Both the position numbers and the translations under genes were made by a program. This document shows positions 1 through 64,000 of a DNA stretch of 64,000 nucleotides, piece by piece. The notes beneath the pieces were generated by a model, which worked only from the letters and a program-made list of their open reading frames with translations, was not told where the DNA came from and did no database searches. This DNA comes from Loktanella sp. (GTDB lineage: Bacteria; Pseudomonadota; Alphaproteobacteria; Rhodobacterales; Rhodobacteraceae). Positions within the stretch are counted from its first letter, which is position 1; every line of letters starts with the position of its first letter. The stretch covers positions 74,121-138,120 of the forward strand of contig JAGXIQ010000112.1 in NCBI GenBank assembly GCA_024635625.1, written 5' to 3'.

Positions 1-7
1 GACCTTT

Positions 8-820
8 ATGCAGAACCTGACTGATCGCACTGCCCTGACCCGCAATCGTGCCCGTGCGCGCGAAACCTTTTTGCGCGACCGGGTGGCCGACGATGTTCAT
101 GAAAGACTGCAAGAGGTTAACAGATCATTTACTCTGCCACTGATCGTGACGCCGACACCGGAAGTTTGGCAAAATATCCTACCGGCAGCGCCTTCAACCC
201 CGGACACAGACACGCTGGCGGTTGCTGAGGCGGCGCATGACCTGCTGATCTACGATCTATCCCTACACTGGGCCAACGACCTAGTCGGCCAACTTGTACA
301 ATCGCGGCGCGCCTTGGCGCCCGACGGCCTTTTCATTGGCACGCTTTTCGGCGGCCAGACCTTGCATGAACTCCGCACTTGTTTGGCAGAGGCAGAGTCG
401 CGCTTGATGGGCGGTCTGTCCCCCCGGATCGCGCCAATGGGGGAAATTCGAGATCTTGGTGGGCTTTTACAGCGCGCAGGATTCGCCTTGCCCGTGGCCG
501 ACAGCGATACGATCAGCGTCAAATATGCCGACGCTTTCGCCCTGATGCGTGACCTGCGGGCGATGGGCGAAACCAACGCCCTGCACGCACGATTACGCCA
601 CCCCACGCGGTCCGCCGTCCTGCAAGAGGCTGCGCGCGTCTACTCCCAGCATTTTTCTGACGCAGATGGCCGCATCACCGCCACGTTCGAGGTTGTCACC
701 CTGACGGGTTGGGCACCAGCCGCCAGCCAACCGCAACCATTGCGACCAGGGTCCGCGAAGGCGCGACTGGCTGACGCATTGGGTACCGACGAAACTCTGC
801 TTAAACCGCATGGCGATTGA
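8..820 (+). CDS. SAM-dependent methyltransferase (BioC/NDUFAF5-like)
   Basis: LHWAND and GTLFGGQTLHELR..LAEAE...GG.SPRIAPM motifs plus GFALPVAD, typical of the alphaproteobacterial NDUFAF5-like family; directly upstream of hemH. Confidence 0.85.
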   Translation: MQNLTDRTALTRNRARARETFLRDRVADDVHERLQEVNRSFTLPLIVTPTPEVWQNILPAAPSTPDTDTLAVAEAAHDLLIYDLSLHWANDLVGQLVQSRRALAPDGLFIGTLFGGQTLHELRTCLAEAESRLMGGLSPRIAPMGEIRDLGGLLQRAGFALPVADSDTISVKYADAFALMRDLRAMGETNALHARLRHPTRSAVLQEAARVYSQHFSDADGRITATFEVVTLTGWAPAASQPQPLRPGSAKARLADALGTDETLLKPHGD

Positions 821-873
821 CCTGACGCTATTACCCGTTATTTCAGCCCTTTGATCACGGGACAGGAAAGAAG

Positions 874-1956
874 ATGGACATGTTCGACCAGACACAGCCC
901 GAGCGCCCAGCAAAGTGCCCCATACATGCGGCACCAGACCATCCCACGATCAAACCGGCGCGCGTCGGCATCCTCGTGGCCAACCTTGGCACGCCCGACG
1001 GCTACGACTACTGGTCGATGCGACGCTATCTTTCGGAGTTCCTATCAGACAAGCGCGTTGTGGATTACTCTGCTTGGGTCTGGCAGCCACTGCTGCAACT
1101 TGTGATTCTGACGAAGCGGCCATTCACGTCTGGCGCAAACTACAAGTCCATCTGGAACGAAGAGGAAAACGAATCACCGCTTCTGACCATCACGAAAAAA
1201 CAGACCGCCGCCATCAAGGCGCAGATGATGGCCCGATACGGCGACAACGTCCGCGTCGATTTCTGTATGCGTTACGGAAACCCGTCGACGAAATCCAAGG
1301 TCCGCGAAATGGTCGAGGACGGCTGCACGAAAATCCTCTTTTTTCCACTGTATCCGCACTACGCAGGCGCAACATCTGCCACGGCGAACGACAAGTTCTT
1401 TCAGGCGCTCATGCAGGAAAAGTGGCAACCGACTGCGCGGATCGTTGACCCATATTTCGAAGACCCAACATACATCGACGCCCTCGCGCAATCCATCGAA
1501 CGCGCCTATGCGGCGGCTGATGAAAAGCCAGAGGTCCTGATCTGCTCCTACCATGGCGTTCCGGAACGCTACTTGCGCGAAGGCGATCCGTACCACTGCC
1601 AATGCCAAAAAACGACGCGTTTGCTACGCGAACGTCTTGGCTGGGACAAAACCGAGATCCGCACTACTTTTCAATCCCGTTTCGGACCGGAAGAATGGCT
1701 AAAGCCCTACACAGTCAAAGAAGTCGCCCGACTAGCGCAAGAAGAAGGCATCAAGCGTATCGCCGTCTGCGCACCCGCTTTCAGCGCCGATTGCATCGAA
1801 ACACTGGAAGAGATCAACGAAGAGATTAAGGAATCCTTCGAACATGCTGGTGGCGAACACTTTACATATATCCCCTGCCTGAATGACGACCCCGCACATA
1901 TAGACGCGCTTTGCGGTATCATCGATCAGAACCTGCAAGGCTGGCTAAAGGGCTGA
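874..1956 (+). CDS. hemH: Ferrochelatase
   Basis: GILVANLGTP, MRYGNPS, PLYPHYA, SYHGVP, FQSRFGPEEWLKPYT, AFSADCIETLEEI, YIPCLND motifs. Confidence 0.98.
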   Translation: MDMFDQTQPERPAKCPIHAAPDHPTIKPARVGILVANLGTPDGYDYWSMRRYLSEFLSDKRVVDYSAWVWQPLLQLVILTKRPFTSGANYKSIWNEEENESPLLTITKKQTAAIKAQMMARYGDNVRVDFCMRYGNPSTKSKVREMVEDGCTKILFFPLYPHYAGATSATANDKFFQALMQEKWQPTARIVDPYFEDPTYIDALAQSIERAYAAADEKPEVLICSYHGVPERYLREGDPYHCQCQKTTRLLRERLGWDKTEIRTTFQSRFGPEEWLKPYTVKEVARLAQEEGIKRIAVCAPAFSADCIETLEEINEEIKESFEHAGGEHFTYIPCLNDDPAHIDALCGIIDQNLQGWLKG

Positions 1957-2008
1957 CAGTCGCGCAACCCAATCCTCGCTTTTTTGCAAATACCCTCTCG
2001 TTAGGCGC

Positions 2009-2030
2009 TCCGACCGCATCGGCGGTCGGA
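2009..2030. terminator. Perfect 9-bp hairpin between hemH and the MFS gene; possible terminator or RNA-stability element
   Basis: TCCGACCGC-ATCG-GCGGTCGGA; no U-tract follows. Confidence 0.4.
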
Positions 2031-2093
2031 CACCCATTGGCCAAGATCAGAGACCGTGATTAGGTGCGCGCGACCTATTTCGGAAGCCGCCTC

Positions 2094-3254
2094 ATGCCAC
2101 TGTCCGCTCGCCTGAAACCGCACCAGCGCGTCTTTGCATCCTTCGCGATCTATGCCTTTGCGCTGGGAAACCTGTTCCCACGCCTTCCAGACATCAAGCG
2201 CGCTATGGGAATAGAGGAAGGTGCACTTGGCCTCGCCTTGATCGGGACTTCGACCGGTACATTGATATCACTGACCCTAGCGGCACCGATTATCGCCAAG
2301 CTTGGCCATCGCAATGCGCTTTTCACACTGCTGCCGCTTATGGCGCTGTTCTTTGCTATTGCCGTTCATGCGTCCGGCCCCCTCTCACTTTACTTTCTTT
2401 TGATCCCAGCCGGTTTAACCATGGGCGCAACAGAGGTCATCGTTAATGTCGAAGCCGACCGGACCGAAGCGGCCATGGGGCGCCGCATTATGAACCGCGC
2501 CCACGCTTTTTGGAGCTTTGGCTTCTTTGGCGCAGGATTGTTCGGCGCGGTTATGGCGCAACTTGGCATCTCTCCTGGATTGCATCTAGCGGTGGTCTTG
2601 CCGTTAATTTTAGGCGCCGTATGGCTGTTATTGGGGGATTTCCAGCCCGCGCCAAAACGCGGCACGGAATCCGTCGATACAGGTCCCGCCATCGCCAAGC
2701 CGACCATGGGGATCATGGTTTTGGTCGGCGTGTCGCTGTCTGCCATGCTGCTAGAGGGTGCCAGCATCGACTGGTCGGCGATCTACATGCGGTCGGTCTT
2801 TGACGCGTTGCCGTTCTTGGGTGGCCTTGCTGTTGCCACCACAGCCCTAAGCCAAGCGATTACGCGCTATTATGCCGACCGAATTGTGGACCGCCATGCA
2901 CCTGATCATGTGGCGCGTCTGATGCAAGCGACCATGGCACTTGGCGTATTGATCATTTTCTTCGCCCCTGCGCCAGGCGTCGCGTTGCTAGGGTTCGCCC
3001 TGATCGGCGCGGGCACTTCCGCAATCTTTCCGCTGGCGATGTCCGCTGCAGCTCAGCGAAGCGATAGACCTGCCGCAATCAATGTGGCCGCATTGGCGCA
3101 ATTTTCCTTTGTCATCTTTCTATTAGGGCCACCGCTGTTGGGCTTCGTGGCAGAACATGCAGGATTGCGCTGGACGTTCGGCCTTGGCCTTCCCTTAGTC
3201 GCCGTTAGCTTTGCCTTATCAGGCGCGTTACGGTCGAAGCCTGCTACCATTTGA
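2094..3254 (+). CDS. MFS transporter
   Basis: About 12 hydrophobic segments with MFS-like motifs (IIAKLGHR, WSFGFFGAG, PPLLGFVAE). The ORF track opens at GTG 2064; ATG 2094 is the likelier start. Confidence 0.85.
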   Translation: MPLSARLKPHQRVFASFAIYAFALGNLFPRLPDIKRAMGIEEGALGLALIGTSTGTLISLTLAAPIIAKLGHRNALFTLLPLMALFFAIAVHASGPLSLYFLLIPAGLTMGATEVIVNVEADRTEAAMGRRIMNRAHAFWSFGFFGAGLFGAVMAQLGISPGLHLAVVLPLILGAVWLLLGDFQPAPKRGTESVDTGPAIAKPTMGIMVLVGVSLSAMLLEGASIDWSAIYMRSVFDALPFLGGLAVATTALSQAITRYYADRIVDRHAPDHVARLMQATMALGVLIIFFAPAPGVALLGFALIGAGTSAIFPLAMSAAAQRSDRPAAINVAALAQFSFVIFLLGPPLLGFVAEHAGLRWTFGLGLPLVAVSFALSGALRSKPATI

Positions 3255-3260
3255 AACGCG

Positions 3261-3287
3261 AACGGGGGCGCCTTTGGCACCCCCGTT
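3261..3287 (+). terminator. GC-rich hairpin after the MFS gene
   Basis: AACGGGGGCGC-CTTTG-GCACCCCCGTT, one mismatch, immediately after the TGA at 3254. Confidence 0.6.
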
Positions 3288-3578
3288 CCTGATGATCGTC
3301 CACGATCCTCAGATCAACAGAACCCAAGCCAACTAACGTTGTGCCCAAAAGCTCTGCGATGTGTTGATTATATAGGCCAAGACCACGACACGACGAATGC
3401 CTGTCGATCAGACAGCCATCTTGTCCGCAAAAGATGCGATAATATTGCCACGACCAGGTATCCTCTAAGATGTGTAGATCACGCCTGCGGCACATCAGCG
3501 CTGTCCCAACGACGTCGTGTTTGAACTGTGCATCCGTTCCCGCTAAGAGGGCACGATCGCCAGAGAGGGTGCTTAGAA

Positions 3579-4157
3579 ATGCAAAGACGTGATGTTTTCA
3601 TCGGGTTCGCCGCCCTTGGATTGTTGGCTGCCTGCGGCGGCGCGCCAAAGGGACGAATCGGGCCAGATGGCCTGCCCTTGCCGCAGGTCTACCGGATTTC
3701 CGAAGGTGATACGGATGCCATCCAGTTTAGGATGCTTGATAGCGTCAACACGTTGCGCGCCGCCGCTGGCGTGCCTTCTGTGGCTCTTGATCCGCAATTG
3801 AATGCCGCAGACGCGACGCACGCCCGCGATATGTCCGTCCAGAATCGGCCTTGGCTGTTCGGCTCCGATGGTTCCTCCCCACTGGAACGCGCACGCCGTG
3901 TCGGTTTTCAGGGACGGATTTTGGGTGAAAACATCTCTGAGTCATACGAAACAGAGCTTGAAACCTTGGCCGCGTGGATGAAGCAACAGGACACCCGCCG
4001 CGTCGTGCTTGACCCTGCGGCCCGCCGGATGGGTCTGGCTTGGTTTCAAGAACCGGCTGGTAAGCTGTGGTGGGTGATGACCATGGGCAGTGATCCGGTC
4101 ATGCAAGCCCCCGTTGCCATGACGCAACCCTTCACGACGGCGGCAGTGACCGAGTAA
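3579..4157 (+). CDS. CAP (SCP/PR-1) domain lipoprotein with a Tat-like signal
   Basis: MQRRDVF...LLAAC lipobox; VNTLRAAAG, HARDM, LGENI, W..Q..TR..V CAP motifs; ATG 3579 follows GAGAGGG. Confidence 0.88.
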   Translation: MQRRDVFIGFAALGLLAACGGAPKGRIGPDGLPLPQVYRISEGDTDAIQFRMLDSVNTLRAAAGVPSVALDPQLNAADATHARDMSVQNRPWLFGSDGSSPLERARRVGFQGRILGENISESYETELETLAAWMKQQDTRRVVLDPAARRMGLAWFQEPAGKLWWVMTMGSDPVMQAPVAMTQPFTTAAVTE

Positions 4158-4180
4158 GGTCAAGCCGCCGCCCGGCGGAC

Positions 4181-4687
4181 TTATCGGTAAATAAAGATGG
4201 GTGTTCCGTCTTTGACCATGGCGTACATTTCTTCAATCTCTTCGTTAGTCACCGCGATGCAGCCCCACGTCCAATCCCTTTGGCCGACATATCTGTGCGG
4301 CGTTCCGTGGATGAAGATGTCGCCGCCAGGACGCTTTCCCATTGCCTCGGCGCGCGCAATATCATCGCTGTTTGGATAGGAAATACCTAGCGAAAGATGG
4401 TAGCGGCTTTTAGCATTGCGCCGATCGATGCGATAGGCGCCCTCTGGCGTGCGTCCGTCCTGTTCCACCTGCTTGTGGCCCGTAGGAGCAAATCCCATTT
4501 CCATTCGATACTGCTTCAACAGGTTGTTACCCGACAACAGCTGTACGACCCGCTGTTTTTTGAAAACTTGAACCCGTGTCACCTGCGGGCCATCGTAGCG
4601 CCGAAATTTGCTGGGCACGGCCTTGCCGCAGGCCATCAAAAGCGCGCCAGAGGCCGCCATCATCATATTACGTCTGCTCAAAAACAT
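4181..4687 (-). CDS. L,D-transpeptidase (YkuD family) lipoprotein
   Basis: SRRN...LLMAC signal; GDGRTPEG-like QDGRTPEG, LSLGISYPN, IFIHG...TWGCIAV catalytic His/Cys. Confidence 0.92.
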   Translation of the reverse strand: MFLSRRNMMMAASGALLMACGKAVPSKFRRYDGPQVTRVQVFKKQRVVQLLSGNNLLKQYRMEMGFAPTGHKQVEQDGRTPEGAYRIDRRNAKSRYHLSLGISYPNSDDIARAEAMGKRPGGDIFIHGTPHRYVGQRDWTWGCIAVTNEEIEEMYAMVKDGTPIFIYR

Positions 4688-4790
4688 GGCTGCCCCAACA
4701 GTTCTTCATCGTGTCGGTCTGACGCCGACCTCATGATTTTTCGATACACCAGCATGCGCAAAGGTCAAAGCGCTGCATGCCGCCTTGGAA

Positions 4791-5993
4791 TCACGCCCGC
4801 GTGAGCGAAGCGACCATTTCGACATGGGGCGACCAACGAAACTGATCCACGACTTGAACCCAGTCAACAGCAAAGCCCGCCTCGACCAACGTGGCCACAT
4901 CCCGACCAAATGTCACCGGGTTGCACGACACCATCGCGATCCGATTAACAGTCGAAGCCGCAAGTGTAGCCACCTGAGACGCAGCACCTGCCCGAGGCGG
5001 GTCCAACACGGCGACGTCAAAACCCTTTAGCTCGTCAGGTTCAAGCGGACGGCGGAACAAATCGCGGGTTTCCCCGGTCACGCGCTTGACGCCCTTGGCC
5101 ACGCGCCACGCCTTGTCCAGTGCCGCGATCATCGCCGCGTCGCCTTCAACTGCCAATACTTCTGCGGTCTTAGCCAACGGTAGGCTGAAGGTGCCGCAGC
5201 CCGCAAACAGGTCAACGACCTTAGCCGCATTGCCGACGATTTCCGTAACCGCAGCCAAAAGCGCCGCTTCACCGTCTGCTGTCGCTTGCAGAAATGCCCC
5301 CGGCGGTGGCGTCACAGTTGCGGAACCAAGGACTTGGACGGGCGGGCGCAGCGTTACCACGGTTTCATCCACCCACGTGAGCCGCGCCAATTGGTGTTGC
5401 TGTGCAAAGACGGCCAGATCGATGCGTAACTGGTCGGTCAGCTTTTGGTCTGTCTGCACCAGCACATCCAGCCCAGCAGCCGAATCTGTCACAGTCAACG
5501 CAACCTCGCCGCGGCGAGAGGCCGCGATGACCGTCAATGCCTCTAGCATCGGTACGCCAGCAAGCATGCCGGGTGTTACCAATTGGCAATCGGGCACTGC
5601 GACCAACACGTCAGACGCGCGTGCATGGAAACCAACCATCGCGCCCGACTTCGTCCGACGGCCCGAAAATTTCGCCCTTCTCCGTGAATGTGACGGAGAG
5701 GTGTGCATCACGCGGAATTTCGGCTCTAATCCATGTGCATGCAGGGCGCGTTCCACGACCTGCTGTTTCCATCCAGCGACAAAATCGTCGGCAGCATGCT
5801 GCAGCGCACACCCACCACAGGTTTTGAAGTGCCGGCAAGGTGGCGACACGCGCTGGATAGATGGCGTCAGGATTTGCGCCGTTCCGTCAGCGCGCAGGGC
5901 GATCTCTTCCCCCGGCAAAGTGCGCGGCACTAGCGTACCGTCGCTGGCACGCCCAGCGCCCAGATGGGTCAGGCTCTCGATAATCAGGCTCAC
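4791..5993 (-). CDS. rlmD: RNA (uracil-5)-methyltransferase, RlmD/TrmA family
   Basis: CRHFKTCGGC Fe-S motif, FLQAT, DLFAGCGTF, LDPPRAG, VSCNPVTF, DQFRWSPHVE. Confidence 0.85.
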   Translation of the reverse strand: MSLIIESLTHLGAGRASDGTLVPRTLPGEEIALRADGTAQILTPSIQRVSPPCRHFKTCGGCALQHAADDFVAGWKQQVVERALHAHGLEPKFRVMHTSPSHSRRRAKFSGRRTKSGAMVGFHARASDVLVAVPDCQLVTPGMLAGVPMLEALTVIAASRRGEVALTVTDSAAGLDVLVQTDQKLTDQLRIDLAVFAQQHQLARLTWVDETVVTLRPPVQVLGSATVTPPPGAFLQATADGEAALLAAVTEIVGNAAKVVDLFAGCGTFSLPLAKTAEVLAVEGDAAMIAALDKAWRVAKGVKRVTGETRDLFRRPLEPDELKGFDVAVLDPPRAGAASQVATLAASTVNRIAMVSCNPVTFGRDVATLVEAGFAVDWVQVVDQFRWSPHVEMVASLTRA

Positions 5994-7819
5994 GCGGCGT
6001 CCTCTACGCTGATGAAGCCCCCCGATTGCCTGTTCCAGTAGCGCGCGTAAAGCCCTTCCTGCGCCAATAGGTCGTCGTGAGTGCCCTGTTCAACGATCCG
6101 ACCGCGATCTAGTACGATGATCCGGTCCATTTGGCGCAACGTCGACAGGCGGTGTGCGATGGCAATAACCGTCTTGCCCTCCATCACCGCATCCAATGCG
6201 TCTTGGATGTTCGCTTCAACCTCGGAGTCTAATGCGCTCGTGGCCTCGTCCAAAACGAGGATCGGCGCGTTCTTCAAAATCGCCCGAGCTATCGCGATAC
6301 GCTGTCGCTGACCACCGGACAGTTTCACGCCACGCTCGCCTAGATGCGCATCGTAGCCCTTGCGCCCTGCATGATCGCGAATATTCGCGATGAACTCTTG
6401 CGCCTCGGCGCGTGCGGCCGCCTCGTGAATTTGAGCCTCTGTCGCGTCGGGTGCACCATAGCGAATATTGTCCCGCGCAGAGCGGTTGAACATGGCGGTT
6501 TCCTGCGTAACCATACCTATTTTGCGCCGCAGGCTTTCCTGACAGACGTGCCGTAGATCCTGCCCGTCGATGGAAACAACACCTTTTTCTGGATCATAGA
6601 GCCGCAACAGCAAAGCCACGAGCGTTGATTTCCCCGCCCCGGACCCGCCAACGATCCCCAGCTTTTCGCCGCTGGCAATGTCCAAGGTCACATCACGCAA
6701 GCCACCCTCGCCGCCGCCATAAGTAAATGTCACTTGATCCAGCAAAATGCGTCCGGCGCTTAGGTCCAGATCGCCCGCATCGTCGGCATCGGGCAAGGCG
6801 TGCGGTTTGGATAGGGTGCGAATGGCATCCTCGACTTCGCCCACGTTGGAATACATCCCCATCAGCGTAAAGCTGACCCAGCCGGTCATCTGTGCCAGAC
6901 GCAGACCAATGGTGCCTGCAACGGCGATATCGCCAGCGGTTGCAGCACCCCGTTGCCACAGGAACAGTGTGATCCCAACCAGCAATACGGGCAGTACACC
7001 GGCCAGCGTCATCAACCAGAAACGGAAACCCGCCGACACCCAACCAAACCCCAGCGAGTCCAACCGAAACTTTTCCATGGCGTCGGTCGCTGCCCGGTCT
7101 TCGTGGTCGGCATGTGCAAAGAGCTTAACGGTCTTGATATTGGTGATCGTATCCACGACCTGCCCCGTCACCATTGCACGAGACCCTGCGCGCTGCTTCG
7201 ACGTTTCACGGATTCGCGGCATGAAGGCACGGATCAAACCGATGTACGCCAGCATCCAGAGCGCCAGCACGACTGCCGACCAGACATCTATATCTGTCAG
7301 AAGGACGATCGAACCGATCACCGAGGCCAGCGCATAGAACACTGTGTTGATCGTATCGACACCCAGATCCGTCGTCGCCCGCGCCGCCTGCATTTGTTTC
7401 TGGCTAATGCGACCGGCAAAATCGTTATCAAAGAACGTAACCGCCTGCCCAAGCGTATGGCGATGCAGCCGCGACAGCACGAGGTTGTAAACCGCCGGTG
7501 CCACAACGACCGATTGCATCATCCCAGACAAGCCCAGCACCAAGGGTCGGAAAATGACAAAGAATAACGCTACGCTTATTAACAACCATGCGTTTTCACC
7601 GAAATAGGCACTGGGTTGACTGGCTAGGGCTGAATCGATGACTCGCCCTAGGATCAACGCTGCCAGCACCTCTAACACGCCTGCGACGGTGCTGATTAGC
7701 GCCCCCGCCCCCATCGCGCCAAAGCTGCCTCGCAACGCCCAGCGCAGGAATGCCATTAGCGTATCGGGTGGCGGCCCAGCGGCACGAGCGAAAGGGTTAA
7801 TCCAGTCTGCCGGTTTCAT
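5990..7819 (-). CDS. ABC transporter, fused permease/ATPase (type IV exporter)
   Basis: TMD plus GGSGAGKS, LSGGQRQR, LVLDEATSALD, IAHRLST. Confidence 0.95.
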   Translation of the reverse strand: MKPADWINPFARAAGPPPDTLMAFLRWALRGSFGAMGAGALISTVAGVLEVLAALILGRVIDSALASQPSAYFGENAWLLISVALFFVIFRPLVLGLSGMMQSVVVAPAVYNLVLSRLHRHTLGQAVTFFDNDFAGRISQKQMQAARATTDLGVDTINTVFYALASVIGSIVLLTDIDVWSAVVLALWMLAYIGLIRAFMPRIRETSKQRAGSRAMVTGQVVDTITNIKTVKLFAHADHEDRAATDAMEKFRLDSLGFGWVSAGFRFWLMTLAGVLPVLLVGITLFLWQRGAATAGDIAVAGTIGLRLAQMTGWVSFTLMGMYSNVGEVEDAIRTLSKPHALPDADDAGDLDLSAGRILLDQVTFTYGGGEGGLRDVTLDIASGEKLGIVGGSGAGKSTLVALLLRLYDPEKGVVSIDGQDLRHVCQESLRRKIGMVTQETAMFNRSARDNIRYGAPDATEAQIHEAAARAEAQEFIANIRDHAGRKGYDAHLGERGVKLSGGQRQRIAIARAILKNAPILVLDEATSALDSEVEANIQDALDAVMEGKTVIAIAHRLSTLRQMDRIIVLDRGRIVEQGTHDDLLAQEGLYARYWNRQSGGFISVEDAA

Positions 7820-9648
7820 GCGTCGTTCCCTATAAATCCGCCCGATTGCCGCGCCCAGAACCGCGCATAGCGGCCTTCTCGCGCTATAAGTTCTGCATGT
7901 GACCCATCCTCGACGATGCGTCCGTCCGCCATCACAATGATCCGGTCCATCCGTGCGATAGTCGACAACCGGTGTGCAATTGCGATCACAGTCTTGCCGT
8001 CCATCATCGTCTCAAGCGTATCTTGAATCGCTGCCTCAACCTCAGAGTCGAGCGCGGACGTCGCCTCGTCCAGTAGCAAAATAGGTGCGTCCTTCAGGAT
8101 CACGCGTGCCAATGCAATCCGTTGCCGTTGCCCACCCGACAGCTTCACCCCGCGCTCTCCGACCCGCGCATCGTATCCCTTATGGCCTTCCGTATCTTCA
8201 AGCGTCGTTATGAAATCATGCGCTTCGGCTTTTTCCGCCGCAGCAATCATCGCAGCCTCGGTCGCGTTAGGCGCACCATAAAGAATGTTTTCACGCACCG
8301 ATCGATGCAGCAACGCAGAGTCCTGCTGCACCATCCCGATAGCATGCCGCAGGCTATCCTGTGTTACCCCGGCGATATCCTGCCCGTCGATGCGAATGGC
8401 CCCGCCCTCTGCATCGTAAAACCGCAAGAGAAGCTTGATCAGTGTCGATTTCCCTGCGCCAGAGGCCCCAACCAGGCCCACTTTCTGCCCCGCAGGAACC
8501 GTTAGGTTGATCTGGTCCAGGCCGCCCTGCGCCTTGCCGTAATGATGAGACAGCATGTTGATCTCGATCCGGCCCGCTGTAACGGCCAGTGGCTTGGCCC
8601 CCCGATCGTCGGTCAGGGTGACGGGCTGGCCTATCGTCTCGAGCCCTTCGGCCACGACGCCAAGTTCCTGAAACAACTGACTGACGGCCCACATGATCCA
8701 ACCGCTCATACCATTCAATCGCAGCACCAGCGCAGCCGCCGCTGCAACGACACCCACGGACGCCAACCCGCCCAACCATAAGGACAGCGCCCAGCCAACG
8801 ACGCCGACAACTAACACTCCGTTCAGAAAAACCAGTGCCAGATCCATGATCGTATAAAGGCGCATTTCGCGCATCAGGGTCGTGCGGGACCCTTCGATAG
8901 CATCCTTCGCGTAGGTCAATTCGGCGTCATGGTGGGCGAACATCTTGACCGAGTGGATATTCGTATATCCATCGACGATCCGCCCAGTCACAACGCTTCG
9001 CGCATCAGAAGATGCCTGCGACGCGGGTTTGATCCGCCTTATGACCCAACGCAGCAAGAACAAGTATGGGATGAACCACGCCAACAGGGGCAACACCAAT
9101 CGCAGGTCAGCATCCGCCAGCAACAGGAATGCGCCGATCAGATAGGCAGCAGCGAACGCGACTGCCTCGAAAAACTGATTCATCACGCTGGCAACGGCGT
9201 TCGGCGTCTGCATGACGCGGTTGGCGATCCGTCCAGCAAAGTCATTTTCGAACCAACCGACGGACTGGCGCATGATCTGTCGGTGCGCCCGCCATCGGGC
9301 CAAGGCCGTCACATTGGGGTTGATCGTCTGGTTTAACAATGCCGTGTGCGCCGTTTGGATCATTGGCCGCAATGTCAGAAAGAACACAGCCATCGCAATC
9401 AACTCGCCCGCATGATCGGCCCAAAAGACGGCAGGGTCCTTGTCTAGCAAGTCGACCAAACGGCCAAGGTAGCCAATCAATCCCACCTCTATAAAGGCGA
9501 CGATTGTCGAAAGTGCCGCCGTAATCACAAAGACACTGTGGAACGGTCGAGTGTAGTCCCACAAAAACGGCCAAAGCCGCGTGGGCGGTGTGTCGGTCTC
9601 CTCATACGGCGTATAGGGATCGACAAGGCGCTCAAAAAAACCAAACAC
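7816..9648 (-). CDS. ABC transporter, fused permease/ATPase; paralog of the downstream gene
   Basis: GASGAGKS, LSGGQRQR, LLLDEATSALD; ATGA overlap with the next gene. Confidence 0.95.
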   Translation of the reverse strand: MFGFFERLVDPYTPYEETDTPPTRLWPFLWDYTRPFHSVFVITAALSTIVAFIEVGLIGYLGRLVDLLDKDPAVFWADHAGELIAMAVFFLTLRPMIQTAHTALLNQTINPNVTALARWRAHRQIMRQSVGWFENDFAGRIANRVMQTPNAVASVMNQFFEAVAFAAAYLIGAFLLLADADLRLVLPLLAWFIPYLFLLRWVIRRIKPASQASSDARSVVTGRIVDGYTNIHSVKMFAHHDAELTYAKDAIEGSRTTLMREMRLYTIMDLALVFLNGVLVVGVVGWALSLWLGGLASVGVVAAAAALVLRLNGMSGWIMWAVSQLFQELGVVAEGLETIGQPVTLTDDRGAKPLAVTAGRIEINMLSHHYGKAQGGLDQINLTVPAGQKVGLVGASGAGKSTLIKLLLRFYDAEGGAIRIDGQDIAGVTQDSLRHAIGMVQQDSALLHRSVRENILYGAPNATEAAMIAAAEKAEAHDFITTLEDTEGHKGYDARVGERGVKLSGGQRQRIALARVILKDAPILLLDEATSALDSEVEAAIQDTLETMMDGKTVIAIAHRLSTIARMDRIIVMADGRIVEDGSHAELIAREGRYARFWARQSGGFIGNDA

Positions 9649-9705
9649 GTCAGTGCCTCTGTCTGAATAATTCAGATGTAGGCCTCTGGTTGAAGAAGGG
9701 AAACC

Positions 9706-10842
9706 CTAAGGCAGCAGATCGTCGCGGGTCAGCGTAAAACCGGATGCAATCCAGCTGGCCTCTGCCGCTTTAAGTGCAGCACCCAAGGCAGGGCCCTGCA
9801 ACGCAGGCATGAAATCGGCGGCCTTGACGGGCAAGCTTTGCCCAGCACCAAGTTGCGCCGCCGCAATCTGGGTTTTGTCCATCGGCTGCGATAGGGAAGC
9901 AGAGAGAACTGCAAGACGGTCAATGGCCGTGTTGGCACCATGACGGTATCCCACCTCTCCAGCGTTTTGGTCCGTTTCGCGCAGAATCGCCCAGCGCGCA
10001 GCCTCTGCCTTAGATAACCGAAGGCGATCAGGATCCCCGCCTAGGGCAGCCAGCCTGCGCATGAAATCAGGCTCTAACTTCGCCATTTCCTCGATATGGA
10101 TCAAGATCGTCAGCACGTCTGGCGCAGCGCCCGGCAACACCCGCAACAAGGCCCCGCTGGCGGCCATGCTTGCGATTGCGGGCGCTGGATCAGGTGCGGC
10201 CAATAGCTTGCGTATCTCATTGCCAATGCGTTCGGCCGACAGCCCGTCGATCCCGTCAAGGTTGGCGGCACATGCGGCGAGGCCATCGGCATCGATGCCA
10301 AGGGCTGGATCACCGTACCAAGCAAAGAAGCGAAAGAACCGCAGGATACGCAAGTAGTCCTCACGAATACGCTGTGCTGCCCCTCCGATAAATCGAACGT
10401 GACCCGCTAAGGCGTCGGGGATGCCACCCAAAGGATCGTGCAACGTGCCATCAGGCGCGGCGTAAATCGCGTTCATCGTGAAATCGCGCCGCCGCGCGTC
10501 TTCATCTGGCGTATTAGCAAAGGCAACGGTGGCGTGCCGCCCGTCCGTATCGATGTCACGGCGAAATGTCGTGATCTCGAATTGGGTGCCATCCACGATC
10601 ACTGTAACCGTGCCGTGGTCGATACCCGTTGGCACGACGCGAAAATCCGCCTTTTGGCCAAGCGCGCATACGACATCTGGCGTTGCATCCGTTGTGATAT
10701 CCAAATCGCTGGCGGCGGCACCTATCAGGGCGTTACGCACGCACCCCCCTACAAACCATGCCTGATGGCCCGCATTGGTCAGCATTGCGCAGACTCTCTG
10801 GGCGGCAGGATCGTCCAACCATTCGGGCGCGATCCGCGTCAC
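9706..10842 (-). CDS. cca: CCA tRNA nucleotidyltransferase / poly(A) polymerase family
   Basis: FVGGCVRN, DLDITTDA, GIDHGTVTV, DARRRDFTMNA, EDYLRILRFFRF. Start placed at GTG 10842 (GTGA overlap with the upstream stop) rather than 10947. Confidence 0.9.
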   Translation of the reverse strand: MTRIAPEWLDDPAAQRVCAMLTNAGHQAWFVGGCVRNALIGAAASDLDITTDATPDVVCALGQKADFRVVPTGIDHGTVTVIVDGTQFEITTFRRDIDTDGRHATVAFANTPDEDARRRDFTMNAIYAAPDGTLHDPLGGIPDALAGHVRFIGGAAQRIREDYLRILRFFRFFAWYGDPALGIDADGLAACAANLDGIDGLSAERIGNEIRKLLAAPDPAPAIASMAASGALLRVLPGAAPDVLTILIHIEEMAKLEPDFMRRLAALGGDPDRLRLSKAEAARWAILRETDQNAGEVGYRHGANTAIDRLAVLSASLSQPMDKTQIAAAQLGAGQSLPVKAADFMPALQGPALGAALKAAEASWIASGFTLTRDDLLP

Positions 10843-11435
10843 GGTTGCATCCGGTCTGCCAAGGCCCGCAGTATGCGGCCGGTTGCGCCCCAGATGTAGT
10901 AGGGGCCGAAAGGGACTGTATAATAATGCCGCATGTGGCCCTGCCACCGTCGCGATTGGATTATAAAATTGTTCGGGTTCGTGACGTGGGCCAATGGCAC
11001 CTCGAATACCTCTGTCACCTCGCCGATTTCAGCACGGGGAATGAAGTCGCCCCGGATCAGCCCTATGACCGGCGTCATGGAAAAACCGGTCACCGTTTCA
11101 TGTTCTGGCATTTGGCCCAGCACGTCGACACTGGAGCGGAGCAAGCCGACTTCTTCTTCTGCCTCGCGCAGCGCCGCAGCTGCCAAAGTAGGGTCGCCTA
11201 AATCCTGTTTACCACCAGGAAAGGCAATCTGGCCGGGGTGATGTTTTAGCGCGGCAGATCGCTTTGTCAGAAAAACAGTCTCTGTTTCCGGGCGAATAGC
11301 AATCAGAACGGCCGCAGGTCGCAGGATACGATCTACGGGGGCAAAAACGTCGTTGTTCAGATCGTAGTCGGTCGAGGGCCGGCCCGATCGGGCCAGCGCC
11401 TTTAGCAGTCTTGCGTCGAGATTAAGAATCGCCAT
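10839..11435 (-). CDS. Nudix hydrolase, CoA pyrophosphatase type
   Basis: AAVLI, LTKRS..LKHHPGQIAFPGGK, ALREAEEEVG, YYIWGATG; start moved to ATG 11435. Confidence 0.92.
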   Translation of the reverse strand: MAILNLDARLLKALARSGRPSTDYDLNNDVFAPVDRILRPAAVLIAIRPETETVFLTKRSAALKHHPGQIAFPGGKQDLGDPTLAAAALREAEEEVGLLRSSVDVLGQMPEHETVTGFSMTPVIGLIRGDFIPRAEIGEVTEVFEVPLAHVTNPNNFIIQSRRWQGHMRHYYTVPFGPYYIWGATGRILRALADRMQP

Positions 11436-12423
11436 CGGTAGCAACGGCCTCGAAACCAAGGGTTTCCGGCCTAAACTCGTAATGGGCACCGCAGAATTGA
11501 CAGTCAGCCGTCACGATGCCTTCGTCTGTCGTCATCGTTCGAATATCCTTGGCAGAATAGATCGAAAGGCTTTGCCGCACGCGATCTGCCGAACAGGTGC
11601 AGCCAAACGTGACAGGCTGCGGATCGTAGACACGCGGCTCTTCCTCGTGGAACAGTCGAACCAGCAAGTCAGTCGGCTGCACAGTCGGGCCGATTAGTTC
11701 CAGCGCGTCCACGGTATCCAACAGGATATTAGCACGACGCCAGTTTTCACCTTCGTCCTCGTCCAGAATATCCTCTGCCGCCAGCAGACCTTCTTCGCCA
11801 GACCCGCCTTCACCCGTCATAAGTGGAGAGGCCTTCGGCATGTGCTGAAGCATTACGCCGCCAGCGCGCCAGTGCTCACCCTCGCCCGCCAAGGTGCTGC
11901 GACCGTGAGTCAAAGAAAACCGGGTCGGGATCTGTTCGGACTGGGCAAAATACGTCTCGGCGCAAGAGGACAGCGAACCACCTGCGAGCGGGGTGATCCC
12001 CTGATAGGGCGTCGTGCCCTCACCTTGATCGATCAGAATCGCAAAATATCCCTTACCGATCTGCGTGAATGCGTCGCCGTTTGGGTCCAGCGTATCTTTG
12101 TCGTAGGCCGCATATGCACGAATCTTGGCTGGTTCGCCATCATCAGTCGGACCGTAGTAGTCGGTCGCAAGCAGACGAACAGGACCACCTGACCCGCGCA
12201 CTTGCAGGGACAGTTTCCAACGCAATTTCATCGTCTGACCAATCAACGCGGTCAGCAGGCACATTTCCGCGAGGAGCCCTTCGATTTGGGCGGGATAGTC
12301 GTGCTGACGCAGCACGTCCTCCAACACACCATCAAGACGGGCGACGCGGCCCCGGATATCAGAGGCGTCAAGCTGGAACGGCAGGACTGTGTCGTCCCAG
12401 GCGATACGAGAGCCAAGGGTCAT
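11422..12423 (-). CDS. hslO: Hsp33 redox-regulated chaperone
   Basis: DIRGRVARL, C-terminal zinc motifs CTCS and CQFC. Confidence 0.95.
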   Translation of the reverse strand: MTLGSRIAWDDTVLPFQLDASDIRGRVARLDGVLEDVLRQHDYPAQIEGLLAEMCLLTALIGQTMKLRWKLSLQVRGSGGPVRLLATDYYGPTDDGEPAKIRAYAAYDKDTLDPNGDAFTQIGKGYFAILIDQGEGTTPYQGITPLAGGSLSSCAETYFAQSEQIPTRFSLTHGRSTLAGEGEHWRAGGVMLQHMPKASPLMTGEGGSGEEGLLAAEDILDEDEGENWRRANILLDTVDALELIGPTVQPTDLLVRLFHEEEPRVYDPQPVTFGCTCSADRVRQSLSIYSAKDIRTMTTDEGIVTADCQFCGAHYEFRPETLGFEAVATDGDS

Positions 12424-12462
12424 GGGCTTTCCTTACAAGGTCGGATTTGGCATACCGCGACA

Positions 12463-12490
12463 ATATAGGCACGACAAGCGTTGGTCCAAG
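12463..12490 (-). promoter_or_regulatory. RpoH (sigma32) promoter of hslO
   Basis: Minus strand reads CTTG-N17-CCTATAT, matching the alphaproteobacterial RpoH consensus, about 40 bp upstream of a heat-shock gene. Confidence 0.75.
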
Positions 12491-12499
12491 GGGAGAGCC

Positions 12500-12943
12500 A
12501 TGATCAGACGGTATGGCGACACGCCCAAAAGTGGGCAACTCTATGGTTTGCGACCCGGTGCTTATGCGATTCTGCCGCGCAACGGCGCATTTTTGATGAC
12601 TTGGCAGGGCAGCCCCCACGACGAGTTGCAACTGCCCGGTGGCGGTATAGATTCGGGAGAAAGCCCCCTGCGCGCACTTCACCGCGAGGTGTTCGAGGAA
12701 ACTGGTTGGATCATCGCCCGGCCCCGCCGTCTGGGTGCGTTTCGCAGGTTTACCTACATGCCGGAATACAAGCGTTATGCGGAAAAGCTGTGCCACATCT
12801 ATATGGCGCACCCCGTGTTGCGGTTGGACCAGCCGTCCGAGATCAACCATACCGCCGTATGGGTCGATCAAAAAACAGCGTTGAAATCATTGGCAAATAT
12901 CGGTGACGCTGTCTTTTTGGCAAAGTATATTTCGCAACTTTAA
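12500..12943 (+). CDS. Nudix hydrolase
   Basis: MIRRYG start after GGGGAG; LPGGGID.GE.P..ALHREVFEETGW Nudix box. Confidence 0.92.
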   Translation: MIRRYGDTPKSGQLYGLRPGAYAILPRNGAFLMTWQGSPHDELQLPGGGIDSGESPLRALHREVFEETGWIIARPRRLGAFRRFTYMPEYKRYAEKLCHIYMAHPVLRLDQPSEINHTAVWVDQKTALKSLANIGDAVFLAKYISQL

Positions 12944-13069
12944 CGTTGGTCTTGCGCATGTAGGGGCCTGCGTCATTCAGGCATCCACCATAATTCATCA
13001 AGTCGTAAGGCGTCGCGCGTAGCTTTAGGACTTCGGCATTCGCCCAATTTGCGGCGACTGCCGCGGCAT

Positions 13070-14038
13070 ATGAAATTTGAAAACAATATTGGACAATCCA
13101 TTTTGGATACCCCAAATCGCGCCGACCTTGCTGGCCCTCCTCCGCAGGTCATAGTGGAATTACTGCGCTTGCTAGGTACAGCAGATGTTCTGGTTGGCGT
13201 GTACGATCCGAATGACACGCTGTGTTACGGCAACGCCGCATTTCGAAACGCCTATGGCGTTGCCCACGATACCTCGCCCACGTGGGAACAAATTATGCGC
13301 CACAATTTCGCGGCGGGTTTGGGGGCGGCACTTGATACCAAAGATCTGGATAACTGGATCGCATCGGCCCTCTCGCGCCGAGGTAAGGCAGCGGCCCGGC
13401 AGTTCGAAAGCGACCTGATAGACGGTAGGTAGTTGATGATAAACGAAACAATGCTGGAAAGCGGGTGGAGCCTGTTTATTGCGAGCGATGTCACAGCCCT
13501 GCGCGCATCAGAACGCGGCTTACGGCCGGCGCGGGATATTGCCCTTAAATCTGCACAGACCGGCCCCTTAACCGGGGTTTCGAACCGGCGGCAGGTGATG
13601 AATCAGATGGAGCTCGTTATTTCACAGGGTGAAACTGTTTCAGCCTGCGCCTGTTTGCTGAATATAGACCACTTCAAAAGTGTGAACGACCAATTCGGGC
13701 ATCAAGTAGGCGACACGGTCTTGACCAGTTTTGCTCGCACCATCCAACGATCAATCAGGGTTCGCGACAGCTTTGGAAGGGTTGGTGGTGAAGAATTCCT
13801 ACTGATCCTTACGGACCTTACCGCCGACATGGCCGCGCCCCGTATCGCAAGCATATTAAACGCTGTGCGCATTATCACGCTACCCGGCATGCCGCCCGAC
13901 TTTCGCGTGACATGTTCTGGCGGCCTGACGCAAATCAGGCCAGTCGACACCTTGGCAGAAGTATTTGGCCGCTGCGACGCAGCGCTCTATTCGGCAAAGC
14001 ATAGCGGGCGTGATCAGATCGTAGCAGATCAGGGTTAG
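13070..14038 (+). pseudogene. PAS-GGDEF diguanylate cyclase interrupted by an in-frame TAG at 13430-13432
   Basis: ORFs 13049..13432 and 13433..14038 share a frame (GAC GGT AGG TAG TTG ATG). The N-terminal part is PAS-like; the C-terminal part has SNRR, HFKSVNDQFGH, RVRD I-site and GGEEF. Confidence 0.85.
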
Positions 14039-14119
14039 GCCGCGCGGCAAACCTTGCTCCCTTTCGTCAAACACAGTATCGCGATTCATCAATTGATCCC
14101 GATATAAAGGCACGCCGCC

Positions 14120-15337
14120 ATGACCGCTCCCAAGAAAGTTGTCCTCGCCTATTCTGGCGGTCTGGACACCTCCATCATCCTGAAATGGTTGCAGACAGAA
14201 TACGGCTGCGAGGTCGTGACCTTTACGGCCGATCTAGGTCAAGGCGAAGAGCTGGAACCCGCCCGTAAGAAGGCTGAAATGATGGGTGCTTCGGCGATCT
14301 ATGTCGAAGACGTCCGCGAAGAGTTTGTGCGCGATTTCGTTTTTCCGATGTTCCGCGCGAATGCGCTGTACGAGGGCCTTTACCTTCTCGGCACCTCCAT
14401 TGCGCGTCCGCTGATTTCAAAACGCCTTGTCGAGATCGCCGCCGAAGTTGGTGCCGATGCAGTCGCCCACGGTGCGACCGGTAAGGGCAACGATCAGGTC
14501 CGCTTCGAATTAGCGGCTTATGCGCTGAACCCCGATATCAAGGTAATTGCACCGTGGCGCGAGTGGGATCTGACCAGCCGCACCAAGTTGCTAGAGTTCG
14601 CAGAACAGCATCAGATTCCCGTGGCCAAGGACAAGCGCGGCGAGGCACCGTTTAGCGTGGATGCGAACCTATTGCATACATCTTCCGAAGGAAAAGTGCT
14701 AGAAAATCCCGCAGACGAAGCGCCCGAATACGTCTATCAGCGGACCGTCAATCCGGAACAGGCCCCCGATTCGCCAGAGTTGGTCGAGATCACCTTTGAA
14801 AAAGGCGACGCCGTTGCGATCAATGGCGAGGCGATGTCGCCAGCGACGATCCTGACAAAGTTGAACGAATTGGGCGGCAAGCACGGCGTCGGGCGTTTGG
14901 ATCTTGTGGAAAACCGCTTCGTCGGCATGAAGTCCCGCGGCATCTATGAAACTCCGGGCGGCACGATCCTGCTGGAAGCGCATCGCGGGATAGAGCAAAT
15001 CACGCTGGATAGCGGCGCTGGCCACTTGAAAGACAGCATCATGCCCCGCTACGCAGAGCTGATCTATAACGGCTTCTGGTTCTCGCCAGAGCGTGAAATG
15101 TTGCAGGCGCTGATCGACAAATCACAGGAATTGGTCAGCGGCACCGTCCGGGTGAAACTGTACAAGGGTAGCGCCAGAACGGTTGCGCGTTGGTCAGACA
15201 ACAGCCTGTATTCAGAAGCGCACGTGACGTTCGAGGACGATGCTGGCGCATACGATCAGACCGACGCGCAGGGCTTTATTCAGCTCAATGCGCTGCGGCT
15301 GAAGCTGCTGGCGTCGCGCGCCCGTCGTCTGAAATAG
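14120..15337 (+). CDS. argG: Argininosuccinate synthase
   Basis: [43 protein letters not shown]. Confidence 0.99.
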
Positions 15338-15343
15338 AGAGCA

Positions 15344-15374
15344 AACCCCGCCGGCATCTGGGATGCGGGCGGGG
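15344..15374 (+). terminator. Hairpin terminator after argG
   Basis: CCCCGCC-G-GCATC-TGG-GATGC-G-GGCGGGG, flanked by A-rich tracts, between convergent genes. Confidence 0.65.
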
Positions 15375-15514
15375 CTAAACAAAATACTCTTTAACAACGC
15401 TTAGTCACTTCGGCCAAAAACACGGCAACTGGTGACAAACCTACAGCCCGGAGCAACCTCAAGCTGCTGTACGATTATAGTCACGGCAGGGACCGACAAA
15501 AGTTTCACACCGTT

Positions 15515-16222
15515 TCAGATTATTTTCAGCGCATGTTTTGAAAGTCGTTCGTAGTGCGGCAAAGCCCGATCAACGAGGGCGGCTGCGGAACCGCTGAGAA
15601 CCGGCAAGGGCCCTTCGGAATGAGCAAAACCATTACTTGCGTGCACGGCACCATACCAATGCGCCGCCCACACCCCGTCCGCCGGATGCCCGCCAACAGG
15701 CCATGACAACATCGCCGGATCGAAAGGCAGCCCGATTACATCACAAAGCATTGCCAGCAGGCCCGCAGGGTTAGCGCGGATATCGGCGCTGTCGATTACG
15801 AAGCCACCGATATTGTCGAACAAAGCCGCCTGCGCCGCAAAGCCGATATCCGCGTCAGTTACCGTGTCCCGCTTTGCCCCATAACTCGCGACAACGCGCG
15901 CAGGGTGCCGAATCAGATGAACATTCACGCAGTCCTGCGCCCAATCGAGCGGAAAGCCATCAATCATATGGTGTGGCATGTGTTTCATGTAAAAATGCGG
16001 TTTCGCATCGGGGATAGGTCCAGCGCAACGGGCGGCGATTTTAGACGCGTCAACTTCATGCGCTGCGATGATAGCCTCGTGCATCGGATGATCTATGCCG
16101 GTCGCAGCAAGATAGGCCGCGTAGAACGGCTCGTCCCAAACCGCGCAATCTCCGCGTGCCCCAAAGCTATACATCATAGCTGTCGAAAGGTTGCGGGGCC
16201 CTGACCACATGGCAATCCTCAT
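15515..16222 (-). CDS. Sulfotransferase-fold (P-loop-like) protein of unknown function
   Basis: [14 protein letters not shown] resembles the 5'-PSB loop; LIRHPARVVASY resembles the 3'-PB motif. ATG 16222 overlaps the upstream TGA (ATGA); the ORF-track extension to 16486 is spurious. Confidence 0.75.
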   Translation of the reverse strand: MRIAMWSGPRNLSTAMMYSFGARGDCAVWDEPFYAAYLAATGIDHPMHEAIIAAHEVDASKIAARCAGPIPDAKPHFYMKHMPHHMIDGFPLDWAQDCVNVHLIRHPARVVASYGAKRDTVTDADIGFAAQAALFDNIGGFVIDSADIRANPAGLLAMLCDVIGLPFDPAMLSWPVGGHPADGVWAAHWYGAVHASNGFAHSEGPLPVLSGSAAALVDRALPHYERLSKHALKII

Positions 16223-17136
16223 GGGCGCGTCTCGATCAGCGCCTTGTAAAGGTCGCGTAAGCGTTGCGTGACGGGGCCAAGTTGGCCGGTGCCGATTTGG
16301 CGACCATCGATAGACCCGACAGGTGTTTGCGCACCAAATGTACCGGTCAGGAATGCCTCGTCCGCGCCGTAGGTATCGACGAGCGAGAAGTTGCGTTGGT
16401 GGACGGGAATATCGTTCGCGTGGCACAGGTCGATGACCTTTTGACGGGTGATACCGTTCATGCAGTAATCGCCAGTGCTGGTCCACACAGTACCCTTGCG
16501 CACGATAAAGAAATTGCAGGCGTTCGTCGTGTTCACGAAACCATGAACGTCCAACATCAATGCCTCGTCTGCGCCGGCCTTTTGCGCGGCAATACAGGCA
16601 AGGATGCAGTTCAGTTTCGAATGCGAATTCAGCTTGGGGTCTTGTGTCATCGGCAAACCGCGCAGGTGGGGCACGGTTGCGAGTGTAATCGGCCGCGGTA
16701 TAGACGGTTTTGAGTGTTCCATGATGATGACCATGGTCGGCCCGGATTGCGACAGCGACGGATGCTGAAATGGGCGAACCTTGACCCCGCGCGTCACCAT
16801 CAAGCGCGCGTGCGCGTCGGTAGCCATCCCATTCGCCGCTTGCGTTTCGCGCAGCGCGGCGATTACGCCAGCGCGGTCTAGGCCGATATCGAGATCGATG
16901 GCTTTTGCCGCCTCGAATAGACGATCCATGTGATCATCAAGGAACGCCCAGTGTCCGTCGTAAAGACGCAAACCCTCCCATACACCATCACCCAACAAAA
17001 AGCCGCTGTCATAAACACTGACCACAGCCTCTGATTTAGGTCGCAAGACACCGTCAATATAGATCAGGATTTGATCGTTCCGAGCGTCTTCGGCAGCCTG
17101 ATGGGTCGTCACATCGTTGGAATAGGGGGCAGTCAT
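16219..17136 (-). CDS. Fold-type IV PLP-dependent enzyme (BCAT/DAAT/PabC family)
   Basis: [33 protein letters not shown] (candidate PLP Lys), [27 protein letters not shown]. Confidence 0.9.
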
Positions 17137-17250
17137 TGCGGCAATCCTGTTTCAGATCAAGTGGCGCAGTCAAACCCGCGTGACATTAGGACGGGTCGCT
17201 TGCCGGGTGATCCTAGGGGATGCAGGTTGGTCGCAACAGGGAGGACATTC

Positions 17251-17913
17251 ATGTTCACGACATTCCAAATACTGAAACGGACGGCACTGACATTGGCCAC
17301 AGGCGCAGTGATTATACTGACCCCGCAAGTGGCGGCGGCGCAACAACAGCAGGCGATCGTGGCGGGCGGCTGTTTCTGGTGCGTTGAATCGGACTTTGAA
17401 AGCGTGCCGGGCGTTGGGGACGTAATTTCCGGCTACACGGGCGGCACTGTCGCCAATCCGACGTACTCTCAGGTCGGTCGCGGTGGCACCGGCCATTTCG
17501 AAGCGGTGATGATCCCCTTTGATGCTTCCAAGGTAACATATCGCCACATCATGGATCTGTTCTTTCGCAGCGTCGATCCAACCGACGCAGGCGGGCAATT
17601 CTGCGACCGTGGCGACCAGTATCGCACAGCAGTTTTTGTGACAACGCAGGAACAGGCGGATATCGCGTCAGCAGCCAAGGTATCGGCGCAGAAGGACTTA
17701 GGGCGCCAAATCGTGACACCCATCGTTCAGGCCGGGACCTTTTATCGCGCCGAAGACTACCATCAGGACTACTACAAGGGTGACAAGTTGATCCTAACCC
17801 GTGGCGGCCCGAAACGGCAAAGCGAAGCCTATGATTTCTATCGTAAAGGCTGCGGCCGCGATGCACGTATCCAACAGCTTTGGGGTACCAACGCGCCGTT
17901 CATCCACCACTAG
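17251..17913 (+). CDS. msrA: Peptide-methionine (S)-S-oxide reductase with an N-terminal signal peptide
   Basis: [40 protein letters not shown]; RBS GGGAGG before ATG 17251. Confidence 0.95.
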
Positions 17914-18785
17914 GCGCGGTCAGGCCTGAAGTCTTCAAGATCCCTTAGGTCAGGAATGACATCGGCGGTGCCGGGCCGCGTGACCATCAGTGCCGCAGCT
18001 CTAATGGCAAGGTTGATCGCCTGCGCCATCGGGTGCCCCCGATCGAGACCAGCAAGGACGTAGCCGGTAAATGTGTCACCCGCACCGGTCGTATCGACCG
18101 GTGTCACCGGCATTGCATCAAAATGGCGGTGGCCGTCTGGCCCGAACCAGTCGGCGCCATTTTTGCCCAATGTCACGATCACGTCGCGGATGCCCAGCGT
18201 TTCGGGTCGCTGGCCGATGGCTTGCTGCAATTGATCCGCTTCGACCTGATTCAGGATCAGTAAATCGATATGCGGCAAGACTGCCTTGACCCGGTCCGCA
18301 TCGAATGGCGCAGCAGCATAGGCAACCTTCAGTCCCATCTTTTTGCCCAGTGTGGCAGCGGTGCGTTGCAAGTTCGTTTCGTTTTGTATCAGCAACCAGT
18401 CGCCCGTTTCGGCCTCTGTCATCGCCTCTTGGAGGATCGCTTGCGGGATTGCGTCATTTGCACCCGGAAACAGAATGATCATATTCTCGCCTTGGGGGTC
18501 GACAGCGATGATGGCCTGCGCGGTATCTTCGTCTACTCGCGCAATAAAGCGAGTATCGACGCCGTATTCCATCAAGCGATCAACAGCCCATTCGCCGTCA
18601 TCACCGACGGCACCGATGTGGTGAACGATCGCCGCGGCACGGGCGGCGGCAACCGACATGTTCGTGCCCTTGCCGCCAAGAAACACCTCTCTTTGTGTCG
18701 ATGACAGTGTTTCGCCGGCGACAGGAATGTGCGGGACGGCATAAACGAAGTCGGCGTTGATAGAGCCAAGGTTCCAGATTGCCAT
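17910..18785 (-). CDS. rbsK: Ribokinase / PfkB sugar kinase
   Basis: GSINAD, GGKGTN, GAVGDDG, LQNET-like [14 protein letters not shown]; ATG 18785. Confidence 0.85.
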
Positions 18786-18786
18786 A

Positions 18787-21042
18787 TTAACCAACCTTAC
18801 AGGCGGCAAATACCGCCATATTCAAAATGTCATTCACAGTGCTAACGGTCGAACAGATCTGGATCGGCTTGTCGATGCCCGATAGAATCGGCCCGATGAT
18901 CGTCGCCCCTGCCATTTCCTGCATCAACTTTACCGATATGCTGGCAGAATGCCGCGCAGGCACCACCAGAACATTGGCCGGCCCTGTCAGACGGCTGAAC
19001 GGGTAATGCGCCTGTGCTGCAGGATTCAAAGCTACGTCGACGGTCATCTCTCCTTCATATTCGAAATCGACACCACGCGCGTCAAGGACCGTCGGTGCAA
19101 TGTGCATTTTCTCGGCACGTTCAGACACCGGATAGCCAAAAGTGGAAAACGACAGGAAGGCTACGCGCGGCTCAAGGCCAAGATCGCGGGCGACGGCCGC
19201 GCCACGCTCTGCGATATCGGCAAGGTCGTTCTGGTCGGGCCATTCGTGCACCAGTGTATCGGCGATCAATACAATACGGCCACGGTTCAAAACAGCAGTG
19301 ACACCGACAGCACCGTCGTGTGGGCCTGCGTCAAAGACATGGTTAATCAATTCAAGCACATGGGCAGATTTACGGGTCGCACCGGTAACCATCCCATCGG
19401 CGTGACCATGCGCCAGCATAAGGGCGGCGAATACGTGACGATCGCGGGCGGCAAGGCGGTGGACGTCCTGCCGGTCATGCCCCTTGCGCTGCAGGCGTTC
19501 GTACAGAAAGGTCTTATAAGTCTCTAAGTGGGGCGTATTGGCTGCGTTGACGACTTCCAATTCCTCTATCGCGTCGCCCAGACCTTCTGCATTTAACATA
19601 ACCTCGACGTCCTTAGTCCGCCCAATGACGATGGCTTTTCCCAGCCCTTGGCGCTGATAGGCGATTGCGGCACGCAGGACGCGTGGATCGTCACCTTCGG
19701 TGAAAATCACGCTTGATTGTGCCTGTCGCGCTCGGGCGTTCAGACCGCGCAGAATGTTCGCCGTTGGATCCATCCGGGATTTGAGGGAAGCCTCGTATGC
19801 CTCCATGTCGATGATCGGACGGCGGGCGACACCGGTGGCCATGCCGGCCTTCGCGACCGCTGGCGGGATACGGTGGATCAGGCGGGGATCAAAAGGCGTG
19901 GGAATAATGTAATCGCGGCCGAAGGTCAGTTTGGTCCCGTAGGCGACCGCGACCTCTTCGGGTACATCCTCGCGCGCCAACTGAGCAAGAGCATGGGCGC
20001 AAGCAATCTTCATCTCGTCATTGATCGCGCGGGCGTGGATATCCAGTGCGCCGCGAAACAGATAGGGAAAGCCTAGGACGTTGTTTACTTGGTTCGGATA
20101 GTCGCTTCGCCCTGTTGCGACTATCGCATCGGCCCGGACGGCGCGGGCCTCTTCTGGCGTAATCTCTGGGTCCGGGTTTGCCATGGCAAAGATCACCGGA
20201 TTAGGGGCCATATCTGACACCATTTCGGGGGTAACAGCCCCTTTTGCGCTGACACCAAGGAACACGTCAGCCCCCTTCATCGCATCCGCAAGGGTGCGAG
20301 CGGGCGTGTTAGCCGCGTGCGCGGACTTCCACTGGTTCATACCTTCGGTGCGGCCCTGATAAATCACGCCCTTCGTATCGCACATGATGCAATTGTCGTG
20401 TTTCGCGCCCATGGACTTCAATAATTCTAGACACGCGATACCCGCCGCTCCTGCGCCGTTCAGCACGATCCGCACATCCTCGATCTTCTTGCCGCTAATG
20501 TGCAAAGCGTTCAACAAACCGGCGGCGCAGATAACCGCGGTGCCGTGCTGGTCATCGTGAAAGACGGGAATATCCATCTCTTCCTTCAGACGCTGCTCGA
20601 TGATGAAGCACTCGGGCGCCTTGATATCTTCTAGGTTGATGCCGCCGAATGTTGGCCCCATCAGGCGGACGGCATTGCAAAATGCATCAGGGTCTTCGGT
20701 GTCCAACTCAATATCGATGGAGTTGATGTCGGCGAAGCGCTTAAAAAGGACTGACTTACCTTCCATCACCGGCTTAGAGGCCAACGCGCCGAGGTTGCCA
20801 AGACCAAGCACCGCGGTGCCGTTGCTAATGACGGCAACGAGGTTGCCCTTGTTTGTATAGTCATAGGCCGTTGCTGGATCGGCGTAAATTTCCTCACAGG
20901 GGATCGCGACGCCTGGGGAATATGCGAGGCTAAGGTCACGCTGGGTCGTCATGGGGACGGTTGCCTGTACCTCCCACTTGCCTGGTGTCGGGGCGATATG
21001 GAACGCCAAGGCATCCTCTCTTGTCAGTTTAGCCTTGGTCAT
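18787..21042 (-). CDS. maeB: NADP-dependent malic enzyme with C-terminal phosphotransacetylase-like domain
   Basis: LSLAYSPGVA, SNGTAVLGLG, KPVMEGK, FHDDQHGTA, GRSDYPNQVNN, DFEYEGEM. Confidence 0.97.
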   Translation of the reverse strand: MTKAKLTREDALAFHIAPTPGKWEVQATVPMTTQRDLSLAYSPGVAIPCEEIYADPATAYDYTNKGNLVAVISNGTAVLGLGNLGALASKPVMEGKSVLFKRFADINSIDIELDTEDPDAFCNAVRLMGPTFGGINLEDIKAPECFIIEQRLKEEMDIPVFHDDQHGTAVICAAGLLNALHISGKKIEDVRIVLNGAGAAGIACLELLKSMGAKHDNCIMCDTKGVIYQGRTEGMNQWKSAHAANTPARTLADAMKGADVFLGVSAKGAVTPEMVSDMAPNPVIFAMANPDPEITPEEARAVRADAIVATGRSDYPNQVNNVLGFPYLFRGALDIHARAINDEMKIACAHALAQLAREDVPEEVAVAYGTKLTFGRDYIIPTPFDPRLIHRIPPAVAKAGMATGVARRPIIDMEAYEASLKSRMDPTANILRGLNARARQAQSSVIFTEGDDPRVLRAAIAYQRQGLGKAIVIGRTKDVEVMLNAEGLGDAIEELEVVNAANTPHLETYKTFLYERLQRKGHDRQDVHRLAARDRHVFAALMLAHGHADGMVTGATRKSAHVLELINHVFDAGPHDGAVGVTAVLNRGRIVLIADTLVHEWPDQNDLADIAERGAAVARDLGLEPRVAFLSFSTFGYPVSERAEKMHIAPTVLDARGVDFEYEGEMTVDVALNPAAQAHYPFSRLTGPANVLVVPARHSASISVKLMQEMAGATIIGPILSGIDKPIQICSTVSTVNDILNMAVFAACKVG

Positions 21043-21453
21043 GGGCACCTTTTCCTTCCGCTTTGATTATCGCTGCGAAGGACCATTAAGGCAGGTTTGC
21101 CGAGAGCCGTCCACTGCACTGTCCCGACCTTTGTTTCCCATACAGAGCACGCGAGAAGAAGGGTTTTGAGGTGCCGAAAAGGATCACCGACAACCCTTGC
21201 AGGAATGGCCAGGCGCCTCTGATGTCACGGCAATCATCTACAAACATTTGGTCTGTGTGCTATCACAACATCAGCAGTCTGCTGTTTTCAGGGCATGCTT
21301 TTCTGGATCAAGACTGAACCGTTCTATGTGGTTATCGAGGACGGCCAGCGTCCTAGTTTGGCGACCGAGATGGACTTTGCCGGTGCCTGCGTGATCCAGC
21401 AATTTAATATTCTTTTTGGACATGTTAGGCAGCCGCAGGGTGAGGTGAATGTC

Positions 21454-24099
21454 ATGTCTGAGACCATAAATGCTGTCGTGACGCCTATGATGGCGCAATA
21501 TCTTGACCTGAAGGCGGGGTATCCAGATGCGATCCTGTTCTATCGCATGGGCGACTTCTACGAGATGTTCTTCGACGACGCCGTCGCGGCCGCATCCGCC
21601 TTAGACATCGCCTTGACCAAGCGCGGCAAACATTTGGGCGAAGATATCGCCATGTGTGGCGTACCAGTGCACAGCGCAGAAGGTTACCTTTTGACACTGA
21701 TCCGAAAGGGCTTTCGGGTTGCTGTCTGCGAACAGATGGAAGATCCCGCAGAAGCCAAAAAGCGTGGGTCGAAATCCGTCGTGAAACGCGACGTCGTGCG
21801 GCTGGTGACCCCGGGCACCCTGACCGAAGACACGCTGCTAGACGCGCGGCGTCACAACTTTTTGGCAGCAATTGCGCAGGTCAGGGATGTAACGGCCTTG
21901 GCGTGGGTCGACATCTCGACCGGGGCACTGCGGGTCATGGATTGCCCACCAGTTGGCCTAGGCCCTGAACTGGCGCGGCTGGTCCCGCGCGAGGTTCTGA
22001 TTGCTGATGGGGCAGAAGGCGCGTTCCGAGATATCGTCAGCGAAAACGGCGGCAGCTTGACGCCTTTAGGGCGGTCCGCATTCGACAGCACGCAAGGTGA
22101 AAAGAGGTTATGTACGCTGTTCGGCGTCGGATCGCTGGATGCTTTTGGCAGTTTCAGCCGGGCCGAGGTCGCGGCGTTGGCGGGGCTGGTTGAATATCTG
22201 GACATCACGCAGAAAGGCAACCTGCCCTTGCTGCGGCCCCCTGTGCAGGAAAACCGGGCCGCAATCATGCAGATTGACGCCGCGACACGACGCTCGCTGG
22301 AATTGACGCATGGCATGGGTGGTGGGCGGTCGGGGTCGCTATTAGACGCAGTGGATCGGACAGTTACGGCAGCGGGCGCACGGCTTTTAGAACGGCGCTT
22401 ATCTTCACCTTCGCGTCGGATAGATATCATCACTGCGCGGCAGGATGCTGTCGCAACGCTTGTAGACCACCCAACCCTGACGGAAGACCTGCGTGATCAC
22501 TTGCGCGGCGTACACGACCTTGATCGCGCCTTATCGCGGCTCGCGCTTGATCGGGGTGGCCCGCGCGATATCGCAGCGATCAGGAATACCATTGCGCAAT
22601 CTGGAATCCTACATCAGGCTCTAAACAAGAGCATTCTATCCGATCTACTGGAAGCCGCACATTGGGATCTGGTAGGGCATGAAACGCTTTTAGCGCTCCT
22701 GGATGTCGCACTGGTCGCTGAGCCACCGCTTTTGGCACGCGACGGCGGTTTCATCGCGCCGGGGTATGACGATGCCTTGGACGCCGCCCGAAAACTGCGC
22801 GACGAGGGACGCAGCGTGATCGCGCAAATGCAGGCAGATTTCATTAAGCAAACCGGGATTAACGCGCTAAAGATCAAACATAACAACGTTTTGGGTTATT
22901 TCATCGAAACAACTGCGACCCACGCAGAGCGGATGATGGCCCCGCCGTTGTCCGAAACCTTTATACACCGCCAAACGACAGCCAACCAAGTGCGCTTCAC
23001 CACCATCGAATTGAATGAAATCGAATCCCGCATATTAAACGCCGGTGGTGAAGCGCTAGAGATCGAAAAGCGTCTCTATTCGAACCTTTGTGCCGCAATT
23101 CTGTCGGAACAGGCTGCCTTAGGCCAGTTGGCACGGGCGCTGTCAGAGTTCGATCTTGCCGCCGCACTCGCGCATCTGGCGCGTCAGGATGACTGGGTCA
23201 GGCCGCAGATCGACGACAGCCGCGCATTTAACATCACCGGCGGGCGCCATCCCGTGGTCGAAGAAGCGTTACGTAAATCCGGTACCGCGTTTGTCGCCAA
23301 TGACTGCGACCTGACGGACACGCCTATCTGGCTACTAACCGGTCCGAACATGGCTGGTAAATCGACATACTTGCGGCAGAATGCCTTGATCGCAGTTCTG
23401 GCACAGATGGGTGCTTTCGTACCCGCAAAGGCTGCGCAAATCGGCGTCGTCAGCCAGATCTTTAGTCGCGTCGGCGCATCCGACGATTTGGCCCGGGGCC
23501 GATCAACGTTTATGGTAGAGATGGTAGAAACGGCGGCGATCCTTAATCAGGCGGACGACCGGGCCCTTGTTATCCTTGACGAGATCGGACGCGGCACAGC
23601 TACCTACGACGGATTGTCGATTGCGTGGGCTACACTGGAACATTTGCACGACGTGAACCGGTGCCGGGCCCTATTCGCCACCCACTACCACGAGATGAGC
23701 AGCCTGTCCGCCAAGTTGGATGGCGTAGACAATGCGACAGTCAGCGTTAAGGAATGGGATGGCGACGTCATATTTCTGCACGAAGTCAAAAAGGGCACCG
23801 CTGATCGCAGCTACGGTGTGCAGGTCGCGCGCTTGGCAGGTCTACCCGCGGTCGTCGTTGCACGTGCAAAAGTCGTTCTGGAGGCCCTAGAAAAGGGAGA
23901 GCGTGAAGGGGGGACGTCCCGACGGGCGTTCATCGACGACCTGCCCCTATTTGCAGCCGCACCGCCACCGCCGAAACCCGCCCCTTCGCAAGCGTCGGCG
24001 GTAGAGGCGCGGTTGAAGGATATCCTGCCTGACGACCTGACTCCTAAGGACGCGCTTGCTTTGGTCTACGAGCTTCGGGGCCTCGTCGCGCCTGACTAG
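21454..24099 (+). CDS. mutS: DNA mismatch repair protein MutS
   Basis: TPMMAQY, FYRMGDFYEMF, TGPNMAGKST, STFMVEM, DEIGRGT, SYGVQVA; start near ATG 21454, not 21295. Confidence 0.98.
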   Translation: MSETINAVVTPMMAQYLDLKAGYPDAILFYRMGDFYEMFFDDAVAAASALDIALTKRGKHLGEDIAMCGVPVHSAEGYLLTLIRKGFRVAVCEQMEDPAEAKKRGSKSVVKRDVVRLVTPGTLTEDTLLDARRHNFLAAIAQVRDVTALAWVDISTGALRVMDCPPVGLGPELARLVPREVLIADGAEGAFRDIVSENGGSLTPLGRSAFDSTQGEKRLCTLFGVGSLDAFGSFSRAEVAALAGLVEYLDITQKGNLPLLRPPVQENRAAIMQIDAATRRSLELTHGMGGGRSGSLLDAVDRTVTAAGARLLERRLSSPSRRIDIITARQDAVATLVDHPTLTEDLRDHLRGVHDLDRALSRLALDRGGPRDIAAIRNTIAQSGILHQALNKSILSDLLEAAHWDLVGHETLLALLDVALVAEPPLLARDGGFIAPGYDDALDAARKLRDEGRSVIAQMQADFIKQTGINALKIKHNNVLGYFIETTATHAERMMAPPLSETFIHRQTTANQVRFTTIELNEIESRILNAGGEALEIEKRLYSNLCAAILSEQAALGQLARALSEFDLAAALAHLARQDDWVRPQIDDSRAFNITGGRHPVVEEALRKSGTAFVANDCDLTDTPIWLLTGPNMAGKSTYLRQNALIAVLAQMGAFVPAKAAQIGVVSQIFSRVGASDDLARGRSTFMVEMVETAAILNQADDRALVILDEIGRGTATYDGLSIAWATLEHLHDVNRCRALFATHYHEMSSLSAKLDGVDNATVSVKEWDGDVIFLHEVKKGTADRSYGVQVARLAGLPAVVVARAKVVLEALEKGEREGGTSRRAFIDDLPLFAAAPPPPKPAPSQASAVEARLKDILPDDLTPKDALALVYELRGLVAPD

Positions 24100-24998
24100 A
24101 AGCGGTTTGCGGGAATTTTAAAGTAGCTGTTGCCGTCGGACTCAGGTTCCGGCAAGCGGCCACCACGCAAGTTCACTTGCAGCGCGTAAAGCATCTGCGC
24201 AGGAAGCGACAAAGTGGCATCCCTATCATCGCGGGTCTTGATGAAATTTGCGCGCTGCGTGCCTTGTTTCACGTGGATGTTGCCATGCAGATGCTCGGCA
24301 ACCGTCGCCTCGCAAGCGGGGATTTCCCGACCGTCTGCACCATAGTCGTGACCGATGAACAGACGTGTGTCTGACGGCAGCGAAAGAATATATTGGATCG
24401 TATTCCACAGTTCTGCGCTGCTGCCACCTGGAAAATCAGCGCGGGCGGTTCCGGAATCGGGTTGCATCAGAGTGTCGTGGGCAAAAGCAGCATTGCCCAC
24501 GACATAAGTGATCGAACCAAGCGTGTGGCCGGGGCTAAGCATCACGCGGACGTCGAGTTTACCGATAGTAAACATTTCGCCGTCGCCAAAAAGCCGATCA
24601 AAATCACAGATGGGATTGAAGGCATTCGGAAGATGGTAAAGATCTTGCCAAATGCGCGCGATATCTTGCGTTTTTGCCCCAATAGCGTGCGGTGCAGCTG
24701 TCTTTTTTGCCAGCCAGTTGCCGGCGGTCATGTGGTCGGCATGGGGATGGGTGTCGAGGATCCAAGCGACCGAATACCCTTCAGTCCTCACCGTCTTAAG
24801 AAGGTTTTGCGCACTATCGGATGACGTTTGGGCAGCGCTGGGATCGAAGTCCAGCACGGGGTCGATAATTGCGCATTGGCGCGTATCAGGGTCGGCGCAG
24901 ATGTATTGCCATGATCCAGTGCGCTTGTCGTATTGCCCGTGAACAATTGGGCTGCCCGGACCTTCGCTGTCGCTTTTGTTCGTGAGATAATCACTCAT
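24096..24998 (-). CDS. MBL-fold metallohydrolase, persulfide (sulfur) dioxygenase / ETHE1-Blh-like
   Basis: IIDPVLDFD, ILDTHPHADH, SPGHT, TARADFPGG, LFIGHDY, NIHV, RDATL.LP..ML.ALQVN. Confidence 0.85.
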   Translation of the reverse strand: MSDYLTNKSDSEGPGSPIVHGQYDKRTGSWQYICADPDTRQCAIIDPVLDFDPSAAQTSSDSAQNLLKTVRTEGYSVAWILDTHPHADHMTAGNWLAKKTAAPHAIGAKTQDIARIWQDLYHLPNAFNPICDFDRLFGDGEMFTIGKLDVRVMLSPGHTLGSITYVVGNAAFAHDTLMQPDSGTARADFPGGSSAELWNTIQYILSLPSDTRLFIGHDYGADGREIPACEATVAEHLHGNIHVKQGTQRANFIKTRDDRDATLSLPAQMLYALQVNLRGGRLPEPESDGNSYFKIPANRF

Positions 24999-25044
24999 GG
25001 GATCGCCTTTCATTCAGTATATTGAATGCATCTAGGCGTCGTCA

Positions 25045-25080
25045 AAGAAAGTCCAGCCCCCGCACAAGCAGGGGCCGGAC
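25045..25080 (-). terminator. Rho-independent terminator of hrcA-grpE
   Basis: Minus strand: GTCCGGCCCCTGC-TTGT-GCGGGGGCTGGAC followed by TTTCTTT. Confidence 0.8.
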
Positions 25081-25086
25081 TCGAAG

Positions 25087-25641
25087 TTAGCTAGCAGGCA
25101 TCGAAGACACGCCGACCTGTGCAGGGCGCAACAGGCGATCGTGCAACATGAAACCCTCGGTCGAAACCTGGATGATGTGACCGGATTTCGTACCGGGCAC
25201 CGGCGCTTCAAACATAGCTTGATGCACATTTGGGTCGAACTTGTCGCCCACGGCTGGCACGATTGGGTCGATGCCGTGCTTTTTAAAGACCGAGATCAGC
25301 TCTCGCATCGTCAGTTCAACGCCTTCAAGCAAGGCGGCGTTAACGGCTTTCTCTGCCTCTTCTGCGGATTGCAGCGCACGGCGCAAGTTGTCGTAGACCG
25401 GCAAGAGGTCGCGGGACATGCGAGAGTTGCCGTAATTTTCGGCCTCTTTGCGGTCACGGTCGGCGCGTTTGCGCGTGTTTTCTGCGTCAGCGAGTGCGCG
25501 CATGAACTTGTCGCGCATTTCGTCCCGCTCGGCCTCTATTGTGGCGATACGGGCCAGAACGTCCTCGCCAGCAGCATCCATGGCGTCGCCTTCGGCGGCC
25601 ATATCATCAAGGCTCATCGGTTCACTGTTATCGTCGGACAT
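25087..25641 (-). CDS. grpE: Nucleotide exchange factor GrpE
   Basis: RALADAENTRKR, LLPVYDNL, FDPNVHQAM, GFMLHDRLLRPAQV. Confidence 0.97.
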   Translation of the reverse strand: MSDDNSEPMSLDDMAAEGDAMDAAGEDVLARIATIEAERDEMRDKFMRALADAENTRKRADRDRKEAENYGNSRMSRDLLPVYDNLRRALQSAEEAEKAVNAALLEGVELTMRELISVFKKHGIDPIVPAVGDKFDPNVHQAMFEAPVPGTKSGHIIQVSTEGFMLHDRLLRPAQVGVSSMPAS

Positions 25642-25653
25642 GGTCACTTCCTG

Positions 25654-26718
25654 TCAGGTGCGGTCGGCGATCATCTTGCCCACGCGCTGTGCGGTGTAAT
25701 TCACGATGGGCACGATCCGCCCATAATTCAGTCGTGTTGGACCAATGACGCCTACGGCGCCGATTATCTTACGGTCGGCGTTCATATAAGGAGAAACGAC
25801 CAGAGAGGAACCCGAAAGTGAGAAAAGTTTGTTTTCCGAGCCGATAAAAATGCGCACACCGTCCCCGTCCTCTGCCAATTCCAGAAACTGAGCGATATCC
25901 CGCTTGCGTTCGAGATCATCAAAGAGGCTGCGGATGCGGTCGATATCGCCGGCCTGATCGGGGTCGCCAAGCAGGTGGCTGCTGCCGCGTACGATCAAAC
26001 GTTCGTTTTGTTCGCCTTCGTTTTCCCAAAGGACGGCACCGGATTGCACCAGTTCCGCTGCAAGGGTGTCGATCTCCTGCCGCCGCGATTTAATCTCGCG
26101 GGCGATGTGGCCTCCTAGAGTAGAAAGGGTCTGCCCCTCTGCAATAGCGTTCAGAAAATTGGCCGCCTCTCTCATTGAAGAAGGGGTTTGGCCCGGCGGT
26201 GGTGTAAAAATACGGTTTTCGACGTGCCCGTCCGCAAAGACCAGCACGACCAGGGCGCGCGTGGTCGAAAGAGAGACGAATTCGATATGGCGGATGGGTG
26301 CTTCGTGTTTTGGCGTCAGGACGAGGCTAGCGACCTGAGTCACGCCAGAAAGCGCCGATCCCACACGGTCAAGCATCGTGGCAACATCGTCGTCACCGTC
26401 GCCAAGGGTCTGGTCAATTCGGGTGCGATCTTCTCCGGATAGATCGCCCACTTCTAGCAGGCCATCCACGAACATGCGCAGGCCCAACTGAGTTGGCACC
26501 CGACCGGCGCTGACATGGGGACTGCCAAGCAGGCCAAGGTATTCGAGGTCGTTCATCACATTACGGATCGTGGCCGCACTGACCTGTTCAGTCAGCGTCC
26601 GCGTCAGCGTCCGGCTGCCCACGGGCGCACCAGTTTCCAGATAGCCTTCGACGATGCGCCGAAACACCTCGCGTGAGCGAACGTTCATGTCGTCGATATT
26701 TGGCGTGCGTTCAGGCAT
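25654..26718 (-). CDS. hrcA: Heat-inducible transcription repressor HrcA
   Basis: YLETGAPVGS, ATIRNVMNDLE..GLL.SPHVSAGRVPT, IFIGSEN, GVIGPTRLNY. Confidence 0.97.
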   Translation of the reverse strand: MPERTPNIDDMNVRSREVFRRIVEGYLETGAPVGSRTLTRTLTEQVSAATIRNVMNDLEYLGLLGSPHVSAGRVPTQLGLRMFVDGLLEVGDLSGEDRTRIDQTLGDGDDDVATMLDRVGSALSGVTQVASLVLTPKHEAPIRHIEFVSLSTTRALVVLVFADGHVENRIFTPPPGQTPSSMREAANFLNAIAEGQTLSTLGGHIAREIKSRRQEIDTLAAELVQSGAVLWENEGEQNERLIVRGSSHLLGDPDQAGDIDRIRSLFDDLERKRDIAQFLELAEDGDGVRIFIGSENKLFSLSGSSLVVSPYMNADRKIIGAVGVIGPTRLNYGRIVPIVNYTAQRVGKMIADRT

Positions 26719-26836
26719 GGTTTTCCGGTTGCGGGGGCTGCGTCATTAAAGCGTGTCGGCCCGTGACGTCAATCGGGCTTGGATTTCATAGATGGGCGGC
26801 GTATCCGACGAACGCAACCTTGAAAGGACCCGTCCC

Positions 26837-27544
26837 ATGCGCCCATCCGGCCGTAATACCGACCAAATGCGTAATGTCAGCATCGAAACTGCCGTGACGC
26901 GCCACGCGGAAGGGTCCTGCCTAATCCGTATGGGCGACACCCATGTCCTCTGCACCGCCACGATCGACGAACGTGTGCCGCCGTTCCTAAAAAACTCTGG
27001 CTTGGGTTGGGTGACTGCGGAATACGGAATGCTGCCGCGCGCGACGCATACGCGGATGCGGCGCGAGGCCAAAAATGGACAAACTGGCCGAACCCAAGAA
27101 ATTCAACGGCTGATCGGGCGCAGTTTGCGTGCTGGTGTTGACCGGGTCGCATTAGGCGAACGTCAAATCACAGTCGATTGCGATGTCATTCAGGCAGATG
27201 GTGGGACGCGATGTGCGTCGATCACCGGTGGTTGGGTCGCGCTAAAGCTAGCTGTAAACAAGCTGATGAAAGCCGGGATCGTCATTAGCGATCCACTGAT
27301 CGACCCGGTAGCGGCGATTTCATGCGGCATCTATGCGGGGCAAGAGATTCTTGATCTGGACTATCCAGAGGACAGCGAAGCCGGCGTGGATGGTAATTTC
27401 ATCATGACCGCAGGAAAACTGGTCGAAGTGCAGATGTCCGCCGAGGGGGCTACTTTTACACGAGGTCAGATGGACAGACTGCTAGATTTAGCTGAATCCG
27501 GCATCACAGACCTGAACCGCGTTCAGATGGAGGCGGTGAAGTGA
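26837..27544 (+). CDS. rph: Ribonuclease PH
   Basis: [46 protein letters not shown]. Confidence 0.98.
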
Positions 27545-28149
27545 GGCGCTTTGAAGGCAAGGACCTTGTTATTGCAACCCATAATAACGGAAAATTAGAA
27601 GAGATCGGTGACCTTCTTTCACCCTTTGGTGTGACGCTGTCATCGAACGCTGACCATGGATTGCCAGAGCCGGATGAAACGGAGACGACTTTTGTCGGCA
27701 ACGCTAGGATCAAAGCCCACGCCGCGGCCAAAGCGACCGGCCTGCCCGCTCTTGCGGATGATAGCGGCCTTGAGATCGACAGCCTGGGCGGTGCGCCCGG
27801 AGTTTATACGGCAGACTGGGCCGAAACACCGCAAGGCCGTGATTTTGGTATGGCGATGCAGCGGGCTTGGGACGCGCTGCAGGCGGCAGATGCACCCTCT
27901 CCCAGAACGGCGCGGTTTTGCTGCACGTTGGTCTTGGCGTGGCCTGATGGGCACGACGAAGTTTTCGCAGGCGTCATGCCAGGGCAAATTGTCTGGCCAG
28001 GGCGTGGTGGACGGGGACATGGCTATGATCCGATTTTTCAGCCCGAAGGCTACGACATGACCTTTGGCGAGATGGATCGCTGGGAAAAGAATAAAATTAG
28101 CCACCGTGCCGATGCTTTTACCAAGCTCGTGGCGGGTTGTTTTGCCTGA
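27541..28149 (+). CDS. rdgB: dITP/XTP pyrophosphatase
   Basis: [46 protein letters not shown]. Confidence 0.96.
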
Positions 28150-29314
28150 AGTCATTCCAATAGACGATTGGCGGTCGGGCGGATTTGGTCTGTATTTGCA
28201 CTGGCCGTTCTGCAAGGCGAAGTGCCCTTATTGCGACTTCAACTCACACGTCAGCGCGCACATCGACGAAGCACGATGGCAAGCAGCCTATTTGAGCGAA
28301 ATTGCGCGAGTTGGTCGTGAAACCGAAGGACGCGTACTGCAATCCGTCTTTTTTGGTGGCGGCACGCCAAGCATGATGTCCCCCGAATTGGTTGATGCCG
28401 TCATCCGGCAGATTCGTGCCACATGGCCGATGGCAAATGATGCCGAGATTACCCTTGAAGCCAATCCAACCTCGGTCGAGGCGGGTCGATTTGCTGGATA
28501 TCGAGATGCTGGCGTCAACCGGGTGTCGCTGGGCGTTCAAGCACTGAACGATGCAGATTTACGCCGTCTGGGCCGCGTGCACACGACAGATGAGGCCATG
28601 GCAGCATTTGACATTGCACGACACGCATTCGAAAGAGTCAGCTTTGATCTGATCTATTCGCGTCAGGATCAGGACCTAACGGCTTGGAAAAAAGAGCTAA
28701 CTTTGGCGCTTTCCATGGCTGTTGACCATTTGTCGCTTTACCAACTTACGGTCGAGGACGGCACAGTCTTTGGTGCTCGCGCTGCCGCAGGGCAATTGCG
28801 CGGACTACCAGACGAGGATCTTGGCGCAGACATGTATCTAGCAACACAGGATATCTGCGCCGCCGCAGGGTTCGTGGGTTACGAAGTTTCGAACCATGCG
28901 CGATCTGGTGCCGAAAGTATTCACAACAGGATATACTGGCAGTCTGGCGACTATGTCGGCATAGGGCCGGGCGCACAGGGTCGACTGACACTTGATGGGC
29001 AGCGGTGGGGTACAAGCACCCCCTTGGCGCCAATGCCGTGGCTAGCGCAGGTGGAGGGTACTGGAGCAGGCGAACAAGCACGGGAAGTCATTGATGCTGC
29101 GGACCATCGGACCGAAATATTATTGATGGGGATGCGGCTACGCGAAGGCGTAGATAAGGCTCGACTCCGTAGAAATGGATACAATCCAGATAGGAAAGCA
29201 GTCCACGACCTCGTCGAACTGGACTTAATTATGAATGACAGCGACAGACTGCGCGCTACGACCGCAGGACGGCCCGTCTTGAATGGCATCCTGCGAGCCC
29301 TGTTAGCGGATTAG
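28142..29314 (+). CDS. hemW: Radical SAM heme chaperone HemW (HemN-like)
   Basis: LYLHWPFCKAKCPYCDFNS, FFGGGTPS, EANP, YEVSN; start uncertain (TTG 28142 chosen). Confidence 0.92.
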   Translation: MPEVIPIDDWRSGGFGLYLHWPFCKAKCPYCDFNSHVSAHIDEARWQAAYLSEIARVGRETEGRVLQSVFFGGGTPSMMSPELVDAVIRQIRATWPMANDAEITLEANPTSVEAGRFAGYRDAGVNRVSLGVQALNDADLRRLGRVHTTDEAMAAFDIARHAFERVSFDLIYSRQDQDLTAWKKELTLALSMAVDHLSLYQLTVEDGTVFGARAAAGQLRGLPDEDLGADMYLATQDICAAAGFVGYEVSNHARSGAESIHNRIYWQSGDYVGIGPGAQGRLTLDGQRWGTSTPLAPMPWLAQVEGTGAGEQAREVIDAADHRTEILLMGMRLREGVDKARLRRNGYNPDRKAVHDLVELDLIMNDSDRLRATTAGRPVLNGILRALLAD

Positions 29315-30201
29315 TCCCCGGTAAGCTGACGCATCAAATCGTCGAGCTGGGCGAGAGTTTTGTATGCAATTGTCAACTTCCCACCCTCCTGCCCCGACGC
29401 GTGGTCGATAGTAACAGCCATCCGAAGTGCGGCCGTCAGTTCACGTTCCAACATGATAGTATCAGGATCTTTTTCCCGACTTCGCCCCTGCCCGGCCGTG
29501 CGACCGGCGGATGGACCTTTTTTCATAAGGCGCTCCGCTTCTCGGACAGACATCTGCTTGCTGATGATCTGCTGGGCCAAAGCCTTTGCGTCTGGGTGCC
29601 CAACGAGCGTCCGGGCGTGTCCTGCGGTCAATTGACCCTCTGACAACCAAGAAAGGACTTCCTCGGGCAACTGTAGAAGACGCATCTGGTTCGCAATGTG
29701 ACTGCGACTCTTTCCAAGAGCGGTCGCAAGTTGATCTTGTGTATGACCGAAGCGATCCATCAACTGACGATAGCCTGCTGCCTCATCTACTGGGTTAAGG
29801 TCGGCCCGCTGAATATTCTCGATAATTGCGATTTCAAGAACTTCGGTGTCATTAAAATCCCGGACCAAGACAGGGAGTTCGTGCAGCTGGGCCATCTGGG
29901 ACGCACGCCAACGGCGCTCACCAGCGACAATCTCGAACATATTAGGATCTTCGGGTGCAATCCGAACAATTAGCGGTTGGATCACACCTTTTTCGCGGAT
30001 CGAGTCCGCAAGATCAGACAAAGCATCTGCGTCAAAAGTCCGCCTTGGCTGATCAGGATTTGGTCTAATCCGCTCCACCGGAACATTCATATCGGGACGA
30101 CGTGGACTGGATGTTGTATCATCTGACTGATCGGCCGCAACATCTGCCATTAGTGCTGAAAGTCCGCGACCTAAGCCGCGCGATTTTGGTGACATAGCCA
30201 T
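29311..30201 (-). CDS. parB: Chromosome partitioning protein ParB
   Basis: GLGRGLSAL, NPDQPRR, GVIQPL, IVAGERRWRA, IIENIQRADL, GKSRSHIAN. Confidence 0.98.
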   Translation of the reverse strand: MAMSPKSRGLGRGLSALMADVAADQSDDTTSSPRRPDMNVPVERIRPNPDQPRRTFDADALSDLADSIREKGVIQPLIVRIAPEDPNMFEIVAGERRWRASQMAQLHELPVLVRDFNDTEVLEIAIIENIQRADLNPVDEAAGYRQLMDRFGHTQDQLATALGKSRSHIANQMRLLQLPEEVLSWLSEGQLTAGHARTLVGHPDAKALAQQIISKQMSVREAERLMKKGPSAGRTAGQGRSREKDPDTIMLERELTAALRMAVTIDHASGQEGGKLTIAYKTLAQLDDLMRQLTGD

Positions 30202-31019
30202 CAGCTGACCCTTTGCAGTGGAACGTTGTCTTTCGTCATGATTTCAATCGCTAGCCGACGGTAGGCTTGGCTGCCAGCAGATTGCGTATCGTAAATAAGA
30301 GCCGGAAGCGCATAAGATGGCGCTTCACTAAGGCGCACATTGCGCGGGATAACTGTCGCAAAAACCAACGGCCCGAGGTTTTCGCGGGCGTCCGCCTCTA
30401 CCTGTTGAGACAGGTTATTGCGACGGTCGTACATCGTCAAAACAACACCTGCAATCCGAAGTGACTTGTTAGCGGTCTGACGTACCTCACGGATTGTCAA
30501 CATAAGCTGCGATAACCCCTCCAGTGCGAAAAATTCGCTCTGCAGTGGCACAATGACTGCATGTGCTGCAACCATCGCATTAACCGTCAATATGTTGAGG
30601 GAGGGAGGACAATCGATCAGGATATAGTCGAAACCGAAATCATCCATCGGCAATTGCCGCAAGGCATCGTGCAGCAGATACGATCGCTTTTCATTTGAAA
30701 TAAGTTCGATATCTGCGGAACTGAGGTCTGTCGTTGCAGGGATGATAGATAAATTTTCGACGGTTGTTGGTTGGATCGCCTCTAAGGGTGACGCATCTCC
30801 AACGAGAAAATCATACGTTGTGACGTCACGCATTTTCGGGCCAATCCCTAAACCCGTCGAAGCATTTCCCTGCGGATCAAGGTCAATCAACAGTACTTTC
30901 TGACCCTGCTCTGCCAGCGCTGCACCAAGATTGATTGTCGTCGTCGTTTTACCTACCCCACCCTTCTGGTTAGCAATCGCGAAAATCTTTGCGGTTAGCG
31001 ATGTGTCAGTCAGCGGCAC
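30201..31019 (-). CDS. parA: Chromosome partitioning ATPase ParA
   Basis: ANQKGGVGKTTT, DLDPQGNAST, IDCPPSL, IPRNVRLSEAPS. Confidence 0.98.
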   Translation of the reverse strand: MPLTDTSLTAKIFAIANQKGGVGKTTTTINLGAALAEQGQKVLLIDLDPQGNASTGLGIGPKMRDVTTYDFLVGDASPLEAIQPTTVENLSIIPATTDLSSADIELISNEKRSYLLHDALRQLPMDDFGFDYILIDCPPSLNILTVNAMVAAHAVIVPLQSEFFALEGLSQLMLTIREVRQTANKSLRIAGVVLTMYDRRNNLSQQVEADARENLGPLVFATVIPRNVRLSEAPSYALPALIYDTQSAGSQAYRRLAIEIMTKDNVPLQRVS

Positions 31020-31629
31020 GGCGAATATCCTTGATCTGCATTATGCGGGCATCGGGATCAGTTTGGCTAATGTGCGGGATCATATCGAAGGTCCAATTTT
31101 TTTGAGCCAGTGTGATCTCTTGTGTAAAATTTCGCCCCTTTTGAAAGAGCGCCGTACCACCTGATTGAAGCATTTTGTCCGCGAAAGATAGGAGTTGATT
31201 GAGCGGTGCGAGTGCGCGCGCCGTCACAATATCGCACTCGACCGATGTAAGAGATTCGATACGAACTGACTTTACTTCGGCCGTTAACTGCAATTCTCGC
31301 ACGACAGTTCTCAGAAAGGCCGCTTTACGCTGGTCGCTCTCAATCAAGATTACCCTAAGATCAGGCTGTCGTTCCATCGCCATAACCGCAAGGACAATTC
31401 CAGGCAATCCGCCGCCACTTCCAAGATCATACAATGAACGCGCGTCGGCCGGGATAAGGTCATAAAGCTGAGCTGAATCAATAATGTGACGTTGCCACGC
31501 ATCTGTTATTGTCGACGGAGCAATTAAGTTGATCGACTTTGTCCACTTTAGGAGCAGACTTTGATAGGCATTTAACTTTTCGAATGTTTCACGTGAAACA
31601 TTTTTCAGTCCATTAAACGGCAACGTCAT
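31006..31629 (-). CDS. rsmG: 16S rRNA m7G527 methyltransferase
   Basis: [38 protein letters not shown]. Confidence 0.96.
31585..31600. promoter_or_regulatory. parS centromere site inside rsmG
   Basis: Perfect palindrome TGTTTCACGTGAAACA. Confidence 0.95.
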
Positions 31630-33503
31630 ACGGCCCGGCTCACGGCCGACCGACGGATCGCAGCGGCAATCAGTAGCGTTGCTGCTGGCGTCATGCCTTC
31701 AATCTGCGCGAGCTGCGCGACAGTCTCGGGCGCAAAACGCGATATCTTTGACTTTAACTCATTAGAGAGCCCCGAAAGAGAATCAAAACGAAAATCAGGG
31801 GGAATACGTAAAGCCTCGTCACGTTGAAGCGCGTCGACATCACGCTGTTGGCGCTTAATATAGTGAGCGTAAAGGGCGTCGTTTTTCACTTGGGTTCCGA
31901 TTTCGGGTAAAATGCCGCTTAAGTCACCGCGAAGTGTCTGTAATGCCGGAAAATCAAAATCAGATAGCGAAAGAGCCGATAGCGCCGACCTGCGCGGACC
32001 GTCAGAGTTAATGTTTACACCTGACGCAGCCAACTCTGCCGCAGATAACGTTATATCGTCCAGATGCCCTAACAACTCTGCAATTTTTGTCATCTTCTCC
32101 TGAAAACTACTCCAGCGCTCTTCACCGACCAAGTCATGTTCCCTACCCCAAGCAGTCAGACGCTGGTCGGCATTGTCCGCGCGAAGCGCTAGCCGGAATT
32201 CGGCCCGCGATGTGAACATTCGATATGGCTCGGTTACGCCCTTACTTGTTAGATCGTCGATCATCACGCCTATATAGGATGTCGTACGGCTAAAAACTGC
32301 GGGTGCTAAATTTTTAGATCTGCGCGCTGCATTTAGCCCCGCCACGAGACCTTGTGCAGCAGCTTCTTCGTAGCCCGTAGTACCATTAATTTGGCCAGCT
32401 AAATACAAACCGGGGCAGGTCTTCAATGACAAGGCTGTCGTTAAGTTTCGCGGATCGACGTAATCATATTCGATTGCATATCCCGGCTGCAAAATTGTCG
32501 CGTTTTCAAGACCTGGGATAGAATGAACGTAGTCCGACTGAACGTCAGCGGGCAACGACGTTGAAATACCGTTTGGATATACGACGTCAGTCGTCAAACC
32601 TTCTGGTTCAAGGAAAATCTGGTGGGAACTTTTCTCGGCGAACCGAGTCACTTTATCTTCAATCGACGGGCAATACCGCGGACCCACACCTTCAATATGT
32701 CCGCCATACATGGCAGATCGGCCTAGATTGGCCCTAATGATATTGTGAGTATGCTCTGTCGTATGGGTAATGCCGCAAACGATCTGCTTGGCTTGGATCC
32801 CTTTTGACAAAAAAGAGAATAGCGATGGATCTTTGTCCCCTTCTTGCCGATCAAGGGAGTCCCATTTAATCGTTTTTCCATCAAGCCTGGGCGGCGTTCC
32901 TGTTTTGAGACGGCCCATTTTTAGACCAAAGGTATCCAACCGTTCTGCCATGCGTACGGAAGCATTATCGCCCATCCGTCCACCAGGGTGTCGTTGATCA
33001 CCTATATGGATTATACCACGCAAAAATGTGCCGGTCGTTAAAACCATAGAACGTGTCTTTAGCTGTGTCCCGTCGGCCAAGGAAACACCTGCGACTTCCC
33101 CCTGCTCAAGATTGAAATCGACGACTTCGCCAGCAAGAATGGTGAGGTTAGCCTGTTCCGCTAACTTCGCCTGCATTGCGTCACGATATAGAATTCTATC
33201 GGACTGAGTGCGCGGGCCCTGAACGGCCGGCCCCTTGGTCCTGTTTAACAGCCGAAATTGAATGCCCGATAAATCAGCAACCTGGCCCATAGCACCACCT
33301 AGGGCATCGATTTCGCGTACAAGGTGGCCTTTACCAAGGCCGCCAATCGCTGGGTTGCAGGACATCACGCCAATACCGTCAAGCGCCAATGTTACCAGAG
33401 CAGTACGCGCACCTGTTCTAGCCGCCGCAAGGGCCGCTTCACTACCTGCATGGCCACCCCCAACGACAACCACGTCAAAATGTTTCACGTGAAACATCAT
33501 CAT
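31626..33503 (-). CDS. mnmG: tRNA uridine-5-carboxymethylaminomethyl modification enzyme MnmG (GidA)
   Basis: [58 protein letters not shown]; start may be 33503, 33497 or GTG 33488. Confidence 0.98.
33481..33496. promoter_or_regulatory. parS centromere site at the start of mnmG
   Basis: Perfect palindrome TGTTTCACGTGAAACA. Confidence 0.95.
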
Positions 33504-34765
33504 TTTCCAATGCAAAAGCTGAGAAAAATCTCGTCTAGAAGGTCCTCTACATCTACCCGCCCTACGATCATGTCAACCGCGCGCGTCGCTGCCCGAAGGT
33601 CTTCTGCGATTAAATCAGGCGGACCGCTCGTAAGTATTAAATCGTTCGCGGCGGCTATATCTGTCACGCCCCGGGACATTGCATCACGATGACGCGTTCG
33701 GATGGCAAAACCAGCACCAGCAGTGCGGCGTGATAAAATTTCTGCCACCAACAGCACCATCGCGTCAATTCCATTACCGGTTAAGCCGGAAATGCCATTG
33801 GCCCCGCTATCAACTTTCGCTTTCAAAACGAGGTCTTCGCCAGTGGGTTCAAAAGGAGGTTTTTCCCCATCCTCTACGAGGAACAGCCTGAGGTCAGCGG
33901 CCTTTGCGCGATTTTGAGCAAGAGCAACACCTAAACCTTCCACAACATCAGTTGTTTCCCGAATTCCTGCAGTATCTAGCAAAGTAACGGCAAGGCCCCC
34001 AAGATCCATGCGAACTTCAATCACATCACGGGTCGTCCCCGCGATATCAGACGTAATTGCTGCTGAACGACCCGCTAACCTGTTTAGAAGCGTCGACTTA
34101 CCGACATTGGGTCGGCCCACAATCGCGACTTCGAACCCGGTGCGAATCCGCTCTGCCGCCCCTGCCCCAGCGATTTGGTGCTGCATTGAAACGCTAACTT
34201 GCCCAAGCAAGCCCAATACCTCTGGATAAACATCCACTGGAACATCTTCATCAACGAAATCAATTGTTGCCTCGATCAAAGCTCCTGCTCTGATGAGCTT
34301 CCGCCGCCAATCCTCAGCTAAGTGCCCCAGTGCACCACCAAAGACAGCCATGGCCTGTTTTCGTTGCGCCTCTGTTTCAGCATCAATCAGGTCTGCCAGA
34401 CCTTCAACTTGCGCAAGATCTAGTCGACCGTTTTCGAGGGCTCGTCGGGTGAATTCACCAGCTTCAGCCATACGTCCACCTAACGTCGACAACTGCTCAA
34501 GCACGGCGGATACAATAGCCACGCTTCCGTGGACATGAAGTTCAATGACAGCTTCACCGGTAAAACTATGACCTTTTTCGAATCGTAAGACCAATGCCTG
34601 ATCCAGCACCGCACCAGACGAGTCGTAAAGCTTTCGAACCCCACGCACCGACGGGACGCTAGACATCAAACGCGCCGCTATATCAAAAGCATTTGGCCCA
34701 GATATGCGTAAAACGGAAACGCCCGCCCGGCCATGGGCCGAGGCGAGCGCATAAATCGTATCCAT
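33500..34765 (-). CDS. mnmE: tRNA modification GTPase MnmE (TrmE)
   Basis: [44 protein letters not shown]. Confidence 0.97.
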
Positions 34766-34793
34766 AGGTCAACCTACTGGAAATAAAACGAAA

Positions 34794-36068
34794 TTAAGTG
34801 TTCATCGAGTCGAAGAAGTCAGAATTTGTTTTGGTCTGCTTCAACTTACCAATAAGGAACTCGATCGCATCAGTGGTACCCATCGGGTTCAAAATGCGCC
34901 GCAGCACGTATGTTTTAGCAAGATCAGACTTTTCGACCAAAAGCTCTTCTTTACGAGTGCCGGACTTTAGAATGTCCATCGCTGGGAATACGCGCTTATC
35001 AGCAACCTTACGATCCAAAACAATTTCAGAGTTACCCGTGCCTTTGAACTCTTCGAAAATAACCTCGTCCATACGCGACCCAGTGTCGATCAGCGCTGTC
35101 GCGATGATTGTGAGCGAGCCGCCCTCTTCGATGTTACGGGCAGCACCAAAGAACCGCTTTGGACGTTGCAGGGCGTTTGCATCAACACCACCGGTCAAGA
35201 CCTTACCTGAAGACGGCACCGTCGTGTTGAACGCCCGACCCAAGCGTGTAATCGAATCCAACAGAATAACGACATCACGCTTATGTTCGACCAAACGCTT
35301 GGCTTTTTCGATCACCATCTCAGAAACGGCAACATGCCGCGTCGCAGGCTCGTCAAAAGTCGAAGATACAACCTCGCCTTTGACGCTTCGCTGCATGTCA
35401 GTTACTTCTTCCGGACGTTCATCAATCAGCAAAACAATCAGATAAATCTCGGGGTGATTTTTCTCGATCGAGTGCGCAATGTTTTGCAACAACACTGTTT
35501 TACCAGTCCGCGGCGGTGCCACGATCAGGGACCGTTGCCCCTTGCCGATAGGAGATACGAGATCGATGATTCGGGCAGATTTGTCTTTTTTATCGTACTC
35601 GGAATCAACTTCCATCTTTAGCCGCTCATCCGGATAAAGTGGCGTCAGGTTTTCGAAAGCTACCTTGTGCTTCGTCTTCTCGGGATCTTCAAAGTTGATC
35701 TGCTCAACCGTTTTCAAAGCAAAGTAACGCTCGTTGTCGTTGGGTTCTTTCATGGTCCCCTCGACCGTATCGCCCGTTGACAGCGAATACTGACGAATCA
35801 TCTCAGGAGACACATAAATGTCATCAGGTCCAGGAAGATAGTTCGCCTCAGGCGATCTTAAAAAACCAAAACCGTCTTGCAGAACTTCTAAAACTCCGTC
35901 GCCACCGATTAACCATTCCTCGTCTGCACGCTCTCGCAGGATGGCGAACATCATATCGCCCTTCCGCATGGTCGAAGCGTTTTCGATCTCCAGCTCTTCA
36001 GCCATGGAAAGGAGATCCTTCGGGCTTTGGGCCTTCAGGTCAGCAAGGTTCAGACGGTGTTCAGACAT
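34794..36068 (-). CDS. rho: Transcription termination factor Rho
   Basis: [51 protein letters not shown]; start near ATG 36068. Confidence 0.99.
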
Positions 36069-36189
36069 GGGTAAAGTTCCAGGCGCCATATTGGGCACAT
36101 CAAATAAGGTGAGGTCGGGAAAACGCATGACACCCGGACGGGCTACGTCTGCTTGGATTAAGCCGCACGACCCAATAAGTCAACGTATC

Positions 36190-36636
36190 TCAAAACGGCT
36201 TTACGATCACAGCAATCACAGCGACGACCATCAACAGCGTCGGCACCTCATTCGCGATGCGGTAAGTCCGGCCTGTGCGTGTATTACGCCCTACTGCAAA
36301 ATCCTTACGACGCGCCGCCATCCACATATGTGCACCTGTCATTGCAATAACAGCGCCAAGCTTGGCCCAACCCCAAATAGCACTGAAATCAAGTCCATCC
36401 ATCCCAACCAACAACGCACCGCAGATCCACGCAGTGATCATTGCGGGGTTCATAATGACCCGCAGCAGCTTTTCTTCCATAATCCTGAACGTCTGATCGA
36501 GCTCGGATCCGACTTTAGCGCGCTCCACGTGGTAGACGAACAATCTTGGCAAATAGAACAGGCCTGCCATCCAAGCGATAACGGCCATGACGTGAAGCGC
36601 CTTGATCCACGGGTAGTACGGTACGAGCAAGTCCAT
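36190..36636 (-). CDS. hemJ: Protoporphyrinogen oxidase HemJ
   Basis: WIKALHVMAVIAWMAGLFYLPRLFVYH, MEEKLLRVIMNPAM, NEVPT, VKPF. Confidence 0.92.
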   Translation of the reverse strand: MDLLVPYYPWIKALHVMAVIAWMAGLFYLPRLFVYHVERAKVGSELDQTFRIMEEKLLRVIMNPAMITAWICGALLVGMDGLDFSAIWGWAKLGAVIAMTGAHMWMAARRKDFAVGRNTRTGRTYRIANEVPTLLMVVAVIAVIVKPF

Positions 36637-36639
36637 GAT

Positions 36640-37041
36640 CTTATCCCCGAAAGACGTTCAGCCTTCTTTAAAGAATAAAGAAAGAAAAGAAAGTTGATGA
36701 TGTTTTAGGTAAGGCTAGAATCTGTGGATTATATTTTCATACTCAGACTTATCCCCATAAAACTTGATCAAAGCCAACCTTATAAAATTCTAAGAATATA
36801 ATTTAATATAGTAGTATCAGATAGTTGAATCGCCATAATTGAGAGGATAAACATTCTGTTTACACTTGACTCACGGAACCTGCCAAAGCTGTACACACCC
36901 CCGACTTGTCCCTTCCACACGTTAAGAAGATGTTCATGACTGTGGAAGTTATCCCTCTCTCCAGGACCGACTTGCTCTTGTTCCGTTTCTCACGCAGTTC
37001 TGGTCACATTCAGCACCCAGTTTTTCCAAGAGTTATCCACA
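36640..37041. other. oriC: Chromosomal replication origin (oriC)
   Basis: Most AT-rich intergenic tract in the window, between hemJ and maf. DnaA boxes: TTATCCCCG 36641, TGTGGATTA 36723, TTATCCCCA 36749, perfect TTATCCACA 37033. IHF-like TATCAG-ATAG-TTG 36815-36827. GANTC at 36718, 36827, 36868. parABS immediately to the left. Confidence 0.88.
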
Positions 37042-37640
37042 TGAACCAAGACCTTATTCTTGCCAGTTCCTCTGCGATCCGTGCCACGTTGTTGCGCAAC
37101 GCGAATGTGACATTTCGTACTATGGCAGCCCGGATCGATGAAGACGCTGTGCGTGCTTCTTTGCTGGCAGAAGATGCCACTCCCCGCGACATCGCTGATG
37201 CCTTGGCTGAAATGAAAGCTGCGAAAGTTGCAGCGCGTCATCCAGAGGCGCTGGTGATCGGTTGCGATCAAGTGCTGGCTCTTGGCGCGCACGTGCTGGC
37301 TAAACCGGAGACGCCGGAAGACGCAGTCGCACAACTGACCGCATTGCGCGGCCGGCCACATCAACTGTTGTCCGCTGCCGTCATATTCAGCGAGGGGAAA
37401 CCGCAATGGCGGCACGTTGGCGTGGTTCGCCTGCATATGCGTGACGCGAGTGACGCATATATAGCCGACTATGTTGACCGAAACTGGGAAGAAATCCGTC
37501 ATTGCGTCGGCAGTTATCAAGTCGAAGCTGAAGGTGTGCGACTGTTTCATCGCATTGAAGGAGATTATTTCAATATCCTTGGTTTGCCACTGATGGAACT
37601 CTTGTCATATCTGACATTGCGCGGGACACTACCTGCATGA
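37041..37640 (+). CDS. maf: Maf-family nucleotide pyrophosphatase
   Basis: LILASSSAIR, IDE, VIGCDQVL, KP, L.GRPHQL, FNILGLPL; ATG 37041. Confidence 0.92.
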   Translation: MNQDLILASSSAIRATLLRNANVTFRTMAARIDEDAVRASLLAEDATPRDIADALAEMKAAKVAARHPEALVIGCDQVLALGAHVLAKPETPEDAVAQLTALRGRPHQLLSAAVIFSEGKPQWRHVGVVRLHMRDASDAYIADYVDRNWEEIRHCVGSYQVEAEGVRLFHRIEGDYFNILGLPLMELLSYLTLRGTLPA

Positions 37641-38470
37641 CACGTCCTGACGTCCCCCTTGCTGGTGTAATTGGAAATCCGATCGGTCATTCCCGGTCAC
37701 CGTTGATGCATAAATATTGGCTTCAGCGGTATGATCTGCTGGGCGATTACGTCCGCTTACAAGTGGCGGAACGAGATCTAGAAAGTGTGGTGCGCACCCT
37801 GCCTCGCATGGGTTTTGTTGGTGCTAACGTAACGATCCCGCATAAGACCGCCGTGTTAAAGATTGCCGATTTTATCTCCGACCGCGCGACGTTGATCGGG
37901 GCCGCAAACACACTGATCTTTCGCGAAGACGGTATTATTCACGCTGATAACACCGACGGTTACGGCTTCATGACGAACGTCCGTAACGGCGCGCCAGATT
38001 GGGACCCAAAATCAGGTCCTGCTGTCGTGTTGGGCGCAGGTGGCGCGGCCCGGGCCATCATTGTCGCTTTGGCCGATGCTGGCGTGCCGCAAATTCTTTT
38101 GGCAAATCGCACCCGCAATAAGGCAGAGGCGCTACGCGCTGAATTTGGCCAGCGAATTACTGTCGTCGATTGGGTTCAAGCGGGAAATGTCTTGGAAGAG
38201 GCTGTAATCCTGATCAACACGACCTCGCTTGGCATGACCGGGCAGCCGGAACTACGGGTCCCACTTGACGGTTTGCGGCCCGGCACAGTGGTAACGGATA
38301 TCGTCTATACGCCGCTACAGACAGGCCTGCTGCAAAAGGCTGCCGCGATGGGCTGTGTCACAGTGGATGGCCTAGGTATGCTCTTGCATCAGGGTGTACC
38401 CGGGTTTGAACGCTGGTTTGGCCAGCGGCCAGAGGTCGACGAAGCCCTGCGGGCTGCCGTCCTGGCATGA
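37637..38470 (+). CDS. aroE: Shikimate dehydrogenase
   Basis: GNPIGHSRSP, GANVTIPHK, GAANT, DNTDGYG, LGAGGAARA, DGLGMLLHQ. Confidence 0.97.
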   Translation: MTRPDVPLAGVIGNPIGHSRSPLMHKYWLQRYDLLGDYVRLQVAERDLESVVRTLPRMGFVGANVTIPHKTAVLKIADFISDRATLIGAANTLIFREDGIIHADNTDGYGFMTNVRNGAPDWDPKSGPAVVLGAGGAARAIIVALADAGVPQILLANRTRNKAEALRAEFGQRITVVDWVQAGNVLEEAVILINTTSLGMTGQPELRVPLDGLRPGTVVTDIVYTPLQTGLLQKAAAMGCVTVDGLGMLLHQGVPGFERWFGQRPEVDEALRAAVLA

Positions 38471-39057
38471 CCCATCTGCTGGGGCTGACCGGGTCTATCG
38501 GCATGGGCAAAAGTACCACCGCCGCCATGTTTCGCGACTTTGGTATACCGGTCTGGGATGCAGATGCGACGGTGCATCGGCTTTATGCGAAAGGCGGCGG
38601 CGCTGTCGGGCCTTTGGGTCAGATATTTCCGGACGCCATTGTTGACGACGCCGTATCTCGCCCAGCTTTGAATACGATACTGAAATCCGATCCATCTGCT
38701 TTAGAAACGATAGAAAAAATCGTGCATCCGCTGGTTCAGGCTGACCGTGACGCCTTTCTAGCGGCCCACCCCGGTGATTTGGTCGTTCTTGATATTCCCT
38801 TGCTGTACGAAACAGGTGCCGACAAATGGCTAGATACGGTTCTTGTCGTTAGCGCACCGCCAGATGTGCAGGCCACTCGCGTTTTGGCACGCCCCGGTAT
38901 GACGCAAGACACGCTCGATCTGATCCTGCGCCGACAGACATCAGATGCAGAAAAACGTGCCCTCGCTGATGTGGTGATCGAAACGCTGACACTGGACGGC
39001 ACAAGGCAAGCCGTGCAAAACCTGATTTGCGATCTGACGGGGAAACATTATGCGTGA
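38467..39057 (+). CDS. coaE: Dephospho-CoA kinase
   Basis: GLTGSIGMGKST, DADATVH, IVHP, DIPLLYE. Confidence 0.97.
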   Translation: MTHLLGLTGSIGMGKSTTAAMFRDFGIPVWDADATVHRLYAKGGGAVGPLGQIFPDAIVDDAVSRPALNTILKSDPSALETIEKIVHPLVQADRDAFLAAHPGDLVVLDIPLLYETGADKWLDTVLVVSAPPDVQATRVLARPGMTQDTLDLILRRQTSDAEKRALADVVIETLTLDGTRQAVQNLICDLTGKHYA

Positions 39058-39745
39058 AATCGTTTTAGACACAGAAACGACCGGGTTCGAGCCTGAAGAC
39101 GGCGATCGCATCGTCGAGATCGGCGCGGTTGAACTCATCAATCACATGCCTACCGGCCGCACCTATCACCAATATATCAATCCCCAACGCTCTATGCCAC
39201 AAGGCGCCTTCGAGGTGCATGGTCTTGGTGACGAATTTCTGCGCGACAAGCCGCTGTTTGCGGCCATCGCACAAGATTTTTTGGATTTTATCGGGAACGA
39301 TGCCAAGCTTGTGATACACAATGCCGCGTTTGATATGAAATTTCTAAACGCGGAACTCGGTTGGGTTAAAAAGCCTGCGATTCCAATGGATCGGGCACTT
39401 GATACCCTTGCTATCGCCCGGCGTCGCTTTCCCGGTTCCCCCGCATCACTGGATGCGTTGTGCCGCCGCTTTGGCATCAACAATGATTCACGGACGTTGC
39501 ACGGCGCGTTGCTGGACAGTGAAATTCTTGCGGAAGTTTATCTAGAGCTTATCGGCGGGCGGCAGCCGGACTTCGGTCTATCGACACAAACGACTAAGTC
39601 CAACCCTGGCGCTGATGCAGGCCCGTGGCGAGCAATACCGCGCGAAACGCCCCTGCCTTCTCGGATCACAGAAGAAGAAGCCGCCGCCCACGCTGCGTTC
39701 GTTGCAAAGCTGGGCGACGGTGCTTTATGGAAAAGACTGTCTTAG
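39050..39745 (+). CDS. dnaQ: DNA polymerase III epsilon subunit
   Basis: VLDTETTG, HNAAFD, DTL, SLDALC, HGALLDSEILAEVY. Confidence 0.98.
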   Translation: MREIVLDTETTGFEPEDGDRIVEIGAVELINHMPTGRTYHQYINPQRSMPQGAFEVHGLGDEFLRDKPLFAAIAQDFLDFIGNDAKLVIHNAAFDMKFLNAELGWVKKPAIPMDRALDTLAIARRRFPGSPASLDALCRRFGINNDSRTLHGALLDSEILAEVYLELIGGRQPDFGLSTQTTKSNPGADAGPWRAIPRETPLPSRITEEEAAAHAAFVAKLGDGALWKRLS

Positions 39746-40278
39746 TTGATTGGCTGATTTTCTTGCGCTTTTTTCTGCGCTTCCATCTGGGCGGCCAGTT
39801 TGGCCCGGTAAAGTGCAACGTAGTCGAACTGTTCTAGGTTCAGCGATTGGAAACCGCCTTCGCGGGTCAGGTCAGCGACCAGTTTGCGAACATAAGGAAA
39901 TACCAAGCGCGGGCACTCAATCATAAGATAAGGCCCCATCTGTTCGTCGGGTACACCGGAAATTTGAAAAACACCGGCATAGTCAACTTCTAGGATAAAG
40001 AGTGTTTCGCCCTTTTCCTTTGTCTTGCTGGTGATATTCAACTTGGTGATGACTTCGTATTGATCATCCGCGCCGCGCTTGCGTGCGTCCACGTCGACGC
40101 GGGCCTGAATGTCGGGCGTCGCGTCGCCGCTGATCCCTTTCTGGGCCAGAATGTTTTCGAACGACATGTCGCGCACATACTGCGCGACGATGCGGTTAGT
40201 AATTTGTGGCTGCTGTGCGGGTTGTGGGGCGGGCTGCGCAGCTGCGCCGTTGTTCTCTGGGGTGTCGTTATCGGCCAT
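39742..40278 (-). CDS. secB: Protein-export chaperone SecB
   Basis: QYVRDMSFEN, LFILEVDYAGVF, IECPRLVFPY. Confidence 0.93.
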   Translation of the reverse strand: MADNDTPENNGAAAQPAPQPAQQPQITNRIVAQYVRDMSFENILAQKGISGDATPDIQARVDVDARKRGADDQYEVITKLNITSKTKEKGETLFILEVDYAGVFQISGVPDEQMGPYLMIECPRLVFPYVRKLVADLTREGGFQSLNLEQFDYVALYRAKLAAQMEAQKKAQENQPIN

Positions 40279-40333
40279 CTGATGTCTCCTCATCTGTCTT
40301 TATGGCTTGGCATATCAGGCGACTGACCGTTGC

Positions 40334-40822
40334 TCAATGCCGGGTCCAGCCAGAGCTGCCGTGCGTTGGCTTTTGCGTAGAATCCAGCGTTTCGAATTCG
40401 CCGTCAATGACACGATCGTCGGGGTGATGCGGTTTTTGCGGCTGCTGCTGCTGCGATCCCATCTCGAATTGGGTGAACCGAACGCGGGCTTTGATCGCGC
40501 GGAACGCACGGGCGCGTATCGCTGGCACCAGCAGCGCAAAGCCGCAGGCATCAGTGAAAAAGCCTGGCGTAAGCAGTAAAGCGCCGGCAAATAGGATCAT
40601 AGCACCGTTCGCCAAAGGCTCTGCTGGATCTTGGAGGGTGGAAAATGACTGCCGCAGGCGTCCCAGCTCTGCTGCACCTTGCGTACGCACCAGCCAACTA
40701 CCAAGAATAGCTGTGGACAGTACGATGAGCAGCGTTGGCCATAGCCCGATCAGCCCGCCAACCTGAATAAACAGGGCGATTTCGATCAGGGGCACGGCAA
40801 TGAAAGCCAAAAGCAGGCGCAT
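40334..40822 (-). CDS. fxsA: FxsA family membrane protein
   Basis: FIAVPLIEIALFIQVG, LLLTPGFFTD, VIDGEF; ATG 40822. Confidence 0.93.
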   Translation of the reverse strand: MRLLLAFIAVPLIEIALFIQVGGLIGLWPTLLIVLSTAILGSWLVRTQGAAELGRLRQSFSTLQDPAEPLANGAMILFAGALLLTPGFFTDACGFALLVPAIRARAFRAIKARVRFTQFEMGSQQQQPQKPHHPDDRVIDGEFETLDSTQKPTHGSSGWTRH

Positions 40823-40930
40823 ATCGGGTCCTTTGGTCACGGGTGTGGGTGCCAAGGTGGACTTGGACACCACTGACACCTACATAGGAAACGATAATGA
40901 CGGTTACCAGCCGCCCGAAATGAGGAACAC

Positions 40931-41593
40931 ATGAACGCACCCATCATCCAGCTGCTTGTCCTTGCAGGAATCGCAATTTTCCTGATCCTGCGGCTGCGGG
41001 GCGTGCTTGGCACCCGCGAAGGCTTTGAAAAGCCGCAAATCCCCGCAGACCAGGTAAAACCAGACCCCCGCCGCCGCGACTTTGAAGTCATCGAAGGTGG
41101 TCCCGATCGGGATATCACCGATCATGCCGCCGATGGCAGCGACACGGCACAGGCGTTGGCCGCAATGAAGCGTGTCGATCCAACTTTTAACGTAACGCAG
41201 TTCCTGACAGGCGCGCGTTCGGCCTACGAGATGATCCTAGTCGCTTTCGAGCATGGTGATCTCGACGAGGTGAAGGATTTTATCTCTCCCGAAGTTTACG
41301 ACGCATTCGAGCAGGTCGTTCATCAGCGAGCCGATCAGGGGCTGACAGTTAAGGCAGTCTTTGTTGGCATCAGTGATCTGGGCCTAAAAGAAGCGACCTT
41401 AGATCCGCAGACGAAAGAAGCGGAAATGACCGTCCGCTTCACAGGAGAGCTGAACTATGTCGTCCGCGACCATGGCGGCGATATCGTCGAAGGCGATCCG
41501 AATGCAATCAAGCGTCAGAAGGACGTGTGGACCTTTGCACGTGTGATGGACAGCAATGATCCAAACTGGCGTCTTGTTGCTACTGGCGAATAA
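40931..41593 (+). CDS. Tim44/TimA family membrane-associated adaptor
   Basis: LRLRGVLGTR.GFE, FLTGARSAYEMI..AF, DVWTFAR, NWRLVAT. Confidence 0.9.
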   Translation: MNAPIIQLLVLAGIAIFLILRLRGVLGTREGFEKPQIPADQVKPDPRRRDFEVIEGGPDRDITDHAADGSDTAQALAAMKRVDPTFNVTQFLTGARSAYEMILVAFEHGDLDEVKDFISPEVYDAFEQVVHQRADQGLTVKAVFVGISDLGLKEATLDPQTKEAEMTVRFTGELNYVVRDHGGDIVEGDPNAIKRQKDVWTFARVMDSNDPNWRLVATGE

Positions 41594-42624
41594 TGATTGG
41601 ACAGCTGACGCGGACGGCCTTCGTGGCCCTTGGATTGACGGGGGCCGCCGTGGCTGAACCGAGTTACACCTTTCTGACATTCGACGACTTAGACGGTTGG
41701 GCCGAGGACGACCACGAGGCTGCGCTTGACGTTTTTACGCAGACCTGCGGTGACATTCCCCGGCCCGAATGGGCCCAGCTTTGTGCTTATGCCAAGGATG
41801 GCCCTGCCGCGCGCGACTTCTTCGAGACATTCTTTCAGCCTGTCCTGATTGAGGACGGGCAACCGATGCTGTTCACCGGCTATTACGAGCCTGAAATCGC
41901 GGGCAGTTTGGTGCCGGACGAGACCTATCGATTTCCGATCTATCGCCTGCCCGACGATGACACCGAAGGCGTTTTTAGCCGCCGCGAGATTGAAGAAGAC
42001 CTGCCATTCGCCAAGCGAGAGATGGAAATCGCCTGGCTTTCCGATCCGGTCGACCTGTTTTTCTTGCAAGTGCAAGGTTCGGGACGCATCAGCCTGCCCG
42101 GCGGTCATGTGATCCGCGTGGGTTATGCGGGCAAAAACGGGCGAGACTATACATCTGTAGGACGGGCACTGGTCGATCGAGGCGTTTTCACACTTGATCA
42201 AGTTTCATCGCCGGTGATCCGCCAATGGGTCAAGGAAAATCCGGAAGAAGGGCAATCACTGCTTTGGCTCAACGATTCATACGTATTTTTTCGGACAATT
42301 GATGAAGTGCCGGCCGAAAAAGGCCCTCTTGGCGCGATGAACCGTTCGATCACGCCGCTCCGCTCTATCGCCGTCGATCCTGCGATCACTTTGCTGGGCG
42401 CACCGGTTTGGATCGAAAAAAACGGCGTGGATCCGATGCGGCGGTTGATGGTGGCACAGGATACCGGGTCGGCCATCAAGGGCGCACAACGTGCCGACGT
42501 TTATTATGGCACTGGCGATGCGGCTGGCGCGGCAGCGGGTGCCGTCAAGGATACCGGTCGCATGATTGTTCTGATGCCAGTCGCATATGCGGTGGCCAAA
42601 GTCAGCGACCCACTGGAATTCTGA
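41593..42624 (+). CDS. mltA: Membrane-bound lytic transglycosylase A
   Basis: FTGYYEP, FFLQVQGSG, GYAGKNG, SYVFF, RSIAVD, MVAQDTGSAIKG..RADVYYG.G. Confidence 0.95.
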   Translation: MIGQLTRTAFVALGLTGAAVAEPSYTFLTFDDLDGWAEDDHEAALDVFTQTCGDIPRPEWAQLCAYAKDGPAARDFFETFFQPVLIEDGQPMLFTGYYEPEIAGSLVPDETYRFPIYRLPDDDTEGVFSRREIEEDLPFAKREMEIAWLSDPVDLFFLQVQGSGRISLPGGHVIRVGYAGKNGRDYTSVGRALVDRGVFTLDQVSSPVIRQWVKENPEEGQSLLWLNDSYVFFRTIDEVPAEKGPLGAMNRSITPLRSIAVDPAITLLGAPVWIEKNGVDPMRRLMVAQDTGSAIKGAQRADVYYGTGDAAGAAAGAVKDTGRMIVLMPVAYAVAKVSDPLEF

Positions 42625-43202
42625 TGCGACGGCCCCGACACCTTTCACCCGATGACAAAGCGGTCTGGGATTTCGTGCGCCAGCAGGTTAAGCCGATGCA
42701 TGCCCAAAAGCGCTCTAAACCCGCGCCAGAGGCAGTGTCCGCGCCAAAGAAGGTAACGCCGCGCCCACCTGTTGCCTCGTTTGACATGGGCATGAAGGCC
42801 GAGGTCACACGACCCAACGACATCCTTCCCCCCTTGCGGGACCGTCTGCGAAGCGCCCCAGTTGCCATGGATGCTAAGAACTTTCTGCGCATGAAGGCAG
42901 GTAAACTGAAGCCTGAAGGCCGCCTTGATTTGCACGGCATGTATCAGGACGAAGCCTATCCAGAGCTGATCGCGTTCATTCTAAACGCTCAGGCGGCAGG
43001 AAAACGGCTGGTTTTAGTCATCACAGGTAAAGGACGGGTCAGTGATGGCTGGGCTCCCGAAGGCCGCGGCGTACTGCGCCGGTACGTACCGCAATGGTTG
43101 CAGCTTCAACCGTTGGCGCCTGCGGTGTTAGAGGTGCGACCTGCCCATCTAAAGCACGGCGGCGACGGGGCATATTACGTTTATCTACGTCGTCGAAAGT
43201 GA
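42624..43202 (+). CDS. Smr/MutS2 C-terminal domain protein
   Basis: EGRLDLHG, LVLVITGKG, GVLRRYVPQWL, HGGDGAYYVYLRR; ATG 42624. Confidence 0.92.
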   Translation: MRRPRHLSPDDKAVWDFVRQQVKPMHAQKRSKPAPEAVSAPKKVTPRPPVASFDMGMKAEVTRPNDILPPLRDRLRSAPVAMDAKNFLRMKAGKLKPEGRLDLHGMYQDEAYPELIAFILNAQAAGKRLVLVITGKGRVSDGWAPEGRGVLRRYVPQWLQLQPLAPAVLEVRPAHLKHGGDGAYYVYLRRRK

Positions 43203-44405
43203 TTTTCTTGCCGAAGTGACGCCCAGTGACGCCGTCAATGCCGCCGCGATAAAAAATACTGCGTATCCCCACATTTGCGCCGAAAAATCAACGCCATAAT
43301 CGATCAGCACCCCGGACAGGCCGGGGCCGATGGCCGATCCGAAGACCATGATGCCAGCAGCAGCAGCCTTGATCGATCCGATGTGGCGGGTGCCAAAGAA
43401 CTCTGCCCAGAACGCTGCGGGCAAGGTCGATTGCATTCCCTGTCCGACGCCCAACACGATCAATGCAACTCCGGCAGCATAAAGACTATTCGCCGCTGCC
43501 ATCAACGCAAAGCCAGCTGCGAAAGGTAACATATAGAATGGCACAATCCGTCCAGTGCCAAACCGGTCCACGGCCCAGCCCGTGGCAAAGGTGGCCGCAA
43601 TGATGACTGCCGTATATATGGGAAACAGTGCGACGAAGCCCGCCAATGGCCAGTCTTTCACTGCAGTCAGGTGCACTTGCTGGAAAAATAGGGCCGTCCC
43701 CCATGCGGGCGGTCCAAGTAGCGCAGGCACCATCAGCCAGAAGAGCGGATGCCGCAGGACCTGCCCCCGCGTCCAATGAAGTCCGTCCATCCCGGCAGCC
43801 TGTTCATCTTTCGCCATGCTTTGCGGAGTACGTTCGTGCCGAAGCAATGCCGTCATCAGTGGCACAGTCAGCAATACGATCCCTGCAGCGACGACCCAAA
43901 GAGCGCGCCAATTCCATGTCATCAGCAATGTGACAAAGATGATTGGTAACACCGCCTGCCCGACCGCAAATCCCATAGATGCAATCGACAGCGCTTTTCC
44001 ACGTGACGCGACGAACCACCGTGCCATCGCGACAACCGCGAGGTGTGAAGACATGCCTTGGCCGAAAAGTCGTAGAAAAAAGATTGCGGCGACTAGTAAT
44101 ACCGCGTTCGGGATGGCTGCCGTGAAAAGACAAGCCGCAGCCAATGCCAACAGCACCAGCGTACCCAAAGCGCGGACCCGGAAGCGGTCGACCAAAGTAC
44201 CCGCCCAAACCATCGTGATGGCAGACGCGGTAGTGCCAAGCGTGTAAATACCGCCCCACTGGCCATCGCTTAGGCCAAAATCTGCCATGATCTGTCCCGC
44301 AAAAAGCGAGATAAAGAACGTCTGCCCGTAGGATGACGTCAGGGTGAGGGTGAAGCCCGCCAGCAGAAATAGCCAGTTGGCGCTAACAAAACGCACAAAA
44401 CTCAT
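43185..44405 (-). CDS. MFS transporter
   Basis: SSYGQTFFISLF, DRFRVR, RLFGQG, VAMARWF, EFFGTRHIGSI. Confidence 0.88.
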   Translation of the reverse strand: MSFVRFVSANWLFLLAGFTLTLTSSYGQTFFISLFAGQIMADFGLSDGQWGGIYTLGTTASAITMVWAGTLVDRFRVRALGTLVLLALAAACLFTAAIPNAVLLVAAIFFLRLFGQGMSSHLAVVAMARWFVASRGKALSIASMGFAVGQAVLPIIFVTLLMTWNWRALWVVAAGIVLLTVPLMTALLRHERTPQSMAKDEQAAGMDGLHWTRGQVLRHPLFWLMVPALLGPPAWGTALFFQQVHLTAVKDWPLAGFVALFPIYTAVIIAATFATGWAVDRFGTGRIVPFYMLPFAAGFALMAAANSLYAAGVALIVLGVGQGMQSTLPAAFWAEFFGTRHIGSIKAAAAGIMVFGSAIGPGLSGVLIDYGVDFSAQMWGYAVFFIAAALTASLGVTSARKSLSTT

Positions 44406-44442
44406 GCGTCTTGTTCGCGCCAGTCGTTAAGAAAGAAAAGCC

Positions 44443-45741
44443 CTAAAGCACGTAGCGCGACAGATCTGTCGACCGTGACATCTCTCCGACATGCTTCTCG
44501 ACAAAAGCCTCGTCGATGACAATTTCTTCTCCACCGCGGTCGGGCGCTGTGAAAGACAAGTCCTCGAAAACCCGTTCGATCACAGTATACAGGCGGCGAG
44601 CGCCAATGTTTTCGACGCTTTCGTTGACCTCTGCTGCGATCTTGGCAAGCGCCGCAATTCCGTCGGTCGAAAAGGTAACGGTAACATCTTCAGTCTTCAT
44701 CAACGCCGAATATTGCAGCGTCAGGGCATTATCAGTTTCGGTCAGGATACGGACAAAATCTTCTTCGGTTAGGGCACGCAACTCTACCCGGATCGGCAGA
44801 CGACCCTGCAATTCGGGCAGCAAGTCAGAGGGTTTAGCCACATGGAACGCGCCAGAAGCTATGAAAAGGATGTGGTCCGTCTTAATCGGGCCGTGTTTTG
44901 TACTGACGGTCGTGCCTTCGATCAACGGCAGCAAATCTCGTTGCACACCTTCTCTGGAAACGTCGGCACCGCGGGCATCCGACTTGGCGCAAACCTTGTC
45001 GATCTCGTCTAGAAACACGATCCCGGATTGCTCAACTGCTTCCAGCGCCGCCTTAGTAACGCTTTCGTCGTCTAGTAGTTTGTCCGCTTCGTCTGCAATC
45101 AAGGCGTCATAGCTGTCAGCGACAGTCATCCGCTTTTTCACGGTGCGTCCGCCCGACATCTTGCCAAACAGGTCGCCGATATTCATCATGGCGGGTTGCT
45201 GTCCGGGAATTTCGAACCCACCCATGGGGTTAGATGTATCCGTCAGTTCTAGTTCGATCACCGTGTCATCAAGTAAGCCGTCCTTCAACTTCTTGCGGAA
45301 CATCTCTCGGGTGCCTTCGCGGGCATCCTTGCCTGCGAGGGCGGTCACAACACGCTCCATGGCGGATTCTATGGCCTTGGCCTTCACGTCTTCGCGCATC
45401 CAATCGCGGGTTTCGACGATGGCGCTTTCCATCAAATCGCGGATGATCTGTTCGACGTCGCGGCCGACATAGCCGACTTCGGTGAATTTGGTCGCCTCGA
45501 CTTTAATAAAGGGTGCCCGGGCAAGTTTTGCCAGACGACGGCTGATCTCGGTCTTGCCGACGCCTGTGGGCCCAATCATTAGGATGTTTTTTGGATACAC
45601 TTCGTCGCGTAGGTCGTCGCCAAGCTGCTTGCGCCGCCAGCGGTTTCGCAGGGCCACAGCAACAGCGCGCTTGGCGTCGTTCTGGCCGATGATGTAGCGG
45701 TCCAGTTCGGACACGATTTCACGAGGGGTGAGGTCGGTCAT
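44443..45741 (-). CDS. hslU: ATP-dependent protease ATPase subunit HslU
   Basis: [48 protein letters not shown]. Confidence 0.99.
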
Positions 45742-45786
45742 GGCTGCCTCCGGCAGTTTTTAAGATTATTTGGCAGATGAGAGGGA

Positions 45787-46347
45787 TTAGCGTTTCTGAA
45801 TGGTCTCCACCGTCAGATTGCCGTTGGTGTAGACGCAAATATCGGACGCAATCGCCATAGCGCGGCGGGCAATAGCCTCTGCGTCCATATCGCTGTCCAT
45901 AAGGGCGCGACCGGCGGCAAGGGCATAATTTCCGCCTGATCCTATGGCAGTTACGTCGTGTTCTGGTTCCAGCACATCGCCTGCGCCGGTGATGACAAAT
46001 AGGTCAGTGCCATCACTGACAATCAGCATCGCTTCCAGTTTTTGCAGGTATTTGTCCGTCCGCCAGTCCTTGGCCAGTTCGACGCAGGCGCGCTGCAATT
46101 GACCGGGTGTCGCTTCAAGCTTCTTTTCCAAACGCTCTAGCAGCGCAAAAGCGTCAGCAGTCGACCCGGCAAAACCAGCGACGACGTCGGTGCCTTTGAC
46201 AGCAAGACGGCGGACCTTGCGGGCTGTGCCCTTAATGACGGTTTGCCCAAGGCTGACCTGCCCGTCACCGGCAATGACGACGCGTCCACCCTTGCGAACG
46301 CCAATGATCGTGGTCCCGTGCCAGCCGGGGAAGTCTTCGCGGCTCAT
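45787..46347 (-). CDS. hslV: ATP-dependent protease peptidase subunit HslV
   Basis: [42 protein letters not shown]; ATG 46347. Confidence 0.98.
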
Positions 46348-46375
46348 GGGGGCCTCCTCAATTCCGTTGCCATGG

Positions 46376-46406
46376 ATATATGGACGCCAAGGTCGCGGGG
46401 GACAAG
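46376..46406 (-). promoter_or_regulatory. Candidate RpoH promoter of hslVU
   Basis: Minus strand reads CTTG-N18/19-(T)CCATATAT; imperfect match. Confidence 0.45.
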
Positions 46407-46449
46407 GTCGACCCTTGAATGCGGCGATGCAGCGACATAGCGTTCGGCT

Positions 46450-47370
46450 ATGGATCAGCACACTGACGTGACGTTCTACCTTGACCCCGGTCTGCTACAA
46501 AGCGCCCGAGAAGGACGTCATAACTTCATCGGATTGGTAGCGAAAACAGTCTCTGATTTAGGGTTTAGAGTCTTTTTTACAGAAAATTCTGAACATGCTC
46601 GGCAAGCGTCGATCATCCGACCAGGCTATGCGCTATTTCATATGGATGCCCCGACACATCCGCGTGCGTTGACGATGCGGCGATCATATTTCTATCCGTT
46701 CTGGCAGATCGAAACGTCAGAGCGGCGGTGGGATTGGACGGTTGCGTTGACCGCGTTCAAGCCCCAACAAGTCGATGAGGCCGAAGCGCAGCGGTTCTTT
46801 GGGTTTTGGCGCAAGCGGCTGTTTCCCGACGCTGATCATGTGCATGTGCCGAAGGGGCCGATCTATGTGCCGTTGCAGGGATTAATCCGGCAACATCGGT
46901 CATTCCAATCGTGCAGCCCGGTGGACATGATTTCCCGCACTGCGCAGCGGTTTCCGAAGAATAAGGTGTTCGTCACCCTGCATCCCAACGAGGCATATGC
47001 CGAGGCTGACAAAGGGGCGTTGCAGTCGTTGATGGCGCAGCACGGGAATGTTGATGTCAGCGGTCGCAGTATGGTCGACTGCCTGAACGCCTGCCAAATG
47101 GTTGTAACGCAGAATTCTTCTGTCGCGCTGGCGGGCTTTTTCTTTCGGAAGCCAGCAGTGCTATTCGCGCAGATAGATTTTCATCATATCGCAGGTAATG
47201 TGCCCAAAGATGGTGAAGATCGCGCCTTTGCCGCCTGGCGTAACTCGGGCGGGTTCGAAGCCTATATGTGGTGGTTCCTGCAAGAGATGTCGATCAACGC
47301 GGGAAGACCGCAAGAAGAGGTCACGATGAAGATCGCAACGGTTTTGCGCGGTCACGGTTGGCCGATCTGA
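46450..47370 (+). CDS. Hypothetical protein resembling KpsS/LipB capsule-modification (Kdo-transferase-like) proteins
   Basis: [34 protein letters not shown] echo KpsS-type motifs; no TM segment or signal peptide. Confidence 0.55.
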
Positions 47371-47374
47371 ATGC

Positions 47375-47400
47375 AAAAGGGCGCCCCGTGGGACGCCCTT
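47375..47400 (-). terminator. Terminator of the addBA-trxA operon, probably bidirectional
   Basis: Minus strand: AAGGGCGTCCC-AC-GGGGCGCCCTT-TT. Confidence 0.7.
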
Positions 47401-47425
47401 GTCAAACATAATGGTCTGCGGTTGA

Positions 47426-47746
47426 TCAGATTGCGCCTTCGATCCAACCTTTGATCGATGCCTTAGGGGCAGCGCCCGCCTTGTTCGACACGACTTCACC
47501 GTTCTTGAAGACAAAGAGGGCCGGAATGCCGCGCACGCCCATCTGAGCAGGAGAGTTCGGATTGTCATCAACGTTCACTTTGACGATCTTGACCTTGCCC
47601 TTCAGCTCTTCCGAAATCTCTTCCAGTGCTGGGCCGATTTGCTTGCATGGGCCGCACCATTCGGCCCAGAAATCAACGACGACGGGAATGTCGGACTGGC
47701 GCACTTCGGCGTCAAAGGTAGCATCGGTGACGGAAACGGTAGCCAT
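47426..47746 (-). CDS. trxA: Thioredoxin
   Basis: [20 protein letters not shown]; ATG 47746. Confidence 0.99.
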
Positions 47747-47780
47747 GGGGCTCTCCAATCGGAATGTGTATCAGGGGCAG

Positions 47781-47809
47781 AACCTATGAACGCGGCACCG
47801 GAACGTCAA
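47781..47809 (-). promoter_or_regulatory. Candidate sigma70 promoter for trxA inside the addA 3' end
   Basis: Minus strand TTGACG-N17-TAGGTT. Confidence 0.5.
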
Positions 47810-50800
47810 GCGCTGCCCGAGCCAGCGCAGCGCTGGTTAAATTGTCCGGCAGTTCCATAAGCACGGCCGTGCGCGTCCAAAGGATCGCCGTCGTGATCCG
47901 GCGGTCGGGATAGATCTGCGAGAGGGCGGCAGCATATGCCCCCATCTGCCGTAGCAACCCGTCTGGCAACGCGTCTGCACTGTCTGGGGTATTGCGGTTC
48001 GTCTTGAAATCGACCGCCGTCACTGTTTCGGGTGTGACAATCAGGCGGTCAATATTGCCATGCATCCGGCCAAGACCGGGCAGTTCGGCGGTAATTGTGA
48101 CCTCTGCCAGCGTATCTGGCGCATAAATCGACGTCAGATGAGCTGCATCTATCAGGGCCAAGGCGTCATCTATCAGATCGTCAGTTGGGACGGTATCGGC
48201 TTCAGGATAGGCAGAGATAAGGCGGGCACCGACGGCGCGGCGGTCGGACGCGGGCAGGGCGGGCATGTGTTCCAATAATAGGTGAATCAGGCTACCGCGC
48301 AGCAGGCTGGCCGCGTCGCCATCGTCAAATTCACCCGCCAAAGTCTTGTCGCCACCAAGGTTTGACGGGGATATTGTTTCACCGCGCGTCACCGGAGGCA
48401 GGGGAGGCAATACCTCTGCATTTCGCCTTTCAGTGGTCCGCGCCGTACGCGGCAATAGAGTGCCTGCGCCCCAATTTCCATGTTCTACGCGCTGCACTGT
48501 AAGGTCGCCTGCCGTGGCGTCGAAAGCCCCCGCGTGTGTCATGCCGTCGCCGACGATATCATGCCACGCGGTGCCGGACTTTCCAGTTTCGCCAGCAGCG
48601 CCGACAATTAGCCAATTTTCGGCACGCGTCATTGCCACGTATAGCAGGCGCAGTCGTTCGCGGAATTGAGCGTCCGCAATCGCGTCGTGAATGGCAGTCA
48701 TGGCTGCCGGCATCTCTGCTTTCACCGTTTTCCACAGGGGTACGTCACCGGGCAGAACCTGTGATTTCACAAGGTTGGGACGTTCAGCGGTATCAGGCAA
48801 AATGACAATCGGGGCCTCAAGCCCCTTAGCACCATGCACCGTCATAACGCGGATTTGATCGCCTTGGGCGTCGATCTGCCGTTTCACGGTCAGATCGTCG
48901 GTATCCATCCAAGTCAGAAAACCGGTCAGACTGGGCGTATTATCGGATTCGTAGGAAAGAGCCTGCGCCAGTAAGGCGTCAATACCATCTTCTGCCTCTG
49001 GGCCCAGACGCGCCAGCAGCGCTTGTCGTCCGCCGTGGCGTACCAGAAGGCGCGCAATCAGGTCGTAAGGTCGCAGAAAATCTGCGTTGTTCAGCATATC
49101 ATACAGAACGTCTGTGGTTGCGTTCTGCCTCTTGGATTTACGCAACGCTTCCCAAAGATACCCCTTTTCGGGGCGATGATGCGCTAAGGTGAAAAGCTGC
49201 TGCTCGGTCCAGCCAAACAGGGGCGACCGCAGGGCGGCAGCCAGCGACAGGTCATCCTCTGGCAGGGCAAGAAAGCGAAGCAGGGCGGCGATATCCTTGA
49301 CTGCAAGTTCTCCACCGACACGCAGGACGTCCGCCCCGGCGATGGGCAGCCCTGCTTGCTTGCAGGCGCGAATCAATTCGAGGAACAGCAAGTTCTGGCG
49401 GCTTTGCACGAGGATAAGCACGTCGCCCGCCCGCACAGGCCGTCGGTTGTAAGTGTCGCCCGCCTTTACGGGCAGCGTCTCGTGGTCGATCATCCGCCTT
49501 ATCTGCCCAGCCACTCTGTCGGCCATCTGCACCAGGTGGTGATCGGCGCTCACCTCGTCCACCGGCTTTAGCCAATTGTCGTCCGGGTCGTCCTGGGTCT
49601 TGTCCGGGCTGATGACTGGCCATAGATCCACGCGCCCGGGCATGTCGACGTTAAAGGCGATATGCTGCGACGCGTCGCCTAATCCCTCGGCTCGTTCGCG
49701 GACAAAAGTTTCGTCAACGACCCGTAGCACGGCAGTGGACGAACGGAACGAATGCGCCAGCGTCCTAGTCTGAAGTGGGTCTTCAATCTGCAGCAAGGCA
49801 TTGTCAAAATAGTCGCGCATCCGGTCAAACTCTGCCGGGTCCGCGCCTTGGAAGGAATATATTGACTGTTTTTTGTCGCCGACGACAAAAACGGTGCGGC
49901 GCGCATCCCTTGCACCGTCACCACTGACAAATTCTCGCGTCAGGTGCTGAACAACGGCCCACTGGCTAGGAGAGGTGTCTTGCGCTTCGTCCACCAGCAG
50001 ATGGTCTATACCTCCGTCAAGGCGGAACAGAACCCAGGCGGCAACTGCCTTATCTGTCAGTAGCTGCCGCGCCTTGCCGATCAGGTCGTCGAAATCCAGA
50101 ACGCCCTTCGCGGTTTTCTTGGCGTCGTAAGCCTGCACAAAAGCGTGGGCAAAGCGGTGTAAGGCGACGCTTCGCTCGAATGCCATCAGGGACTGACGAT
50201 CCTCGCGCAGGGCGGCGACGGCTTCCATCAGGCCGTTCAGCGCGTCGGTCAGGTCTGGGTTAGCGGCCTGCACGCTCTTTGTCGGAAACGTGCCGACCTT
50301 GGGGCCAAAAGGCGATTTTGCGGTCTCGCCAAACAGAAAGACGCCTTCAAGTTTTATTAGATCACCAACCGTGGGGTTGCCAAGGTTCACGCTTTCCAGC
50401 TTGTCGGCGGCGGCATTGTCCATCTTGCCACCTGTGCGGCAGGCCTTGATCAGGTCACCGACGATCTCGGCCGTGTCAGCGCTAAAGACGTCTGCCACTA
50501 GCGTCGACATCGCCTGTCCCGGCGCGATGTCGAGGGTATCGCGCAGCGCGTTTTCGTCCACGGGTCGGGCAAAGTCATTGGCGCGGCCCGTAATCTCGCG
50601 GACCAGTTTGTCTAATTCACCACCGCCGAAAAAGCGCAGGACGTTGACGAGCAAGTTGGCCTGTGGGCCGGACGCGATTTGATCAAGCACCTCGCTGCGC
50701 ATCAGCACGGCGGTACGGTCCTCAATTTCGCGAAAATTAGGGCTGACACCGGCCTCGAGGGGGAAGCGGCGCAGAATACTGGCGCAAAACGAGTGGATAG

Positions 50801-51164
50801 TCTGGATTTTTAGTCCGCCCGGCGTTTCGATTGCGCGGGCAAATAGGCGACGCGCAGCAGAGAGTTTCTCTGGCGCGATAACGCCCTCTACTCCCAGCGT
50901 CGCAAGATCGCTGCGCAGGGGTTTGTCGTCCAGCATCGCCCAACCGCCGAGACGCTTGAAAAGGCGATTCTGCATCTCGGCGGCGGCGGCTTTGGTATAG
51001 GTCAGGCACAGGATGTTCTGAGGCGAAACGCCCTCCAGCAAAAGCCTTGCGACCCGGTCGGTTAGCACGCGCGTCTTGCCTGACCCCGCGTTAGCGGACA
51101 GCCACGTGGACCGGGTCGGATCCGCTGCGGTGACCTGATTTTGGGTTGCGTCGTCGCGGATCAT
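47784..51164 (-). CDS. addA: Double-strand break repair helicase/nuclease AddA
   Basis: ANAGSGKT, CLTYTKAAA, LVDEAQDTS, VGDKKQSIYSFQGA, MTVHGAKGLE, LYVAMTRA, GNIDRL..VDFKT. Confidence 0.97.
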   Translation of the reverse strand: MIRDDATQNQVTAADPTRSTWLSANAGSGKTRVLTDRVARLLLEGVSPQNILCLTYTKAAAAEMQNRLFKRLGGWAMLDDKPLRSDLATLGVEGVIAPEKLSAARRLFARAIETPGGLKIQTIHSFCASILRRFPLEAGVSPNFREIEDRTAVLMRSEVLDQIASGPQANLLVNVLRFFGGGELDKLVREITGRANDFARPVDENALRDTLDIAPGQAMSTLVADVFSADTAEIVGDLIKACRTGGKMDNAAADKLESVNLGNPTVGDLIKLEGVFLFGETAKSPFGPKVGTFPTKSVQAANPDLTDALNGLMEAVAALREDRQSLMAFERSVALHRFAHAFVQAYDAKKTAKGVLDFDDLIGKARQLLTDKAVAAWVLFRLDGGIDHLLVDEAQDTSPSQWAVVQHLTREFVSGDGARDARRTVFVVGDKKQSIYSFQGADPAEFDRMRDYFDNALLQIEDPLQTRTLAHSFRSSTAVLRVVDETFVRERAEGLGDASQHIAFNVDMPGRVDLWPVISPDKTQDDPDDNWLKPVDEVSADHHLVQMADRVAGQIRRMIDHETLPVKAGDTYNRRPVRAGDVLILVQSRQNLLFLELIRACKQAGLPIAGADVLRVGGELAVKDIAALLRFLALPEDDLSLAAALRSPLFGWTEQQLFTLAHHRPEKGYLWEALRKSKRQNATTDVLYDMLNNADFLRPYDLIARLLVRHGGRQALLARLGPEAEDGIDALLAQALSYESDNTPSLTGFLTWMDTDDLTVKRQIDAQGDQIRVMTVHGAKGLEAPIVILPDTAERPNLVKSQVLPGDVPLWKTVKAEMPAAMTAIHDAIADAQFRERLRLLYVAMTRAENWLIVGAAGETGKSGTAWHDIVGDGMTHAGAFDATAGDLTVQRVEHGNWGAGTLLPRTARTTERRNAEVLPPLPPVTRGETISPSNLGGDKTLAGEFDDGDAASLLRGSLIHLLLEHMPALPASDRRAVGARLISAYPEADTVPTDDLIDDALALIDAAHLTSIYAPDTLAEVTITAELPGLGRMHGNIDRLIVTPETVTAVDFKTNRNTPDSADALPDGLLRQMGAYAAALSQIYPDRRITTAILWTRTAVLMELPDNLTSAALARAALDVPVPRS

Positions 51165-54094
51165 TCCAATACCTCGCGCTGGGCTGTGTCGGCATCCGTC
51201 CACTCGCCGAAACGCGAAAGGTGATCATAAAAGCTATCGTATGTAGTCGTCGCAGGCGCCCGGCGCGCGACATAACCCCAGTCCGGTTGTTTGGTCATTG
51301 TCAGGAATGTCACCAATTCTGACCATACCTTGCTGGGCGGATGATCATCCAGCGGGGCAGGGACAGTCTTCATTGCAGCATTGAATCCAAGAAACGCGGC
51401 CCCGGCGACAGGCCGCGTACCGACGGTGGCAAAAGCTCCGCGTTCGATCATTGCTGCTTCAAGCAACAATTGCTTGTCGAACTTTGCCTGCTGTTTGACT
51501 GATGGGATCGCGCCGGTTTTGTAGTCATAGATAAGCACCTGCCCGTCGGCAGTTTCGTCCACCCGGTCGGCCTTGCAAGTTAGCTTCATGTCGGGGCCGG
51601 GGACAGTGATGTCGCCCCACGCCTCTAGCGCAAGAAGATCGCCGATCTGTTGGCGTTGCGCCTCGTCCGCCAAAAAGCCCGGCGCGAGGGATTCAAGTTG
51701 TGTCATCCATTGCAGGCGGACGGTCGGCCATGGGCAGTGTTCGGCCAAGACCTCTTCTGCAGCAATCAGGAACTGCGACAACGCCTCTGGCGACGCGGCG
51801 TTGGGTTTCAGTGCGATGAACCGTTCAAGTATCTCGTGAAATACTGTCCCCTTCATCGGCGCATCAGCGTCGGCTAACAGCGGGTCCAGTGCCCGCAGGC
51901 GGAGCACCTTTTGCGCGTAGATGGCATAAGGGTCGCGGTAGAGCGTTTTGATCTGGGTGACAGAAATATCCTTTGGCCGTGCCGCTTCGGGCGGGCAGGG
52001 CGCGGGACGTACGGCGCGAGCGACGGTGGCAGCGGGGGCAGAGATCGCGGCTGCCCGCGCGATCCAATCGTCGCCGCGCATGCGCATATCGGCTAGGGCC
52101 TGTGGGCCGTACTGATCTGGTAGGCCCTGCATCAAGTTCGTCAGGCGGTTAACCCAGCGCGACGGGACGGTTTCCGCGTCGGCGCTGCGGCGTGATCGGG
52201 TGACCCAAACCTCTGGCGCGCAGGCGGCTTGCTGATAGTCGTGCGCCGACAAACCAATCTGGCGTTCGGGTAGTAGTAACCCAGCGGCCTTGCGCATCGC
52301 GCGATTCAGCCAAGGGTCAGGCGTTGGCATACTCGGCCAAATGCCATCGTTCAAACCGCCAAGGATCACCAGATCGGCACCGCCGACCCGCGCCTCTAGC
52401 GTGCCCCAGATCAGGATGCGGGGGTCTGTGGTATCCGGGTCGCGGACCTGCTCCTTGGCAAGCAAGGCCGTGAACAACGCGGCGTAGTCGCGCAAGTCCA
52501 TGTCGCCGCCAGCATCCGCATCGCGGGCCAGCGCGTCACAAACCCCTTTGGCGGCCCTGCCCGGGGCCTGCAAAAACAACTCTCCACTCGTCGTGCCTGA
52601 AGGACCAGTTGCCAGCGCCACTGTCGCAGCAATGTGCGCATCTAAGTGCGTGGCGATGGGCATGGTGCCGTCGTGGTCCAACCCGGTCACAACCTGCCCG
52701 ACCCATGCGGCCCAGTTCACTAGACCTTCTTTTTGCGTTTTCATCCCGCCAACCCATTCGGTCAGCGTGTCGACGGCAATGAAGGGTGGGCCGTGACGGC
52801 GCAACTTCAGTTCCAGTTCTCGCGTCCAAAGCAGATGCTGGTTGCGGTCGGGGCTGCCGGTATGGGTCAACGGATGTTTTAGCAAAACTAACAACGCTTC
52901 GGCCGTGACTGGTTGACCCATGGCACGTACGACGTGTGTCAGCAGGCGACCCGGTGCGGACAGCACCAGTGGCAGGCCCGCACTATCGTCAGGCTTGATC
53001 TGCCAGCGGTCCAAGGCGGCAGCGACCTGTCGTGTCAGCATGCGATCGGGGCTGATCAAGGCAGCTGTCTGACCCGCAGCGGCGGCCTGCCGCAGGCGCA
53101 GCGCGATTGTCTCGGCCTCGGCGCGGGGGTTGTCGGTTTCCACGAGAGTGACTTGGGTGGTTGCGTCCCGCAAATCGCCAAGCGTTGCACCCTCTGCCCG
53201 CCATTGATCGGTGACGGGGGCGGGGCGCAGTGACAGGGATATCAGACGGTTACGGGCAGGTGAGGGGGGCGCAGCCGTTGTCCAGTCGGCGACCTCGGCG
53301 GTACGCAAATCAAGCGTCTGCATGATACGGGCAAAGCGGAACTGGGGGTGATCCTCGTGGCTTAAATCGTCATCCATGCCGTCCCAGACCGATTGTGGCA
53401 TGTCGCGGTCAAAGCCGGGCAGCACGACAGCGCCTTGCGGTAGGCGCGCGACGGCTTGCATCAGCAAGCCCGTCGCACCCCGCGATCCGGTCGAACCGGC
53501 AACAATGATAGGATCGGCTGGCGGTTGCGCGTGCCACCGATCTATCAGGGCCGCGACGACCATCCTTTGCCGCGCGGCAATATCGGGGGCATCGTGCCCT
53601 TCGGCAAAATAATCCTGCAGGATGTTAAGGAAAGCTAACGACCGCTGCCAATGGCCGGACTGATCGCTGACATCCAGATCGGTCAATGTGGCAGGATCAA
53701 CGCCTTCGCCATGCATCTCGTCCATCAGCGCCGCAAGGCTATCAGACAAATCGTAAAGCGCTGCTCGCGGGGCGAGTTCTGGCGCACTGTCCATCAGGCG
53801 GCTAACGGCGCGCGACAATTCCAATCGACGGCGCAGCGGCGCGATCGGGGCTGGAATTCCAGCAAGAGTGCCTTCGAAAGCCAGATTGGTTACAAGGTCT
53901 ACACGAGGTAATAGACGGGCGGGACCGGCATCAAAGACGTCGCGGATTCGCCGCTGCATGCGGGTCGTGTTCACAAGAATCCGAACGCGGCTAAGGTCGT
54001 CGGCGCGGTTGGTCAGCCCTTGCACAAAGGCGGTGGCAAAATCGACGCCGGGCTGTAAGCCAAAGACGCGAGGCCGGTCGGAGGGGTCAAACAT
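51161..54094 (-). CDS. addB: Double-strand break repair protein AddB
   Basis: IVAGSTGSRG, HPQF, IWGTLEAR, GLNDGIWP, SRWVNRL, RDPYAIYA, KADRVD..DYKTG. Confidence 0.96.
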   Translation of the reverse strand: MFDPSDRPRVFGLQPGVDFATAFVQGLTNRADDLSRVRILVNTTRMQRRIRDVFDAGPARLLPRVDLVTNLAFEGTLAGIPAPIAPLRRRLELSRAVSRLMDSAPELAPRAALYDLSDSLAALMDEMHGEGVDPATLTDLDVSDQSGHWQRSLAFLNILQDYFAEGHDAPDIAARQRMVVAALIDRWHAQPPADPIIVAGSTGSRGATGLLMQAVARLPQGAVVLPGFDRDMPQSVWDGMDDDLSHEDHPQFRFARIMQTLDLRTAEVADWTTAAPPSPARNRLISLSLRPAPVTDQWRAEGATLGDLRDATTQVTLVETDNPRAEAETIALRLRQAAAAGQTAALISPDRMLTRQVAAALDRWQIKPDDSAGLPLVLSAPGRLLTHVVRAMGQPVTAEALLVLLKHPLTHTGSPDRNQHLLWTRELELKLRRHGPPFIAVDTLTEWVGGMKTQKEGLVNWAAWVGQVVTGLDHDGTMPIATHLDAHIAATVALATGPSGTTSGELFLQAPGRAAKGVCDALARDADAGGDMDLRDYAALFTALLAKEQVRDPDTTDPRILIWGTLEARVGGADLVILGGLNDGIWPSMPTPDPWLNRAMRKAAGLLLPERQIGLSAHDYQQAACAPEVWVTRSRRSADAETVPSRWVNRLTNLMQGLPDQYGPQALADMRMRGDDWIARAAAISAPAATVARAVRPAPCPPEAARPKDISVTQIKTLYRDPYAIYAQKVLRLRALDPLLADADAPMKGTVFHEILERFIALKPNAASPEALSQFLIAAEEVLAEHCPWPTVRLQWMTQLESLAPGFLADEAQRQQIGDLLALEAWGDITVPGPDMKLTCKADRVDETADGQVLIYDYKTGAIPSVKQQAKFDKQLLLEAAMIERGAFATVGTRPVAGAAFLGFNAAMKTVPAPLDDHPPSKVWSELVTFLTMTKQPDWGYVARRAPATTTYDSFYDHLSRFGEWTDADTAQREVLE

Positions 54095-54770
54095 CGGCAC
54101 TTTCCATTAGCATTTGGGCCAGTGGGATACTCTCTGGTCGACCTACATCACACCAGCGTCCGGTGTAGGTCATGCCGAAAAGACCTCCACGCGCGGCCAT
54201 AGCGGTCCAGACAACGTTAAGGGAAAAAGCACTTTCGGCCACGTCCCCCAGTCGGTCCGTTCGGATCACTTGAGCCCCGGTATAGATCAGGTCGGGTGCG
54301 CGAGTCAGTCGCCCGTCGGGACCGATGCTGAAATCGCCAGCGCCAACATGGCCCTTTACCTGCGTGGGCGGAATCAGCAACAACAATGCTTCCATCTCTG
54401 GCCGCCATGCCTCGGCAAGCTGAGTCAGCGGGTTCGGCCCGGACCAGATCGCATCCGTGTTTAGGGTCATCACCGGACCTTCGCCCAGAAGTGGGAGGGC
54501 GTGCCGCAGGCCACCACCAGTCTCTAGTAAAGGGTCCTCAGTCGATATTGCTACATTTTGATCGGAGAGATGATGGCGGATCATCTCTCCGAAGTAGTGT
54601 ACGTTAACAACTTTTCGGCTGACACATGGCACGGCCGTCAGAGCCAACGCATGGTCTAGTAAGGTCTGACCGCCAACCGCGACCAACGGCTTGGGTCGGT
54701 CGTCGGTCAGTGGGGCCATGCGTGTACCGCGGCCAGCGGCAAACAACATCACGGCAAAACGATCAGTCAT
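54087..54770 (-). CDS. murU: MurNAc-alpha-1-phosphate uridylyltransferase (nucleotidyltransferase)
   Basis: FAAGRGTRMAPLTDDRPKPL, LETGGG, LNTD, WCDVG; adjacent to amgK and tsaE. Confidence 0.85.
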   Translation of the reverse strand: MTDRFAVMLFAAGRGTRMAPLTDDRPKPLVAVGGQTLLDHALALTAVPCVSRKVVNVHYFGEMIRHHLSDQNVAISTEDPLLETGGGLRHALPLLGEGPVMTLNTDAIWSGPNPLTQLAEAWRPEMEALLLLIPPTQVKGHVGAGDFSIGPDGRLTRAPDLIYTGAQVIRTDRLGDVAESAFSLNVVWTAMAARGGLFGMTYTGRWCDVGRPESIPLAQMLMESADV

Positions 54771-55717
54771 CGGCGGTCCTGTGGTGGGGGTAAGGTCGAT
54801 AGCACCACGTGGCGTAAATCGGTCAACGCAGGGTGTGCAAGGTCAGTGGATAGGGCATCCCATACGGTGGGCAAGAAAGATGCGTACTGCGGTTTTCCGC
54901 GTTGAATCAGCCGCGCAAAGACGCCGAGGATACGCAGGTTGCGCTGGGCGCCAAGCGTTGCCAGTTGTGCGGACAACGTCGCAGGCTCTATTCCGGTGGC
55001 AGTGGCAAAGCGCGCAATCTGTCGGGTGACCTGCGTCGAAGAAACAGTCCTGCGAATATCTCGCAGTAGCGAGGCGAGATCGTAGCCACGTGGGGCAACG
55101 AAAGCGTCCTGAAAGTCCAGAAGCCCGATCCGGTCAAGCCCACTGCGATTAGGCCGCCAGATCAGGTTCTCTGCGTGGAAGTCTCTTAGTGCGACCCGGT
55201 CCGCAACAGGGGCAAAAGCCTCTAGCGCCGCCTGCGTGGCCGCGACCAAAGGGGCTGGATTACAATGGTGGTAGGTTTCTGCTGTGATCGCGACCATCTC
55301 TGCACCGACTTTGGGCGTCATCGACTTTAACTGTGACGGAGGTGTCATTGAATCAAGCGCGACCAACACGTCGACGGCGGCGTCATACAGAACTTGCTCT
55401 GACGTTGTGGCGGTGGCGATCGCTAAGGTGTCGTGACCCAGATCTTCTAACAGTAGAAAACCCGCCACTTGATCACAGTGCAGCACCTGCGGTGCAGATA
55501 GTCGGTGATCCGTCAGCCAGCGGGCAATGTCTATAAAGGGTCCAACAGTTTCGCCCGTGGTTGGGTTAGCGTCCATCAGGATCGCGCTTTCGCCCCAAGG
55601 GCCTGTCAAACGTGAGTATTTGCGTGAGGATGCATCGCCAGCCAACGTCTCGGTTGACCAATCCTGCCATTGCGTCCCTGACAGGAACAATCTGCGCACC
55701 TTATCCCGTTCAAACAT
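54767..55717 (-). CDS. amgK: Anomeric sugar kinase AmgK (aminoglycoside phosphotransferase family)
   Basis: LAGDASSRKY.R, LLEDLG, LRDFHAENL, LLDFQDA, GYDLASL, QRNLRILGVFARL. Confidence 0.85.
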   Translation of the reverse strand: MFERDKVRRLFLSGTQWQDWSTETLAGDASSRKYSRLTGPWGESAILMDANPTTGETVGPFIDIARWLTDHRLSAPQVLHCDQVAGFLLLEDLGHDTLAIATATTSEQVLYDAAVDVLVALDSMTPPSQLKSMTPKVGAEMVAITAETYHHCNPAPLVAATQAALEAFAPVADRVALRDFHAENLIWRPNRSGLDRIGLLDFQDAFVAPRGYDLASLLRDIRRTVSSTQVTRQIARFATATGIEPATLSAQLATLGAQRNLRILGVFARLIQRGKPQYASFLPTVWDALSTDLAHPALTDLRHVVLSTLPPPQDRR

Positions 55718-56177
55718 GCAAGTCGCCCAGCAGTGCGTGCCAACGTGGGCTACCGGTTAAGTTAAGGGTATGGTGGTCCGCATGGGCGGCAAAATCGCAA
55801 ATCAGTGCATCGGCGGGGGTGTCTGATCCAAGCCTATCCGGCCATTCGATTAGGCATATTGCTTGATCAAGTGCATCGTCGAGTCCCAGTTCAAGGACTT
55901 CTTGGGGGTCGGTCAGGCGATAAAGGTCACAATGCCAGATCTCGACCTCGCCCGCGTCATACGTCTGTACCAACGTAAACGTGGGAGACGGTACGTCTTC
56001 GGCCTGATTGCTGAGTCGTGCGCGGATAAGTGCGCGGGCAAAGGTTGTTTTTCCAGCGCCAATGTCTCCTGTCAGCAAAAGGGTATCGCCCGCGCCCAAC
56101 TTGGGTGCGATCATGCGGGCAAGCATGGCGGTAGCGTCGGCGTCGGCCAACTGAAGTCGAGTGAAGGTCGGAGACAT
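55710..56177 (-). CDS. tsaE: tRNA t6A biosynthesis ATPase TsaE
   Basis: GDIGAGKTTFAR, VPSPTFTLVQTY, HCDLYRL, LIEWP. Confidence 0.97.
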   Translation of the reverse strand: MSPTFTRLQLADADATAMLARMIAPKLGAGDTLLLTGDIGAGKTTFARALIRARLSNQAEDVPSPTFTLVQTYDAGEVEIWHCDLYRLTDPQEVLELGLDDALDQAICLIEWPDRLGSDTPADALICDFAAHADHHTLNLTGSPRWHALLGDLHV

Positions 56178-56217
56178 GCTGCCAGATTAAATGACCCATC
56201 CCCGTCTGCAAGGCAAA

Positions 56218-57826
56218 TCAGCCGTTAAGGGCGCGGGGTTCAATAGCGGTTATCAATTGTCGCGCTGGGGCAACCAGGCGTTCGACCCGCGTGGTAAACC
56301 GCACAAGCGTCATTCCGCCACTCAGGGCGCTGACCTCGCAATCAAGACGTCGTCCGTTGTGCAGCAATAACTGATCAGACACCATGGGACGTTCTTGGCG
56401 CATGCGGCTAAACTCTTCTATTTCACCCCACAAGGCAGTGGGGGGCTGCGTTTGCCTTCCAAATCCGCAGGGCACCGCGCAGGTCATGGACCGTCATCTG
56501 GCCGTCTTCATCTGGACGCCAAACCTTTTCGTAAGCGGCATTGGTCATGATTAGAGTATTGCCGGACGAAAAAACAGCAATCGCGTCAGGCACGGCGTTT
56601 AGCACTGCTTGGCTTGTTTCTATTTCTGATCGGAAGCGGCGCGTCAAAGAGACTTCGGCACTGATATCCTCGAATAGGAAGGCCAGCGCTCCGTCGGGAT
56701 GTGGTCGCCCGGTGACACGGAAGGTCTGCCCGTCCGGCATGTCCCACCACTCTGTATAGGTTCCATTCATGGCCGCAGCTTCCAGCGCGGAAAACTGTTC
56801 GCGCCAGGAATTGTAGTTCTTAGGTTCGGGCAATTTTCGCGTTTCGCGAAGGCGATCCAAAACGCGGTCGATGTTGGGCCGTGCCGACAGAAACGCGAAG
56901 GGTAGGCCGGTCATGTCCAGAAGCGCCGGATTAAAAATCGCCAGTTGCCGCTTCTTGTTAAAGATGGCGAGGCCAGTGGAAAGATGCGCAAAGGTTTTAC
57001 CGAGTGTCTGTTGAAAATCCCGCTGCGCGCGTTCGGCCCGTACGGTCGCATTTGCGTCGATTGCAAAATAAAGAACTGATCCGTCCTTCGGGACAGCCGT
57101 TATCTCGAACCAATGTTCAGCTTTTTCGCCCGGCGATTGAAGGGCATGCCGCCCTTCGAACGTGCGAGGGTCCGTCGGCAGAGGCGGTTGGATATCGGTA
57201 AAAAGCCGCTCTCCCGGCCATATCTGCTTGCTACGATCGCCGTGCGGCATCAGACGGTCGGCATAGGATAAATAGGCTGCGTTTGCCCAGATCAGCTCGC
57301 CTTGCGCATCCTCTCTACAAATGAGTTGCGGAGTGTCGCGAGCGATGAGGCGGAGCAGATTAAGCTCTTCCATCAAGGTGGCGCCCTCCAGTTCCTCGTA
57401 AGCGTGGGATCCCGTAGCGATGTCGCAGGCGTCAAGACTGACGCGTAACAGGCCTCGTTCTTCGGTCAAGGTAAGGGTTAGACCACAGTCGGGCGACCCG
57501 GGCACTACGACCTGTGCCCCTGGTTCGAGGCCTTTGAAATTGGCGCGTAAGTTCGGAAACTGGTGACTTAACACCTGAATCAGGGCCGCCTGATCAGACA
57601 TATCCATCGCTGTTTCGGCAATCAGCGCAGCGGCACTAGGCGAGGCATCGATCAAGGTGTCGCGATCAAACAGAAAGACTGGCGTCGCGTGGTCAGGCAA
57701 CCGGATTTCTGCGCGGCGGGAACTGCGGGTCGCCGTCAAGGCGACGATTTGGGTCAATCCATATAGGCCAATCAATGACAGGACACCGGCGGCGCCAAGA
57801 CGCAAGAGTTCAGCTGACTCGATCAT
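56218..57826 (-). pseudogene. divL: DivL-like multi-PAS protein (Rhodobacterales type, no kinase domain), frameshifted at the C6 run 56440-56445
   Basis: PAS repeats (LIWANAAY, LAIFNKKRQLAIFNPA, PDGQTFRVTGRPHPDGALAFLFEDIS). Frame 1 ends in AAPHCLVG*; deleting one C gives AAPTALWGE... and continues to the stop at 56218. It sits between regB and tsaE, where divL lies in related genomes (recalled), and has an upstream CtrA box. Confidence 0.75.
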
Positions 57827-57870
57827 TGCGATTCCCCGCTTTTTATACCTTTCAACCATCTGACGGCGAG

Positions 57871-57886
57871 GTTAACGCGGACTTAA
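57871..57886 (-). promoter_or_regulatory. CtrA-binding site upstream of divL
   Basis: Minus strand TTAA-GTCCGCG-TTAAC, a full TTAA-N7-TTAAC consensus. Confidence 0.85.
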
Positions 57887-57896
57887 TGCAACTGAA

Positions 57897-59294
57897 TCAA
57901 TCCAAAATAGGCTGGTTCTTTCCTAAAGCGGGATAACGACCTGACGCTGTCCGGATCAGGGACCGCATCTGCCACGTCACCGTCACGATGGCCCCCGATG
58001 GCATGTCGTCCAACCGTCCAGACTGATTTCTGCGCGGGGCATTGGCAAAGGCCAACTGCGCGCCAGAACGTTCCAAAAGCGTTTTTGCAATGAACAGCCC
58101 CAGCCCCATGCCTTCATAGCCGGGCCGCCGCAAACCATCCAATGTAACGCGCTTGCGTCGCACGAAGGGGTCACCGATCCGTCCGATTACCGACTGCGGA
58201 AACCCGTGGCCGTCGTCGGCAATGCGCACGAAAACCTGCGTGTCGTTCCAACTGACCTCAATCCGGATTTGGTTTTGAGAGAAATCGACGGCGTTCTGTA
58301 TTAAATTACGCAGTCCGTGGATGATCTCTGGCCGCCGGGAAATGACAGGCTGGGGTGTGATGCATCCGGGTTCTGGCGCGATGTCGAACGAAACGTCACG
58401 TCCCCGCTGAATATGGGGTTCGGCGGATTCGCGCACGACAGTTTCCAAAAGGGCAGTCCGCAGATGCAGGTCATCCTTGCCTGCCCGACCCATGGATTGA
58501 AGGATATCGCGGCAACGATCGGCCTGTGTGCGGATCAGCAACGCGTCTTCCCGCAACTCTGGATAGTCGGCCAGATCTTCTAGCAATTCAGCGCTGACCA
58601 GTTTGATCGTTGCCAAGGGCGTACCAAGTTCATGTGCCGCGGCAGCGACTACGCCGCCCAAGTCGGTCAGTTTTTGTTCTCGCGCCAACGCCAACTGTGT
58701 CGCGAGTAAAGCATCGCCCATGGCGTTCATCTCTGTTGTCACCTGCCGGGCATAGATGCCCAGAAAAACGACGCCAATGACCAAAGAGGCCCAGAATCCG
58801 AAGTGGAGGAGGGGCGGCAGTAAAAGGAGTGTACCGTCTGCCAGTTGCAGCGGAACAGAGACAACGCTGATGACAGTGATCATCGCGATGGCCAGCACGC
58901 CAAGGGCGACGAAACTGACAAGGTGCAACACAGTGGCCGCGATCGTAACGGGTGCGAGGATTAACAGGGCGAAAGGATTGTTCAGCCCGCCGGTCAAATA
59001 CAGCAGCAACGCCAGTTGCACGATATCAAAGGCCATCATGGCGCTTGCTTCGCGCTCTGACAGACGCTTGTTTTCTGGGTAGATAAAACTGGTCAGCAGG
59101 TTCGCGACAATTGCAGCGCCAATGGTCATAGCGGCGGGGCCCGCCTCAATCCGCAGATCATAATAGCGTGTCGCGACAAGGATTGCGATGATTTGGCCGC
59201 CAATGGCAAACCACCGCAGGATCAGTAGGGTGCGCAGTCGCACCCAATTGCTCCGCTCGCGGTCCTGCAGCGCGTCAAGATCGTCGGGGGTCAT
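57897..59294 (-). CDS. regB: Redox sensor histidine kinase RegB/PrrB
   Basis: RLRTLLILRW, GGLNNPF quinone-binding motif, AHELGTPL, DRCRDIL (redox Cys), GMGLGLFI. Confidence 0.97.
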   Translation of the reverse strand: MTPDDLDALQDRERSNWVRLRTLLILRWFAIGGQIIAILVATRYYDLRIEAGPAAMTIGAAIVANLLTSFIYPENKRLSEREASAMMAFDIVQLALLLYLTGGLNNPFALLILAPVTIAATVLHLVSFVALGVLAIAMITVISVVSVPLQLADGTLLLLPPLLHFGFWASLVIGVVFLGIYARQVTTEMNAMGDALLATQLALAREQKLTDLGGVVAAAAHELGTPLATIKLVSAELLEDLADYPELREDALLIRTQADRCRDILQSMGRAGKDDLHLRTALLETVVRESAEPHIQRGRDVSFDIAPEPGCITPQPVISRRPEIIHGLRNLIQNAVDFSQNQIRIEVSWNDTQVFVRIADDGHGFPQSVIGRIGDPFVRRKRVTLDGLRRPGYEGMGLGLFIAKTLLERSGAQLAFANAPRRNQSGRLDDMPSGAIVTVTWQMRSLIRTASGRYPALGKNQPILD

Positions 59295-59393
59295 TGGCTG
59301 CTTATCCTTGCCTCAAGCGACTGTGCGCGGTTGTCCCATTGTTACGGAGGCTGCGATGCGCGAGCAATGCGGCGCTTTGGGAAAGGGACCGCC

Positions 59394-60002
59394 ATGACAC
59401 GATTGACTGCTATCCTTGCCGGGATTGCCACACTTGCCCTTGTCGGGGTGACCTATGTCGTCACATTGGGGCGCAGTACGCCTGAAAGCTGCTTCGGCAC
59501 CGCGGTCGCTGGTGGCGCAATCGGCGGTCCCTTCACGCTGGTGGACGGGGACGGGCAGACAGTTACTGACACGGATGTCATTACAGAGCCGACGTTAGTC
59601 TATTTTGGCTACAGCTTTTGCCCTGATGTGTGCCCGATCGACAATGCCCGCAACGCGGCTGCTGCCGAAATTCTTGCCGAGGAGGGCTATAGCGCGACGC
59701 CCGCGTTCATCAGCATCGACCCCGCACGGGACACACCAGAGGTGATGGGCGACTACGTACGCAACTTTTCAGACAAGATGATTGGACTGACGGGCAGCGA
59801 CGCGCAGGTGAAACAGGCTGCAGACGCTTATCGCATCGTTTATTCGAAAGAGGCCAATGGGGATCCGGATTATTATTTGATGAGCCATTCTGTATTTACC
59901 TACCTCATGATGCCCGACACCGGCTTCGCCACCTTCTTTCGCCGCGAGGATACGCCACAGCAAGTTGCCGATCAGGTCGCTTGCGCTATCGACGCCAGTT
60001 GA
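59394..60002 (+). CDS. senC: SCO1/SenC copper chaperone (PrrC)
   Basis: GGPFTL, YFGYSFCPDVCP, SIDPARDT, GLTGS, MSHS; ATG 59394. Confidence 0.95.
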   Translation: MTRLTAILAGIATLALVGVTYVVTLGRSTPESCFGTAVAGGAIGGPFTLVDGDGQTVTDTDVITEPTLVYFGYSFCPDVCPIDNARNAAAAEILAEEGYSATPAFISIDPARDTPEVMGDYVRNFSDKMIGLTGSDAQVKQAADAYRIVYSKEANGDPDYYLMSHSVFTYLMMPDTGFATFFRREDTPQQVADQVACAIDAS

Positions 60003-60052
60003 CCTGACCTGACGCAACCCTAATTCAGAACAAACACTCGAGGAAAGTTTTG

Positions 60053-60604
60053 ATGGAACAAGAGCCGCTCGATCTCGGCCCGGACAAGACACTGTTGCTG
60101 GTTGATGATGACGAGGCCTTCGTCAAGCGATTGGCCAAAGCCATGGAAAAGCGTGGTTTCGAAGTCGAGACCGCGGAATCCGTGGCCGCTGGTCGCGCTA
60201 TTGCGACGGCACGTCCGCCTGCATATGCGGTGGTTGACCTTCGGTTAGAGGATGGAAACGGCCTAGATGTCGTTGAATTGTTGCGCGAACGCCGCCCGGA
60301 TTCCCGGATTGTTGTCTTGACTGGTTACGGCGCGATTGCCACAGCCGTTGCGGCGGTCAAAATTGGTGCGACGGACTACCTGGCAAAGCCTGCAGATGCG
60401 AACGATGTAACCAACGCCCTGCTGGCGCGTAAAGACGAATTGCCTCCACCGCCTGACAATCCAATGAGCGCGGATCGCGTGCGTTGGGAGCATATTCAAC
60501 GAGTTTACGAATTGTGCGACCGCAACGTCAGTGAAACTGCGCGCCGATTAAGTATGCATCGGCGGACGCTGCAGCGCATTTTGGCAAAGCGCAGCCCGCG
60601 ATAA
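60053..60604 (+). CDS. regA: Response regulator RegA/PrrA
   Basis: LLVDDD, AVVDLRL, LTGYG, DYLAKP, RVRWEHIQRVYELCDRNVSETARRL.MHRRTLQRILAKRSPR. Confidence 0.99.
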   Translation: MEQEPLDLGPDKTLLLVDDDEAFVKRLAKAMEKRGFEVETAESVAAGRAIATARPPAYAVVDLRLEDGNGLDVVELLRERRPDSRIVVLTGYGAIATAVAAVKIGATDYLAKPADANDVTNALLARKDELPPPPDNPMSADRVRWEHIQRVYELCDRNVSETARRLSMHRRTLQRILAKRSPR

Positions 60605-60614
60605 CCTTGCGGCA

Positions 60615-60638
60615 AAGTGGCGCAGGTCTGCGCCACTT
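60615..60638. terminator. Perfect 11-bp inverted repeat between convergent regA and the HD gene
   Basis: AAGTGGCGCAG-GT-CTGCGCCACTT. Confidence 0.6.
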
Positions 60639-61227
60639 ACATCTCCTCTAACAAAGCTGCATGCCGTGCCGCATAATCGTGGCGTACGGCGACCGGCGGA
60701 CGCATTGCGATACTTAGGGTGTCGACGAACGCGGTATCTTGCTTGCCGAACAGCTTATCGGCTTCGACCTTTGAAAATCCAGCAATCTGCGTCGCTTCTA
60801 ACCAAGCTGAAATATTGTCTGCAGCTTTAATCTGCCTTTTGATCCGCACTGGTAATTGCGCAGGAAGGCCGAACCGCAGGTGAATTGCGGCCGTCAGTCG
60901 CGCGTCAAGCTCTCCATAGCTGGGACCGACGGCTGTTTTTACCGGGGAAATCATATCGCCGATCACGTATTCTGGCGCATCGTGCAGCAGGGCGGCCATG
61001 CGCCATTTTGCAGGGGCCGTGGGCTGCTGACGGGCAAAGATCTCCTCAACCAGCAGCGAATGCTCTGCAACGGAATAGGCATAGTCGCCCAGCGTCTGCC
61101 CATTCCAGCGTGCCACGAACGCCAATCCATGCGCAATATCAACTATTTCTATATCCACAGGTGTTGGGTCCAGCAGGTCCAGCCTGCGGCCAGACAGCAT
61201 TCGTTGCCATGCGCGTGGTCGTTTCAT
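60637..61227 (-). CDS. HD-domain hydrolase (YfbR-like 5'-deoxynucleotidase family)
   Basis: [42 protein letters not shown]. Confidence 0.9.
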
Positions 61228-61321
61228 TTCGGTCCCCTTTGCCGCGACAGGACGTTCGTTGTTTCAATCCTGCGACCGTGTTATCGGCCAGCCCAAAGAT
61301 GAAGTGCAAGGAGCACGCGAG

Positions 61322-62710
61322 ATGACACAAGATTACATCGTGAAAGACATCGAACTTGCTGCCTATGGGCGCAAGGAGTTGGATATTGCGGAAACCGAAA
61401 TGCCGGGCTTGATGGCCTGCCGCGAAGAATACGGCACCACCAAGCCACTGAAGGGTGCACGCATCGTCGGATCGCTGCACATGACAATCCAAACCGCCGT
61501 GTTGATCGAAACGCTGGTCGCATTGGGTGCTGACGTGCGCTGGGCGTCATGCAACATCTTTTCGACCCAAGACCACGCCGCTGCTGCGATTGCCGCCGGC
61601 GGGACCCCGGTCTTTGCGATTAAGGGTCAAACGCTGGAAGAACACTGGGATTACCTAGACCGGTCCTTCCAGTTCCCTGACGGCGCGAACATGATCCTGG
61701 ATGATGGCGGCGATGCGACGCTGTATATTCTGTTGGGCGCTCGCGCCGAAGCAGGTGAGGATATTATAGCCGTTCCGCAGTCCGAAGAAGAGGTTGCCAT
61801 CAAGGCGCAGATCAAAAAACGGATGGCGCAATCACCCGGCTGGTTCACCAAAACCCGCGATGCCATTAAGGGCGTATCCGAGGAAACTACCACCGGCGTG
61901 CATCGCCTTTATGACTTGCACAAGAAAGGGCAATTACCTTTCCCCGCTATCAACGTGAACGACAGCGTGACCAAGTCGAAGTTCGACAACAAGTATGGCT
62001 GCAAGGAATCGCTGGTTGACGGTATCCGGCGCGCCACTGACACCATGATGGCCGGGAAGGTTGCCGTCGTCTGCGGTTACGGCGATGTCGGCAAAGGTTC
62101 TGCTGCGTCGCTTAGCGGTGCGGGTGCCCGTGTGAAAGTCACCGAAGTCGACCCAATCTGCGCCCTGCAAGCCGCAATGGACGGATTTGAATTTGTCCTG
62201 CTGGAAGACGTCGTCGACAGCGCCGATATCTTTATCACCACGAACGGCAACAAGGACATCATCCGCATCGAGCATATGCGCGAGATGAAGGACATGGCGA
62301 TTGTCGGCAATATCGGCCACTTCGACAACGAAATCCAGGTCGCCGCGCTGAAGAACCACAAGTGGACGAACATTAAAGAGCAGGTCGACATGATAGAGAT
62401 GCCTTCGGGCGCTCGTCTCATCCTGTTGTCCGAAGGCCGTCTGCTGAACCTTGGCAACGCCACCGGCCATCCGTCCTTTGTGATGTCGGCGTCTTTTACC
62501 AACCAAGTGCTGGCGCAGATCGAATTGTGGACCAAAGGCGACGAATACAAGCCGGGCGTATATATCCTGCCCAAAGTGTTGGATGAAAAGGTCGCACGCC
62601 TGCACCTTGCACGGATCGGTGTGAAGCTGACCGAGCTAAAGAAGGAACAGGCGGATTATATCGGCGTGACCGTCGAAGGTCCTTTTAAGCCGGAACACTA
62701 CCGCTACTAA
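61322..62710 (+). CDS. ahcY: S-adenosylhomocysteine hydrolase
   Basis: [64 protein letters not shown]; ATG 61322 after AAGGAG. Confidence 0.99.
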
Positions 62711-62732
62711 GGCTTAAACGACTTCAGGTTCT

Positions 62733-62762
62733 AAAAACCGGCCTTGCAAGGCCGGTTTTTTC
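62733..62762 (+). terminator. Rho-independent terminator after ahcY (perfect 28-bp palindrome)
   Basis: AAAAACCGGCCTTGCAAGGCCGGTTTTT followed by TT. Confidence 0.9.
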
Positions 62763-62836
62763 TTGTCCGGCGTTGCACCATGCCCCTAGGTTATTCCAAG
62801 CCTGCAAAAGGCGGCAACAACACGGGGGACGATACC

Positions 62837-63178
62837 ATGGGTAAAAGAGACGATTTGATTGCAAAATACGCCGAAGACCTTACAGAAAAATGCGGTATGA
62901 CGCCGGATATGGACCTCTTGAAAAAAGTCACTATCGGCTGCGGCCCCTCGATCTATAACAACGACGCCAGTACCGTCGCCGGAAGTGACACCGAAGAGTT
63001 GGATCGCATTGTCGATGGCTTCCTAAAGAAAAAGCTTGGTCTACCGGACGGGCCCGAGCTGATGGGTGGCCTGCAAAAGGCGATAGAGACCTATGGCCGG
63101 TCAAACCGGAACAAGTATCGCGCGGTGGTTTACTACCTCTTAACCAAACATTTTGGCAAAGAGTCCGTTTACGGCTGA
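62837..63178 (+). CDS. DUF2853-family small protein
   Basis: GCGPSIYN.DAS.V, FLKKKLGL, RNKYRAVVYYLL.KHFGKESVY (family recognised from memory); ATG 62837. Confidence 0.75.
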   Translation: MGKRDDLIAKYAEDLTEKCGMTPDMDLLKKVTIGCGPSIYNNDASTVAGSDTEELDRIVDGFLKKKLGLPDGPELMGGLQKAIETYGRSNRNKYRAVVYYLLTKHFGKESVYG

Positions 63179-63245
63179 TCGCGTTTTACTTGCGATTTGC
63201 CTCTTTCGTTCCAGAGGCTAACTTCGGAACAAAAGAGGCCCCACA

Positions 63246-64000
63246 ATGATCCAGACCCTGCGCGGTACCCTTATAGGACGCGGCGATCCGATGCCATGGC
63301 GCACGGTTGCCGTGACCTGTGTGGCCGTCATGGTGCCGCCGATTGTGGCGGTCCTGCTGTTTGGTCCCGTCGGTGCGGTTGCCTTTATCGCAACCCTAGC
63401 GGCGCATCTCGCGGCAAAGGACAATGGCGTGTTGATCGCCACGCTCGTCACCGTGGTCATGGGCTTTGCGGGCCTTCTGACCGTTGGGTCGCCTGTCATG
63501 GGGCTGATGATCGCGCCTGCATTGGGAATATTGGCAGGGATCAGTGGCTATTTTGGCTTCGCCTTGCCAGTGATGCGGGCGTTGATCACTTGGACCGTCT
63601 TTACCGGAACCATTCTGCCTGCCGACGACAAACCACTGATGTTTGGTATTTTTCTTGCGGCTATGATCTGGGCGCTCGGGGTGTCCAAGGCATTTTGCGA
63701 AACGGGCAAACGCGACCCGGCAGAGGCGGACTCCGCAGAATACGCTCTGATCTTCGGCGTGATGCTGGCGGCTGGTTTGACCATTTCAATCTATGTCGGC
63801 GGAAGGTGGTTTGGCGACCATGGTTTCTGGTTTCCACTGACCTTTGTCGTGTTGTGTGTCCCGCCGCACGGTCAGCTATTCAGCAGGACAGTGAAGCGGA
63901 CGATAGGCACGGTTCTAGGCACTGTAATTGCGCTAGGGTTTGCGTGGGCATCCGATGCAACGTGGGTGATAATCGCGGTTGGGGCAATTAGCTTGCCTCT
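63246..64000 (+). CDS. FUSC-like inner-membrane protein, partial (runs off the window end)
   Basis: Open, strongly hydrophobic frame from ATG 63246 (MIQTLRG...) to the end, with FWFPLT.VVL and RT.KR.IGTVLG motifs of FUSC-type domains; absent from the ORF track because no stop is in the window. Confidence 0.7.
   Translation, partial: MIQTLRGTLIGRGDPMPWRTVAVTCVAVMVPPIVAVLLFGPVGAVAFIATLAAHLAAKDNGVLIATLVTVVMGFAGLLTVGSPVMGLMIAPALGILAGISGYFGFALPVMRALITWTVFTGTILPADDKPLMFGIFLAAMIWALGVSKAFCETGKRDPAEADSAEYALIFGVMLAAGLTISIYVGGRWFGDHGFWFPLTFVVLCVPPHGQLFSRTVKRTIGTVLGTVIALGFAWASDATWVIIAVGAISLP

Follow-up and report, generated by a model that had tools for sequence, protein, structure and literature searches.

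A conserved gene pair in a roseobacter encodes a lysine-less fold-type-IV protein and a probable PAPS-dependent sulfotransferase

Gene layout and the two encoded proteins

The locus lies in a 64,000-nucleotide stretch of Loktanella sp. DNA (here called the window) and consists of two genes on the minus strand. The upstream gene, A (17136..16219), encodes a 305-amino-acid fold-type-IV "aminotransferase-like" protein of the lysine-less (Asn-type) clade, based on a match to PF01063 and on 7z79 as its best match in the PDB. The downstream gene, S (16222..15515), encodes a 235-amino-acid Sulfotransfer_5 (PF19798) protein, a probable PAPS-dependent sulfotransferase according to Pfam, an AlphaFold2 model, and Foldseek. 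The two are separate genes, translationally coupled through an ATGA stop/start overlap (16222..16219, minus strand). Read directly from the sequence, the junction runs ...ACG CGC CCA TGA in the frame of A and ATG AGG ATT GCC ATG TGG... in the second frame, which bears out the overlap that the original prediction had placed at 16219-16222. The host had been taken for a marine roseobacter, and it is indeed a member of the roseobacter group, with its nearest homologs in Loktanella and Yoonia.

One database gene call starts S at Met5 (231 amino acids), and a GAGGA Shine-Dalgarno-like word lies 5 nt ahead of that ATG. Met1 is nevertheless the better start, since the homologs conserve R-I-A ahead of Trp6, position 5 is often Val, Leu, or Ile rather than Met, and 43 of 53 adjacent pairs have an ATG at the site equivalent to Met1. 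A 323-amino-acid open reading frame starting at GTG 16486 in the mechanical ORF list is merely an out-of-frame extension into gene A. A promoter and terminator scan at the locus returned nothing informative.

Pfam assigns gene A to the Aminotran_4 fold (PF01063, E 3.5e-39) over the complete profile (positions 1 to 223 of 223). All 19 matches to the NCBIfam BCAT, DAAT, and ADCL models fall below their cut-offs, the best being NF006185 with 226.2 bits against a cut-off of 363. The closest PDB match, 7z79, covers residues 9 to 302 (E 2.9e-87); this similarity and the Asn described below place A in the lysine-less 7Z79 or "cluster 8" Active-ASN clade.

We aligned A to the BCATs 5mqz, 5cm0, and 5e25 (niKslnY), to 7z79 and 9j32, and to a paralogue from its own genome on contig C20. 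Asn170 falls in the column of the Schiff-base lysine; the codons for N170-S-H172-S-K174, within LNSHSKLN, lie at 16615..16629 (minus strand), and the Asn is present in 59 of 59 related loci. His172, two residues further on, is conserved, and Lys174 (Arg in relatives) stands where BCAT has the Tyr in contact with PLP O3'. Thr203 (16528..16530, minus strand), in a segment that aligns with yvsEgsgdNiF of 5mqz, occupies the site at which BCAT, DAAT, and ADCL have a Glu bound to the PLP pyridine N1; this column is Thr in 59 of 59 loci and Ser in distant relatives. Other parts of the site are retained in the alignments. These include Arg57 (EGlR; 16966..16968, minus strand), GITR (T230), and TGT (T266), which belong to the cofactor phosphate site of fold-IV enzymes. 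The carboxylate-site Arg of the BCAT Y-x-R motif is kept as H109-x-R111, with His replacing Tyr. Thus, by alignment, A keeps the fold-IV scaffold, the phosphate site, and the carboxylate Arg, and has Asn for Lys, Thr for Glu, and Lys or Arg for Tyr.

Among 76 members, 81 positions of A are at least 97% conserved, including W53, H109, R111, N170, S171, H172, S173, and N205; canonical fold-IV proteins have Phe and Tyr at the positions of W53 and H109. Across the same loci, identity is about 80% for A versus about 60% for S. The strict conservation of the replaced residues argues for a functional site whose chemistry has changed, not for decay. In a sister clade of A, also paired with S, His fills the Lys position and the Glu is retained. 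A structural model of A built from a shallow alignment was poor (pLDDT 57.6), so the residue roles given here rest on alignment to solved BCATs. Ordinary PLP transamination by A is unlikely, because it has neither a Schiff-base Lys nor an N1-binding Glu. The description of A as a BCAT/DAAT-type PLP enzyme in the original prediction was therefore not borne out, given Asn170, Thr203, the subthreshold NCBIfam scores, and membership in the 7Z79 clade.

The sulfotransferase fold proposed for the second protein held up. Gene S matches PF19798 well above the gathering score (E 3.8e-100; 334.4 bits versus a cut-off of 23.2) across residues 1 to 228 and profile positions 1 to 223 of 226. This is its sole Pfam match, and Pfam detected no HAD domain in it. 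A confident AlphaFold2 model (pLDDT 97, pTM 0.92) retrieved only sulfotransferases at Foldseek ranks 1 to 26 (best E 5e-7), among them the CurM ST, olefin-synthase ST, TPST, retinol dehydratase, and Stf0. The TM-scores, only 0.45 to 0.55, mark S as a distant sulfotransferase.

Both sequence motifs originally quoted for S are present, SGPRNLST at residues 7 to 14 and LIRHPARVVASY at residues 103 to 114. Based on conservation and the model, SGPRNLST (16181..16204, minus strand) is a loop resembling the 5'-phosphosulfate-binding loop, with a strand before it (residues 2 to 7) and a helix after it (13 to 21); compared with a PKxGTT-like loop, it has Arg in place of the usual Lys. Across 49 diverse homologs, T14 is invariant, and P9, R10, and S13 each reach at least 90% conservation. 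The second motif contains RHPARVVAS (residues 105 to 113; 15884..15910, minus strand), a 3'-phosphate-binding Arg-x7-Ser motif that lines up with RHPYAVIES in the olefin-synthase sulfotransferase 4gox; in the same homologs P107 never varies, and conservation of R105 and S113 is 90% or more. D30-E31 of a DEP motif (16130..16135, minus strand), invariant in the 49 homologs, is a candidate catalytic base by analogy with Glu-base sulfotransferases, and the homolog alignment offers K80 as a further candidate. An APS kinase is encoded in this genome. The enzyme occurs in 27 of 27 S-positive genomes versus 228 of 301 overall, which is weak, phylogenetically non-independent support since it is common anyway (76% of genomes). 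S has the fold and the 3'-phosphate motif of a divergent sulfotransferase along with a candidate 5'-phosphosulfate loop, and it most likely uses PAPS.

Linkage, co-occurrence, and fusion of the pair

At 53 of 80 related loci, gene A immediately precedes S on the same strand. A stop/start overlap is found in 31 of these 53 adjacent pairs, spanning 4 nt in 18 and 1 nt in 13. In a survey of 301 Pseudomonadota genomes, 27 carried S, 26 carried A, and 25 carried both, leaving three with one gene alone; where both were present, they were adjacent in 18 genomes and unlinked in 7. S was found in none of 14 control genomes. Within the window's own family, the module is present in 16 of 18 sampled genomes, with the window's genome counted. 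The pair also occurs in other alphaproteobacterial families, in a gammaproteobacterium, and in an actinobacterium, and it is kept adjacent or nearly so in three distant lineages (the actinobacterium and two other distant contigs).

Neighbor clustering over 80 close and 17 distant loci revealed no third conserved neighbor gene. The genes argG, msrA, a PfkB kinase (which scores below the ribokinase cut-offs), and malic enzyme are syntenic around the pair in many Rhodobacterales, and all four are absent from beside it in distant taxa. One surveyed genome (G283) has a 7z79-type A and no S, with A inside a polar amino-acid ABC transporter operon, so A has some function independent of S as well.

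The same two domains are also found fused. Among 64 long S-domain proteins, PF01063 is by far the commonest partner (23 of 64), and these include genuine eukaryotic fusions such as P0436 from the green alga Micractinium conductrix. Querying with A and S joined end to end brought up nothing but close A homologs; the fusions were found by scoring the S part alone. The original prediction mentioned such a fusion in plant "BCAT-like" proteins; we observed it in the alga, and land-plant fusions have been reported (PMC13725701; bioRxiv 10.64898/2026.09.05.748609).

Several candidates were set aside. Bacterial metagenome "fusions" of 530 to 556 amino acids are mostly frameshift or gene-call artifacts with Arg-rich out-of-frame stretches. 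Large open frames in two surveyed genomes (G218 and G043) are not fusions, since each comprises two genes in different frames. OsDIAT (PMC13757565) is a 37-kDa unfused protein and is not relevant here.

The A-S linkage goes far beyond chance, and the ATGA overlap in the window, the adjacency, the co-occurrence, and the fusions together define a conserved module. The original view of a coupled unit is upheld by the 53 of 80 adjacent loci, the 31 of 53 overlaps, and the 25 genomes with both genes. Three outcomes had been set against the prediction as a whole: a pair not conserved together, a second protein lacking a PAPS or nucleotide pocket, and a plain BCAT able to complement an ilvE mutant alone. 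The profile and Foldseek searches and the neighborhood and fusion survey encountered none of them.

Known relatives and candidate roles

The closest solved relative of A is 7Z79, an "aminotransferase-like protein" from Variovorax paradoxus, which provides a crystal structure for one lysine-less member. Both proteins have L-N-S-H-S-(K/R)-L-N with Asn at the catalytic Lys, Ser or Thr in the Glu column, and identical Trp, His, and phosphate-site residues; 7Z79 differs in having Arg where A has Lys174. The entry 9j32 is the N174K mutant of 7z79, with the Asn at the catalytic-Lys column changed to Lys. The nearest 7Z79-type relative in our survey (G283, described above) differs from the window in lacking a Sulfotransfer_5 gene and in its transporter operon setting. 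Canonical fold-IV enzymes (BCAT IlvE, D-amino-acid aminotransferase, and aminodeoxychorismate lyase) share the fold, Pfam family, phosphate site, and carboxylate Arg with A, whereas A has Asn for the Lys, Thr for the Glu, Lys or Arg for the O3' Tyr, and His for the Tyr of Y-x-R.

A preprint describes a lysine-less fold-IV "cluster 8" made up of Active-ASN and Active-HIS groups and notes a conserved Trp and His, otherwise rare, close to where cofactor and substrate bind (W67/H122 in 3WWH numbering) (bioRxiv 10.64898/2026.09.05.748609). W53 and H109 of A may correspond to these residues. Cluster 8 and the plant and algal fusions resemble the window in the Asn at the Lys position, in the two domains, and, if this correspondence is right, in the rare Trp and His. 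They differ in architecture: the eukaryotic fusions are single proteins with the S domain N-terminal, whereas the window has A and then S as separate overlapping genes. The bacterial operon is not described in the preprint (bioRxiv 10.64898/2026.09.05.748609). Our literature search returned no publication on the bacterial pair, on 7Z79/9J32, or on the putative Arabidopsis loci At5g27410 and At3g05190, and no experiment on the A-S pair.

For S, the best structural matches are activating sulfotransferases, namely the CurM ST and olefin-synthase ST (4GBM, 4GOX), retinol dehydratase (1X8K, 1FML), and LGS1 (22GA). In these enzymes, sulfation prepares a leaving group that departs in a subsequent elimination or cyclization, and the role inferred for S below follows the same logic. 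They share the RHPxxVxxS 3'-phosphate motif with S at 12 to 16% identity and TM 0.41 to 0.55. In contrast, S is a small stand-alone protein rather than a PKS domain, and a second step would fall to a separate fold-IV protein.

A further comparison is with ColD and E1, PMP-dependent sugar 3-dehydratases of fold type I in which His replaces the Schiff-base Lys and serves as the base for beta-hydroxyl elimination. In the sister clade linked to S, the Lys column is likewise occupied by His, and in Asn-type proteins a conserved His follows two residues later. The likeness is a mechanistic analogy only; ColD and E1 belong to another fold type, act on nucleotide sugars, and lack a sulfotransferase partner.

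We consider it probable that A and S form a self-contained two-gene operon whose products act together on one small (carboxylate) metabolite. We infer the cofactor, substrate class, step order, and chemistry as follows. S would O-sulfonate a hydroxyl of an amino-acid-like or keto-acid-like compound. A would hold PLP or PMP noncovalently, with conserved His172 as the base; it would bind the sulfated compound and then eliminate or replace the sulfate or otherwise transform the compound. Sulfation to a leaving group followed by cofactor-dependent elimination is compatible with the data. A more ambitious version would make this a B6-dependent system of an undescribed kind, widespread from marine bacteria to plants. 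In it, a dedicated sulfotransferase would install a sulfate leaving group, and a lysine-less fold-IV protein with noncovalent PLP or PMP, a His base, and, like beta-eliminating fold-II enzymes, a neutral Thr or Ser at N1 would eliminate or replace it. We regard that version as doubtful.

Alternatively, A could be a pseudoenzyme whose ligand is a B6 vitamer, an amino acid, or another phospho-compound and which acts as a specificity, scaffolding, or regulatory subunit while S does all the chemistry. This is unlikely but deserves serious weight. A has lost its Schiff-base Lys as well as the N1-binding Glu, and the fusion and tight coupling are consistent with a stable complex; the depositors' name for 7z79 and the N174K mutant also suggest a wild type without transaminase activity. 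However, the replaced residues (N170, S171, H172, S173, N205, W53, and H109) are almost invariant, and A is conserved more than S. The His-type sister clade retains the Glu along with a plausible catalytic His, and at least one genome has A without S, in a transporter operon suggesting catabolism.

S could instead be another nucleotide-dependent transferase, either a kinase or a binder of a 3'-phospho-ADP-type ligand, with the module working by phosphorylation or another form of activation. Sulfotransferases and nucleotide kinases have a common fold, adenylate kinases are among the weaker Foldseek matches (E about 6e-4), an AAA_33 P-loop kinase gene lies between S and A at one distant locus, and NCBI names many members "HAD family hydrolase." We find this improbable and reject a kinase as the primary reading, because S has no Walker-A GxxxxGK[ST] and does have the conserved PAPS 3'-phosphate-type Arg-x7-Ser; the uniform top Foldseek ranks and the single PF19798 match, with no HAD domain, also speak against it.

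A working BCAT/DAAT-type PLP transaminase, with S sulfating or phosphorylating its amino-acid substrate or product, is highly improbable. The PF01063 match would fit such an enzyme, as would the BCAT and DAAT models at the top of the NCBIfam matches, yet those scores are far under cut-off (226 versus 363 bits at best). A lacks both the Lys needed for an internal aldimine and the Glu at N1, and canonical paralogues with these residues are encoded elsewhere in the genome (contigs C20 and C60). In favor of such an enzyme, ordinary BCAT activity has been reported for a fused homolog, tomato SlBCAT7, as cited in the preprint, which itself describes this activity as having no mechanistic basis (bioRxiv 10.64898/2026.09.05.748609). 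Finally, the idea of unrelated neighbors held together solely by Rhodobacterales synteny, to which the equally syntenic argG, msrA, PfkB kinase, and malic enzyme lend some color, is effectively refuted by the eukaryotic fusion, by co-occurrence of A and S even when unlinked, and by pairs that persist without those neighbors in other alphaproteobacterial families, a gammaproteobacterium, and an actinobacterium.

Annotation and biological meaning

Both families are already catalogued, and the window's locus is an ordinary member with no feature beyond those of other instances. Database records label thousands of copies "branched-chain" or "D-amino acid aminotransferase" for one partner and "HAD family hydrolase" or "sulfotransferase" for the other. 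The aminotransferase names are almost certainly wrong for the fold-IV partner, because it cannot form an internal aldimine.

The module occurs in nearly all sampled members of the window's family and also in other alphaproteobacteria, Alteromonas, and actinobacteria; in green algae and land plants its two parts form one protein. For genetics, the bacterial operon is an easier starting point than the plant fusion. Identifying the substrate of the pair would correct a large block of annotation and show the role of a lysine-less fold-IV protein, and it might reveal a sulfated metabolite common to marine bacteria and plants.

Arrangement and linkage of the two genes

The pair lies on the minus strand of the window within 15515-17136: A, the fold-IV (Aminotran_4) gene, at 17136..16219 (305 aa), and S, the Sulfotransfer_5 gene, at 16222..15515 (235 aa). 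The predicted ATGA overlap is real and occupies 16222..16219, where the A frame ends ...CGC CCA TGA and the S frame begins ATG AGG ATT GCC ATG TGG. In a public gene call S begins at Met5, whose ATG has a GAGGA word 5 nt ahead of it. We prefer Met1, based on sequence comparison, because the R-I-A preceding Trp6 is conserved among diverse S homologues, Met at position 5 is often missing from them, and an ATG stands at the position homologous to Met1 in 43 of the 53 adjacent pairs found elsewhere. Elsewhere in the window, two consecutive same-frame ORFs on the plus strand (13049..13432 and 13433..14038, together 13049-14038) look like a single GGDEF-type protein broken by a stop codon.

The linkage of A and S is real. 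We surveyed 80 loci from species genomes, mostly Rhodobacterales with Alteromonas and Hyphomonadaceae, of which 53 have A directly ahead of S, with both genes on one strand. Seven more had A within 2 kb or otherwise arranged, including two intact Alteromonas loci where the genes diverge and one with S before A, and 19 had no A within 6 kb of S. The 53 adjacent junctions overlap by 4 nt in 18 cases and by 1 nt in 13. Across 301 evenly sampled Pseudomonadota genomes (A counted at E <= 1e-60), S occurred in 27, A in 26 and both in 25, adjacent in 18 and unlinked in 7; two genomes had weak S-like matches only, one had A alone, and 273 had neither. The coupling put forward in the original prediction is thus borne out by the adjacent loci and the genomes with both genes. 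S was absent from all 14 model-organism control genomes. Some genera no longer have A at the site; in these, S keeps its syntenic position and a ~70%-identical copy of A lies elsewhere.

The pair also occurs outside Pseudomonadota. An Ornithinimicrobium contig carries A then S with a 4-nt overlap, and of two further distant contigs, one carries S followed by A and the other S followed by an AAA_33 protein and A. The Ornithinimicrobium pair (locus L100, 4066-9809) has a SulP-family sulfate transporter and a PfkB kinase in its vicinity; the intervening AAA_33 gene (L104, 5001-7698) is P-loop kinase-like and is followed by a His-type A (described below). No third gene travelling with the pair was found in the neighbor survey of close and distant loci, and the argG, msrA, PfkB and malic-enzyme neighbors reflect Rhodobacterales synteny only. 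The PfkB-family sugar kinase of the window (17910-18809, minus strand) is ribokinase-like, scores below equivalog cut-offs (210 versus 300 bits), and is syntenic with the pair in 38 of the 80 Rhodobacterales-type loci and not near it in distant taxa.

Among S-domain proteins of at least 297 aa, 23 of 64 also contained PF01063, and every other partner was seen once or twice. Two proteins were clean S-linker-A fusions, one of 644 aa from the green alga Micractinium conductrix and one, eukaryote-like, of 592 aa. Land-plant fusions, which the original prediction named correctly, are reported in the literature (bioRxiv 10.64898/2026.09.05.748609; PMC13725701). The module is therefore coupled, co-inherited and sometimes fused. 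Many bacterial "fusions" were rejected as frameshift artefacts. Four metagenome proteins of 530-556 aa (P0400, P0404, P0407 and P0434) were rejected as frameshift or gene-calling artefacts; they have extended Arg/Pro/His-rich tracts of the kind that arises when high-GC DNA is translated out of frame.

The sulfotransferase-fold protein S

S matches Sulfotransfer_5 (PF19798) end to end (E 3.8e-100), and a profile search returned no NCBIfam match. A PDB sequence search gave weak matches only, to olefin-synthase and CurM sulfotransferase domains, in which RHPARVVAS of S aligns with RHPYAVIES. The AlphaFold2 model, built from an alignment of 49 diverse homologues, is very confident (pLDDT 97, pTM 0.92). 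Foldseek with this model returned sulfotransferases only, down to rank 26 (CurM ST, olefin-synthase ST, tyrosylprotein sulfotransferases, retinol dehydratase, Stf0 and LGS1), with modest scores (E 5e-7 to 5e-4, TM 0.36-0.55). The two predicted motifs were located at residues 7-14 (SGPRNLST) and 103-114 (LIRHPARVVASY). The P-R-N-x-S-T loop after strand 1 and Arg105-x7-Ser113 are each at least 90% conserved, D30, E31, P32 and K80 are invariant, and the sequence has no Walker-A GK[ST]. Therefore, S belongs to the sulfotransferase fold, as a distant but true member, and carries motifs resembling those that bind PAPS, as originally proposed, and we infer sulfotransferase activity for it.

The genome of the window is able to make PAPS, because its contig C113 encodes an APS kinase domain. 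APS kinase was present in 27/27 S-positive genomes versus 228/301 overall, a support that is weak and phylogenetically non-independent.

The lysine-less fold-IV protein A

A was originally read as a BCAT/DAAT-type PLP enzyme, an assignment that does not hold. It matches Pfam Aminotran_4, but all 19 NCBIfam BCAT, DAAT and ADCL models score it far below cut-off. In a residue-by-residue alignment to solved archaeal BCATs, Asn170 (in L-N-S-H-S-K-L-N) replaces the Schiff-base lysine (niKslnY), Lys174 replaces the Tyr four residues beyond it, and Thr203 replaces the Glu that binds cofactor N1 (yvsEgsgdN). The phosphate-site residues (EGxR57, GITR and TGT) and the Arg of the Y-x-R carboxylate site (H109-A-R111) are retained; their roles we take from established knowledge of fold-IV enzymes.

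These substitutions are not signs of decay, because N170 and T203 occur in 59/59 related loci and 81 positions are at least 97% conserved across 76 family members. The family-specific positions at this level include W53, H109, T115, N170, S171, H172, S173, N205, W218 and S220. At the same loci, A is more conserved than S (~80% versus ~60% identity). The same genome encodes two canonical fold-IV paralogues (C20:12313-13134 and C60:11265-12098) with catalytic Lys and N1-binding Glu, one of them IlvE-like.

Partners of S are of two types. The Asn-type, with Thr or Ser at the Glu position, occurs in the window, an actinobacterium and a green alga; in the His-type the Glu is kept and a His occupies the Lys position (K-I-H-H-N-N or R-I-H-S-C-N). 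They correspond to two groups, "Active-ASN" and "Active-HIS", within the lysine-less fold-IV "cluster 8" of a 2026 preprint, which notes a plant N-terminal PF19798 domain, describes cofactor binding and function of the cluster as unexplored, and relates that SlBCAT7, a fused tomato member, was reported as a BCAT (bioRxiv 10.64898/2026.09.05.748609). Among solved structures, A is closest to 7Z79 (E 2.9e-87), titled "aminotransferase-like protein from Variovorax paradoxus", which has the identical Asn; 9J32 is its N174K mutant.

Possible function and naming of the pair

We propose that S and A would process a single small carboxylate metabolite one after the other. S would sulfate a hydroxyl, by analogy with its best structural matches, the "activating" sulfotransferases. 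A would hold PLP or PMP non-covalently, and a conserved His (H172 in the Asn-type; in the His-type, the one that occupies the Lys position) would eliminate, replace or otherwise process the sulfated compound. This scheme is plausible because ColD and E1 dehydratases are PMP-dependent with His in place of Lys, and the beta-eliminating enzymes of fold II carry Ser or Thr at N1. In the main rival reading, A would be a non-catalytic ligand-binding partner of S. A cannot form an internal aldimine, but its phosphate site and the Arg that binds a carboxylate are retained, and its center, though remodelled, is strictly conserved.

A genome without any Sulfotransfer_5 gene (G283) carries a 7Z79-type lysine-less A with R at the K174 position (locus L092, G283:C1:1096000-1115000, about 4263-12462). 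This A closes an operon for a polar amino-acid ABC transporter (SBP_bac_3, two permeases and an ATPase), a hint that A acts on a compound resembling an amino acid and has a function independent of S. Next to it stands a divergent MmgE/PrpD gene, and a gene for a LysR regulator and a SnoaL + alpha/beta-hydrolase gene are close by.

In many NCBI records, Sulfotransfer_5 proteins bear the name "HAD family hydrolase", where Pfam finds PF19798 only, over the whole length, and the fold-IV partners are called "D-amino acid" or "branched-chain amino acid aminotransferase" though they lack the catalytic lysine. These names look like systematic misannotation. Both families are already catalogued (Pfam PF19798, PDB 7Z79/9J32 and "cluster 8" of the preprint), and the eukaryotic S+A fusion is already known. 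A 2026 survey of bacterial sulfotransferases counted Sulfotransfer_5 without studying it (PMC13449962). Our literature search found no paper describing a bacterial A-S operon and no established function for any member of either family. What the pair does is a genuine question that experiments can address; public resources already reveal it, and it is not confined to this locus. The copy in the window is a typical member with no special feature.

Follow-up and report, generated by a model that had tools for sequence, protein, structure and literature searches.

A one-base gain in a cytosine run interrupts divL in a metagenome bin of a marine Loktanella-like roseobacter

A single surplus cytosine interrupts divL in the genome of an uncultured marine Loktanella-like roseobacter, within the 64,000-nucleotide stretch of DNA (the window) analysed here. 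On balance, we think it probable that this is a genuine and very young slippage mutation, which truncates the fourth PAS module of the encoded protein in a lineage already without its gene transfer agent (GTA) and fla1 flagellar clusters. Read directly, the minus strand at the lesion is GCA GCC CCC CAC TGC CTT GTG GGG TGA, with a current tract of C6 against an ancestral, intact tract of C5. Skipping one C yields PTALWGEIEEFSRMRQERPMVSDQLLLHNGRRLDCEVSALSGGMTLVRF... in a frame that stays open until the TGA at 56218–56220, and reading the run as C5 restores a protein of 535 aa (Table 1). The original prediction was correct in these coordinates and translations (C6, stop at 56423, C5 frame ending at 56218) and in holding that one surplus C in a homopolymer breaks divL, as the frame reading and the intact relatives confirm. 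Its view that C5 completes a final PAS domain in a 535-aa protein likewise agrees with an alignment of relatives that is colinear up to the C-termini. The public gene call starts at the ATG at 57826 and gives the 467-aa product; a further upstream ATG at 57859 would give an ORF of 478 aa (56423..57859, minus strand). Within the 3′ remnant, public annotation calls a separate gene of 61 aa, and alignment with relatives revealed no second lesion in the 73 downstream codons.

Table 1. Coordinates of the divL lesion, its neighbours and other disrupted genes; positions are those of the window unless a contig of the bin is named
Feature	Location	Strand	Description and basis
C6 homopolymer	56440..56445	-	Reads G6 on the plus strand; the conserved frame needs C5 (GCC CCC A), one base fewer
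Premature TGA, shifted frame	56423..56425	-	
divL 5′ part, current reading	56423..57826	-	467 aa: native residues 1-462, then HCLVG and TGA
divL 3′ remnant, other frame	56218..56439	-	73 conserved codons (TALWGEIEEF...RALNG) and TGA
N-terminal hydrophobic helix, probable membrane anchor	57737..57814	-	About residues 5-30, AELLRLGAAGVLSLIGLYGLTQIVALTA; translation
Fourth (last) PAS-like module, split mid-way by the frameshift	56290..56584	-	AlphaFold2 model of P0005; Pfam PAS_8, first half
regB-type sensor histidine kinase, directly upstream	57897..59294	-	Pfam HisKA, HATPase_c, 6TM_PilS; conserved synteny
tsaE, directly downstream	55710..56177	-	Pfam TsaE, E = 1e-34
PAS-GGDEF diguanylate cyclase gene	13049-14038	+	Amber TAG at 13430-13432 (…LIDGR*LMINE…); GGEEF kept downstream
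Degraded RcGTA-type cluster	Contig C97, ~17700-23160		Deletion at ~22948; removes terminase, portal, protease, capsid, g6-g8 and most of the tail-tube gene
fla1 remnants	Contig C85, ~11090-13480		43-aa motB stub, flgN, rod-binding gene, fliK cut at the contig end
flgD with TAG and frameshift	Contig C142, 1-900		fla1 remnant

Comparison with relatives showed that the early stop is not where this protein family ends, a possibility that the original prediction had left standing. In a six-frame search, all 12 other genomes of the genus carried one intact homologue each, in an open frame of 535–559 aa that aligned through residues 522–545 of the read-through query; the genome of the window (G000) was the sole one with a stop followed by a second piece in a different frame. 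The read-through protein aligned without gaps to 13 relatives and was colinear with them up to the C-termini (C-terminal region ALRIWKANAAPTALWGEIEEF in G000, ALRMWKSQAAPTALWREVEDF in the closest relative). A collection of 5.8 billion proteins held more than 1,700 homologues, almost all of 526–563 aa, together with a few shorter entries of 442–497 aa, one of which comes from a 2-kb contig. With frames and homologues of these lengths, a naturally early stop was rejected. The nearest homologue in that collection was only 68% identical and the 467-aa product was a singleton; exact look-ups confined the 467-aa and 61-aa products to one assembly, deposited at both JGI and NCBI. A scan of metagenomes found no relative above 40% identity, and a scan of a genome collection returned L. 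fryxellensis and L. atrilutea alone, at 67–68%. The truncated product is 69% identical over 461 residues to its closest full-length homologue, P0005.

That the window gene encodes a short, PAS-only DivL of the Rhodobacterales type is well supported, an assignment resting on its PAS-only architecture, on homology to long forms bearing a VSYELRTPL motif, and on published descriptions of the short form (PMC9430884, PMC9143464). Pfam recognized PAS_4, PAS_7 and the first half of PAS_8 and nothing else in both the broken and the read-through protein; HisKA/HATPase, receiver and other output domains were absent from both. The original prediction had called the gene a kinase-less DivL-type protein adjoining regB, which these domains and the regB gene directly upstream bear out; the gene order is regA-senC-regB-divL-tsaE, then an APH-like kinase gene, a nucleotidyltransferase gene and addB/addA. 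In other alphaproteobacterial families, the best matches were proteins of ~800 aa. Two of these long homologues (L152 and L153), with open frames of 821 and 833 aa and E values of 5e-35 and 4e-24, carry a histidine-kinase core after the aligned PAS region, and their H-boxes read 'HVSYELRTPL' or 'NVSYELRTPL', with Tyr in place of the phospho-acceptor His. This replacement is the hallmark of the DivL pseudo-kinase.

The long DivL of Caulobacter and Rhizobiales and the window protein share a homologous PAS region (25–30% identity over ~360 residues), in which the final PAS module of the window protein matches the one that immediately precedes the DHp domain of the long form; whereas the long form has HisKA and HATPase with Tyr for His, the window protein stops after its PAS modules. 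Like the short DivL of Rhodobacterales (for example Rcc00042), the window gene specifies a single N-terminal helix and tandem PAS modules, without a DHp/CA kinase domain and without a DivK partner, has a PAS region homologous to long DivL, lies beside regA-senC-regB and spans ~530 aa, a likeness to Rcc00042 judged from architecture, neighbours and published descriptions. Unlike those short forms, the window copy has a +1 frameshift that removes its last 73 residues, half of PAS-4. Published work describes short DivL as promoting CckA kinase activity and CtrA phosphorylation and as influencing GTA production (PMC9430884, PMC9143464, PMC6363796); for the Rhodobacter capsulatus DivL (rcc00042) it reports a stimulation of the CckA kinase, of CtrA phosphorylation and of RcGTA production (PMC9143464, PMC6363796, citing Westbye 2018). 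The DivL–CckA–CtrA–GTA biology on which the original prediction drew agrees with these papers.

We gauged the effect of the cut on an AlphaFold2 model of P0005 (537 aa, mean pLDDT 82.5), in which an N-terminal helix (residues 2–33) is followed by four PAS-like modules (51–134, 170–259, 286–389 and 417–514) linked by long helices. Residue 462 of the G000 protein, the last native one, aligns with P0005 residue 464. On this model PAS-4 of the truncated product retains two strands and two helices and loses the helix at 467–477 together with the last three strands (483–514). Because three of the five strands of the PAS core and a helix would be missing, PAS-4 is not expected to fold, and the truncated DivL is probably misfolded or inactive, its function lost or severely impaired.

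The source is a JGI metagenome bin of 177 contigs, all at least 5 kb, totalling 3.58 Mb, with 92.5% completeness and 3% contamination. Its longest contig (139 kb), JGI Ga0371479_11000725 from sample 3300033553, contains the window, with the divL site in the interior of the contig. To take a census of lesions, we compared the whole bin by tblastn with 2.38 Mb of Loktanella sp. M215 (G008), the nearest genome, using a codon-usage filter to drop shadow frames and gene borders; these two sources accounted for about 50 apparent frame splits from stop-to-stop ORFs, which were rejected as false. Among 1,588 orthologue-like genes with a median identity of 84% to M215, frameshifts in homopolymers were confined to divL (C6), one T7 site and possibly one G5 site, in a genome with ~1,850 runs of at least six bases, ~780 of them G/C. 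Two to three such frameshifts against so many runs argue against systematic homopolymer error, no genome-wide excess of homopolymer indels was found in these conserved genes, and the accuracy of the assembly is short-read-like. The same census revealed six to eight in-frame stop codons in well-conserved genes (including RadC with TGG>TAG, a MATE transporter with two stops and a DUF455 gene with AAG>TAG) and three to four frameshifts outside homopolymers. Since lesions of these kinds seldom arise from consensus error, the bin contains genuine inactivating mutations at a normal level, in less than 1% of genes.

The in-frame stops (C4:55316, C81:2446, C106:9744 and 9000, C28:40622, C74:9236 and C142:~437) are nearly all TAG, several of them TGG>TAG (RadC, a transporter and a MATE pump), in a sample too small to call a bias. 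Reassignment or suppression of the stop codon was rejected: a search for a CUA-anticodon tRNA found none, and the stops stand in for a variety of residues (W, K, Q and D).

The genome that carries this divL has already lost the best-known outputs under CtrA control, the RcGTA-type and fla1-type clusters. GTA, flagellar and c-di-GMP systems belong to the CtrA regulon in the Rhodobacterales studied (PMC7232146, PMC8116508). In M215 the RcGTA-type cluster is complete (terminase, portal, S78 protease, HK97 capsid, tail tube, DUF2460, Gp84_N/BR0599 and GTA_TIM); in G000, ~6 kb from residue 75 of g1 to residue 112 of the tail-tube protein is gone from within a continuous contig, and the deleted head genes were found nowhere else in the bin. 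The g11 and g12 genes are frameshifted, and g15 (GTA_TIM) has an internal deletion of residues 689–1136 plus a change of frame. Incomplete RcGTA-like clusters are common in Rhodobacterales genomes. A 27-kb fla1-type flagellar cluster of M215 (motB, flgE, flgK, flgI, flhA, fliI and others) is also deleted within a contig, C85; the remaining fliK, cut at a contig end, adjoins an unrelated gene. A second flagellar set on the 10.4-kb contig C139 (flgK/L/I, two flagellins, flaF, flbT, fliG, fliP and fliN) is apparently intact and shares just 26–57% identity with the lost fla1 genes; it probably represents a fla2-like system, so that motility may persist.

Lesions were also present among the c-di-GMP genes, three of which are hit: an HD-GYP phosphodiesterase gene is frameshifted at ~11425 of contig C14, with no homopolymer at the site; a PAS-GGDEF-EAL gene has an in-frame TAG at C1:17615; and the GGDEF gene of the window carries an amber codon, which makes it the second broken signalling gene within the same window as divL. 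Such damage to three systems under CtrA control makes a real divL lesion biologically coherent. The chpT gene is present with its frame open. Neither ctrA, which occurs in all 12 relatives, nor cckA, which has an orthologue in 11 of the 12, was found in the bin, and no ctrA turned up on an unbinned contig of the sample, the best JGI candidate coming from another sample. We nevertheless do not read their absence as loss: the two regions fall at contig ends (C177/C46 for ctrA, C141/C80 for cckA), and their neighbours in M215 (gyrA, ligA, recG and mnmA beside ctrA; lon, tgt and HU beside cckA) are missing as well, so that essential regions are lacking and the absences reflect gaps in the metagenome-assembled genome (MAG). 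A missing gene in this MAG is thus no evidence of loss.

We then considered the age of the lesion. The frame of divL is disrupted relative to intact orthologues and half of PAS-4 is lost, as in a pseudogene. The G000 DivL is 65–68% identical to relatives whose RegB is 82–87% identical, and intact DivL pairs at the same RegB distance share 64–69%; this equality gives no sign of relaxed selection on divL, and neither an accelerated rate on the RegB-scaled comparison nor additional lesions in the downstream frame were found. The clean downstream frame and the normal rate indicate that the lesion, if real, is evolutionarily very young. The situation resembles unitary pseudogenes that follow loss of a trait, in that a regulator is inactivated where the clusters it controlled (GTA and fla1) are already deleted or degraded. 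It differs from usual gene decay in that divL has one lesion and no rate acceleration, with chpT and the second flagellar set intact. If the regulatory module is decaying at all, the process would thus have only just begun.

One clean lesion in a conserved gene would match an assembly error or a captured minority variant as well as a real mutation. The main rival to a genuine mutation is that the true sequence is C5 and divL intact, which we regard as unlikely overall yet well short of negligible. The lesion is a single base within a homopolymer, in a fragmented and incomplete bin with some contamination; the frame beyond it is perfectly conserved, DivL has evolved at a normal rate, and the exact product occurs in one assembly only, with no close relative among the metagenome contigs scanned. 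An intact chpT points the same way, and together with the intact second flagellar set it suggests that the pathway is perhaps still used, which makes a fixed knockout less expected. Weighing against an artefact are the census, with at most three homopolymer frameshifts in its conserved genes, the interior position of the site on the longest contig, and the real lesions of the bin (nonsense codons and multi-kb deletions), which are no rarer than potential errors. The loss-of-function mutation and the sequencing or assembly error that the original prediction had offered as alternatives both stay realistic, except that 'lab-acquired' is inapplicable to a contig from a metagenome bin. A different possibility is that the gene still works, either because a 467-aa protein carrying three and a half PAS modules is active or because +1 slippage restores some full-length protein; we consider this quite improbable. 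A +1 slip on GCC CCC|C ACT would give exactly the conserved AAPTALW, CCC-C is a slippery site prone to +1 errors involving tRNA-Pro, a tRNA-Pro(GGG) gene is present, and the first 462 residues of DivL are fully conserved. Yet neither a slow codon or stop in the A site nor a properly spaced Shine-Dalgarno-like stimulator is present, and the arrangement is conserved in no relative, so that spontaneous slippage is expected at error level and programmed +1 frameshifting was rejected; as for the short product, the predicted loss of most PAS-core strands makes a folded fourth domain unlikely.

The original prediction had raised, as its headline idea, a slippage-prone phase switch, a C5/C6 contingency locus that reversibly toggles DivL and CtrA-dependent traits ON and OFF. 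The break does fall exactly in a homopolymer of a signalling gene and the downstream frame is intact, as expected for a transient OFF state, and there is a precedent: in Bordetella pertussis, phase switching is the gain or loss of one C in a C6 run of bvgS. Tract length in relatives, which had been proposed as a check, speaks against such a switch. The Ala-Pro codons are GCC CCC (C5) in 3 of 11 relatives and interrupted in the other 8 (GCG CCG, GCC TCA, GGT CCC, GCA CCG and others), and no run longer than C5 was found at the site in any of the 11, all of which are in frame. A tract this short, built from the preferred Ala and Pro codons in a genome of 58% GC, is best read as a by-product of codon choice, and it is unremarkable among the G/C runs of the genome. 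The OFF allele occurs in none of 12 relatives and in no listed homologue except possibly a few shorter entries, and the two main outputs, GTA and fla1 flagella, are already destroyed. Classical contingency tracts, such as the poly-G/C tracts of Neisseria, Haemophilus and Campylobacter or the bvgS C run of B. pertussis, are mostly at least eight bases long, conserved as tracts and length-polymorphic between strains. As at those loci, a one-base gain in the divL run frameshifts a member of a two-component pathway; unlike them, the divL tract is C5/C6, not conserved and without documented length polymorphism. Phase switching is thus not supported by these sequence comparisons, and as an evolved trait it appears very improbable. 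The one-base gain is an ordinary product of slippage, for which reversion is possible in principle and selection for switching is not indicated. About as improbable is a low-frequency reversible switch that would give DivL-ON and DivL-OFF subpopulations in a free-living roseobacter; if true, it would produce heritable heterogeneity in the fla2-type flagellum, cell differentiation or c-di-GMP signalling, analogous to the Bordetella bvgS switch.

The course of events under a genuine young mutation would be simple. Replication slippage would have lengthened the C run of a commonplace Ala-Pro dicodon (GCC CCC) by one base, from C5 to C6, and translation would terminate after five aberrant residues. 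Lacking a helix and the three final strands of PAS-4, the product would probably be misfolded or inactive, as judged from the model. The mutation would have arisen when the RcGTA-type and fla1-type clusters were already destroyed and several c-di-GMP genes broken, and a weakening of selection on DivL after the loss of these outputs is plausible. The result would be a plain loss-of-function allele, fixed or predominant in the population that was sampled, and not an evolved switch.

By itself, the finding amounts to an everyday one-base frameshift in a regulator gene already known, seen here in a metagenome bin, and the divL copy is a new broken representative of a known family. The case of ctrA and cckA illustrates how easily 'pathway loss' is over-read from a MAG. 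If the allele is real, it would be a natural divL truncation that probes the need for the last PAS of short DivL, and it would offer a natural snapshot of the dismantling of a CtrA network, in which outputs go first and regulators later.
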